Source of the DNA: Phyllobates terribilis
Lineage: Eukaryota
Assembly: GCF_046119375.1 (NCBI RefSeq)
Contig: NW_027362761.1
Coordinates: 278,256,001 to 278,320,000, forward strand
DNA: 64,000 bases
Direction of reading: 5' to 3'
Under the pieces are notes generated by a model that was not told the DNA's origin, did not search any database, and worked only from the letters and a program-made list of their open reading frames with translations. This document shows, in pieces, positions 1 through 64,000 of this stretch. Each line of letters opens with the position of its first letter. Within the stretch, counting starts at the first letter, position 1. The translations under genes and the position numbers were made by a program.

Positions 1-149
1 GTATAGCTCTGATAGTGATGAGAGTCATAAAAAGGTATATAAATCAAACTAATGTCTTCTTATGACTTCATGTAACTTTTTTATAAATTCTGTAATTCCA
101 AGGAAAAAAGTTTCAGGATCTGCTTAACCAGTGAGCAATATTGATAGTG

Positions 150-557
150 TTAGTACACAACTACCAGGATGGTGAGCGGACTGCAAACTATGTCCTACGA
201 GGCACGGTTAAAGGATCTAGGAATGCTTGGCTTGCAAAAAGAAGGCTAAGAGGAGACTTAATAGCTGTCTACAAATATCTGAAGGGATGTCACACTGTAG
301 AGAGATCATTCTTATTCTCACATGCACATGGAAACACGAGAAGCAATGCAATGAAACTGAAAAGGGAGAAAATACAGATTAGATATTAGAAAAACATTTT
401 GACAGTGAGGGTGATCATTGAGTGGAATATTCTACCATGAAAGGTGATGAGTTCTCCATCAATGGAAATCTTGAAACAGAGGCTGGACAGACATCTGTCT
501 GAGATAATTTAGCGAATCCTGCATTGAGCAGGGGTTTGGACATGATGACCCTGGAGG
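150..557 (+). mobile_element. CR1 LINE ORF2 3' fragment, left part; cut at 557 by the Gypsy insertion
   Basis: Translates RRLRGDLIAVYKYLKG, a CR1 RT C-terminal motif. Ends gatgaccctggagg, matching the uninterrupted CR1 3' end at 45755-46132 (gatgaccctggaggtcccttcc). Confidence 0.85.
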
Positions 558-1088
558 TGTCATGCAAGGTGTAGTGCAACACAGAGGGAAAAGGGAGAGG
601 GAGCCCAAACATTAGGGAAAGGGGGAAGTGGAGACCTCCTACTCTGGTCTAGTGTCATCCTGTCTCAACTAACGTCCCTATATAGCCTCCTCAGCTATCG
701 CCGCTCACATGCCTCACCCTACTACGGCTACGGCTAGGGATGGAAAGAGATTAACACTAGTCAACCTCCACTAAAACTCTAAAGACAACAAGGGTAGACA
801 AAACAGGGTGAAATGGCTTAGCTTTAGATGAACTCCAAATGTGCACACGGCCTCAAGCTCCAGAGAGGATGAGGTACTGCTCCTGCTAAGCTTCACAAGT
901 AGAAATGAATATAACTGACGATGCCCTCTCAGACGCACCACATATATATACACCCAGGCCAGAGAGCCAATTAGCAAGAGAGAGGTAGCTGCTCGGTCCT
1001 AAAGACAGCCTCCTATCTAAGCAGCTGTCTGCAATGTCAAACATAGAGTGCAGGGCGACTGTCTGCCACCTCTGACACACCCGTAACA
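558..1088 (-). repeat. 3' LTR of outer Gypsy
   Basis: tgtca...gtaaca; homologous to 12788-13345 with indels; abuts the PPT gtacccccctccctct. Confidence 0.9.
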
Positions 1089-2961
1089 GTACCCCCCTCC
1101 CTCTCCAAGTGACCTCCGGACATTCAAGACCGGGTTTCTCAGGAAAAGAGATGTGGAATGAGCGAACCAATCTGGGAGCGTTCACCTCTAATGCTGAAAC
1201 CCACATCCTCTCCTCTGGACCATAGCCTTTCCAGTGCACCAAGTATTGTAGAGAATGATGTTGGAGACGAGAATCTATAATCCTCAAAATCTGTAACTCC
1301 AGATTACCATCAACCACTACTGGGGGCAGTGGTAGAGGTGAGGGCTCAAGATGTTCCACCTACCTTTTGATTAAGGACCTGTGGAACACATTGTGGACCT
1401 TAAGGGCCTGAGGAAGTTCAAGACAAAACGCTGCTGGGTTAATGACGGCGGTTATTTTATAGGGACCAAAAAACCATGTCCCAGCTTCCAAGAAGGAACT
1501 TTCAATCTTATATTCCTGGTAGACAACCACACAAAGTCATTCACATTCAAGTCCGGACCTGGCAAGCGTTTTCTGTCAGCCATACGTTTATACCTGTCTC
1601 CCATGGTCTTTAAATTAAACAGAATACCCTGCCTACCAAGGAGAGCAGCGAAGCTAACCGTTCCTCCTCAGGAACTCCTGAAGCTCCTCCCCCACTGAAG
1701 GTACCAAACTGTGGATGATAGCCGTATGCACCGAAGAACGGTAACCTGCCAGTGGATTCTTGACGATGATTATTGATTGCAAATTCTGCCAGTGGTAAGC
1801 AGGATGTGCAATCCTCCTGATTTTCGGAGATGAAACACCTGAGGTATGTCTCCAAGTTCTGATTGACAGACTCAGTCTGACCATTCGACTGGGTGGAGGG
1901 TGGAAGGCCGAGGAAAAGGACAGCTGCACCCCCAGTCGAGAACAGAATGCCTTTCAGAACTTGGAAACAAACTGGGTCCCCTGATCAAACACCACATTGG
2001 AAGGAACCCCGTGAAGCTTCCCAATCTCATTTATGAACACCTGAGCAAGTGTCTTGGCATTGGGAAGTGCAGGTAATGCGACGAAGTGAACCATTTTACT
2101 AAACCTATCTACTACCACCAAAACCACCATTTTGCCTGCAGAAACCAGTAGGTCAGTAATAAAATCCATGGACAAGTGTGTCCATGGCCTACTAGGGATA
2201 GGGAGCGGAAGAAGAGTACCAAACGGACGGGTATGCAAAACCTTAGAAAGCGCGCAAATAGTACAAGCAGCTACGTGTTCAATTACATCCTGATGCAACC
2301 CCAGCCACCAAAAATGTCGAGAGAGGAGGTCCGTGGTTGCTTTAGCACCTGGATGCCCAGCAAGCACAGAGTTATGAGGTTCCTTGATTACTTTGGGGCG
2401 CAGATTAGATGGTACAAATAACTTTCCTGAAGGGCAGGAGGCAGGAGCGTCCCCCTGAGCCCCCAACACCTCACCCTCCAGTTCAGGATAAAGAGCTGAA
2501 ATGACTACCCTTTTCTGTAATATCGGAGCAGGGTTCTCATGGTCACCACCACCAGCGAAGCTCCGGGACAAAGCATCAGCATTGACATTTTGACCCCTGG
2601 ACGAAAAGTGACAACAAAATTGAACCTAATAAAAAACAGGGACCTTCTGGATTGCCTAGGTTTGAGACATTTAGCTGACTGGAGATATAACAGGTTCTTA
2701 TCTTCAGTAATAACATTAATAGGACAGCCCCCTCCAACCAGTGTCGCCATTCCTCGAACGCCAATTTGATCGCCAAAAGTTCCCTATTACCCACATCATA
2801 ATTTCTCTCAGCCGACACAATTTTTTAGAAAAGAAGGCGCATGGACGTCATTTACCAGGGGTCGAACCCTGAGACAACACAGACCCAACCCCGACATCCG
2901 GAGCATCAACCTCCACAATAAAGTGTTGAGAAACTTTGGGTTGACTGAGTATAGGTGCAGT

Positions 2962-4285
2962 TGTGACGTCCTCTCCGGCGTAACCCCTTTTTAGTTTACC
3001 CTGGGTGTTGGGGGACTCGGTGTCGGGCCCTGTGATGGAGAGATGGGATGAAGCCGTGGCCCGGACCCGACCCGTGCTCAGGGCCACCACGTTAAAAGGA
3101 GATGGTGTGGGCTTGACCGGGTTGAGTGGTTAATTAATGACTACGCCACCTGGGGTGCCTGGTGAGGGGCTACCAGCACCGCTGCAGTCCGCTGAGGCAT
3201 GGTGTTATGGTGGTCAGAGTTCTTACTACTCCCCACTGGCGGAGCAAGGCCTCAGGGCAGAGGGACAGGATGGAGGGGGTAGTAGTAGAGGGACTCGGAT
3301 GCCGCGTTGCGCTCTGTGGCGCAGGAATAACAGTCTGGAGGCCATAGTGGTGAACTTCCAAGGCTTTACTCACATAGATGGCAAAGGAAGGCGACTCCCT
3401 GCTCCCCGTGGAGTCCTGCGCTCACCAGAGACGGGGGTCCGACAACCTCCGAGTAAGTCCAGCATTCAATCGGGACCCTACAGCAGAGTGTTCCTGAACT
3501 ACAGACCGAATCCTTTCCTGTCCGTGTGTGTGCAAATAGGCCTGGTCTCCCTCTGAACTCCTCTCAGAACAAGGGCACGGGTGGCAGCTCTGCTCCGTCC
3601 GATACCCGGTGGGATCCTCTGGGCCTACCGGGCTTTCCCGATCAGGACATGGAGTAGCAAGGTCGGGTGTCGGGGGCCGGTACCCCTTTTACAGCCGGAG
3701 TCCCTCTGAATATATCCGGTTGGCGAGGGCAGGTGCCGTACTCCGCTCCGTCTGCATCCTGCCTGGGATCCATTTGCTGTGAAGCCACACTCTTGAGCTC
3801 CGGGCCTTCTTGCTCATGGTCCTCGACCGGGCTGAGATATTCCTTTTCTCCCGCCTGCCCATCATCCCAAGGCCTAGGGACTAGGGCCGTGTCTCCATCC
3901 CCTGCAGGCCCACACAGGATCCACTTTCAGGGTAGGAGATCGCGTTCTGGGTACAGCCATAGTACAGCCGAGTACTGTCAGGATATAGTCAAGAACAACG
4001 AGCCAAGATGGCTTTTTGTTAAATATGAAATCTAAGGTGTAACTAACTTGTAGGTCCTCCACCCTCACCCACTAACTGGTTCCCCTAACTCTTGGTTCCC
4101 CAGTCTCCCTGTAACCAGGGGAGCAGCACCTAGTGCATACTAGCTCCCTCTGGTGGAGAAGTGTGGTGTTGGATGCAAGGTTTGGGTCACCACTATCACA
4201 CTGGTCTTACCTCAGAGGAGGAAAACTACACTCCATTAGAGAAGTGCAGCATCCCTGTGGCGGTCGAACCCTCAGGGGCGCCACA
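2962..4285 (-). mobile_element. Solo LTR-like element (~1.3 kb) inserted in the outer Gypsy RT/RNase H junction
   Basis: Interrupts pol between LKNHF and TAPIL. Termini tgtgacg...cgccaca. Shares motifs (gactacgccacc, ccctcaggg..aca terminal hairpin) with the LTR at 35882-37093. Exact TSD is ambiguous (ttg/ttgt overlapping the end). Confidence 0.7.
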
Positions 4286-5356
4286 TTGTGGCAAAATGAT
4301 TCTTTAAAAAAGAAAAAGCCTGGAGGGAAACATCTGACCATTTGGAAAAATCAGATCCCTTCTTAGTCATGTCAGTAAGGGGTTTCACTACAACAGAGTA
4401 ATTTTGAATGAATTTCCTGTAAAAATTAGTAAAGCCCAGAAAAAGTTGTAGGGCCTTCAGGTTCTCGGGACGTTCCCAGTCAAGGACTGCACAGATCTTC
4501 TCCGGATCCATCTGAAGACCTGAAGAGGACAAGAAGTACCCCAAAAACTGCACCTCCTGAACAGCGAAAACTAATTTTTCTAGTTTGCCTAAAGTTTGTT
4601 ATCCCTTAATATCTGGAGCACCTGCTTAACATGCCCCTGATGAGTCTCAAAATCAGATAAATAAACTAAAATATCGTCCAGATAGACCACCACAAACCTC
4701 CCCACCAAATTATGGAAAATATAATTTATGAAATGCTGGAATACTGCAGGTGAATTGGTCAAACCAAAAGGCATAACCAGAATCTCGAACTGTCCTTCCG
4801 GGGTATTGAACGCTGTCTTCCATTCGTCCCCTTCTCTGATCTAACCAGATTGTAGGCTTCCCTTAAATCCAACTTGGAGAATACCTTAGCTCCCACAACC
4901 TGGCTCAACAAATCAGGAATCAGAGGAAGAGGGTATGGATCACAGATGGTAATTTGATTTAATTCCCGGAAATCTAAACAGGGACGTAGACCGCCATCCT
5001 TTTCCTTCACAAAGAAGAACCCTGCCGCCACGGGCGAAGATGAGGGTCTGATATGTCCCCTCTCCAGACTTTCCGCAATGAAATCCTTCATGGCTTGTCT
5101 CTCAGGGCCAGAAAGATTATACAGTCTGGACTTCGGTAGTCTAGCTCATGGGGGTCAGGTTAATAGGACAGTCATAAGCACGATGAGGAGGTAAATCCTG
5201 ACACCCCTTCTCAGAAAAAATGTCCTCAAAACCGGACTGAAAAGGAGGTAATATTTCCATAGAGACAGTATCAATGGAAATATCTAGACAATTCTCATGT
5301 CAGTAATCTCCCCATTCAATAATCTCCCCGGCTTTCCAATCCATCAACAGATTATG

Positions 5357-6244
5357 TGTAGCGTTGGCGTCTCTGCCTCCTGCTAGGCAGGGACGCCGTT
5401 CCCCTCACCTCTCCGCTCCGTGCCCGGTGTCTTCCTCCCGCTCTGCTGGCAGCGCGCGCTGCTTCCCGGCCACTGTGCTTAGGGCGCGTGTGCGCACGCT
5501 CCCCCTCTCTTAAAGGGGCCGCGCGCGCCGTCCTAAGGAGTCCCCGGCCAATGGCCGGAGGATCTCACCGTATATAAGGCACCTCCTCCAAAATGGAGGT
5601 GCCCGAGCAATGTTGTTGCAAAGCCTATCAACTCTGCTTCAGCCCTCAGGTCCCGTTACCAGATACCTGCCAGTTACCTGCCAGATTCCTGCTTGATACC
5701 TGCCTGATACCTGTCTATCTGCTTGCATTCCTGCGGTCTGACAGTCTGCCTACCAGCACCAGCCAGTCTGTCTATGGATCAGTCTGCCCACTCACCTGGG
5801 AGCGCCCACCTGCTACCTGCCTGCTAGCCTACCTGGAGGCTCTGCCGTCACTTGCCGTGACCACCTGCCAGCCAGCCGTGAGACTCTTACCCGCTCACCT
5901 GGGAGCGCTCACCTGCTTCCTGCCTGCTAGCCTACCTGGAGGCTTAGCCGTCACTTGCTGTGACCACCTGCCTGTCCAGAGACTCTTGCCCGCTCACCTG
6001 GGAGCGCCCACCTGCTACCTGCCTGCTAGCCTACGTGGAGGCTCTGCTGTCACTTGCCGTGACCACCCGCCTGTCAAGAGACTGTTCCCGTCACTTGCCA
6101 TGTCCGTTCTGTCCTTCTACCCTGAGACTGTTCTTGTCACCTGCCGTGTCTACCTTCCCTCCTTCCCTGGGAGCCACCTGCCTCCTTACAAAGACTGCCC
6201 CTTTGTATAATAGCTCAGAGGTTCCACCTCCCAGACCCGTTACA
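5357..6244 (+). repeat. 5' LTR of inner Gypsy (888 bp; three ~99-bp internal repeats)
   Basis: tgtagcg...ccgttaca; TATA box at 5571; homologous to 10458-11444. Confidence 0.95.
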
Positions 6245-6246
6245 GT

Positions 6247-6256
6247 TTGCTCGGGC
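6247..6256 (+). promoter_or_regulatory. Non-tRNA (self-priming type) primer-binding site of inner Gypsy
   Basis: ttgctcgggc lies 2 nt after the LTR end. It does not begin with TGG and is the exact reverse complement of gcccgagcaa at 5601-5610. Confidence 0.75.
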
Positions 6257-6257
6257 C

Positions 6258-7244
6258 ATGGAACCCGGTGGCACCCAAGCTCCCTCGCTCTCAGACCTAT
6301 GTCGTGAACTCTCCCATCAGAGGTCCCAACAGGAGTCCATCCTGAGTCACCTCCGTAGTGTTAATTCCCGCCTGGACACATAAACTGCCTCATCGGAAGC
6401 TGCCTCCACTCGCACACTTGCTACCCCGGCACCGCCGCTGCCCATCAATACCATGGCATCTCTTACCGGTCCCCGCCTCTCCGACCCGCCTCGTTTTGGT
6501 GGAGATCCCGGCCAGGCATGGGGCTTCATTAACCAGTGCACTCTGCACTTCGAACTGTTGGCACACCAGTTTTCCACCGACCGAACCAAAGTAGCCTTCA
6601 TCATGTCCCATCTCACGGGGGAGGCGCTGGCTTGGCTAAATCCTCTATGGGAGAGAGGAGACCCCCTGGTATCCAACCTGCCAGCCTTTCTCACTGCTTT
6701 CCGGAAAGTCTTCGACGAACCAGGACGGAAGACCTCATCCGCCTCATCTCTGCTACGCCTCCGCCAAGGAAGTCTCACCGTGGGCCAATATGCCATACGG
6801 TTCCGTACCCTTGCTTCGGAGCTTGCCTGGGATAACGATGCCCTGGTGTCCGTCTTCTGGGAGGGTCTGTCCCGCCTTATTAAAGATGAACTCGCCGGTC
6901 GGGACATTCCTACCACTCTCGACGACTTAATAACACTTGCCACCCGGATTGACATCCGGTTCCAGGAGCGCACCAAAGAGGTCACCCGTGAGAGGAGGTT
7001 TCCACGCCTTGCCCCTACCTTCCAGAGACCCGTCACTTCCTCCGTTACTCCCCAGGCGCACTCTCCCGAGCCTATGCAGGTCGACCAGACACCAAGATGG
7101 TCAAAACCCGTCAAGAATTACGCCGTGCCGAGGGGAGCTGCTTCTACTGTGGCAGTAAGGAGCACCGGATCCGTTCCTGCCCGGAGAGGTCGGGAAACGC
7201 CTGTGTCTAGGATCGCTCAGAGAGGTCGCCCTAGACAAAAGTAA
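6258..7244 (+). pseudogene. gag of inner Gypsy (retrotransposon gag domain plus CCHC zinc knuckle)
   Basis: ATG at 6258, in-frame TAA at 6381, then ORF 6453-7244 (PPRFGGDP..WGFINQC). The knuckle [14 protein letters not shown] (~7140-7180) is in a shifted frame. Confidence 0.9.
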
Positions 7245-7260
7245 ACCCTCTCCATCTCTG

Positions 7261-10200
7261 ATGCTGTCGGTCTCTATCATCTGCGGGGAGAACCGTTATT
7301 TTGAACTGGCTCAACTTGACTCTGGAGCTGCCGGAAATCTCATTTCTCAGTCCCTGGTAGAGAAATACCGCATTCCCACCAAACCCCTGGCTGTACCCTT
7401 ATCTGTCGCCGCCGTGGATGGGGGTCTCTTACCACATCCCATCCAACTCATCACCGAATCCATAACTCTGCAGGTGGGAATGCTGCACTCTGAGAGCATC
7501 TTCTTCCATGTTCTGCCTGGACTCTCTCACGCCCTCTTGCTAGGCCTACCTTGGCTCCAGAGACATGCACCCGTGCTTGATTGGCAGACCGGAGAAGTCC
7601 TTCGCTGGGGACAGGACTGCCATAAGACTTTAGTTCCCGTTCATCCTGCTCGTCCTTCTCCTACCCCAGCCAATCTACCTGGCCTACCGGTCCCCTATTG
7701 GTCTTATGCAGACGTCTTTAATAAAAGAGAAGCAGAGACATTACCACCTCATAGACCATACGACTGCCCAATCAACCTGATGCCCGGCGCTACTCCTCCC
7801 CGTGGGCGTATTTACCCTTTGTCCGCTGCTGAGACCCGGTCCATGTCTGAATATATTGAGGAGAATCTGGCCCGGGGATTTATCCGGAAATCTACCTCCC
7901 CGGCGGGAGCAGGCTTCTTCTTCGTCAAAAAGAAGGACGGCTCACTCCGTCCCTGTATAGACTATAGAGGCCTTAACCAGATCACAGTGAAAAATAAATA
8001 CCCCCTTCCGCTCATTCCTGAATTATTTGACCGTCTGAGGGGGGCTTGAATCTTCACCAAGCTGGACCTCCATGGGGCGTATAACCTGGTCCGTATCCGT
8101 CAGGGGGATGAATGGAAGACGGCATTCAACACCCGGGACGGCCACTATGAATACCTTGTAATGCCCTTCGGTCTCTGTAACGCTCCCGCCGTCTTTCAAG
8201 AGTTGGTCAATGACATCTTCCGTGACCTTCTCTACTCCTGCGTGGTGGTGTACCTGGATGACATCTTGGTCTTCTCTCCGGATCTTCTCACTCACCGGAG
8301 GGACGTTCGTCAGGTCCTGCTCAGGCTCAGGCAGAACCACCTCTACGCTAAATATGAGAAGTGCCTCTTTGAGCAGACCTCACTTCCGTTTCTGGGCTAC
8401 ATAATCTCTCAGACCGGTCTACGAATGGATCCTGAGAAACTGTCTACCATCCAGAAGTGGCCTCGACCAGAGGGGTTGAAGGCTATTCAGCGGTTCCTGG
8501 GCTTCACCAACTACTACCGCCTCTTCATTCCGCACTTCTCTTCCCGGACTGCCCCTATCTCTGCGCTCACCCGTAAGGGCGCTAATCCCAGAGAATGGCC
8601 GCCCGAAGCAGAGGAGGCCTTCCTTTCCTTAAAACAAGCTTTCTCCTCTGCTTCTGTGCTGCATCGTCCAGACGGCAACAGACAATTCTTCCTAGAGGTT
8701 GACGCTTCCTCCTCTGGAGCCGGAGCGGTTTTTACACAAAAGTCGTCTTCCGGAAGAATGTAACCTGCGGCTTCTTTTCCAAACTCTTCTACTCTTCTGA
8801 GCTCAATTATTCTATAGGAGACCGAGAATTATTGGCCATTAAGCTGGCACTGGAGGAGTGGCGTTACCTGCTCGAGGGGGCTCTTTACCCGGTAATAATT
8901 TACACGGACCACAAGAACTTAGCTTACCTCCAGAGCGCCCAGAGACTTAACCCACGCCAAGCCCGGTGGTCCTTGTTCTTCGCCCGCTTTAATTTCATTC
9001 TTCATTTTCGCCCGGCAGACAAAAACATCAAAGCTGATGCCTTGTCCCAATCCTTTTTGGTCTCTGATCTTGAGGAGGAGCCTAAGCACATCATCGACCC
9101 CGCCAGAGTAATGCAGGTGGCCCCCGTGAATCTAAATCGTCTTCCACCTGGAAAGACGTTCGTAACAGTACCTGATCGTGAGAAGGTCCTACACTGGGGA
9201 CACTCATCTAAGCTAGCTGGCCACGCTGGTCAGAAGAAAACCCTCCAGCTTATTACCCGGCATTACTGCTGGCCTACCCTGCACAAGGACGTAATAGATT
9301 TTATTTCAGCCTGTGTGTCCTGCGCCCGCAACAAGGTTCCGAGACACCTGCCAGCTGGCTGCCTCCTTCCTCTTCCTGTACCTGCTGCCCCGTGGCAGCA
9401 TATAGCTATGGACTTTATAACGGACCTCCCTGTCTCTGCCGGTTGTACGGTCATTTGGGTGGTCGCTGACTGCTTTTCCAAGATGGCTCACTTCATTCCC
9501 CTGCCGGGTCTCCCGTCCGCATCTGAGTTAGCTAAAGACTTTATCCATCATGTTTTCCGTCTTCATGGTCTTCATCTCCACATTGTATCCGACCGAGGGG
9601 TTCAGTTCACCTCTCGCTTTTGGCGAGCCATGTGTAAATTGCTGGGGGTCACCTTGGACTTTTCTTCTGCTTATCACCCACAGTCCAATGGCCAAGTAGA
9701 GCGGATCAACCAAATTTTAACCAGTTTCCTCCGGCACTTTGTTAATGCTCACCATTCCGATTGGGTGGATCTTTTACCGTGGGCCGAATTTTCCTACAAT
9801 AATCACGAGAGCGAATCTTCCACCAAATCCCCGTTTTTTGTAGTCTTCGGTCAACATCCTCGGATCCCGTTTCCCGTCTCCACCTCGGTGGACAACCCGG
9901 CTGCGGAATCTCACGTTAGTGAATTTTCCTCCATTTGGGAGAGTACCCTATCCGCACTTCTTCGGTCATCCGAGCGGATGAAAAAACAGGCTGACAAAAG
10001 ACGTCTGGATCCACCTCAATTCCGTCCTGGAGATAAAGTCTGGCTCTCGTCCAAATATGTCCGGCTCAAGATTCCTTCCTACAAGTTAGGGCCTCGGTTC
10101 ATCGGCCCACTGGAAGTTATCAAACAAATCAACCCGGTGGCCTATAAATTGAAACTCCCGGCCAACTTGCGGATTCCTAACTCCTTCCATGTATCTCTAC

Positions 10201-10435
10201 TCAAACCCGTGGTACTTAACTCTTTTTCCAAGTCTACAGGTATGCCTCCTGCTCCGGTTTCCGCTGAAAACGAGTTTGAGGTAAAGAACATTCTGGCCAC
10301 CAAAAGGGTATGAGGAAAGTCCTTTTTTCTAGTGGATTGGAAGGGGTTTGGTCCTGAGGAGAGAACGTGGGAGCCCCGGGAGAACATCCATGCCCCTCTC
10401 ATCCTTGATAAATTTCTCTCTGGCCTAAAAAAGGG
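7261..10435 (+). pseudogene. pol of inner Gypsy (protease, RT, RNase H, integrase, chromodomain)
   Basis: LDSGAAGN protease; YLDD RT; EVDAS RNase H; HHCC/DDE integrase with GPY/F-type tail; chromodomain FEVKNIL..LVDWKGFGPEERTWEP. Lesions: TGA at 8047, stop/frameshift at ~8761, TGA at 10311. Confidence 0.93.
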
Positions 10436-10457
10436 GGGGCCTAAAGGGGGGGGGTAC

Positions 10458-11444
10458 TGTTGCGTCGGCGTCCCTGCCTCCGGCTAGGCAGGGATGCCGT
10501 TCCCCTCACCTCTCCGCTCCATGCCCGGCGTCTTCCTCCCGCTCTGCTGGCAGCGCGCGCTGCTTCCCGGCCACTGTGCCTAGGGCGCGTGTGCGCACGC
10601 TCCCCCTCTCTTAAAGGGGCCGCGCGCGCCGTCCTAAGGAGTCCCCGGCCAATGGCCGGAGGATCTCACCGTATATAAGGCACCTCCTCCAAAATGGAGG
10701 TGCCCGAGCAATGTTGTTGCAAAGCCTATCAACTCTGCTTCAGCCCTCAGGTCCCGTTACCAGATACCTGCCAGTTACCTGCCAGATTCCTGCTTGATAC
10801 CTGCCTGATACCTGTCTATCTGCTTGCATTCCTGTGGTCCGACAGTCTGCCTACCAGCACCAGCCAGTCTGACTATGGATCAGTCTGCCCGCTCAACTGG
10901 GAGCGCCCACCTGCTACCTGCCTGCTAGCCTTCCTGGAGGCTCTGCCGTCACTTGCCGTGACCACCTGCCAGCCAGCCGTGAGACTCTTACCCGCTCACC
11001 TTGGAGCGCTCACCTGCTTCCTGCCTGCTAGCCTACCTGGAGGCTTAGCCATCACTTGCTGTGACCACCTGCCTGTCCAGAGACTCTTGCCCGCTCACCT
11101 GGGAGCGCTCACCTGCTACCCACCTGCTAGCCTACCTGGAGGCTTAGCCATCGCTTGCTGTGACCACCTGCCTGTCCAGAAACTCTTGCCCGCTCACCTG
11201 GGAGCGCCCACCTGCTACCTGCCTGCTAGCCTACCTGGAGGCTCTGCCGTCACTTGCTGTGACCACCCGCCTGTCAAGAGACTGTTCCCGTCACTTGCCG
11301 TGTCTGTTCTGTCCTTCTACCCTGAGACTGTTCTTGTCACCTGCCGTGTCTACCTTCCCGCCTTCCCTGGGAGCCACCTGCCTCCTTACAAAGACTGCCC
11401 CTTTGTATAATAGCTCAGAGGTTCCACCTCCCAGATCCGTTACA
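10458..11444 (+). repeat. 3' LTR of inner Gypsy (987 bp; four ~99-bp internal repeats)
   Basis: Copy of 5357-6244 with one extra 99-bp unit. Confidence 0.95.
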
Positions 11445-12787
11445 TTATGTTTAACAAAACAAGGGATACCCAAAACAATCGGAGTAGGAAGATTGTCCAG
11501 AACATAGCAAGGGATGATTTCACAATGAACTGACCCCACCCTCAGTTTTACATTATGTACAATCTGAGTAAATGCTTTCTGTGCAAGTGGCGCAGAGTCA
11601 ATGGCAAAGATGGGAATAGGCTCAGCTAAAGCACAGCAAGCATGACAATGAGTTTTCACAAACTCAGCATCAACCATGCTGACCCTGGCTCCACTGTCAA
11701 CAAACACAGAAATTGTTTCAATTTTGCTCTCTAGCATCACCTCTGCTGTCAGGACAAAGCAGGAACTGCAGTTTGGCCACAAATGCACCCCTTGTTTTTC
11801 CAACTCCAGACTACTGAGAGTTAATCGAGTCTCCTTTTGTTTAGGAATTGAAGGACAGGTCCCAACAAAGTGTCCCTTTCTCCCGCAAAAAAAAATATGT
11901 CTTTTTTCTTGTGAATCTCTGGCGAGAAGTATGATGTAGAGACCCCCCCTAACTGCATGGGTTCCTCCACCTTCCCCAGTACTGGTTCACCCCCAGACCC
12001 CTCCCCTGGCAAAGGTACACAACCCCGACAAGAAGGCCCTGGAGAAGGTTGGCGCTCTCATCTATCCCGAAGGCGTCTATCTAGATGTATGGCCAAAGAC
12101 ATGGCAACCTCCAAGGACTGAGGGGTTTCATATACAGCTAAGGCATCTTTCAACCTTTCAGTAAGTCCCTCACAAAATTGACTTCTAAGGGCTGAGTCAT
12201 TCCATTTGGAATCCGTTGCCTATCTACAGAATTCCAAACTGTACGTTTCCACTGACCGAATCCCTTGCTGAAGGTGACGTGGCCTAGAGTCAGCCAAGGT
12301 GACTCGGTCAGGGTCATCATAGATGAGGGCCAGAGCTCAAAAAAACCCTCTACAGATTGGAGACAAACCAAGTCTAGCGGTAACGAAAAAGCCCATGACT
12401 GAGGATCGCCCTGCAATAGAGAGATCACAATACCAACCCGTTGCTCCTCATTACCGGAGTAGTAGGGACGAAGTTTGAAATACAATTTGCATGCCTCCTT
12501 AAATACAAAAAACCTGTCCGGGAGGGCAACCTTGGGTTCAGATTGGACAGGCCTACCTGCAGAGACCCCTACATTGGCAGACCGTAACCGCTGAAACTGC
12601 TACTGAACATCACAGCGGAGGTCATTCACCTCCAGAGACAGACAGCGGAACTGCTCTGCGAGCTCTGCAACTGATCCCATACCAAGGGAGAAAGGGAAAA
12701 ATAAAAGTGGACACCCAAAAATACACAAAGAAAAAAAAAATGTCAGTTTTTTTTTTTTTTTCCTAAAACAAGCTTGGCTGGTTATAA

Positions 12788-13345
12788 TGTCAAGCCAGGT
12801 GTAGTGCAACACAGAGGGAAAAGGGAGACGGAGCCCAGACACTAGCGAAAGGGGGAAGTGGACACCTCCTACTCTGGTCTAGCGTCACCCTGTCTCAACT
12901 AACGTCCCTATATAGCCTCCTCAGCTATCGCCGCTCACGTGCCTCACCCTACTTTTCCGGGCGTAAGGCTTTGGCTAGGGATGGAAGGAGATTAACACTA
13001 GTCAACCTCCACTAAAACTCTAAAGACAACAAGGGTAGACAAAGCAGGGGGAAATTACTTAGCTTTAGATGAACTCCAAATGTGCACACAGCCTCAAGCT
13101 CCAGAGAGTACGAGGTACTGCTCCAGCTAAACTTCACAAGTAGAAATGAATATAACTGGCAACGACCTCTCAGACACACCACATATATATACACCCAGGC
13201 CAGAGAGCTAATTAGCAAGAGAGAGGTAGCCGCTTGGTCCTAAAGACAACCTCCTATCTAAGCAGCTGTCTGCAATGCCAAATGTAGAGATCTCCTGCAA
13301 CCCACTGCAGGGCGACTGTCTGTCACCTCTGACACACCCGTGACA
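12788..13345 (-). repeat. 5' LTR of outer Gypsy
   Basis: tgtcaagcc...cgtgaca; minus-strand TATA at ~13183-13191; homologous to 558-1088. Confidence 0.9.
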
Positions 13346-13388
13346 AGAGATACCTTCCAACTCTAACATTCTATGGCTCTATGATTCT
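13346..13388 (+). mobile_element. CR1 LINE 3' tail (right part of the split CR1)
   Basis: taccttccaactctaacattctatggctctatgattcta continues the sequence cut at 557; ATTCTATG-type tail repeats. Confidence 0.8.
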
Positions 13389-13524
13389 ACAACCAGATAA
13401 ACTGCATATGGTGCCTTTGGAAAGGTAGGATTGGCCAAGTTTGCATTCTTTTTTCCAGAGAGACAGATATTTCCAATCATTATAGAACATGTAATGGTAA
13501 TCTTTTAGTAGTAATCAAAAGGTA

Positions 13525-14155
13525 CCATATTTTTCGGACCATAGGACGTACTTTTTTTCCCCCAAATTTGGGAGGAAAATGGAGCTTACCTGATAGTTTG
13601 TGGTGGTGGTGGAGCAGGATCGCCAGGCCCTCCGTTCCCTCCCTCCATCAGGGACCCAGCGGTGGCAGCAGATGGTGAGATGCTGCGGGCCGGTGTGTGG
13701 CTGGGGGCCGTGGCCTGTGTCTGGCTGAGGGCCTGTGTCTGGCTGAGGGTCGGTGTGTGCAGCTTTCCTGTGTGAACGGCCATCTTCCTGAAGCTGTGAT
13801 CTACAGGAAAATGGCCAAGTGCATGTGCAGACTGGTAATTCGGGCAGCCATTTTCCTGTAGATCACAGCTTCAGGAAGATGGCCATGCACACCGGAAAGC
13901 CGCACACGCCGCTCTGCCACGCCACTCACCCCCCCCCAGCGAGACACCGCCTGTAGCCCCCAGTCAGACACTGGCCACAACCCCCAGCCAGACACCGGTC
14001 CCAGGCAACGGGCCTCAGACACCGGTCCCAGGCAACGGGCCTCAGACACCGGTCCCAGGCACCGGACCTCAGACACCGGTCCCAGGCACCGGAACTCAGA
14101 CAAAATTTGGGGTGCATCTTATGGTCCAGTGCATCTTATAGTCCGAAAAATACGG
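13525..14155. mobile_element. Non-autonomous Tc1/mariner-pogo (Tigger-like) MITE with internal 24-bp tandem repeats
   Basis: TA-flanked imperfect TIRs ccatatttttcggaccata / tatagtccgaaaaatacgg; repeats cagacaccggtcccaggca.cgg.cct at 13985-14101. Confidence 0.7.
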
Positions 14156-15076
14156 TACTTCATTACCGATATACATGAAATAAAATAACTTATTGGACAA
14201 GACTAATAACTGCATTAAACTCTTTCATCTTTGAATTCCTTTTTACATTGACCACCATTAAACATGCTTAGATATTATTCTCCGTTGTTTATTTTTTCAT
14301 ACTTTATTTCCTATGTTGTATAATATATAAAAGAGATACAAGCTTTATTCAGGTTTTTATCATATTCTATACACTGCCATTTCAGGAATACTGAAAGACT
14401 GTTTGGAGTTTCCTGTACTCGAACACTCACTATTATCATGGAAAATATTGTGATGAAATTGTTCATTTTAAATAAATGCAAAAAGGCAGCCCTTTAGGGC
14501 ATGTTCATGGATTTACTGTGGATTTTCTGTACAGATTTGTGAATGGAAAATCTGTACTGGAATACAGTAGCAGAATAAAGAGATTTCAACAAAGCTTATT
14601 CTCATGCTGCATACATTTTCTACATGAAAATTGACCTGCGTTGTGGAATTTTTAATCTGCAGCATGTCAACTCATGTCATGGAATAGTCTTAGGTTTGTT
14701 GTGAATTTTTGATTTTAATGGGGAAATGAAAATCCTCAATAAACCCCAACATCTGAGGATTTTGCAGAAGATTACTTGCGGATCTAGAATAAAAACTGAA
14801 AATCCTGAAAAAGGAAAAAAAAATTCAAATTTTAAAACAAGTATCCACTATATAGATTTAGCAAACTTTAGAAGAACAGATGGCTTACTTGGCTTCCAGC
14901 ATATTATAACATGTGCTATTACACTATTTGAGAATTGCAGAGGTTTAAATGCATGTTGGATTAGCAGCTGCTCTATTCCAAGAACATAGTCATTCCAAAT
15001 TAGCAACACAGCACAATAAAACTGTTAGCTTGGCACTTTTTTACTTCAGCATTAAAGTTCCCTGGTGCTTCTTTAA

Positions 15077-15740
15077 AGAAAACCTGTCACCAGGTTTGTT
15101 CCATATGAGATAAGACCACCACCTTTCAGCCCTCACGTACAGCATTCTAATATGCTGTATATATGCCCCTGATCCGGCTTGCAACAAAACAAAAACACCT
15201 TTTATTACATTCACCTGTGGGGTGGTCCGATCCAATGGGCGTTGCTGGTCTTGGTCCTGTGCCTCCCTTCTTTCAATGCTATCCTCCTTCTGTTCTTCAT
15301 GTGATAGATGGGTTCTATGTCATCCACAGTGTTTGCCGACATTGCACTCCTGTGTAGGCGTACTTTTCTACTCTGACTAGGGTAGAGTAAAGTACTGCAG
15401 TGAGCATGCACTGAGGCTCCTTGACCTTTCCCGGCACATACGCACTGCAGAACTTTGCTCTGCACTGGTCAGGGCAGAGAAGTACGCCTGTGCAGGAGCG
15501 CGATTCCGGGGACACTGTGTAGAACGCATCATCCACACAAAGCATAAAAGGAGGATTGCATAGAAAGAAAAAGGGAGGCACCGGACCAAGACCGCCCCGC
15601 AGGTGAGTATAATAAAAGGTGTTTTTCTTTTGTTGCAGGCCAGTTTGGGGGCATACATACAACATATTAGAACGCTGTATATGAGGGCTGAAAGGTGGTG
15701 GCCTTATCTCATATGGGACAAACCTAATGACAGGTTCCCT
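15077..15740. mobile_element. TTAA-target T2/Kolobok-type MITE
   Basis: TTAA flanks; termini agaaaacctgtca / tgacaggttccct; inverted-repeat arms of ~150 bp. Confidence 0.75.
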
Positions 15741-16114
15741 TTAATTCCATTGCCTGGTCTTCTGCTTGGCTTACAGGCTGTCTTAACTAATAACAGGCAG
15801 CAGAGGTCCCAATGGATAATACATCATCACAGGAGGCCAGATTGTTCACAGACTTACATTAGTTAGACGTGTCAAGAAAGCTTAAGAAGCACCAGAGAAT
15901 ATAATATTATACACACTTGGCAATTTTCTGCAGGAACATCAGCAGCCAGATTCACACATTTTGGTGTGAATTTGCACCTACAGATTTTCTGGGGTTTCTT
16001 GCAGATTGGAACATAATGTTTGGACATACCCTAATTGTGTATTAAAGCAGTACCTTATTCTCATGTATTTAGCCAAGTGTGATCCGTAAGCTTTTCATAT
16101 TTTATTTATTTCAG

Positions 16115-17304
16115 GCAAAAAGATGATCAAGATGTGAGTCGGCCAAGTTCTTCCCTGAGTTCTGGATCTAGAATTTATGGCAGCAATATGCTATCCTCAG
16201 AAAAAGAGAATACAAGTCCAGTGCTTAACACTGGAAATACAACTCCAACCCTTGGCAGAAGGCGACCCTCACCATTAGAAGAAAAGTTTTCACGTTCCTC
16301 ATCTGCTCTCTCTGAGTTTCTAGATGAAGTGAGAAAGAAAAGGACATCTGAAAAAGATCAGTCAACCCTAGTTATAGAGGAGACATCTTCACTGCCTATT
16401 TACCGAACAACAGGTGCTTCTTCCCTTAGAAGATGTACACGGCTTAATGATGATGACGAAGATTTTTCAGTTGCCCTCAGCAAGCTTTCTGATGAAAAGC
16501 CTATAACAGGTCAAGGATTAACACGTTCATCAAGTCTTCGTTGCTTGCCATCTGAAAAAGCTGACCCAACATTGTCACCTGCTGTGAAGCGCATGGCAAG
16601 ATTTGGTTCTTGTGAATCTCTTAACCAACCATCACAGGGTGTAGGTTTTAAGCAGGCATCTTCAGAATTAGAAGAAGATGGTGCCAGTTCTTCTTTAAGA
16701 CTAAGGCCGTGGCGACAGTGTCTTGAAACACCACTGGAAGAAGTTGTTGAAAACGATTTTGGGAAACAACCTCTTGTTTTCCAAAACAGGAGTTTTTCTA
16801 ATTTATCTGATATTGGAAAAGAAGAAAGCTCTTCAAACTGGAAAGTACCCAGTCTCAGCTTTGAAAGAAAATTAACTGATGATTCTGACGACATCCTCCC
16901 AGCTCTCAGAAGGTCACAATCAACTCAAAGTTTATCCAGAGCCTCCAGGGATAGAAGAGATGGTCAACGGCCACTCAGTGTTCATTTTGGTGATCTTCCA
17001 TCGCATGAACCAAGCCTTTCCACAGGGGGGTTGAAAAGTGTGTTAAAGAAAGGTTCAAGTTTTAGGGAAGATCTGGGAAATCTGTCTGATTCCTCATCAT
17101 CTTCTGGTTCTGTTTTATCATGCAAAAGTGCAGATAGTATTAAAAGTCGGCCCCGTGTACAAAGAGTGGATGGTGAAGGTTACTCAGCGAAACAAATGAC
17201 ATCAGAAAACTCAGAAGAAAATAATAGACCTGAAGCAGAAGGCAAGGAAGATGATGTAAATAGCATAATGAGAAAATATTTACGGAAAATTGATGAAGAA
17301 CAAG
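16115..17304 (+). CDS. MYO18B: Large 3' coding exon of myosin-XVIIIB (non-motor C-terminal tail)
   Basis: Acceptor ttttatttatttcag|G at 16114/16115 and donor AAG|GTAAAT at 17304/17305, open frame throughout. Motifs LPIYRTTGASSLRR, KQPLVFQNR, WKVPSLSFERK, LSDSSSSSGSVLSCKSADSIKSRP and DDVNSIMRKYL match my recollection of the vertebrate MYO18B C-terminus. If the donor is not used, the frame ends at TAA 17331-17333. Confidence 0.88.
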
Positions 17305-17597
17305 GTAAATCTACTGTCAAATGTAAAAACTAAATACTATTCCATTTAAAGTTTGTTACCTGCCTTAATTATTATTGTTCATTTGACATGGAATAAGTAT
17401 AACAGATAGTTAAATGAAAATCAAAGAACCATTGAAATTAAGTTACTTTAGTTTTCCATACAAAGAGATCTGCACTCAAGTTCCTTGACCAAAACTACTC
17501 AATAAACACTGAGATGTAATGCAGACACCAGAAGATCTCACTTTTGTGTACAAGAAAAAAATTAACATTTTTTCATAAATTTTGGTTCAGTGTGCCC

Positions 17598-18689
17598 CAG
17601 GACCATACATAGAATTTATGGGGCTTCATAGCAGAACTACTAATTTGCCCCCTCCCCCCCAAAAAAATAAAAAATAATATAATATCCAGCAGGGTGACAT
17701 AAGAGCATATCTCACAACATTGCAGCCTTTACAAAGTAATTTTGCCCCTATTGAAACCCCTTATGTTACCACGCACTAAGATACCCCTTTCATGACCCCC
17801 ATAAATTGTGATGCCAACAAAAGTGTCCTCCAAACAATGTAAGATACCCCCACAGTGAATACCTTCAAATTACCTTCCACTTGCACAGTAAGATGACCCT
17901 ACAGTACCCCTGCAAAGAATGATACCCCCACAGTGATCCCAACACAGTATGATAGCCCCCAGTGTACCCCATACACAGTATGATTGCCCTTACACAGCCT
18001 TCCACATAATGTGATTGCCCCCACATAGCCTTCCGGACAGTATGATGACCCTCCTTACAGTAAAAGGGCCCTCCATACAGTATAGTTGCTCTCTATGCAG
18101 TGTAGTGGCTTTACAGCCCTTCAAACAGTATAATGGCCCCCACATAACCCTCTAAAGAGTATAATGACCCCACATAGCCCTTCAAACAGTATAATGTCCT
18201 TCAAATTGTATTATTGGCCTCTAAATAGTATGATGGCCCCTCAAATAGTCTCACAAATTGTATGATAGCCCAACAAATAGGCCTCCAAATAGTATGATGG
18301 CCTCCCAAATAGCCCTCCAAATAGAATGATGGCCCAGACACAGCCCTCCAAATAGTATAATATCCCCCACAAAGTGCTCATTGATTTAACAAAAAATACT
18401 GACCTCTTCCCATTCCGTCACTGCTCCGGTCTCTGCAGTATGTGATCTGAAGCTCTGCATGCTTGGCACAGCAGGCACGATGTAGTGGCATCATCGTGCC
18501 TGCTGTACTGAGATGTCACAGGGAGAATGTTGGAGGAGGGAGCTGACATCTCGCTGGTTCACCATTGCTTTCAACAATATTTGCATCCAGGATGCAGATG
18601 CAGGTGAAAGTGTGATGCAGACCGGGCTCCGCCAACTCACAGGCCTAATAGTTGCCACGTAGTCTGTCGCTGTTCGTGGTATGCCACTG
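17598..18689. mobile_element. Non-autonomous hAT-type element with ~22-bp minisatellite
   Basis: 8-bp TSD gtgtgccc/gtgtaccc (7/8). Termini caggaccatac / gtatgccactg. Degenerate cccccacacagtatgatgg repeats at ~17740-18370. Confidence 0.7.
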
Positions 18690-21600
18690 GTGTACCCATT
18701 TTTACCATCAGTGTAGCATCCAAAACACAGGTAGAACATGCATGTGAAAAACAGAAGTCTGAATGAAGCCTTAGCAGCAGGATTTTATTTCAGGCCATAG
18801 TTGAAAAGCAGACATATTTTAGAATGTACTGTATAACAAAGGAAATAAAAATTTGTGATGTGCCAAGTCTTTGGTATAATAAAAAAAGGTTTAAAATTAA
18901 TATGATTAGCTTGCGAATAAAAAACATTAGGATAAATTCCCACATCTCAGATTTTTTGGAAATAAAATCTGTTCCTTTCAGAAATTTCTGCTATGAATTT
19001 TTCTCATCACCATTACCAGCCACCCTATTAAAGGTTCACTTAAAAAGTCAGCGATATTTCTTGTACGCAAAAAATGGATCAATTTTCATCTGTGTTTTTT
19101 TTTTATCAGATTTTAATCAGTGTTTGCTCAATGTGTCAGATTTTCCCATTAGAGTTTCAGCAGCTTTTTTTGCATGGGAGAAGTTTTCTCAAAAGTCTCC
19201 TATCAAATGAACATGACAATTGAACAGCACACAAAATGCACATGTATGGCAAATAAGTTCTTTCTGATTTTTTTGAGATCCATAGGCTTGCATTTTCAAT
19301 TTTGATCTTTGACTTGCAAAAGCAAATTGGAAGCCTTCTGATTTGCATCTGTGTTTCTTGGGCTCCTTTTGACTTGTAATCTTAAATGGGGGATTCTGAT
19401 CCACAAACATGGATTAGAAAAGGACATGGTCTAAGTTTCACCGATCTCACACATGGAATCATGTTTTTCATGGTTGATTTCACATAGATTTATGAAATGC
19501 TATGAAAAAAAGGGACACCATACAATCATGTCAAATGTATGCGTGAATGCAGCCTTAGAATTGCTTGCCTGACTGCCCTGTCCTAATTCTCTATCCTGGT
19601 GTTGTGAAAAGCAACTTTGTGAAAAGCAACACAGCTCCAAGAATGTATATCCTTAAGAAAGGGATTATAGTCATATTGTATAATAGAAGAGACCACAGTA
19701 CCAAAGAAGACAGAGGCATTAAGCTCTTGCTTCAAGTTATGCGTTTCTTAAGATATGCAAGAATTTACAGTTTCTGACTTCTTCGGTGCTGAAGTCTCTT
19801 TTATTATACTGCCACTGCATAGCCACGCCATCCACACATCTCCTGGCTGCACATTGTGTTTTATAGTGATAGACCGTACTGTTCATGCAACTGTTTTTTT
19901 CATCATTGCATCCAAGACAAAAGAGGGACTCATTGTTGAAGACGATAGACCTCCTTTCCAGCCTTCAGTCTATATCTGGAGATGACGTGGCCAACACTAT
20001 AAAGAGGACTTCATGAGGGAATGTCACACTGATCCTACTCCTAGTTTATGGTATAAAGGTGGCATAATGGACAGTTTCCGGATGCCTCTTTCGCAGTGGG
20101 CGTGTATTTCTTCTCGCTGAATGATGCTGACCATAAGCAGGCAACAACACGCTGGAGAAAGAAGAACATGCCCACATAGTAGCTTAGAACAAGTTTCTCA
20201 ATGTATATTTATAGACATGTTTTTTCTCCAGTTTGTTGCTGCCCAGTTATGATTGGTGAGCATCTTAAAGGTAGAAGAAGTATATGCCCCCTCCAGCTTG
20301 AACTTAACAAAAGTTAACTCATTAGGTGCCAAATAGTTTGATTGCTAATATGTCAGAGTGAGTTACAGACACTGGGAGATTGTGTTGCTGCTGTCTTGTG
20401 TTTATCTCCATACAGTACTCATTCACAGCTACACCGCTCAGCAGTGCTGTATAATGCCCTCCATACTGCTGCGGCTTCTTTCTGGTAGAACAAAGAGACA
20501 GGAGAACAGGTATCCCTCATGTCTTTGTGTTTTGTGTATGGGAAACATCATAGCAGATAGTCTCCACCCACCAGCTGAGAGACAACTGAAAAATAGAGAA
20601 ATAGCTTGTAGGGCGGAATTGATGAGCAAGTTATATAATCCCTAGAAACACTGTTGTTTCTCATATACACATGTCAGCGTTTTCTAGAAAGTTACCTGAA
20701 ATGATATGTACACTTTAAAACCACCACATCTTAAACACCCTTAGGTTTTTTTTCAGAATACCCATTATTAGAATTATCCATTATGAAAGCCTTTATATTA
20801 TAATTCATATATTGAGAACCAAACAACATCAGTTTCTGGTTTTGCTAAAGACATACACATCATAACAAGAAAATGGCATGCAGGTAAAGAGTGTGGCATA
20901 TTATAAAACCGACAATTTCACCATCACGGAAAACTTTAGAAAGAATATATGGCTCCATTATAAAGTGATTTTGTGTCTCACCTGACTGATATTTTCCATT
21001 TCTTGTCCATCTCATTAAATCTATTCATTATCTGCAGCAGGCTGACAAAAGCCATACTGCATGCCTCATTAGCCAACATTGAGTTCACTTACTTGGCAGA
21101 GGCTTCTGCAGGACTTGCATACACCCAAATACTAAAGGAGCTATAAAACGTATCCGATGTATATTATATTAATAGGTTCTGGAACAAAATGTCACACTCA
21201 ATTCTGTAAAGCTACAGCAGAAGATAAATAGTCAGGGTTCTTTGTTTGACGACACATTTTCAATTTTTTTCTTTTAACTCTATGTGCCATTTTTTCACAT
21301 AATAAAAATAAATGGAAATCTGTCTTTTAGGAAATCTATCTATCTTATCATGTTCTGCCTGTGTTTACTGAAAGGGTCTGTTGTTCTATAGCACCTAGGG
21401 AACTGCAAGATGTATGATGGTCATCCAAAGAAGCAATTTAAATTGGTTTCATTTGCCCATTCCATTACCCAACTACTCTATATTCCTCATTAATTTGCCG
21501 TCCTTTATCATTTACTTGAAGGGCAAGGTTGAGTTGACATTTGATGCATTGCGTTTTTATGCATACTATTTGTATCCTGCTAAATATTCCTCTTTGTTAC

Positions 21601-21849
21601 AGATTTTTCATTTCTTCCCTCATTAGCTCCTACCCTGTGGTTTCCATTACATTAACAGAAAAGTGACCTGTGTCCTATCCAGCTGCATTACTTTCAGTAT
21701 ATGTCAATCTGCTTGCTTATTTCCTTTCATGCTCCATTCTGTAGTGTGTAACTTTGCCATGCTATTTTTACATGTCATTGTTGACTATGTTGATCAAACT
21801 ATATATAGGCTAAAAGTACTTATAATAAATAACCAATAAATATAAAATT

Positions 21850-22385
21850 AAATGTAATTATTATACCAGCAGTCTATGCTATGTAGGCTGCCTTCTATAA
21901 GGGCTTTTTCTGATTGTATAGCAGTCAGGTTCCCTATAAATGCAGGGGGCTGTTTATAAACAGTCTGTCTTGAATGGACCACCTCCTGTGGACCAATGAG
22001 GTTAAAATAGAACTCTTTGGACACAGTGATAAAAGGAATGTGTGGAGACAAAAGGGCACAGAATTTCAGGAAAAGAACATCTCACCAACCATTAAGCATG
22101 GGGGTGGATCAATCATGCTTTGGGGTTGTGTTGCAGCCAATGGATTCAATGAAATTTCAACAAATACTTGATGCAAACATTACAACATATGTAAAAAAGC
22201 TGAAGTTGAAAAGAGGATGGCATCTGCAAATGGATAATGATCATAAACACACATCAAAATCCACAATAGACTACCTCAAAAGGGCAAATTGAAGATTTTA
22301 CAGGTATAACTAGGTGGCCAAATTTTTGCATAGGCCCATTTTCCTTTTTGTAATTTTTAAAATGTAAAAAATGATAATATACATA
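21850..22385 (+). mobile_element. Tc1-like relic A (internal/3' part; continues at 25640-25746 and 38132-38177)
   Basis: Fragments LWTNEVKIELFG, TIKHGGGSIMLWGC, QMDNDHKHTSK. The Tc1-type terminus ggggtgcccaaacttttacatgccactata is at 38148-38177. Confidence 0.7.
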
Positions 22386-22406
22386 TTATATGTATGTATG
22401 TACATA

Positions 22407-24035
22407 CAGCTCTGGCAAAAATTAAGAGACCACTGCACAGTTTTCTAAAAATCACCATCTCTGCATGTCTGACAGCCATTCCATTCCAGTGTCAGTTGAA
22501 TTCCAACCAAAGTACACCTCATTCTACTTAATGTGCTTCTGATTAAGTGATCACCTGAACCAAATCTTATGTAATGAGGGAAAGTATAAAAAACACTGCT
22601 GTGGTCTTCACAATCCTCTTGCAATAAGACACGCTGGATGGCAAAACAAGTGCTAGGAATAAACCAAAAGTAATTTGAATTAAAAAATAACTTTTAACCA
22701 TGCCAAAGGAGTTGAAAAGAAAAGTCTTGAGTGAGGAAAAGAAGGGTTCAATTCTGGCTTTACTAGCAGAGGGATAGAGGGATACAGTGAGCGTCATGTT
22801 GCCTTCATCCTTACAATTTCGAAGACGGCAGTCCATTACAACAAGGTCAAGCTGCAGACATTGGGGACAACAAAGCTACAGACCGGAAGGGGCAAAAGCG
22901 ACTCTCCACTGACCGGGATGACTGTCATCTTATTTGAATGTCACTCAGCAACCGCAGGATGACATCAAGTGACCTACGAAGGGAATGGCAAATGGCAGCT
23001 GGGGTGAAGTGCACGGCAAGAACAGTTCACAACAGGCTCCTAGAGGCAGGCCTCAAGTCATGTAAAGCTAGAAAAAAGCCTTCCATCAATGGGAAGCATA
23101 GGAGAGCCAGGCTGAAGTTTGCCAAAGACCATAAGGATTGGACCATAGAGGACTGGAGTAAGGTAATCTTCTCTGATGAGTTTAATTTTCTGCTTTGCCC
23201 AACACCTGGTCATCTTATGGTTAGACGGAGACCTGGAGAGGCATACAAGCCACAGTGTCTTACACCCACTGTGAAATTTGGAGGATCTGTGATGATCTGG
23301 GGATGCTTCAGCAAGGCTGGAATTGGGTAGGTTAATCTTTGCGAAGGACGTATGAATCAAGCCGCATACAAGGTTATCCTTGAAAAAATCTTGCTTCCTT
23401 CTGCTCAGGCAATGTTCCCCATCTCTGAGGACTGTTTTTTTCAGGAGGACAATGCCCTATGCCACACAGCTAGGTCAATCAATGTGTGGATGAAGGAGCA
23501 CCACATCAAGACCCTGTCATGGCCAGCCCAATCTCCAGACCTGAACCCCATTGATAACCTCTGGAATGTAATCAAGAGGAATATGGATAGTCACAAGCCA
23601 TCAAACAAAGAAGAACTGCTTAAATGTTTGCGCCAGGAGTGGCATAAGGTCACCCAAAAGCAGTGTGAAAGACTGGAGGAAAGCATGCCAAGACGCATGA
23701 AAGCTGTGATTAAAAATCATGGTTATTCCACCAGATATGGATTTCTGAACTCTTCCTGAGTTAAAACATGGGTATTGTTGTTTCTAAATGAATAAGAATT
23801 TGTTTTCTTTGCATTATTTGAGGTCTGAAAGCACTGTTTGTTTTTTATTATTTTGACGATTTCTCATTTGCTGCAAATAAATACAACATTTTTATTTTTG
23901 AATTTTCGGAGACATGTTGGCAGTAGTTTATAGAATAAAACAACAATGTACATTTTGCTCAAAAATATACCTATAAAGAGAAAAATTTGAGAAAATGAAA
24001 GTTTTGCAGTGGTCTCATAATTTTGTCCAGAGCTG
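22407..24035 (+). mobile_element. Full-length Tc1-like element B (DD34E-type, inactivated)
   Basis: TA-flanked TIRs cagctctggcaaaaattaagagaccactgca / tgcagtggtctcataattttgtccagagctg. Transposase fragments 22700-23759 (VIFSDE, EDNA..34 aa..D in place of E). Confidence 0.9.
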
Positions 24036-24056
24036 TATATATATATATACACAGTA

Positions 24057-24098
<42 letters not shown>

Positions 24099-25619
24099 CA
24101 GTACAGACCAAAAGTTTGGACACACCTTCTCATTTAAAGATTTTTCTGTATATGTCTTATATTCTAGGTTCTTCAAAGTAGCCACCGTTTGCTTTGATGA
24201 CTGCTTTGCACACTCTTGGCATTCTCTTGATGAGCTTCAAGAGGTAGTCACCGGAAATGGTTTTCACTTCACAGGTGTGCCCTGTCAGGTTTAATCAGTG
24301 GAATTTCTTGCCTTATAAATTGGGTTGGGACCATCTGTTGTGTTGTGCAGAAGTCAGGTGGATACACAGCTGATAGTCCTACTTAATAGACTGTTAGAAT
24401 TTGTATTATGGCAAGAAAAAAGCAGCTATGTAAAGAAAAACGAGTGGCCATCATTACTTTAAGAAATAAAGGTCAGTCTGTGCGAAACATTGGGCAAACT
24501 TTGAAAGTGTCCCCAAGTGCAGTTGCAAAATCCATCAAGCGCTACAAAGAAACTGGCTCACATGAGGACCGCCCCAGGAAAGGAAGACCAAGAGTCACCT
24601 CTGCTTCTGAGGATAAGTTTATCCGAATCACTAGCCTCAGAAATCGCAGGTTAACAGCAGCTCAGATTAGAGACCAGGTCAATGCCACACAGAGTTCTAG
24701 CAGCAGACACATCTCTTCAACAACTGTTAAGAGGAGACTTTGTGCAGCAGGCATTCATGGTAAAATAGCTGCTAGGAAACCACTACTAAGGACAGGCAAC
24801 AAGCAGAAAAGACTTGTTTGGGCTAAAGAACACAAGGAATGGACATTAGACCAGTGGAAATCTGTGCTTTGGTCTGATGAGTCCAAATTTGAGATCTTTG
24901 GTTCCAACCACCGTGTCTTTGTGCGACGCAGAAAAGGTGAACGGATGGACTTTGCATGCCTGGTTCCCACCGTGAAGCATGCAGGAGGAGGTGTGATGGT
25001 GTGGGGGTGCTTTGCTGGTGACACTGTTGGGGATTTATTCAAAATTGAAGGCATACTGAACCAGCATGGCTACACAGCATCTTGCAGCGGCATGCTATTC
25101 CATCTGGTTTGCGTTTAGTTGGACCATCATTTATTTTTCAACAGGACAATGACCCCAAACACACCTCCAGGCTGTATAAGGGCTATTTGACCAAGAAGGA
25201 GAGTGATGGGGTGCTACGACAGATGACCTGGCCTCCACAGTCACCAGACCTGAACCCAATTGAGATGGTTTGGGGTGAGCTGGACCGCAGAGTGAAGGCA
25301 AAAGGGCCAACAAGTGCTAAGCATCTCTGGGAACTCCTTCAAGATTGTTGGAAGACCATTTCCGGTGACTACCTCTTGAAGCTCATCAAGAGAATGCCAA
25401 GAGTGTGCAAAGCAGTCATCGAAGCAAAAGGTGGCTACTTTGAAGAACCTAGAATATAAGACATATTTTCAGTTGTTTCACACTTTTTTGTTAAGTATAT
25501 AATTCCACATGTGTTAATTCATCGTTTTGATGCCTTCAGTGTGAATGTACAATTTTCATATTCATGAAAATACAGAAAAATCTTTAAATGAGGTGTGTCC
25601 AAACTTTTGGTCTGTACTG
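24099..25619 (+). mobile_element. Full-length Tc1-like element C, DD38E (Intruder-type spacing)
   Basis: Perfect 29-bp TIR cagtacagaccaaaagtttggacacacct in (TA)n. ORFs 24408-25118 and 25082-25459 are joined by one frameshift. There are 38 residues between D (QQDNDPKH) and E (NPIEMVW). Confidence 0.92.
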
Positions 25620-26640
25620 TATATATATATATATATATATATATTTTTTTTGTTTGTTTCTCTAAAATACAAAGGAAATGTGTCATCTTTAACTTTAGAC
25701 CTTTTAGAGATCATTCCATCTTCAACAATGCTTAACTATTCAAGACTAGAGATGAGCGTTGTTCTACTCGAACTGTTCGCCAATCTCAAATTCGAGCTGT
25801 TTTGGGCGGTGTTCGAGCCGTTCGGCGAACACGAACAATTTGATAAAAATTCGGCTGTTCGAGGTTATGTTCGATAACTGTTCGTGCACCAAAATCATAA
25901 CTGGATTTTTTCTCAGTAATGATGAAAATTAATGTTAATACGCAGTTTGAGTGTACAGCGGGGTGGGGGGAGGGGCAGGGGATGGATCTCTGCAGGAACA
26001 ATGAAGATCTCCATTTTTTTTTCTCTTTCCCGCATTTGCAGTGGGGAGGTGCAATCTGTCAGCCTATCAGCAGCGCACACACGGAGCGAAGTGCTTTTTT
26101 TCACACAAGCAAGGGCATGTGTCATTGGCAGTGTATGTCACATGTCCTTGCCCTATAAGACCAAGCCATTTTCCCCGTCGCCACCATTTTCTCACTGCTG
26201 CAGCTGCGTGTTAGACGGCACCGCTGTTGCTGTGTGCGCTATACCTTGTTAATTTCAAGCCAATTTTCGCACAAATATACAGATAGCTTGGGAGTAGGGA
26301 ATAGTTGTGATTGCAGTCCTTTTAAGGACTAGGTTACAGCATTTCCTACGACTTTTATCAGGGAGGTCTGTGCTCTTAAATAGATAGGTTGTGGGAGTAA
26401 AGACTAATTGTAATTGGAGTCCTTTTCAGGACTAGGTTACATCAGTTCCTATCATTTTTTGCCAGGCAGGTCTGTGCCAGTGCTGTGCAAGTTTTTTTCA
26501 CAGCATTTGGCTGAATCTAGCAAAGCTAATCCATTTTGGCCTATTGCAGAGTGTGTTAGTCAGTGGAGTAGCCTATCTGTGTTGCAAGATATACCACCTG
26601 TGTATAGAATACCAATTTTTTTACTGCACCTAGTGAAGTA

Positions 26641-29600
26641 AAATCTTTTGGGCATAGCATCATTCTATTAGTCCATCTATACTGACCTCCATCAGGTTGC
26701 AAATTAAAACTAATTTTTATCTGCATCTACAGTACCTCTGAAAAAATATTTGGGCTTCTAGCTGTGTGTGGGACTTGTTGTATTAGTCCATCTATACTGA
26801 CCTCCATCAGGTTGCAAACTGAATATATTTTTTTCTGCATCTACCTCTGAAAAAATATTTGGGCTTCTAGCTGTGTGTGGGACTTGTTGTATTAGTCCAT
26901 CTATACTGACCTCCATCAGGTTGCAAACTGAATATATTTTTTTCTGCATCTACCTCTGAAAAAATATTGGGCTTCTAGCTGTGTGTGGGACTTGTTGTAT
27001 TAGTCCATCTATACTGACCTCCATCAGGTTGCAAACTGAATATATTTTTTCTGCATCTACCTCTGAAAAAATATTGGGCTTCTAGCTGTGTGTGGGTCTT
27101 GTTCTATTAATCCATCTATACTGACCTCCATCAGGTTGCAAACTGAATATAATTTTTTTCTGCATCTAGCTCTGAAAAAATATTTGGCCTTCTAGCAGTG
27201 TGTCGGACTTTCTCTATTAGTCCATCTATACTGACCTCCATCAGGTTGCAAATTAAAACTAATTTTTATCTGCATCTACAGTACCTCTGAAAAAATATTT
27301 GGGCTTCTAGCTGTGTGTGGGACTTGTTGTATTAGTCCATCTATACTGACATCCATCAGGTTGCAAACTGAATATATTTTTTTCTGCATCTACCTCTGAA
27401 AAAATATTTGGCCTTCTAGCAGTGTGTGGGACTTGTTGTATTAGTCCATCTATACTGACCTCCATCAGGTTGCAAACTGAATATATTTTTTACTGCATCT
27501 ACCTCTGAAAAAATATTGGGCTTCTAGCTTTGTGTGGGTCTTGTTCTATTAATCCATCTATACTGACCTCCATCAGGTTGCAAACTGAATATAATTTTTT
27601 TCTGCATCTAGCTCTGAAAAAATATTTGGCCTTCTAGCAGTGTGTCGGACTTTCTCTATTAGTCCATCTATACTGACCTCCATCAGGTTGCAAATTAAAA
27701 ATAATTTTTATCTGCATCTACAGTACCTCTGAAAAAATATTTGAGCTTCTAGCTGTGTGTGGGACTTGTTGTATTAGTTCATCTATACTGACCTCCATCA
27801 GGTTGCAAATTAAAAATAATTTGTATCTGCATCTACAGTACCTCTGAAAAAATATTTGGGCTTCTAGCTGTGTGTGGGACTTGTTGTATTAGTCCATCTA
27901 TACTGACCTCCATCAGGTTGCAAACTGAATATATTTTTTTCTGCATCTACCTCTGAAAAAATATTTGGGCTTCTAGCTGTGTGTGGGACTTGTTGTATTA
28001 GTCCATCTATACTGACCTCCATCAGGTTGCAAATTAAAAATAATTTTTATCTGCATCTACAGTACCTCTGAAAAAATATTTGAGCTTCTAGCTGTGTGTG
28101 GGACTTGTTGTATTAGTTCATCTATACTGACCTCCATCAGGTTGCAAATTAAAAATAATTTGTATCTGCATCTACAGTACCTCTGAAAAAATATTTGGGC
28201 TTCTAGCTGTGTGTGGGACTTGTTGTATTAGTCCATCTATACTGACCTCCATCAGGTTGCAAACTGAATATATTTTTTTCTGCATCTACCTCTGAAAAAA
28301 TATTTGGGCTTCTAGCTGTGTGTGGGACTTGTTGTATTAGTCCATCTATACTGACCTCCATCAGGTTGCAAATTAAAAATAATTTGTATCTGCATCTACA
28401 GTACCTCTGAAAAAATATTTGGGCTTCTAGCTGTGTGTGGGACTTGTTGTATTAGTCCATCTATACTGACCTCCATCAGGTTGCAAATTAAAACTAATTT
28501 TTATCTGCATCTACAGTACCTCTGAAAAAATATTTGGGCTTCTAGCTGTGTGTGGGACTTGTTGTATTAGTCCATCTATACTGACCTCCATCAGGTGGCA
28601 AACTGAATATATTTTTTTCTGCATCTACCTCTGAAAAAATATTGGGCTTCTAGCTGTGTGTGGGTCTTGTTCTATTAATCCATCTATACTGACCTCCATC
28701 AGGTTGCAAACTGAATATAATTTTTTTCTGCATCTAGCTCTGAAAAAATATTTGGCCTTCTAGCAGTGTGTCGGACTTTCTCTATTAGTCCATCTATACT
28801 GACCTCCATCAGGTTGCAAATTAAAAATAATTTTTATCTGCATCTACAGTACCTCTGAAAAAATATTTGGGCTTCTAGCTGTGTGTGGGACTTGTTGTAT
28901 TAGTCCATCTATACTGACCTCCATCAGGTTGCAAACTGAATATATTTTTTTCTGCATCTACCTCTGAAAAAATATTGGGCTTCTAGCTGTGTGTGGGACT
29001 TGTTGTATTAGTCCATCTATACTGACCTCCATCAGGTTGCAAACTGAATATATTTTTTTCTGCATCTACCTCTGAAAAAATATTGGGCTTCTAGCTGTGT
29101 GTGGGTGTTGTTCTATTAATCCATCTATACAGACCTCCATCAGGTTGCAAACTGAATATAATTTTTTTCTGCATCTACCTCTGAAAAAATATTTGGCCTT
29201 GTAGCAGTGTGTCGGACTTTCTCTATTAGTCCATCTATACTGACCTCCATCAGGTTGCAAATTAAAAATAATTTTTATCTGCATCTACAGTACCTCTGAA
29301 AAAATATTTGGGCTTCTAGCTGTGTGTGGGACTTGTTGTATTAGTCCATCTATACTGACCTCCATCAGGTTGCAAATTAAAAATAATTTTTATCTGCATC
29401 TACAGTACCTCTGAAAAAATATTTGGGCTTCTAGCTGTGTGTGGGACTTGTTGTATTAGTCCATCTATACTGACCTCCATCAGGTTGCAAACTAAATATA
29501 TTATTTTCTGCATCTACCTCTGAAAAAATATTGGGCTTCTAGCTGTGTGTGGGACTTGTTGTATTAGTCCATCTATACTGACCTCCATCAGGTTGCAAAC

Positions 29601-29842
29601 TGAATATATTTTTTTCTGCATCTACCTCTGAAAAAATATTGGGCTTCTAGCTGTGTGTGGGTCTTGTTCTATTAATCCATCTATACAGACCTCCATCAGG
29701 TTGCAAACTGAATATAATTTTTTTCTGCATCTACCTCTGAAAAAATATTTGGCCTTGTAGCAGTGTGTCGGACTTTCTCTATTAGTCCATCTATACTGAC
29801 CTCCATCAGGTTGCAAACTGAATATATTTTTTCCTGCATCTA
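26641..29842. repeat. Tandem array of ~29 units of 107-115 bp inside the hAT element
   Basis: Unit ctgaaaaaatatttgggcttctagctgtgtgtgggacttgttgtattagtccatctatactgacctccatcaggttgcaaa...ctgcatctacct, with several recurring variants. Confidence 0.97.
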
Positions 29843-29958
29843 ACCCAGCCAATAGTTTTGGCCTAATACCACAGTTTGGCCACTCAGCTCTGCTCGGTTA
29901 CCATCCATTGTTTTTTTGTGCAAACAACTCCAGAGTTGTGAATTAGTTAACCACCAAA

Positions 29959-32900
29959 ATGAGTGGAAAAAGGCCTGCTGCTGGTGGAAATGGGAATAGG
30001 CGTGTTGGGAAGGGGAAAAAAGGTCGTGTCCGTGGGGTAGGTGTTAAAGCAACAGTAACATCTGCAGAAGAAAGACCATCTTCCAGCCAAACTAAAATGT
30101 CTACTTCTTTTAGCGGACAATGTGATAAGATCCCTTTCTTACGGCCACGCCAATCGCTACAAATTCCAGATGAGGCACAAAAACAGCAGGTGCTTCAACG
30201 GATATCAAGTACTCCTTTAAGTGGGCTCTCCTCCACATCAACTTCAACATCACAAATACTCCAGTCCTCAAAGGTGTCACCCAAATCGCACTTGCTTCCT
30301 CACAGCTCCCAAATCTCCAGCTGCCCGTCTGAGTATGAGGTAGAACAGATGGTTGAGTCTGCAGAGCTGTTTACTCATACTATAGCCTGGGAATCAGAGG
30401 TCGACTCCAGCGCTTCTGTGAATCCAGACGAGGAAATGATCTGCACTGATGCCCAGAATCTTTATGAGTCGGATCCAGGACCAGACGCAGAAGGTTCTGA
30501 CCATAATGTAGACCCTCATTCCCAAACTGTAACTCCTGTTGGTGGAGACAATGAGGAAGACGATGATAAGACTCAAATACCTGATTGGAGCGACAACTTT
30601 AGTTTTTTGTCAGGGCAGGAACAGGTTGGCTCTGAGGACGACGGGTGTGATAACACACAGGGTGATGATGATGAGGTTGGAGATCCCACTTACTGTCAAC
30701 CCACAGTCAGCCAAGAGATGAGGTCAGCAGAGGAGGTGGAGGAAGATGCTAGTGACGACGAGGTCAGGTTGCGCCTTCCTGGACAGAGACGTAGTACTGG
30801 AAGCACGTCAACAACTGCATCCTCAAACACAACTCTGCCTCTCACCACAAGTCGTGGTGGCTCTTCAGGTCGCATGGGTGCTAAGCCTTGCATAGCCTGG
30901 GCATTTTTTCAGATCGATAAAGATGACCCAACTCGTGTTATCTGTAACATTTGTCAGCAAAAGCTAAGTAGAGGCCAAAAAATACATAGTTTGAGTACTT
31001 CATGCATGAACCGGCACATGGACATGAAGCATAAGTTGCAGTGGGAAGCTCAGTGTGCTACAATGCGGCCTAGCCGGCCGGGCCAACCACTGTCTGCCAT
31101 ATCTTGTGCATCCGCGGCCTCTTCATCCTCTGTGACTGGGGGGACAGCAGTCACACCTGTTTTGGGGCGCAGACCTGCCACCTCTTTACCCGCAACAGCC
31201 AGCGTGATTGGCAGGTCATCATTTTCTTTGGAGGTGGTAACAGCAGCTGGTGTTGAGCGCTGTCCGACATCGATAGCACCACCTTTGGATCAAGGCAACC
31301 TAACATGTCCGCCTGCATCTTCCTCACAGACCGGCAGTTTGCCGGGGACACCCTTATCAATCCCGTCTAAGCACAATAGCCAGCCCTCGGTCCCTCAGAT
31401 GTGGACAAGTAAAAGACCATTTCCTCCTAGCCATGAGAAAGCTAAGAGGTTGAATTTCACCATCTGCAAGCTCTTGGCTACAGAAATGCTGCCTTTCCGC
31501 CTGGTGGACACAGAGGATTTTCGAGACCTTATGTCCGTCGCAGTGCCCCAGTACCAGATGCCCAGACGGCACTACTTCTCAAAGAAAGGTGTGCCTGCGC
31601 TCCACCAGCATGTCGCACACAACATCACCGCTTCTTTGAGAAACACTGTGTGTGACAGGGTGCATTTCACCACAGACACTTGGACGAGTAGGCATGGACA
31701 GGGGCGTTACATGTCGCTGACTGGGCACTGGGTAACTATGGTGACAGCAGGACAAGGGGCTGCTGTCCAAGTCTTGCCGTCCCCACGAGTTGTGCGTCAA
31801 TCCTCTTTATGTCAAAGTTCCTCCACTGCTTCTGCCTCCTCAACCTCCTCTCGGTCTTCCACCTGCACCCAAAGCCTGTCTGGTCATGCCACAAGCTTTC
31901 TAACTGCGCAGAAGGGATCCTGCACACCTCCTTACTATGCTGGCAGTAGGGCTCAACGTCATCAGGCAGTTTTTACATTGAAATGTCTGGGAAATGTGAG
32001 TCACACAGCTGAGGAGTTGTGGTCAGCTCTGGAGAACCAATTTCATGAATGGTTGTCTCCACTGGACCTGAAACCAGGGAAGGCCGTGTGCGACAATGCT
32101 GCAAACCTGGGTGCGGCCCTTCGCCGGGGCAATGTCACACACGTGCCTTGTATGGCTCACGTGTTGAACCTGGTTGTCCAGCAATTTTTAGCCCACTATC
32201 CCAGACTAGATGGCCTTCTGCAGAGGGCACGGTCGCTGTGTGCTCACTTCCGCCGTTCGCATCCCGCAGCTCAGCGACTTACATCTCTACAGAAGTCGTT
32301 GGGCCTGCCACTTCACCGGCTAAAATGCGATGTGCCTACCCGGTGGAATTCAACTCTGCACATGTTGCAGCGACTGTGGCAGCACCGACAAGCCCTGGTG
32401 CAATACGTTCTGACGTATAGCCTGGGCCAACGAGATTCAGAGGTGGGGCAAATCACGCTGGAGGAGTGGTCTCAGATCAGGGACCTATGCACCCTTCTGC
32501 ACAGTTTTGAAATGGCGACGAAGATGTTTAGTGCTGACGATGCCATTATCAGCATGACTATTCCGGTGATTTACATGCTGGAGCACATGTTAAACAGAAT
32601 TCGAAGTCAGGTGGTGGCACAAGAGGAGGTGGAGGAAGTAGAGGAGGAGGAGTTGTATGCGGAAGGGCTAACATCTGCAAGGTCCAGACGGTCGGCAGCA
32701 CCAAGGCGGCAGGCATGTGAGGGTGGGGGAGATGGTTTTACCAGGGCGCATGGTAGCAGCCAAACTAGTGAGGAAGGTGCAGGAGCCCAGGAAGAAGTGG
32801 AGGACGAACTGATGGAAGACTCATCAGATGAGGGAGACCTTGATCACATTTCTGTTGTGCGAGGTTGGGGGGAGAGGACAGAGGAAGGAAGCATGATTGT

Positions 32901-33660
32901 TACCTCGCCACCAACACAACAGGGACTTGGTGCTCCTGGATGCGCAACACACATGAGTGCCTTCTTGCTGCACTACCTGCAACATGACCCTCGAATTGTG
33001 AGAATTAGAAATAATCCTGACTACTGGGTTGCCACACTGTTAGATCCCCGGTACAAAAGTAAATTTGCAGAAATTATTCCTGCCATAGCAAGGGATGCAC
33101 GCATGCAGGAGTATCAGCAGAGACTGTTGCAGAATCTTACATGTGCTTTTCCACAAAATACCAGTGGTGCACGTAGTGAATCTCACAGTTCCAACTTGCC
33201 AACCGTGGGACCGTCAAGTGTTCAGCACTCAAACCGTAACAGAACCACAGTATCTGGTGGTAACATCAATTTTGCGGAATCATTTCACCACTTTTTTAGC
33301 CCATCCTTTGCAAGGCCACAGGAGACAAGAAGTCTGACACATAGTCAACGCCTAGAGACGATGGTACAGGAGTATCTCCAAGTAAACATTGAAGCCACGA
33401 CTGTGTCACTGGACCCTTGCTCTTTTTGGGCTTCCAATCTGGATAAATGGCCGGAGCTAGCCACTTACGCCTTGGAGATCTTGTCATGCCCCGCAGCCAG
33501 CGTTCTGTCTGAACGTGTGTTCAGCCCTGCTGGTGGTGTTCTGACAGATAAGCGCACGCGGCTCTCCACTGATAATGTAGACAGACTCACGTTCATAAAG
33601 ATGAACAAATCATGGATCCGAAACGACTTTTCTACCCCTGTGTCATCCTGGGGAGAGTAA
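29959..33660 (+). CDS. hAT transposase, 1233 aa (BED zinc finger, DDE core, C-terminal dimerisation domain)
   Basis: WAFF..CNIC..HMDMKH BED finger; TTDTW, CDNAAN, CMAH (CxxH), PTRWNST, CPAASVLSERVFS; uninterrupted ORF. Confidence 0.95.
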   Translation: MSGKRPAAGGNGNRRVGKGKKGRVRGVGVKATVTSAEERPSSSQTKMSTSFSGQCDKIPFLRPRQSLQIPDEAQKQQVLQRISSTPLSGLSSTSTSTSQILQSSKVSPKSHLLPHSSQISSCPSEYEVEQMVESAELFTHTIAWESEVDSSASVNPDEEMICTDAQNLYESDPGPDAEGSDHNVDPHSQTVTPVGGDNEEDDDKTQIPDWSDNFSFLSGQEQVGSEDDGCDNTQGDDDEVGDPTYCQPTVSQEMRSAEEVEEDASDDEVRLRLPGQRRSTGSTSTTASSNTTLPLTTSRGGSSGRMGAKPCIAWAFFQIDKDDPTRVICNICQQKLSRGQKIHSLSTSCMNRHMDMKHKLQWEAQCATMRPSRPGQPLSAISCASAASSSSVTGGTAVTPVLGRRPATSLPATASVIGRSSFSLEVVTAAGVERCPTSIAPPLDQGNLTCPPASSSQTGSLPGTPLSIPSKHNSQPSVPQMWTSKRPFPPSHEKAKRLNFTICKLLATEMLPFRLVDTEDFRDLMSVAVPQYQMPRRHYFSKKGVPALHQHVAHNITASLRNTVCDRVHFTTDTWTSRHGQGRYMSLTGHWVTMVTAGQGAAVQVLPSPRVVRQSSLCQSSSTASASSTSSRSSTCTQSLSGHATSFLTAQKGSCTPPYYAGSRAQRHQAVFTLKCLGNVSHTAEELWSALENQFHEWLSPLDLKPGKAVCDNAANLGAALRRGNVTHVPCMAHVLNLVVQQFLAHYPRLDGLLQRARSLCAHFRRSHPAAQRLTSLQKSLGLPLHRLKCDVPTRWNSTLHMLQRLWQHRQALVQYVLTYSLGQRDSEVGQITLEEWSQIRDLCTLLHSFEMATKMFSADDAIISMTIPVIYMLEHMLNRIRSQVVAQEEVEEVEEEELYAEGLTSARSRRSAAPRRQACEGGGDGFTRAHGSSQTSEEGAGAQEEVEDELMEDSSDEGDLDHISVVRGWGERTEEGSMIVTSPPTQQGLGAPGCATHMSAFLLHYLQHDPRIVRIRNNPDYWVATLLDPRYKSKFAEIIPAIARDARMQEYQQRLLQNLTCAFPQNTSGARSESHSSNLPTVGPSSVQHSNRNRTTVSGGNINFAESFHHFFSPSFARPQETRSLTHSQRLETMVQEYLQVNIEATTVSLDPCSFWASNLDKWPELATYALEILSCPAASVLSERVFSPAGGVLTDKRTRLSTDNVDRLTFIKMNKSWIRNDFSTPVSSWGE

Positions 33661-33869
33661 AAGCTTGATGATTGTTTAAAATCACCCTACCAACCGTTTT
33701 AAGCTTTCAAATTACTAATCATGTTTATCTGTATCTTGACTGGAAAATAATTTGGGCTTTGTAGCAGTGTGCAGCACTGATCCTATTAGGCCATCTATAA
33801 TAAGCTCCACCAGATTTAAAATTAAAAATAATTTTTAGCTGCATCTAGCCCGGAAAATTATTTTGGGGC

Positions 33870-33985
33870 TCCGAGATGCGCAAGACACATAAGTGCCTTC
33901 TTGCTGCACTACCTGCAGCATGACCCTCATATTGTCAGAATTCGAAGTAATCATGACTACTGGGTTGCCACACTCTTAGATCCCC
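33870..33985 (+). pseudogene. Diverged duplicate of hAT transposase segment (also 35362-35430)
   Basis: About 90% similar by eye to 32935-33050; 35362-35430 matches 33140-33210. Confidence 0.8.
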
Positions 33986-35359
33986 CAAACTTTTCGATCA
34001 ACCTTTTCATTTTAATAAAGACCAAAAAAATGGTCATTTTTGAAATTATAAGCATTGGCAGGTTGTTAGAAACTGAAATCAAACAGTTTTCAACTCAAAA
34101 CTTTATTCTAGGTGATGTTACATTTTCACATAGGACCCCTTGTTCGAAAGGAGCTTCTGAACTCTCTCGTCTATTGAATTTGTCAGGTTTTGGATGGTTT
34201 CTGCTTCAATTGTTTTGCATGAGGACAGAATACCCTCCCAGAGCTGTTGCTTAGATGTGAACTGCCTCCCGCCATCATAGACACTCCTTTTAATGATGCT
34301 CCAAAGGTTCTGAATGGGGTAGAGGTCAGGGGAGCATGGGGGTCACACCATAAGTTTGTCCCCTTTTATGCCCATATCAGCCAGAGATGCAGATGTTTTA
34401 TGTGCAGCATGAGATGGTGCATTATCATGCAGAAAAATGATCTTGCTGTGAAATACACGGTTCTTCTTCTTGAACCATGGCAGGAAGTGCTGTTTGAGAA
34501 AATCCACATACATTATGGAGTTCATCTTTAGCGCCTTCAGGGATCCTAAAGGGGCCGACAATCTCTCTCCCCATGATTCCAGCCCAAAACATTACTCCAC
34601 CTCCTCCTTGTTGGCGCTGTAGCCGTGTTTGCGTGGGGTGTCCATCAACCAGCCATCCTCCACTCCATCCATCTGGACCATCGAGCGCTGCACGGCACTC
34701 ATCCGTGAACAAAACAGTTTTGAAATCAGTCTTCATGTAATGTTTGGCCCACTGGAGCCGTTTCTGCTTGTGTGAAGTGGATAGAGGAGGTCGACAGGAT
34801 GGCGTATGCACAGCTGCAAACCTCTGAAGGACCCTGCATCTTGTTGTTCGGGGGACGTTGGAGGCACAAGCAGCTTCAAAAACTTGTCTGCTGTTATGAC
34901 AAGGCTTTTTTGCCGCTGCTCTTTCAACCTGACGTAATTGCCTGTAGGAAAGAGTCCTCAATTTGCCCTTATCAGCACGCACACGTGTGTACTGTGAATC
35001 AGCTACATACTTCTTGATTGCCAAGACACTTCATCCTGATCATCGCACAATGTTGATTGTAGTCATGCCTTGACCTAAACACTCCACAATTTGTTGCTTC
35101 TCAGCAGCCGACACATCCTTTTTCTTTCCCATTTTGGCAGAAAATGTAGGCTGCTGAATAATGTGAGAGAGCCTTCTTAAGTAGTCTTGCCTTTCATTGG
35201 ACACACCTGCCAAACTAATTAGCACAGGTGTCTGCAATTGCTTACAGTGATATAAAGAGCCCTGACACACATCACCATCAATGAGTTTAACTGACAAACA
35301 AACAAATTCTTCCCTTATCACTCCTAAACACTTTTTGCATAATAATTTGGAACACAGTG
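33986..35359 (-). mobile_element. Tc1-like DD37E (TRT-type) element, 3'-truncated and inactivated, carried inside the hAT
   Basis: 5' TIR cactgtgttccaaattattatgca at a TA. MGKKKDVS start; VLFTDE; HDNAPSH followed by 37 residues and then Q at the catalytic E position; several stops and frameshifts. Confidence 0.85.
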
Positions 35360-35430
35360 TACATGTGCTTTTCCACAAAACACCAGTGGTTCACGTAGTG
35401 AATCTTACAGTTCTAACTTGCCAACCGTGG

Positions 35431-37255
35431 TCTGTATGGAGTTGTTCAATAAAGGGCCCAAAATTAAGATAACATAGATGGGAGAGGTCTCTATGAATAG
35501 GAATTCCTAAGTATTTGATACTCTGTGAGGGCCAGGCAAAGGGAAAGTTGGACTGGATGGAATCCTATATGGATTTGGGGAGGGAGACATCGAGGGCCTC
35601 AGACTTCGCTGCATTGATTTTAAAATTTGACCATGTAACAAAGTGATCTATTTCAGCCATAACAGCATGGATGGATATATGTGATTGAGTGATATATACT
35701 AGGACATCATCAGCAAATAGAGAGCACTTGTACTCGGTGCCTCCCACCTCAATCCACCTAATATTGGGGTTATGGCGAATTGATGAGAGCAGGTGCTCCG
35801 TCACTAGGATGTATAAGAGAGGGGACAGAGAACATCCCTGCCTTGTCCCATTGGTGATTGTGAAAGGTGATGAAAATGTTCTGACGCGCCCCCTGGTCCT
35901 TGGGACACCCGGAGCCGGACCCTTTTTGGTGGATGCTGGTGGTTGTAGTCTCCGTGGCGGCAACCCGGTTCCGTGGCTCAGGGCGGTCAAACCAGTGGCG
36001 GAACTATTTATGTGGTTTTGATGTTTAAATGTCTGACTACGCCACCCGTGGATTGCGGTCAGAGTGAACCGCCGCTCCAGGGCAGACCGCTGAGGCTGGT
36101 GTTGTGGGTGCAGCAGAGCGTAGCATAACTCCCCACGGGAGGAGTATAGCCTCAGGGCAGTGTATGCGGAGGATGGGGGTGATGGTGCAGGGCAGCAGCA
36201 GTAATGACACGGAGTCAGTGATGCAGTCCAGGGCCTTTACTCACAGTTCTTATTATCCAGACCACGTCTGCAGGTAACGGCTGCCCACGTCGTACTGTGC
36301 TCACCAGGTGAGGGGCTCAGACAACTCCCAGATAACTTTGGAGCGCTTCACAGGAAGCTTTGTGTGTCCTTTGTCTGGCCTTTCTTACCAACCCTTCTGT
36401 CCGGCTGCCTCGGGCCTCCTCTTGGTAAACTTGGTGCCAGTTTCCCTGACCCTATGTGGTGCCTTCCTAGCGGGTGTAGCGAGGGGCTGCGCCACATAAA
36501 ATGTCACAGCCTCCTGTTTCTAGCTGAGGGTCGTTTCCTGCCTCCACTAGTTTCGGGGACCGGTCTCCCCCTTTGGCCTGACCCCTCCACGCAGGTGGAT
36601 TCTGGCGTGCGGTGGCGACTCGCCCGTCCGCACCCCTGAGATCCCTTCGTTCCTCGTTCCTGGAGCCTTCTCCGCTCCTCTTCCTTCCTTCTCCCTCTTC
36701 CAGGCCTGGGCCTCTGTTACTAGGCCCGCCTCCGGAGCAGAGCTCATGCAGAGCCCCTGCTCCCTGCCACTTCTGCTCAGACTTCTCTGCACTGAACTAA
36801 GATGGTGCCCACCTTTTATACTCCCTTCTCAATGCACCCAGGAACTGCTTCCTCCCTGCTCCTGCACTACAGGGTTCCCCTTCCTCAGTGTTCCCTCCCC
36901 CCACTCCAGCCAGGGACAGGGACTGTCGTGCCCATCTCAGGGGCATATTGGTCGCCCTGCCCCACGGCAATGTGGTGTAATGCATGCAGGTGTCGGGTCC
37001 TGATCCACACTACATCCTTACCTGAGAGTGAGATATCACACCTCTGGGTGAGGTGCAATACCTCTGTAGCAACCGAGCCCTCAGGGTGCTACAGTTCCAT
37101 TTATCTTCAGCCTAGGTGACGTATTGCAATACAGGGCCGTGATTTTGGCTATAAAAGGGTCCCCTAGACCCCTACCCCAAGCTTTTAAAGAGAATCATAT
37201 ATGGCGTGCCAGGAGACTCTATGGAATGCTTTCTCAGCATCCAATGAGAGTATCT
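35431..37255 (-). mobile_element. L1/Tx1-clade LINE RT fragment (split by a solo LTR), carried inside the hAT
   Basis: LSLDAEKAFHRVSW; LKINGTFSSPFTITNGTRQGCSLSPLLY; SLFADDVLVY; KYLGI. Confidence 0.88.
35882..37093 (-). mobile_element. Solo LTR (1.2 kb) inserted in the L1 fragment
   Basis: 4-bp TSD GTTC (35878-35881, 37094-37097); removing the element restores KING-TFSSPF. Minus-strand TG...CA termini and TATAAAA. Confidence 0.8.
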
Positions 37256-38485
37256 AATTACAAATTTTTAACTGCATCTAGCCCAGGAAATACTTTGTGC
37301 CTAGTAGCAGGGTCTGCTAGTCAGCGGATTATCCCGGCTGTTAAGCAAGCTACACCACCTGTAGTTTGGACACTTCATTTTTTCAAAGGAAATGCTTCGG
37401 GACCACGGGATACTCAGTGAAGAGCATCAGGAGGCACCCCAAGGCATAGGGGCTGGGACTGGCAGTAGGATGCCTTGCGGTGGACAGCCGAGCTCGATCC
37501 TTATAAAAGCTTTTTAACTGCAGCAGCTTTAGTGGACGCTACTGGAGCTGGAATTACGTGGCTGCTGGCATGAGACTTGCCCTCCAATAGATCCTTGTAA
37601 ATGGATTTAAAGTGTATTCATTCAAATTAGAGAGACAATTTAAATTAAAAAGCTTAGAGCTGCCTCCACCACAGGGGGGCTCGCTCGACCCACCAGCGGA
37701 CAGGCACCAGTATTTGGAGAGGGGGGCTGGCCGTCAGGGTTCACCGCGGCTCTGGCACAAACCCGGCGACACGGAGGTGGCACGGGCAGGAGCGGACTGG
37801 CCGTGTCGGCTTCTCACTTTTTGGATTTTAGAAGGGCATGACATGCCTATATCTGTGTCTCCCCCTCCTTTTACTCCTCCATCTCTTTTATTTTCGCATG
37901 ACTATATGTACTTGTCACTTTTCCATGTGTTAGTTATGTCTTCTGAGCAGTTTGTCAGCTTTTGGACACCTTTGAAGGTGTTTTCTATGTGTTTCTATGT
38001 GTTTTTGTTTGCCTGCCATTGGTTTTAACGGTGTTCGAAGGTGTTCGACGAACAGTTCGGCGAACACACGGGTGTTCGACGAACCGAACCGAACTCGAAC
38101 ACTACGGGGGTGGCTCAACACTATTCAAGACAAGAACATTTTTGACCAGGGGTGCCCAAACTTTTACATGCCACTATAACAGAAACCTATCTGCTTAGTC
38201 TGGACTTTTTCCATAGTCTGAATGTATAGACTATAACAGCAAATTGTCTGTGTAATTTGGTTTATCCCCATAAGAGACTGTCCTGGCTTCATTGCATGGA
38301 CTTGTTCCCCTTTAACAGCTATCCAGATATGTATTCTGGACCCCTTATAACAACTGCTCGTGTAGTGTAGGCTAACTAGTATTGCTTCACTTTGCTCTGA
38401 AAATATGTTGTGATACTACCATGATGCGTAGTATTACTGTGTGGATTTCTGTTTTTTTTTTTGCAGTTCCATATTTACAGGTTGA

Positions 38486-39125
38486 AGGGGTTGTACATCT
38501 TGGTGGACATTTTTTTTTTCTTCCCTAAATGGTGCTAGAAATTATTTTTGCATTTAGGTTTCATTAAAAATTCTGCACCGTTTACCTCCTATAACCTGTT
38601 TTGCAGCTTCTATTGCAGGCTGCAGGATGAGATAACGGGGTTGGCCGCATTATATTTATTTTATCAGACGTGTTGGGGATATGATTTTGTGGCACTTGCT
38701 ATTATATAGGTATGGCCGGTTCTACTCCTGCTCTTGTTACTGGAGCTTTACTCACAGACTGCACAGCTCTCTAGTCCATAAAATGTCTGCTATTGGCGGA
38801 ACATGTGACCAGACTTGTCCATCAACCTTGTCCAATTGAAAACCTCACCTGAGAAATCTGCTTTTCCATCGGACAAGGCTGATGGACAGGTCTAGTCATA
38901 TGCTCCTCAACTACCAGCCAGTTTATGGACTGGAGAGCTGTGCAGTGTGTGATAAAGCTGCACTAAAAGGAGAAGGAGGAGAACCTGTGACAGTGCAAAA
39001 CAGAGGTAATAGTAGGCAAACTGTTTAAAAAAATGTAACGAAACCCAATTGCAAAAATGTTTTTTTGCCCCAGCTGCATTCATTTAGGTAAAAAAAAAGA
39101 TTGTCCTCAAAAGTGGACATCCCCT
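38486..39125. mobile_element. T2/Kolobok-type MITE
   Basis: ttga/ttaa flanks; termini aggggttgtaca / tggacatcccct; internal inverted repeats. Confidence 0.65.
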
Positions 39126-39338
39126 TTAAGTGGTGATAACTTGATAAAGTGGTGATTTGTGAGGATGGAAAATAAATATTAAAATGTGTCATTTTAATAA
39201 GCTATCCTATGTAATTGCAGCATAATATAGATAAAGGTCAGTAGTCCTGATAGCCAAATAGCACGAAAATTGTTGTGTTACTTGGCTACTTCAAGCAATA
39301 AAAGAATATACCAGACGCATAGTTTATGAGTCCACTAC

Positions 39339-39592
39339 ATTTATTTATTTATTTTACTCGCTTATATAGCGCCATTAATTTTGCAGCACTTTACAGTCAT
39401 TATCATTGCTGTCCCCATTGGGACTCACAATTTAAATTCCCTATCATTATGTCTCTGGAGTGTGGGAGGAAACCGGAGAACCCGGAGGAAACCCACACAA
39501 ACACGGGGAGAACATACAAACTCCTTGCAGATATTGTCCTTGGTGGGATTTGAACCCAGGACGCCACCGCTGCAAGTCTGCAGTGCTAACCT
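39339..39592 (-). mobile_element. tRNA-derived SINE (V-SINE-like core, L2-type tail)
   Basis: Minus strand has a tRNA-like head (ggttcaaatccca box B), central gtgtgggtttcctccgggttctccggtttcctcccac domain and gcgctatataa tail. Confidence 0.8.
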
Positions 39593-39762
39593 CTGTAGTC
39601 CTTCCCTCTTTGTATGTCTGGGCCCTGACTGACAGGCTAATTTGTATCTATGTATACACAACAGCCAGACAATCACTTCTCTGAGAGATGAAGGGAGGCA
39701 GGAGGAGCGCTTTAAGTATTAAATCAGATCATTGAGGGAATATGAGGATAGGTTCTTTCTTT

Positions 39763-39990
39763 GTATTATTTAATTAACATATTTATATAGCGCCATCACA
39801 TTCTGCAGTGTTTTTATGGACATTATCATCACTGTCCCTACAATCTACATTTCCTATCAGTATGTCTTTGGAGTGTGGCAGGAAACCAAAGTACCCCGAG
39901 AAAACCCACGCAAACTCAGGTAGAACATACAAACTCCTTTGAGATGTTGTCTATGGTGGGATTTGAACCCAGAACCTTACTAAGCCACCC
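39763..39990 (-). mobile_element. Second, more degenerate copy of the same SINE
   Basis: Homologous to 39339-39592. Confidence 0.75.
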
Positions 39991-41403
39991 TATGATATTT
40001 AAAATGAATCACTAGCTATTAATAGTTATTGTAATATATTACACCAAAACTAAAGATTACAATTTTTTTCATAAGCATAAAGCTATAGTCAGAAGCCTTC
40101 CCTCTAGCCTTTATTGTGGCCTTCTCTAGTTAATGGAGGAGGCAGGTAGACTAATGTGATTCCATTTACATGAGTCTGCTAGTTTACTTTTCATTTCTAG
40201 AAGCAGGAAGATAGCCAACAAGGAGCTGCTTTTAGTGCTTTCATTACATTTTTTTTTCCTTTTTGCTTCTGTGAATGTGTAGAATAAAATCTCCAGTGTA
40301 TGAGCCAGGATTCATGTTAACAAGGCTTAGTTTAAGCCATTTAAAACTATCTATAAAGTGCCAAATATCATCGTTATAAAGTAAATAATAGCAACACTGC
40401 TCAAAAGGGAATATCACAGATTTTATAATACAATCCTTTAATGAAACGTTAGACTATGCCTCTGATTTTCATTTAGTTCTGCACATTTTTCAAAATACTT
40501 GTCATTAATGAGTTAAGCAAATGATGAAATATTTCCATGCATGTATAAGATCATTAAGTTCCTTTAACAGGAAGAATAAACAGACTTTCATCTAAATTTG
40601 CTGTGACCAAATTACAGTGGTAATTAAAGCAACACCAGGTCTTATCTTCATCCAGCAGCAAATTCATGAAACAGCCATTCCAATTGCAAGTTTTTAAGAT
40701 TAGCTTTGCTCTATGAGTTGTGTGACTTGAAATTTTTGAACTACATAACAAAGGGAATTATGGATTCACGCCATACAAAAGGCCACAGTTCATTGATGCA
40801 GTTTTGTTTTATTTACAAAGTAGGATTAAATCGTGCTTTATTATTAATAAAATATTATTTTAAGTAATTAACAAAAATATTCTTGTACTGTATATGTGAG
40901 CAAACCTATCCATCTTTATTGAGGATAATGTCGAATTCCTGAATGGCAAAATTCCAGAATGGTAAATAAGATAGTCATACTACAAAAATAACATTTACTG
41001 CATATCTATTTTATGTGTACAGCTCACAATTTTAACAGAGCTATGCTGCACACATATATAGTTCTCAAAAGAAAAAATATATATACACTTCTCAAACAAA
41101 TGTGAATCCATGAGAAGTGCTTGAATCATAATTATAGTTTAGCTGGAGAAGAAGAGACATACTAGAAAAAACTGTTGACGAAATCCAGCACTTAATTTCC
41201 AAATATAGATAAAACATTAATATTAATGCTAATATTAATGTTTTTATCTGTATTTGAAAATTAATTGCTGGCTTCTGTCAAAGTTTTTTCAAATACACAT
41301 ATATAGTTTCACTGTATAATACACTCCTATATTGCATATGTTGCAATATTGCATATATTGCTTGCATATATACACAGGTATATACTGTGTATTTATATAA
41401 ATA

Positions 41404-41725
41404 CAGGGTGGGCCATTTATTTGGATACACCTACACAAAGAGAAACTTGTAAATAACTCATGAAAGAATAGAGTTACGTTAAAACCAAGCACACCATTGT
41501 TTTTCTTATGAAATTCTCAATAAGTTTGATGTGTCACATGACCCTCTTCCCATTGAAAAAAATAAAGTTGGATCCAAAATGGCCGACTTCAAAATGGCCA
41601 CCATGGTCACCATCCATCTGGAAAAGTTTTTCCCCTCCCATATACTAACGTGCCACAAACAGTAAGTTGATATCACCAACCATTCCCATTTTATTTAGGT
41701 GTATCAATATAAATGGCCCACCCGG
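41404..41725. mobile_element. Tc1/mariner-type MITE
   Basis: TA-flanked TIRs cagggtgggccatttatttggatacacc / ggtgtatcaatataaatggcccacccgg. Confidence 0.8.
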
Positions 41726-41733
41726 TATATATA

Positions 41734-43296
41734 CACTGCTCACAAAAATAAAGGGAACACGCAAATAACACATCCTAGATCTGAATGAATTAAATATTCT
41801 CAACGAATACTTTGTTCTGTACAAAGTTGAATGTGCTGACAACAAAATCACACAAAAATCATCAATGGAAATCAAATTTATTAACCAATGGAGGCCTGGA
41901 TTTGGAGTCACCCCCAAAATTACAGTGGAAAAACACACTACAAGCTCATCCAACTTTGATATAATGTCCTTAAAACAATTCAAAATGAGACTCAGTATTG
42001 TGTGTGGCCTCAACGTCCCTGTATGACCTCCCTACAACACCTGGGCATGCTCCTGATGAGGTTGCGGATGGTCTCCTGTGGGATCTCCTCCCAAACCTCG
42101 ACTAAAGCATCCGCCAACTCCTGAACAGTCTGTGGTTGGTGGATGGAGTGAGACATGATGTCCCAGATGTGCTCAATCGGATTCAGGTCTGGGGAACGGG
42201 CAGGCCAGTCCATAGCTACAATGCCTTCATCTTGCAGGAACTGCTGACACACTCCAGCCACATGAGGTCTGGCATTGTCCTGCATTAGGAGGAACCCGCG
42301 GCAAACCACACCAGCATATGGTATCACAAGGGGTCTGAGGATCTCATCTCGGTACCTAATGGCAGTCATGCTACCTCTGGCGAGCACATGGAGGGCTGTG
42401 CGGCCCTCCAAAGAAAAGCCACCCCACACCATTACTGACCCATTGCCAAACCGGTCATGCTGAAGGATGTTGCCAGCAGAAGATCGCTCTACACGGCGTC
42501 TCCAGACTCAGTCACGTCTGTCACATGTGCTCAGTGTGAACCTGCTTTCATCTGTGAAGAGCACAGGGCTCCAGTGGTGACTTTGCCAATCCTGGTTTTC
42601 TGTGGCAAATGCCAAGCGTCCTGCACGGTGTTGGGCTGTGAGCACAACCCCCATCTGTGGATGTCGGGCCCTCATACCACTCTCATGGAGTCAGTTTCTA
42701 ACCATTTGTGCAGACACATTTGTGGCCTGCTGGAGGTCATTTTGCAGGGCTCTGGCAGTGCTCCTCCTGTTCCTCCTTGCACAAAGGCGGAGGTAGCGGT
42801 CCTGCTGCTGTTTTTTTGCCCTCCTACGGCCCCCTCCACGTCTCCTGGTGTACTGGCCTGTCTCCTGGTAGCGCCTCCAGGCTCTGGACACTACGCTGAC
42901 AGACACAGCAAACCTTCTTGCCACAGCTCGCATTGATGTGCCATCCTGGATGAGCTGCACTACCTGAGCAACTTCTCTGGGTTGTAGAGTCCGTCTCATG
43001 CTACCACGAGTGTGAAAGCACAACCAACATTCAAAAGTGACCAAAACATCAGCCAGAAAGCAATGGTACTGAGATGTGGTCTGTGGTCCCCACCTGCAGA
43101 ACCGCTACTTTATTGAGGGTGTCTTGATAATTGCCAATAATTTCCATCTATTGTCTATTCCATTTGCATAACAGCATGTGAACTTGATTGTCAATCAGTG
43201 TTGCTTCCTAAGTGGACAGTTTGATTTCACAGAAGTTTTATTTACTTGGAGTTATATTCTGTTGTTTAAGTGTTCCCTTTATTTTTTTGGGCAGTG
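41734..43296 (-). mobile_element. Tc1-like element (DD34E), disrupted
   Basis: TA-flanked TIRs cactgctcacaaaaataaagggaacac / gtgttccctttatttttttgggcagtg. Fragments 42691-43044 (HTH) and 42010-42432 (QDNARPH..34..NPIEHIW). Confidence 0.9.
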
Positions 43297-43369
43297 TATA
43301 TATCACAGCACATACACTTTACACACATGTATTCACATTACAAACATATAAACATACACGTGTTACAGA

Positions 43370-44820
43370 CACATGCAGCAATATGAATTTTTTTTAGATA
43401 GGTGTGAAAAAAATGTTGCATTCTAAAATAGAAGTGTTAATAGTTTATTTTTTTAATTAATAACATGCAAAGTAAATGAACAAAAGAGAAATCTAGATCA
43501 AATCAATATTTGGTGTGACCAACCTTTGCATTCAAATCAGCATCAATTCTTCTAGGTACATTGCACACAGTTTTTGAAGGAACTTGGTAGTGAGGTTGTT
43601 CCAAACATCTCGGTAAACTAACAACAATTCTTCTATGGATATAGACATGTACAAATCCTTTTCCCTCTCCATGTAATCCCAGACAGGCTGGATGATGTTG
43701 AGATCAGGGCTCAGTGGTGGCCATATCATCACTTCCAGGACCTCTTGTTCTTCTTTCAAATTTGGAGCCCGTCAGACAATTCTAAGTTAGTATTGCATAA
43801 TGGATAAGTATCTGTCTGTATTTCCCAGCATTGGGGACACCCTTAATCCTGACCACATACCCAACTTCATTAGCTGAAATGCAGCCCCAAACTTGCATGA
43901 AACTGCTACCACACATCACTGTTGCTGCATACACTCATTATGGAAACGCTGTCCAGCCTTTTGGCTTCTGCTGTAGTCAAATATTTCAGATTTTGACTTA
44001 TTAGTCCAGAGCACTTGCTGCTATTTTTCTGCTTTTCAGTTCCTATGTTTTCATGCTTAGTTGAGTCACCTGGACCTGTTTCCATGTCGTTTTGACCACA
44101 ATTCTACCATGTAGACTACTTTGGCTAGACTTCTGCGACCAGTAGATAGGTGTAGCTGGGTCCCACTGGTTGCTCTTAGTTATGAGTTGATGGGACTGCT
44201 GATTATCTTCTGCTTTCAAAAGGAAATAAGCATGAAGTTTCCTTGTCCCACCACTGTTTCTATGGTGGTAAACTTTGACTATTTCTTTGTGTACTAAATA
44301 CTGAGCATAACAGGCAGATACTTATCCATCATGCAGTACCATCAGGGAGGCATCTGATTAGCTTGAAATTTATTTTGCAGCATGACCACAAGTCCAAACA
44401 TACAGCCAATGTCAAGAAGAACTATGTTCAGTGTAATTAATAACAAGGAGTGATGATATGGCCCTCAAAGAGCCCTGATCTTAACTTCATCGAATCTGTG
44501 TGGAGTTACATAAAAAGACAGAAGGATTTGGGCAAGACTTCATCCACAGAACATTTGTAGTTAGTTCTCTGAGATGTTTGGAACAAATTCAAAGTTGAGT
44601 TCCTTTAAAAAAAATTGCAAGTGTACTTAGAAGAATTGATGCTTTCATTCTGTTTAGAAATCAAAAGAAGGTCAAAACCAAAAGTTGATTTGATTTAGAT
44701 TTCGCTTTTGTTCATTCACTTTGTATTTTGTTAATTTATAAAAAGTAAAGTCTTAATACTTCTTTATTTGAAAGCATTTTTACTTTGCAGCATTTTTTCC
44801 ACACCTGTCTAAAACAGTAC
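43370..44820. mobile_element. Two degenerate Tc1 relics in opposite orientation (~43370-44180 minus; ~44290-44820 plus)
   Basis: WPPLSPDLNII on minus; ccctcaaagagccctgatcttaacttcatcgaatctgtgtgg on plus; related 3' ends. Confidence 0.6.
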
Positions 44821-44980
44821 TATAAAGTAAAAAACTACTGAATGCTTCCTATTTACCATCTGTCCTCTAACACTAACCCTAATATTAGGCCCATACATCA
44901 TGTTCTGTAAAGATAACTTTTCAGTAGTTATCTCATTATCATTACAGATAGGATAACAAAGAAAGATAATACTATATCTC

Positions 44981-45252
44981 TTGTCTCAGACTGGGGTGCC
45001 AAAGGCCCACCAGTAACCAACTCCAGGATCCCACTTTTCAGCTTAATGCTAAAGTGTCATTATCCTCAATCACACATTTATATAACAATTAACTGGGTAG
45101 ATTATTAAATTAATAAGATTCTGCCTTTGTCTGTACATAGTGATTCAAGTATATAGCGCCAAGTATTACTTGTATACGAGGGTGGTGGCCCACTCTTGCA
45201 CAGGTGCCTACCAGAGGATTCTTCTGTTCTCCTGTGGGCTAGTCCAAGCCTG
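44981..45252. mobile_element. Small degenerate hAT-type MITE
   Basis: Candidate 8-bp TSD tatatctc/tgcatctc (6/8); right terminus gggctagtccaagcctg; left terminus degenerate. Confidence 0.45.
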
Positions 45253-45754
45253 TGCATCTCTATATACAGAGGATAATACTGGACCCACCATACATGTTCA
45301 CAGCTCACCTCCTCTCCCTCCTTGCTCAAAGACATCTATATGAAGCATGCCAAGAAAACTTTCCTATAGAAGTCAATAAACCATATCTAGACTAATGTTG
45401 CCTATTCCCATGTGGCTGATGTAAAGCAGAGCTCTGAATGCACTTAACAGCAGCCATCCCATAATCATGTACAAAAAATAGAAAAATAAATTCCACAATT
45501 AGAAAATAAAGGCAGATTTCATTTTTTATGAGAATCTGTGGATAAGTATTAAAAATATTAGCCGAGCAGAGTGAAACAGATAACAATTTGTTCCATTGCC
45601 AGTGGTAAATTATTTTTCTTGACACAAAATAAGACAAAATGAAAAATAGTCTTAGAAATGTTTAGGTTGGAATTGCAAACAGAATATGTCAGGTTTCAGT
45701 GGCATTTTTAAATGTTTCATTTAAAAACGGTCTGCAAACAACGTCCTATGAAAA

Positions 45755-46132
45755 ACAGAGGATTTGGGAATGTTTAGCTTGCAAAAGAGAAGACTGAGAG
45801 GAGACTTAATAGCTGTCTACAAATATCTCTGGGGCTGTCGCACTGTAAAGGGATCAGCTTTATTCTCATTTGCAGAAAAAGACTAGAAGCAATAGAATGA
45901 AACTGAAAGGGAGAATATACAGATTAGATATTAGAAAAAACTTTGTGAGGGTGATTAATGAGTGGAACAGGCTGCCATGAGAGGTGGTGAGTTCTCCTTC
46001 AATGGAAATCTTCAAACAGAGGCTGGACAGACATCTATCTGAGATGGTTTAGTGAATCCTGCATTGAGCAGGGGGTTGGACACGATGACCCTGGAGGTCC
46101 CTTCCAATGCTAACATTCTATGACTCTATGAT
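45755..46132 (+). mobile_element. CR1 LINE 3' end (5'-truncated)
   Basis: KRRLRGDLIAVYKY; tail taacattctatgactctatgatt; same family as 150-557. Confidence 0.85.
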
Positions 46133-47711
46133 TTCTTTAGCCTTTTTGTGATCATTAACCCCTTTTTGACGTTTGACCTAATAGTACGTCATGGAGACCT
46201 GGGCAGATTGGACCAATGACGTACTATTAAGTCATATGGCGATCGCACCCGCACACAAGCAGTGCGCGGCGATCGCAGCCAGGTGTCAGCTGTTTGTCAC
46301 AGCTGACACCCGGTACTATGTGCAGGGAGTGGTCCCTGAACATTAACCCCCTCGATGCTGTGATCGAAGTCGATCGCAGCATTGCTGGGGCAAGGGGTGG
46401 TGATCGCCGATACTCACCTCTCCTGCCGGCGTCCAGCGCTTTCTGCCGTGGCTCCCAGATGTTGCCATGATGACCCAATGTCGTCATGACAACATCCGGG
46501 TCACCAGACAGCAGGAAGATACTTTGGTCATGCGCAGTGCATGACCAAAGTATCTTCTCCCTCTACAGCAGTGACAGCCTGTATAGCACAGGGAGCTGCT
46601 GCTGCTCTCTATGCTATACAGGCGATCTGAAAATAAAATGTGAAAATACCATTGTGGGACAAGGTGTAAAAGTTAAAAATAATCATAATGTGAAAAAAAA
46701 TAAATTGTAAAAATATTAAAAAAAATGAAAAAAAATCCCCAAAAATAAAAATATATTGTACCCATAAATAAATATTATTGTGGAAAAAAACCCGATAAAA
46801 GTACCCATAGTATCGCCGCGTTCTGAACGACCTGTCCTATAAAACTGTCCCTTTAGTGAACACGGTAATAAAACAAAAAAGAAACAAAGCAAAAAAACAT
46901 GCTTTATCATCATACTGCCAAACAAAAAATGCAATAAAACGTGATCAAAAATACGAATGCAAATAATGGTACCGCTGAAAACGTCATCTTGTCCCGCAAA
47001 AAACAAGCCACCATACAGCTCCATCGGCCGAAAACTAAAAAAGTTATAGGTCTCAGAATAAAGCGATGCCAAAAAAATATTTTTTCTATAAAATAGTTTT
47101 TATTGTGTAAAAGCGGCAAAACCTAAAAAAAAAAATATAAATATAGTACCGCTGTAATCATACTGACCCAAAGAATAATGCTGCCTTATCAAATTTTACC
47201 ACACGCGGAACGGTATAAAGAAAAAAAAAACATCAATTCCGGAATTTTTGGCTTTTGTTTATTCTCCCTCCCAAAAATCGCAATAGAAAGCAATCAAAAA
47301 ATGTCACGTGCCTGAAAATGGTACCAATAAAAACGTCAACTTGTCCCGCAAAAAACAAGCAGTCATATGACTCTGTCGGCCGAAATACGGAAAAATTATA
47401 GCTCTCAAAATATGGTGATGCAAAAACTAGTCTTTGCAAAAAAAAGCGTCTTTTAGTGTGTGACAGCTGTCAATCATAAAACCCGATATAAATCTGGTAT
47501 CTCTGTAATTGCACTGACCCAAAGAATAAAGCGGTCTAATCACTTATACCGCACAAGGAACGGCGTAAAAAATAAACTCTGGGGTTAGGGTTAGGGTTGT
47601 GCTAGGGTTAGGATTGGGATTTTTTCGAAAGTGAAGAAAACAAATGGCGACGATATGGCGACTAGTGAGCGCAAGTGCTCGCTACTTGAGTTTGCATCGG
47701 GTGCTCGGGTA

Positions 47712-50700
47712 TAGAGATGAGCGATGTTCGACTAGAACTGTTCGCCAATCTCAAATTCGAGCTGTTTTGGGCGGTGTTCGAGTCGTTCGACGAACGCGAA
47801 CGATTTGCAAAAAATTCGGCTGTTCGAGGTTATGTTCGATAACTGTTCGTGCACCAAAAGCGTGTCCTGCATGTCTGGCGCTATTTAGAGCACCAATCAC
47901 GCAGGGATTGTCTGCCACTCACTGTAATGCCACAGCCATGGTGGTTGTGGCATTACAGTGGTTGCCCAAATCGATGGGAAACAGTGCTCACAGTGAAACA
48001 TGAAAAGCCGGCAATTCAGCAGTGGCATACACCGGTACCCGACAATTTAGAACCGAAAGAATAGAGTATCACACATAAATTAGATAGATAGAAACATGTC
48101 AGTCACATATATAAGAAGTACAGTGATAGTGTTGGTTAATGTACTTCTCATTTAGTGTTAAAGGATTTATTAAAAAAAATATTAGTGTTTTCATGCACCG
48201 TCTCTTTAAAAAAGCCGGCCGGCAATTCAGCAGTGGTACCCGACAATTTATAACAGAAAGAATAGCGCATCACACATAGATTAGATAGATAGAAACATGT
48301 CAGTCACATATATAAGAAATACAGTGATAGTGTTGAATACTGTACTTGTCATTTAGTGTTAAAATAAAGGATTTATTAAAAAAAAAATTGGCGTGGGGTT
48401 CCCCGTAATTTTAGTCTCTAGCGGAGGTTAAGCAGACGGCTGGGGCAGATGGTTGAAGCCTGGGAAGGGGGTAATACCCACGGAGCTTCCCAGGCTACTA
48501 ATATCAGACCCCAGCTGAATACCTAGCCTTTACTAGCTATTAAAATGGGGGACCCCCAAAAAAATGACGTGGTGTTCCCCCTATTTTAATAGCTAGCAAA
48601 GGCTAGGCTGACAGCTGGGGGCTGATATTAATAGCCCAGGAAGGGTGCCATGAATATTGGCCCCCTCCCAGGCTAGAAACACCATCCGTCAGCCGCCCCA
48701 GAAATGGCGCATCCATAGGATGCGCCAATTCTGGCACTTAGCCTCGCTCTTCCCACTGCCCTGTAGCCGTGGCTGTGGGGTAATAGGGCTGGGGTTGATG
48801 TCAGCTTATAATGCCAGCTGACATCAAGCCCAGGTTAGTAATGGAGAGGCATCTATAAGACACCCCCATTACTAACCCCATAGTCAAAGTTACAAAAAAA
48901 ACACAAACACCCAGAATAAAGTCCTTTAATTGAAATAAAGACACAATTCTTTATTGTTCTAAATTAAACCATACTTACCATCACGCCCATTCCAGCTGAA
49001 GCCAACGATCTCCTGCAATAAAAGTAAAATAATAAAGCAACATCATCCTTACCTTTCCATGGTTCCCACGACGGCTCCAGCTCTGCTACATTCACATGAC
49101 AGGCTGGACCGCAGCAGAACGCTGCCATCCAGCTTGCCATGCCGCAGAGACTGAGAAGCGCAGGCATGCTTGTGCTCCTCAGTGTCTGGCTGTGACGGCA
49201 TAAAGATGAGCCGAGGTCATGTTCAATGAACTCAGCTCACCTCATGCACATCACTGACAGTGTGGGAAAATTCTCTGCGCTCAGCGCTTGAGCAGGAGAA
49301 TTCTCCCACGCTGGGATGGCATTGAGATGACAGGCTGGATCACAGCTGAGCGCTGCCATCCAGCTTGTCATCCTTCAGAGACACTGCAGAGTGCAAGCAT
49401 GCCTGCGGTCTGCAGTGTCTTTGAAGGATGGCATGCTGGATGGCAGCGCTCAGCTGTGATCCAGCCTGTCATCTCAATGCCATCCCAGCGTGGGAGAATT
49501 CTCCTGCTGAAGCGCTGAGAATTTTCCCACGCTGTCAGTGACGTGCATGGGGTGAGCTGAGTTCATTGGACATGAGCTCACCTCATGCACGTCATTGACA
49601 GCGTGGGAAAATTCTCCTGCACTCACCGTATGCGCAGGAGAATTTTCCCACGCTGTCAGTGACGTGTATGAGGTGTGCTGAGTTCATTGGACATGAACTC
49701 GGCTCATCTGGATGCCGTCACAGCCAGACACTGAGGAGCTTAAGCATGCCTGCGCTGCTCAGTCTCTGCGGCATGGCAAGCTGGATGGCAGCGTTCTGCT
49801 GCGGTCCAGCCTGTCATGTGAATGTAGCAGAGCTGGAGCCGTCGTGGGAACCATGGAAAGGTAAGGATGATGTTGCTTTATTATTTTACTTTTATTGCAG
49901 GAGATCGTTGGCTTCAGCTTGAATGGGCGTGATGGTAAGTATGGTTTAATTTAGAACAATAAAGAATTGTGTCTTTATTTCAATTAAAGGACTTTATTCT
50001 GGGTGTTTGTGTTTTTTTGTAACTTTGACTATGGGGTTAGTAATGGGGGTGTCTTATAGACGCCTCTCCATTACTAACCTGGGCTTGATGTCAGCTGGCA
50101 TTATAAGCTGACATCAACCCCAGCCCTATTACCCCACTGCCACCGCTACAGGGCAGTGGGAAGAGCGAGGCTAAGTGCCAGAATTGGCGCATCCTATGGA
50201 TGCGCCATTTCTGGGGCGGCTGACGGCTGGTGTTTCTCGCCTGGGAGGGGGCCAATATTCATGGCACCCTTCCTGCGCTATTAATATCAGCCCCCAGTTG
50301 TCTGCCTAGCCTTTGCTAGCTATTAAAATAGGGGGGACCCCAAGTCATTTTTTTGGGGGTCCCCCATTTTAATAGCTAGTAAAGGCTAGGTATTCAGCTG
50401 GGGGCTGATATTAGTAGCCTGGGAAGCTCCGTGGGTATTACCCCCTTCCCAGGCTTTAACCATCTGCCCCAGCCGTCTGCTTAACCTCCGCTAGAGACTA
50501 AAATTACGGGGAACCCCACGCCAATTTTTTTTTTAATAAATTCTTTATTTTAACACTAAATGACAAGTACAGTAATCAACACTATCACTGTACTTCTTAT
50601 ATATGTGACTGACATGTTTCTATCTATCTAATCTATGTGTGATACTCTATTCTTTCTGTTATAAATTGTCGGGTACCGATGCTGAATTGCCGGCCGGCTT

Positions 50701-51130
50701 TTTTAAAGAGACGGTGCATGAAAACACTAATATTTTTTTTAATAAATCCTTTAACACTAAATGACAAGTACAGTAAACAACACTGTCACTGTACTTCTTA
50801 TATATGTGACTGACATGTTTCTATCTATCTAATCTATGTGTGATGCTCTATTCCTTCTTGTCTAAATTGTCGGGTACCGGTGTATGCCGCTGCTGAATTG
50901 CCGGCCGGCTTTTTTAAAGAGAGTGTCTTCTGAGCAGTTTGTCAGCTTTTGGACACCTTTGAAGGTGTTTTCTATGTGTTTCTATGTGTTTTTATTTGCC
51001 TGCCATTGGTTTTAACGGTGTTCGATGGTGTTCGACCGTGTTCTAAGGTGTTCGACGAACAATTCCACGAACATGCCGGTGTTCGACGAACCGAACTGAA
51101 CCCGAACACTACGGGGGCTGCTCAACACTA
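47712..51130 (+). mobile_element. Non-autonomous derivative of the 25747-38123 hAT family
   Basis: Perfect 8-bp TSD CTCGGGTA (47704-47711, 51131-51138). First ~145 bp match 25747-25891; last ~205 bp match 37937-38123. Confidence 0.93.
48003..50922. repeat. ~2.9-kb imperfect palindrome centred near 49400
   Basis: 48003-48420 is the reverse complement of ~50500-50922. The core ...gacactgcaga-18 nt-tctgcagtgtc... is at 49380-49419. Confidence 0.92.
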
Positions 51131-54100
51131 CTCGGGTATGCACCAAGTATTGCGGGTGCTGGAGTGACATGCTCGAGTCTCCGCCCCATATGTTTTGCAG
51201 CTGTTATACAGCCAAAAAAAACTTGTGGGGATTGTCTGCCATGCACGCACGATCCCTGCATATTGTTTTTTTTTGGGTGTCTAATAACCATGAAACATGC
51301 GGGCGGGGACTCGAGCATGTCACTTGAGCACCCGCAATACACGGTGCATACCTGAGCACCCGATGTAAACTCAAGTAGCGAGCACTTGAGCTCAAGACTA
51401 ATGACAACTTATTCAATATGATGACCTAATGTTATCAAATTTTGTGTCGTACCTCTGGGCTCAAAATGTTCACTATACCCCTTGATAAAATCCTTGAGGG
51501 GGGTAGTTTCCAAAATGGGGTCAGTTGTGCAGGGTTTCCACTGTTTAGTCACATCAGGGGCTCTCCAAAAGCAGCATGGTGTCCCCTAATTATTCAAGCA
51601 AAGTTTACATTCAAAAAGTCAAATGGCTCGCCTTCCCTTCCGAGCCCTGCCGTGCGCCCAAACAGTGGTTTTCCCCCACATATGAGGTATCAGCGTACTC
51701 AGGAGGACTTGCACAACAAATTGCATGGTGCAATTTCTCCTGTTACCCTTATGAAAATTCAAAATTGGAGGCTGAAAAACATTTTTGTTGCAAAAATGTG
51801 AAAATTTTATTTTTACGGCTCAATGTTCTAAACTTCTGTGAAGCACCTGGGGGTTCAAGGTGCTCACCACACATCTAGATAAGTTCCCTGAGGGGTCTAG
51901 TTTCCAAATTGGTATCACATCAGGGGCTCCCCAAACGTAACATGGTGTCCGCTAATTATTCAAGCAAATTTTACATTTAAAAAGCCAAATAGCGCTCCTT
52001 CCCTTCCGAGCCCTGCAGTGCTCCCAAACAGTGTTTTTCCCCCATATATGGGGTATTGGCGTGCTCAGGACAAATTGCACAACAAATTTTGGGGTCCATT
52101 TTTTCCTGTTCCCCTGCGAAAATAAAAAAAATTGGGGTCTAAATTAACATTTTTGTGAAAAAAGTTAAATGTTCATTTTTTCCTTCCACATTCCAAAAAT
52201 TCCTGTGAAACACCTGAAGGGTTAATAAACTACTTGAATGTGGTTTTGAGCACCTTGAGGGTTTCAGTTTTTAGAATGGTGTCACTTCTTGGTATTTTCT
52301 TCCATAAAGGCCCCTCAAAATCACTTCAAATTTTGTTGGAAAATTTAGAAATCGCTGGTCAACTTTTAACCCTTATAGCTCCCTAACAAAAAAAATTTTG
52401 GTTCCAAAATTGTGCTGATGTAAAGTAGACATGTGGGAAATGATATTTATTAACTATTTTGTGTGACATATCTCTCTGATTTAAGGGCATCAAAATTAAA
52501 ATTTTAAAAATTGCAAAATTTTCTAAATTTTTGCAAAATTTCCGTTTGTTTCACAAATAAACGCAAGCATTATCGAAGAAATGTTACCACTATCATGAAG
52601 TACAATATATCACGAAAAAACAACCTCAGAATCAGGGGGATCCGTTGAAGTGTTCCAGAGTTATTACCTCATAAAGTGACAGTGGTCAGAATTGTAAAAA
52701 TTGGCCTGGTCATTAACGTGCAAACCACCCTCGGGGGTAAAGGGGTTAAATCAGACTGGCAAGTGGTTTTCTGCTAGTCAATAGTAACAAATCAAGTTCT
52801 TAATACATATTGAGAATTTATAAAAAGTTATAAAATGGATTCCAAAATTTTAGGGCAATTAAAAAATGAAAAATGACAATTCATAGTGTTCATCATTCTT
52901 ATTTTTTTTTTTTACTTTTAGATTCTACAAATTGAGGAATCTTAAGTTCTGTGTAGAAAACACACATTATGGCCGCTTGGATTCTTCTGCCTGAGATGCA
53001 CATTATATGTTTGCCAGAAGAGTAAGACTGTAAAGATGGATTTATGGCTAGAAAATAAAAATGTTGTTTGGTAATTTGTTTGCTTTTTAAAAATAAAGCA
53101 ATATGTTTCTCTTATGTTGTCTTTATTAAAAAAGAAACATAAATATTGTCTTATTGGAAATTGTGGGGGAATTATCTCCTGATATTCTGTTTTTTTCCTT
53201 TTATGGTGAAGGATGTTCTGATGCATTCAACTACCTCAGGTTTACTGCATCTCGTATCTCTGATTATACCCCGTCAATACCAAACAACAAAGTTAATCTT
53301 GTTTTAGGAATCAGAGACATAACAGGGATTTGCCAGACTTGGAATTTCCAATTCACGGTGTTAAAAACAAGAACAAGGCTTGTGGATCTAATTGCCTTCT
53401 TAAGAAGAAAAGCGGAGAAGTCGAGTTACAGTTGCATTCCCTTCATATTTCCAAACATTTAAGCAGAACCTGAGTGTCGCTCATGTTGCCGTGTCTCAAC
53501 CTGAAATCTATTCACAAAGCCTCACAAGTGCAATGATTTCCTGAGAACAACACTTACAGTACAATTTATGACAAGCCAAATGCCAACTCTGCAGAATAAA
53601 AAACTTGTGGCATTACGATTTGTCAAAGCTTGCAGGAATAAACTGTAAATATAGGTAGGTCACAAGAGATGGGCTATCATCTATATGATATATAGGTAAC
53701 AGACTTAGCTCAGACTAGCACAATATGTCACTGAATTCTTCCCTTGGGGTAACTATATGTCAGTACTAGGTAGCATTGACCTAGAACCATATCTCATAAA
53801 AGAAGTGCTATAGATAATATTGTGCTGCTGATCTATTGTTTTTAAAGCATACATTCTGTTTCACAAGAAAAGGATTATAGACAGAAACCTGCAATATAAT
53901 TATTTTTCTAATCAGTGTAGCCCGGAGCACAGACGTCAGGCAGTCCGTTCTGTGGATTATCGGCAAAGATCGCTAATAGAGTGTTTAACAAAAATGATTA
54001 TCCTGCAGGATAAAACTGTAATTGTTTTCTTGTGAGACAAGGTCAAATAAAAACAAATTTAATAGAAGCGTAAACATAAATTAGAAGCTATACTTAGTAT

Positions 54101-54671
54101 AGGGGCTTTCAAATGGAGTGTCTCAGTCGATTTATGTTGACCAAACCACCATCAGGTCAGCATGAATCCAAGTCTGGCCTTTCAGACAAAACATAATTTG
54201 AAGTGTTCCGCATCATTTGATTGACCGGTCTCTCCTGATGTAAACACATGGGAGAGACCTGTCAGTCAACTACAGTAATGTGGGGAGAAGCTAGTTGGGA
54301 GTGTCACCAGATTAGTCTTGACTCTACCTATAGTCATCAGCAAAATCTTCAAACTATGTTTTCTATAAAATGCTGGAGTGTTTTAGGAAAAAACATACCC
54401 AGCTCTGATTCATATTGCCTTTGGATTGGATAGCTTAGATCGATTGACAGGTTTCTCGTTAACAACTTTGAGATTGAGGTATATTTCCGATAAAAAGTCT
54501 GTTTGTCTCCATGTTCACAGATTTCAAATAAACCCTATTCCTCATTTCTCCCAGCTCCAACTTATGGTTCTCTGACCTCCAAGTGCTCTGGCAAGCTTTC
54601 TCTACCCTTATGTGTATTTGGATACTAAGGTTACCAAGTTGCTAACCTAGTTGTCGCTTCTGAGGTCTTAT

Positions 54672-55048
54672 GAGTAACCGTCATTTTACTTTTTATTTCA
54701 TATATCAATAGTACACATGAAAATAAGATAGCATGAGATAGGAGTTGCTACTGATGAGATTCTATGTAGATGGGAGGAGGGAGGATCTAGAGGCAGAACT
54801 TCTACCTCCTCCTATCCCTCCTATCTACATAGGAGATGGCAGTTGCTATCTATAGATTTTAACTCAGTAATGGGAAAGTCTGTCTTCACTGAATACAGAT
54901 TTTACCTCAGAATTGAGAATTTTGATAATGACTGATACATTTTGGCAGAGAAAGAAGCAGATTTCTCTGATAAGATATATTATAATGTTGCTTATTTTCA
55001 TGTGTACGATTGATTTATGAAATACATATGAAAAAGATGGTTACACTT
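54672..55048. mobile_element. Degenerate T2/Kolobok-type MITE
   Basis: Subterminal inverted repeat tatttcatatatcaatagtacacatgaaaataag / cttattttcatgtgtacgattgatttatgaaata; TTAA on the right; internal hairpin 54760-54830. Confidence 0.55.
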
Positions 55049-55261
55049 TAAAGACTCACTGAGTATTAAAATTTTTGATTCTGTGCTCAACTCTGCAACA
55101 CTAAGGTGCCCCCTGACATATACAGCTGTTGTTCTGTTCCACCCTACTGTACAAGTTGCATCCAACTCTGGTACTACATTGGGTATGGTATACCAAATGT
55201 GCCTCCCAACATATTTAGCTCTGCTGCTGCATTACACTCTGCTGTACCAATGTACCTCCTG

Positions 55262-56346
55262 ACAGGGCGTTAAACTAGAAGAAGAGGGGATGGGAAGAAA
55301 AACGCCGGACACGAACATGCAACCAGAGAACATACTAATGAAAGATATGAAGTGCGACAAAGAAGGTCCAAGACAAGATACTTGGAAGGGAGGTAAGAAA
55401 ATTTCTAATACAATCCACAGGGAGAAGATTGGAACAAAACAAAATTGTGTAAACTGCGTGCTAGCAAATGCCAGAAGCCTGACAAACAAGATGGATGAAC
55501 TGGAAGCAGAAATATCTACAGGTAACTATGACATAGTGGGAATAACCGAGACATGGTTAGATGAAAGCTATGACTGGGCAGTTAACTTACAGGGTTACAG
55601 TCTGTTTAGAAGGGATCGAAGAAATCGGAAAGGGGGTGGAGTCTGTCTATATATAAAGACGTGTCTAAAGCCTACAATACGGGAGCATGCATGGGAGGGA
55701 AATGAGGAGGTCGAGTCCTTATGGGTGGAGATACATGGGGAAAAAATAATAATAAAATTATCATAGGAGTCTGTTATAAACCACCAAATATAGCAGAAGC
55801 CACGGAAAGTCTATTAATGAGACAAATAGATGAAGTAGCAAAAAATAACGAGGTGATTATTATGGGGGACTTCAACTACCCCGATATAGACTGGGAAACC
55901 GAAAGCTGTAGATCTCAGAAAGGAAACAGGTTTCTGTCAATTATCAAAGACAATTATTTGTCACAACTTGTGCAGGAACCAACTAGAGGGATGGCCCTTT
56001 TAGACTTAATATTAACTAACAGGCCAGACAGAATAACTGAGGTGCAGGTCGGGGGACACCTGGGAAATAGTGACCACAACATTATACAATTCCACATGTG
56101 CTTCAGTAGGGTGCCCAGCAAGGGAGTCACAAAAACACTGAACTTCAGGAGGGCAAAGTTTGATCAGCTAAGAGATGCCCTTCACCTTATAGACTGGGAT
56201 AGTATCTTTAGTAATAGGAGCACGGATAGAAAATGGGAAATTTTCAAAACAGTCCTACATAGTCACTGTAGAAGGTACATACCTTATGGGAATGAAAAGG
56301 CTAGGAATAGGAGGAAGCCAATGTGGCTAAATAAGGAAGTCAAGAG
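55262..56346 (+). mobile_element. CR1 LINE: end of ORF1 plus ORF2 APE endonuclease, cut by hAT copy 2
   Basis: gcgttaaactag resembles a CR1 ORF1 end. NARSL..GITETW..FRRDR..KGGGV; GVCYKPP; MGDFNYPDIDW; LDLILTN; SDHN. Frameshift at ~55745. Confidence 0.9.
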
Positions 56347-57228
56347 TAGTGTTGAGCCACCCCCGTAGTGTTCGAGTTCGGTTCGGTTCGTCGAACACCC
56401 GTGTGCTCGCCGAACTGTTCGTCGAACTGTTCGTCGAACACCTTCGAACACCGTTAAAACCTATGGCAGGCAAACAAAAACACATAGAAACACATAGAAA
56501 ACACCTTCAAAGGTGTCCAAAAGCTGACAAACTGCTCAGAAGACACAACTAACACATGGAAAAGTGACAAATACATATAGTCATGCGAAAAGAAAAGAGG
56601 TGGAGGAGTAAAAGGAGGGGGAGACACAGATATAGGCATGTCATGCCCTTCTAAAATCCAAAAAGTGAGAAGCCGAGACGGCCAGTCCGCTCCTGCCCGT
56701 GCCACCTCCGTGTCGCCGGGTTTGTGCCAGAGCCGCGGTGAACCCTGACGGCCAGCCCCCCTCTCCCAATACTGGTGCCTGTCCGCTGGTGGGTCGAGAG
56801 AGCCCCCCTGTGGTGGAGGCAGCTCTAAGCTTTTTAATTTAAATTGTCCCTCTAATTTGAATGAATACACTTTAAATCCATTTACAAGGATCTATTGGAG
56901 GGCAAGTCTCATGCCAGCAGCCGCGTAATTCCAGCTCCAGTAGCATCCACTAAAGCTGCTGCAGTTAAAAAGCTTTTATAAGGATCGAGCTCGGCTGTCC
57001 ACCGCAAGGCATCCTAGTGCCAGTCCCAGTCCCTATGCCTTGGGGTGCCTCCTGATGCTCTTCACTAAGTATCCCGTGGTCCCGAAGCATTTCCTTTGAA
57101 AAAATTAAGTGTCCAAACTACAGGTGGTGTAGCTTGCTTAACAGCCGGGATAATCCGCTGACTAGCAGACACTGCTACTAGGCACAAAGTATTTCCTGGG
57201 CTAGATGCAGTTAAAAATTTGTAAGTAG

Positions 57229-59050
57229 ATACTCTCGTTGGATGCTGAGAAAGCATTCCATAGAGTCTCCTGGCACGCCATATATGATTCTCTTAAAAAG
57301 CTTGGGGTAGGGGTCTAGGGGACCCTTTTATAGCCAAAATCACGGCCCTGTATCACAATACGTCACCTAGGCTGAAGATAAATGGAACTGTAGCACCGAG
57401 GGCTCGGTTGCTACAGACGTATTGCACCTCACCCAGAGGTGTGATATCTCACTCTCAGATAAGGATGGAGTGTGGATCAGGACCCGACACCTGCATGCAT
57501 TACACCACATTGCCGTGGGGCAGGGCGACCAATATGCCCCTGAGATGGGCACGACAGTCCCTGTCCCTGGCTGGAATGGGGGGAGGGAACACTGAGGAAG
57601 GGGAACCCTGCAGTGCAGGAGCAGGGAGGAAGCAGTTCCTGGGTGCATTGAGAAGGGAGTATAAAAGGTGGGCACCATCTTAGTTCAGTGCAGAGAAGTC
57701 TGAGCAGAAGTGGCAGGGAGCAGGGGCTCTGCATGAGCTCTGCTCCGGAGGCGGGCCTAGTAACAGAGGCCCAGGCCTGCAAGAGGGAGAAGGAAGGAAG
57801 AGGAGCGGAGAAGGCTCCAGGAATGAGGAATGAAGGGATCCCAGGGGTGCGGACGGGCGAGTCGCCACCGCACGCCCGAATCCACCTGCGTGGAGGGGTC
57901 AGGCCAAAGGGGGAGACCGGTCCCCGAACTAGTGGAGGCAGGAAACGACCCTCAGCTAGAAACCGGAGGCTCTGACATTTTATGTGGCGCAGCCCCTTGC
58001 TCCACCCGCTAGGAAGGCACCACATAGGGTCAGGGAAACTGGCGCCAAGTTTACCAAGAGGAGGCCCGAGGCAGCCGGACAGAAGTGTTGGTAAGAAAGG
58101 CCAGACAAAGGACACACAAAGGGGGTCCTGTGAAGCGCTCCAAAGTTATCTGGGAGTTGTCTGAGCCCCTCACCTGGTGAGCACAGTACGACGTGGGCAG
58201 CCGTTACCTGCAGACGTGGTCTGGATAATAAGAACTGTGAGTAAAGGCCCTGAACTGCATCACTGACTCCGTGTCGTTACTGCTGCTGCCCTGCACCATC
58301 ACCCCCATCCTCCGCATACACTGCCCTGAGGCTACACTCCTCCCGTGGGGAGTTATGCTACGCTCTGCTGCACCCACAACACCAGCCTTAGCGGTCTGCC
58401 CTGTAGCGGCGGTTCACTCTGACCGCAATCCACGGGTGGCGTAGTCGGACATTTAAACATCAAAACCACATAAATAGTTCCGCCACTGGTTTGACCGCCC
58501 TGAGCCACGGAACCGGATCGCCGCCACGAAGACTACAACCACCAGCATCCACCAAAAAGGGTCCGGCTCCGGGTGTCCCAAGGCCCAGGGGGTGCGTCAG
58601 AACATTTTCATCACCTTTCACAATCACCAATGGGACAAGGCAGGGATGTCCTCTGTCCCCTCTCTTATACATCCTAGTGACGGAGCACCTGCTCTCATCA
58701 ATTCGCCATAACCCCAATATTAGGTGGATTGAGGTGGGAGGCACCGAGTACAAGTGCTCTCTATTTGCTGATGATGTCCTAGTATATATCACTCAATCAC
58801 ATATATCCATCCCTGCTGTTATGGCTGAAATAGATCACTTTGTTACATGGTAAAATTTTAAAATCAATGCAGCGAAGTCTGAGGCCCTCGATGTCTCCCT
58901 CCCTAAATCCATATAGGATTCCATCCAGTCCAACTTTCCCTTTGCCTGGCCCTCACAGGGTATCAAATACTTAGGAATTCCTATTCATAGAGACCTCTCC
59001 CATCTATGTTATCTTAATTTTGGGCCCTTTATTGAACAATTCCATACAGA
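57229..59050 (+). mobile_element. L1 RT fragment in hAT copy 2
   Basis: Mirror of 35431-37255. Confidence 0.88.
57389..58599 (+). mobile_element. Solo LTR in hAT copy 2
   Basis: TSD GAAC (57385-57388, 58600-58603); mirror of 35882-37093. Confidence 0.8.
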
Positions 59051-59121
59051 CCACGGTTGGCAAGTTAGAACTGTAAGATTCACTACGTGAACCACTGGTG
59101 TTTTGTGGAAAAGCACATGTA

Positions 59122-60495
59122 CACCGCGTTCCAAATTATTATGCAAAAAGTGTTTAGGAGTGATAAGGGAAGAATTTGTTTGTTTGTCAGTTAAACTCAT
59201 TGATGGTGATGTGTGTCAGGGCTCTTTATATCACTGTAAGCAATTGCAGACACCTGTGCTAATTAGTTTGGCAGGTGTGTCCAATGAAAGGCAAGACTAC
59301 TTAAGAAGGCTCTCTCACATTATTAAGCAGCCTACATTTTCTGCCAAAATGGGAAAGAAAAAGGATGTGTCGGCTGCTGAGAAGCAACAAATTGTGGAGT
59401 GTTTAGGTCAAGGCATGACTACAATCAACATTGTGCGATGATCAGGATGAAGTGTCTTGGCAATCAAGAAGTATGTAGCTGATTCACAGTACACACGTGT
59501 GCGTGCTGATAAGGGCAAATTGAGAACTCTTTCCTACAGGCAATTACGTCAGGTTGAAACAGCAGCGGCAAAAAAGCCTTGTCATAGCAGCAGACAAGTT
59601 TTTGAAGCTGCTTGTGCCTCCAACGTCCCCCGAACAACAAGATGCAGGGTCCTTCAGAGGTTTGCAGCTGTGCATATGCCATCCTGTCGACCTCCTCTAT
59701 CCACTTCACACAAGCAGAAACGGCTCCAGTGGGCCAAACATTACATGAAGACTGATTTCAAAACTGTTTTGTTCACGGATGAGTGCCGTGCAGCGCTCGA
59801 TGGTCCAGATGAATGGAGTGGAGGATGGCTGGTTGATGGACACCCCACGCAAACACGGCTACAGCGCCAACAAGGAGGAGGTGGAGTAATGTTTTGGGCT
59901 GGAATCATGGGGAGAGAGATTGTCGGCCCCTTTAGGATCCCTGAAGGCGCTAAAGATGAACTCCATAATGTATGTGGATTTTCTCAAACAGCACTTCCTG
60001 CCATGGTTCAAGAAGAAGAACCGTGTATTTCACAGCAAGATCATTTTTCTGCATGATAATGCACCATCTCATGCTGCACATAAAACATCTGCATCTCTGG
60101 CTGATATGGGCATAAAAGGGGACAAACTTATGGTGTGACCCCCATGCTCCCCTGACCTCTACCCCATTCAGAACCTTTGGAGCATCATTAAAAGGAGTGT
60201 CTATGATGGCGGGAGGCAGTTCACATCTAAGCAACAGCTCTGGGAGGGTATTCTGTCCTCATGCAAAACAATTGAAGCAGAAACCATCCAAAACCTGACA
60301 AATTCAATGGACGAGAGAGTTCAGAAGCTCCTTTCGAACAAGGGGTCCTATGTGAAAATGTAACATCACCTAGAATAAAGTTTTGAGTTGAAAACTGTTT
60401 GATTTCAGTTTCTAACAACCTGCTAATGCTTATAATTTCAAAAATGACCATTTTTTTGGTCTTTATTAAAATGAAAAGGTTGATCGAAAAGTTTG
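59122..60495 (+). mobile_element. DD37E (TRT-type) Tc1 relic in hAT copy 2
   Basis: Mirror of 33986-35359 with the same stops and the same E-to-Q change. Confidence 0.85.
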
Positions 60496-60820
60496 GGGGA
60501 TCTAAGAGTGTGGCAACCCAGTAGTCATGATTACTTCGAATTCTGACAATATGAGGGTCATGCTGCAGGTAGTGCAGCAAGAAGGCACTTATGTGTCTTG
60601 CGCATCTCGGAGCCCCAAAATTATTTTCCGGGCTAGATGCAGCTAAAAATTATTTTTAATTTTAAATCTGGTGAAGCTTATTATAGATGGCCTAATAGGA
60701 TCAGTGCTGCACACTGCTACAAAGCCCAAATTATTTTCCAGTCAAGATACAGATAAACATGATTAGTAATTTGAAAGCTTAAAACGGTTGGTAGGGTGAT
60801 TTTAACCAATCATCAAGCTT

Positions 60821-63800
60821 TTACTCTCCCCAGGATGACACAGGGGTAGAAAAGTCGTTTCGGATCCATGATTTGTTCATCTTTATGAACGTGAGTCTGT
60901 CTACATTATCAGTGGAGAGCCGCGTGCGCTTATCTGTCAGCACACCACCAGCAGCGCTGAACACACGTTCAGACAGAACGCTGGCTGCGGGGCATGACAA
61001 GATCTCCAAGGCGTAAGTGGCTAGCTCCGGCCATTTATCCAGATTGGAAGCCCAAAAAGAGCAAGGGTCCAGTGACACAGTCGTGGCTTCAATGTTTACT
61101 TGGAGATACTCCTGTACCATCGTCTCTAGGCGTTGACTATGTGTCAGACTTCTTGTCTCCTGTGGCCTTGCAAAGGATGGGCTAAAAAAGTGGTGAAATG
61201 ATTCCGCAAAATTGATGTTACCAGCAGATACTGTGGTTCTGTTACGGTTTGAGTGCTGAACACTTGACGGTCCCACGGTTGGCAAGTTGGAACTGTGAGA
61301 TTCACTACGTGCACCACTGGTATTTTGTGGAAAAGCACATGTAAGATTCTGCAACAGTCTCTGCTGATACTCCTGCATGCGTGCATCCCTTTCTATGGCA
61401 GGAATAATTTCTGCAAATTTACTTTTGTACCGGGGATCTAACAGTGTGGCAACCCAGTAGTCAGGATTATTTCTAATTCTCACAATTCGAGGGTCATGTT
61501 GCAGGTAGTGCAGCAAGAAGGCACTCATGTGTGTTGCGCATCCAGGAGCACCAAGTCCCTGTTGTGTTGGTGGCGAGGTAGCAATCATGCTTCCTTCCTC
61601 TGTCCTCTCCCCCCAACCTCGCACAACAGAAATGTGATCAAGGTCTCCCTCATCTGATGAGTCTTCCATCAGTTCGTCCTCCACTTCTTCCTGGGCTCCT
61701 GCACCTTCCTCACTAGTTTGGCTGCTACCATGCGCCCTGGTAAAATCATCTCCCCCACCCTCACATGCCTGCCGCCTTGGTGCTGCCGACCGTCTGGACC
61801 TTGCAGATGTTAGCCCTTCCGCATACAACTCCTCCTCCTCTACTTCCTCCACCTCCTCTTGTGCCACCACCTGACTTCGAATTCTGTTTAACATGTGCTC
61901 CAGCATGTAAATCACCGGAATAGTCATGCTGATAATGGCATCGTCAGCACTAAACATCTTCGTCGCCATTTCAAAACTGTGCAGAAGGGTGCATAGGTCC
62001 CTGATCTGAGACCACTCCTCCAGCGTGATTTGCCCCACCTCTGAATCTCGTTGGCCCAGGCTTCACGTCAGAACGTATTGCACCAGGGCTTGTCGGTGCT
62101 GCCACAGTCGCTGCAACATGTGCAGAGTTGAATTCCACCGGGTAGGCACATCGCATTTTAGCCGGTGAAGTGGCAGGCCCAACGACTTCTGTAGAGATGT
62201 AAGTCGCTGAGCTGCGGGATGCGAACGGCGGAAGTGAGCACACAGCGACCGTGCCCTCTGCAGAAGGCCATCTAGTCTGGGATAGTGGGCTAAAAATTGC
62301 TGGACAACCAGGTTCAACACGTGAGCCATACAAGGCACGTGTGTGACATTGCCCCGGCGAAGGGCCGCACCCAGGTTTGCAGCATTGTCGCACACGGCCT
62401 TCCCTGGTTTCAGGTCCAGTGGAGACAACCATTCATGAAATTGGTTCTCCAGAGCTGACCACAACTCCTCAGCTGTGTGACTCACATTTCCCAGACATTT
62501 CAATGTAAAAACCGCCTGATGACGTTGAGCCCTACTGCCAGCATAGTAAGGAGGTGTGCAGGATCCCTTCTGCGCAGTTAGAAAGCTTGTGGCATGACCA
62601 GACAGGCTTTGGGTGCAGGTGGAAGACAGAGAGGAGGTTGAGGAGGCAGAAGCAGTGGAGGAAAAATGACATAGAGGATTGACGCACAACTCGTGGGGAC
62701 GGCAAGACTTGGACTGCAGCCCCTTGTCCTGCTGTCACCATAGTTACCCAGTGCCCAGTCAGCGACATGTAACGCCCCTGTCCATGCCTACTCGTCCAAG
62801 TGTCTGTGGTGAAATGCACCCTGTCACACACAGAGTTTCTCAAAGAAGCGGTGATGTTGTGTGCGACATGCTGGTGGAGCGCAGGCACACCTTTCTTTGA
62901 GAAGTAGTGCCGACTGGGCATCTGGTACTGGGGCACTGCGATGGACATAAGGTCTCGAAAATCCTCTGTGTCCACCAGGCGGAAAGGCAGCATTTCTGTA
63001 GCCAAGAGCTTGCAGATGGTGAAATTCAACCTCTTAGCTTTCTCATGGCTAGGAGGAAATGGTCTTTTACTTGTCCACATCTGAGGGACCGAGGGCTGGC
63101 TATTGTGCTTAGACGGGGTTGATAAGGGTGTCCCCGGCAAACTGCCGGTCTGTGAGGAAGATGCAGGCGGACATGTTAGGTTGCCTTGATCCAAAGGTGG
63201 TGCTATCGATGTCGGACAGCGCTCAAGACCAGCTGGTGTTACTAACTCCAAAGAAAATGATGACCTGCCAATCACGCTGGCTGTTGCGGGTAAAGAGGTG
63301 GCAGGTCTGCGCCCCAAAACAGGTGTGACTGCTGTCCCCCCAGTCACAGAGGATGAAGAGGCCGCGGATGCACAAGATATGGCAGACGGTGGTTGGCCCG
63401 GCCGGCTAGACCGCATTGTAGCACACTGAGCTTCCCACTGCGACTTATGCTTCATGTCCATGTGCCGGTTCATGCATGAAGTACTCAAACTATGTATTTT
63501 TTGGCCTCTACTTAGCTTTTGCTGACAAATGTTACAGATAACACGAGTTGGGTCATCTTTATCGATCTGAAAAAATGCCCAGGCTATGCAAGGCTTAGCA
63601 CCCATGCGACCTGAAGAGCCACCACGACTTGTGGTGAGAGGCAGAGTTGTGTTTGAGGATGCAGTTGTTGACGTGCTTCCAGTACTACGTCTCTGTCCAG
63701 GAAGGCGCAACCTGACCTCGTCGTCACTAGCATCTTCCTCCACCTCCTCTGCTGACCTCATCTCTTGGCTGACTGTGGGTTGACAGTAAGTGGGATCTCC

Positions 63801-64000
63801 GACCTCATCATCATCACCCTGTGCGTTATCACACCCGTCGTCCTCAGAGCCAACCTGTTCCTGCCCTGACAAAAAACTAAAGTTGTCGCTCCAATCAGGT
63901 ATTTGAGTCTTATCATCGTCTTCCTCATTGTCTCCACCAACAGGAGTTACAGTTTGGGAATGAGGGTCTACATTATGGTCAGAACCTTCTGCGTCTGGTC
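60821..64000 (-). pseudogene. hAT transposase of copy 2 (frameshifted and nonsense-mutated; 5' part outside the window)
   Basis: ORF pieces 62532-63872, 62063-62689 and 60821-62038. There is a 2-bp loss at ~62665 and TAT>TGA at ~62063 relative to copy 1. Confidence 0.92.

Follow-up and report, generated by a model that had tools for sequence, protein, structure and literature searches.

Covarying primer-binding sites suggest Tf1-type self-priming in a chromovirus family of the frog Phyllobates terribilis

A full-length chromovirus in a 64,000-nt stretch of Phyllobates terribilis DNA (the window) carries, at positions +3 to +12 from the end of its 5' LTR (6247-6256), the exact reverse complement of ten nucleotides of that LTR (5601-5610), and position 5601 lies 30 nt past the first T of a TATA box. 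A primer site complementary to the element's own LTR at this distance from the TATA box suggests that the family was likely primed with the 5' end of its own RNA, and Tf1-type self-priming, in which no tRNA takes part, is very probably the best explanation for the sequences of the window family. The 10-nt complementarity, the 30-nt spacing from the TATA box at 5571 and the non-tRNA character of the site after the LTR had all been pointed out in a sequence-only reading of the window, and every coordinate that it gave was correct; there is no TGG before +15. Its inference that priming is tRNA-free is supported by the kept pairing, by covariation across families and by the lack of a TGG adjoining the LTR. 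The basic mechanism is not new, and the interpretation is already anticipated in print, vertebrates included.

Results

The positions of the element, of its parts and of the older element in which it is nested are given in Table 1. The element is a chromovirus of the Ty3/gypsy class, with gag followed by protease, RT, RNase H and integrase between two LTRs, a polypurine tract, a target duplication and a chromodomain. Pfam searches identified DUF4939, Ty3_capsid and Retrotrans_gag in gag and then protease, RT, RNase H, integrase, SH3_Tf2-1 and the chromodomain (PF00385, E 2e-9, 10314-10430), the last lying at the integrase C-terminus, behind a stop. The PEG10 capsid was the only PDB match of gag, and the CCHC motif of gag is in a shifted frame. 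Together the DUF4939 and PEG10 hits appear to fit membership of the Tf1/sushi group, for which they are indirect support. At the sequence level the slippery heptamer at 7192-7198 has the phase X XXY YYZ, pol lying in the -1 frame, and 7192-7236 is what we take to be a frameshift site of the PEG10 kind. The window copy is dead: it has three premature stops (6381, 8047 and 10311), and its frame changes twice without programming, once near 7100 and once near 8750, the last two stops and the second frame change being those that break pol; the "handful of lesions" previously ascribed to it was about right. In an RT tree built without named reference elements, nine animal-side rows split from three plant-like rows (100/100).

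Table 1. Positions of the chromovirus, its predicted priming signals and the surrounding older element, in window coordinates.
Feature	Position	Strand	Remarks
Older LTR element, family B	558..13345	-	LTRs 13345-12788 and 1088-558; studied element nested inside
5-bp target-site duplication	5352..5356 (left copy), 11445-11449 (right copy)	+	
Full-length Ty3/gypsy chromovirus	5357-11444	+	LTRs TG...CA, 888 + 987 nt; 5-bp target duplication
5' LTR (TG...CA), 888 nt	5357..6244	+	R/U5 with ~99-nt tandem units
TATA-like box TATATAAG	5571..5578	+	spacing shared with related families
9-bp inverted repeat, TATA to +3	5578..5603	+	nearly unchanged in sister subfamily
Predicted RNA 5' end and self-primer	5601..5610	+	pyrimidine at -1, G at +1; start inferred
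U5 arm of 7-bp U5/leader stem	6220..6226	+	rivalled by local hairpin
2-nt spacer, LTR end to primer site	6245..6246	+	
Primer-binding site	6247..6256	+	exact complement of 5601-5610
Near-invariant C after primer site	6257..6257	+	no templated partner
gag ATG (6258-6260) and leader arm of stem (6259-6265)	6258..6265	+	
gag (DUF4939, Ty3_capsid, Retrotrans_gag, CCHC knuckle)	6258..7210	+	stop at 6381, frame change near 7100
Slippery heptamer (7192-7198), then 7-bp hairpin	7192..7236	+	predicted programmed -1 frameshift
pol: protease, RT (YLDD 8251), RNase H, integrase, SH3, chromodomain	7159..10433	+	
Polypurine tract	10443..10454	+	
3' LTR, 987 nt	10458..11444	+	one extra 99-nt unit

The two LTRs match at 865 of 888 aligned bases (K2P 0.026), and the 10-mer recurs in the 3' LTR at 10702-10711. 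The ~99-nt units of R/U5 (5770-6090 and 10870-11290) vary in number between both LTRs and among copies, in which the distance from the TATA box to the LTR end ranges from 669 to 1161 nt. The spacer at 6245-6246 is complementary to the two nucleotides before the 3' LTR (10456-10457); such symmetric 2-nt ends hold in the window family only and fail in families C, E, F and G. The inverted repeat at 5578-5603 is near-constant in a sister subfamily that is only ~74% identical downstream of the LTR, and is not clearly present in families other than these two; in the 3' copy of the RNA it would mask the start of the second 10-mer. A canonical AATAAA is absent from the window family's LTR (6200-6244 region), whereas in family G such a signal lies about 30 nt short of the LTR end.

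No complement between the site after the LTR and the whole 5' LTR is longer than the 10-mer, which does not extend on either side. In 20,000 mononucleotide shuffles of the LTR the corresponding probability was P = 0.011 for a match anywhere in the LTR, and P = 0.0005 for one in a 40-nt interval round the predicted start. Folding of the leader, a check proposed by the sequence-only reading and made here on 5601-6290, gave the 10-bp duplex in both the MFE and the centroid structure, with pair probabilities of 0.61-0.87 in the full leader. No general structure signal was found for the leader as a whole (folding z-score 0.45).

The 7-bp U5/leader stem that had been described as bracketing the primer site stood as far as its letters are concerned, 6220-6226 and 6259-6265 being exact reverse complements of which the 3' arm overlaps the ATG. 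As a fold it fared less well, with a pair probability of about 0.1 in the full leader of the window copy, because a local hairpin competes. Counterparts of 7-8 bp with changed pairs are present in families C, C2, E and F; the stem lies over the gag ATG in families A (the window family), E and F, and is weak in G and B. When the U5/leader arms were compared across families in a matrix, own-family duplexes were not consistently the most stable, and by duplex energy the stem is not family-specific. Tf1 is said in 10.1101/2022.12.06.519325 to require three duplexes, the "pretzel". The third, which that source places just upstream of the primer site, may correspond to a short wobble-rich helix in C and F, and was absent in a constrained local fold of the window copy and of E.

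Related copies were sought in 10.6 Gb of genome. The best 30 loci, one of which is the window itself, gave 29 anchored close copies with perfect pairing in 21, and one of the eight non-perfect copies is a mis-anchored row. These close copies are 95-96% identical, so their agreement reflects descent and is not independent evidence. Conservation of the complementarity among family copies, another check put forward by the earlier reading, was borne out by these 21 perfect pairs and by diverged families that pair with other letters.

For the covariation set, 55 stretches round gag and integrase hits were taken, and LTR ends were set from pairs of LTRs, blind to the pairing. Usable LTR ends in register were obtained in 22 of the 55. 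Thirteen of the 19 non-plant-like elements had a 10-11-nt complement at +2/+3 to +12, two had 9 nt and four had fewer. None of the three elements with a plant-type tRNA site, which serve as controls, reached a 9-nt complement; one of them, L161, gave a match of 8 nt that lies 27-29 nt past a TATA-like run (shuffle P 0.11). Natural copies of B and C2 were added to this set, and the 5' arms are GCCCGAGCAA in the window family, GCCGGTTATA in family B, GCTAGAGTAT in C, GCTTGAGTAT in C2, GCCTGAGTAT in E, GCTTGTGTAT in F, GCGCTCAGAT in G and GCGCTCTGAT in G2. Across these eight distinct 10-mer pairs positions 1-2 alone are invariant, and the pairs match one another at 2-9 of the 10 positions. Representatives were chosen as perfect pairs and their 5' arms were located by complement, and the diagonal of the comparison matrix is therefore 10 by construction. 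A point independent of the pairing is that in 10/10 representatives the first base of the arm is a G preceded by a pyrimidine, with a TATA-like box about 30 nt away. Pairing ran into U3 in none of the ten, and in all families the primer-site arm keeps its fixed distance of +2/+3 to the LTR end. The families, which make up about three clades plus B, show 65-96% RT identity to the window copy. They share ancestry (about four deep lineages), and the nine pairs, counting that of the sister subfamily described below, are therefore not nine independent origins.

Natural copies of family B showed perfect pairing in 3 of 15 anchored cases, most of the others being off by 1-3 bases, often at CpG. In unanchored scans the layout was found at 11/30 DUF4939 loci (one looks spurious) and at 11/30 capsid loci, many loci being decayed or truncated. 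On small contigs it was found at 0/30 gag loci, a weak control in that neither an LTR end nor a tRNA site was found there. In family E (L081-L083 and further hits), also self-priming by this layout, the LTRs are 99.5-99.9% identical and there is a single long reading frame, so that this lineage was recently active and some families express gag-pol with no frameshift.

Compensation was tested within the lineage, U3 alone serving to anchor the 5' arm. The search pattern in which position +7 of the site had to differ gave 1041 matches, with the same variant in 100/100 of the matches listed. This sister subfamily, the ninth pair, has the compensating base in 23/23 anchored copies, 7 of the 30 being without an anchor. 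The pattern forcing a change at +5 gave 147 scattered matches of three kinds, and these sporadic variants were compensated in 0/28 anchored copies (two had no anchor). The amplified variant is thus compensated whereas the sporadic variants are not, and the latter are probably mutations that arose after insertion. Single copies with compensated double changes, the footprint of a primer that templates its site, numbered 0/28 at the +5 position; copy L264 changes both sides, both at CpG sites, and provides no clean footprint of this kind. A recurrent hit of the sister-family pattern search, mostly with no gag behind it and without the complement, was dropped.

A C follows the primer site in 87 of the 90 copies in which the motif was found (A 30/30, B 17/19, C/C2/E/F 32/33, G 8/8), the A and B loci having been selected for similarity to window copies of which this base is a part. 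The next base varies. At position -1 the 5' arm always has T or C, so the C after the site has no templated partner.

Discussion

Under self-priming, a capped RNA would start at the G at 5601, and its nucleotides 1-10 would pair with the primer site across a loop of 640-1130 nt, a fold that the U5/leader stem over the gag ATG may help to hold. As in Tf1, the element's RNase H would then cut immediately beyond the paired bases, and minus-strand DNA primed by the 3' end thus formed would extend across the 2-nt spacer, U5 and R. The remaining replication cycle would presumably be standard. For Tf1 itself this mechanism, the RNase H step included, is presented as established (PMC7175516). Wild-type Tf2 RNA is reported to start mostly downstream of the primer site, the primer-bearing start appearing on derepression (PMC5341516), so a start elsewhere in ordinary tissue alone would not refute self-priming. 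The primer is reported to be copied into DNA in about half of Tf1 cDNAs (PMC11042837), and such copying could let the primer template the primer site.

It is improbable, though worth weighing, that the primer came from the R copy in the 3' LTR, or from a 5' end acting in trans, rather than from the same RNA's 5' end. The 10-mer is identical in both LTRs, and covariation therefore cannot tell the source of the primer; the loop, which varies from ~200 to >1100 nt among copies and families, also favours this reading. Against a 3' copy, which carries attached U3 and could extend the duplex, pairing stops at the pyrimidine/G step 30 nt after the TATA-like box in every representative, as it should if the arm is the 5' end of a transcript; this does not argue against a 5' end in trans.

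Nor is it at all probable that the pairing is kept for another job, such as packaging, translation control or end-to-end circularisation, with priming by an unknown route. In several families the adjacent stem lies over the gag ATG and the leader fold may therefore regulate translation, but the 3' arm of the pairing is fixed at +2/+3, where the minus-strand primer must end, and no other primer site is present.

That a host tRNA or tRNA fragment primes, the LTR match being a regulatory fold or chance, is scarcely credible, since a CCA end needs a TGG and the host would have to supply nine different primers for nine sites that each match their own LTR. The comparison with tRNA 3' ends suggested by the sequence-only reading accordingly leaves no CCA-ended tRNA able to pair adjoining the LTR. 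There is a TGG at +15, but the genome pattern for a tRNA opposite it gave one match, which is not a tRNA, against 19 control matches. C61 of the T-arm is invariant in tRNAs, and the 18-mer opposite this TGG is without it. The tRNA genes retrieved by an Rfam search (14 of 30 loci scanned) were all tRNA-Lys(TTT), so that internal fragments are partly screened, for tRNA-Lys only; the best match of tRNA-Lys to the primer site is 5-6 nt.

Within the self-priming scheme, the m7G cap might pair with the near-invariant C as an eleventh pair, the cap becoming a structural part of the primer duplex; we regard this as possible but unlikely. If true, it would fix a cap-G-C start across the families and make the duplex equal in length to the 11 pairs of Tf1. 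Alternatively, junction geometry or descent may account for the C. Literature searches, judged by title and abstract, turned up nothing relevant to the cap-pairing idea and no relevant experimental test of self-priming in a vertebrate, which does not show absence from print.

Tf1/Tf2 of Schizosaccharomyces pombe, Tj1, Tosmo1-3 and Tcry1 are described as likewise chromoviruses with a primer site complementary to the RNA 5' end and a further U5-leader duplex (PMC7175516, PMC4600332, 10.1101/2022.12.06.519325); in the window element that 5' end is predicted, and in the window copy the U5-leader duplex is weakly predicted. The window duplex is 10 bp against Tf1's 11, although some window-family copies reach 11. 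The window element differs from these elements in its 2-nt spacer after the LTR and its long, length-variable loop, and from the fission-yeast elements in having a CCHC knuckle and a predicted -1 frameshift, which they lack. Tf1's third "pretzel" duplex was not found in the window family. Vertebrate Tf1/sushi elements (sushi-ichi, Amn-ichi/ni/san; GyDB V-clade) have in common with the window element the chromodomain and a DUF4939/PEG10-type gag, and its -1 frameshift layout is typical of non-yeast Tf1/sushi members. Amn-san is reported to be the most abundant frog LTR element, frogs carrying many such elements (PMC4131045). Plant chromoviruses of the Tcn1 clade are likewise predicted to self-prime by LTR/PBS complementarity, and differ in their moss and club-moss hosts (PMC6317226).

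According to 10.1101/2022.12.06.519325 self-priming is a feature common to the Tf1/sushi group; it is described "from yeast and vertebrates" in PMC6317226 and implicated "from fungi to vertebrates" in PMC4600332, each of the three citing Butler et al. 2001. The earlier statement that it had been proposed for this group is in line with these, and the proposal covers the vertebrate elements. The nine covarying pairs in one genome, with a compensated subfamily set against uncompensated sporadic variants, provide a clean contrast and strong comparative support for the view that tRNA plays no part in the copying of a very abundant vertebrate lineage. Elements that prime themselves would be expected, from PMC7472051, to escape being controlled by 3' tRNA fragments. 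Fixed rules (10 bp, a GC start, a C following the site and a spacer of 1-2 nt) would allow simple start-site annotation and make the cap question testable.

Additional observations

Many small contigs of 40-80 kb (about C2700-C8300; L156, L161, L165, L287-L316) contain Ty3/gypsy elements unlike the chromosomal ones, and in three of these elements the primer site is presumably a plant-type initiator-tRNA site. The small contigs with plant-like elements are likely foreign (plant) DNA in the assembly. The tRNA-Lys(TTT) genes form large tandem clusters at C1 ~817 Mb and C11 ~575 Mb, with a spacing of about 1.05 kb on C1.

The older family B element in the window has a primer pair of its own (13160-13151 / 12786-12777), imperfect in this copy and different from that of the nested element, and its interior contains another insert near 3000-4260. 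Elsewhere in the window, 26600-29850 is a tandem array of ~30 units of 107-115 nt with a higher-order pattern.
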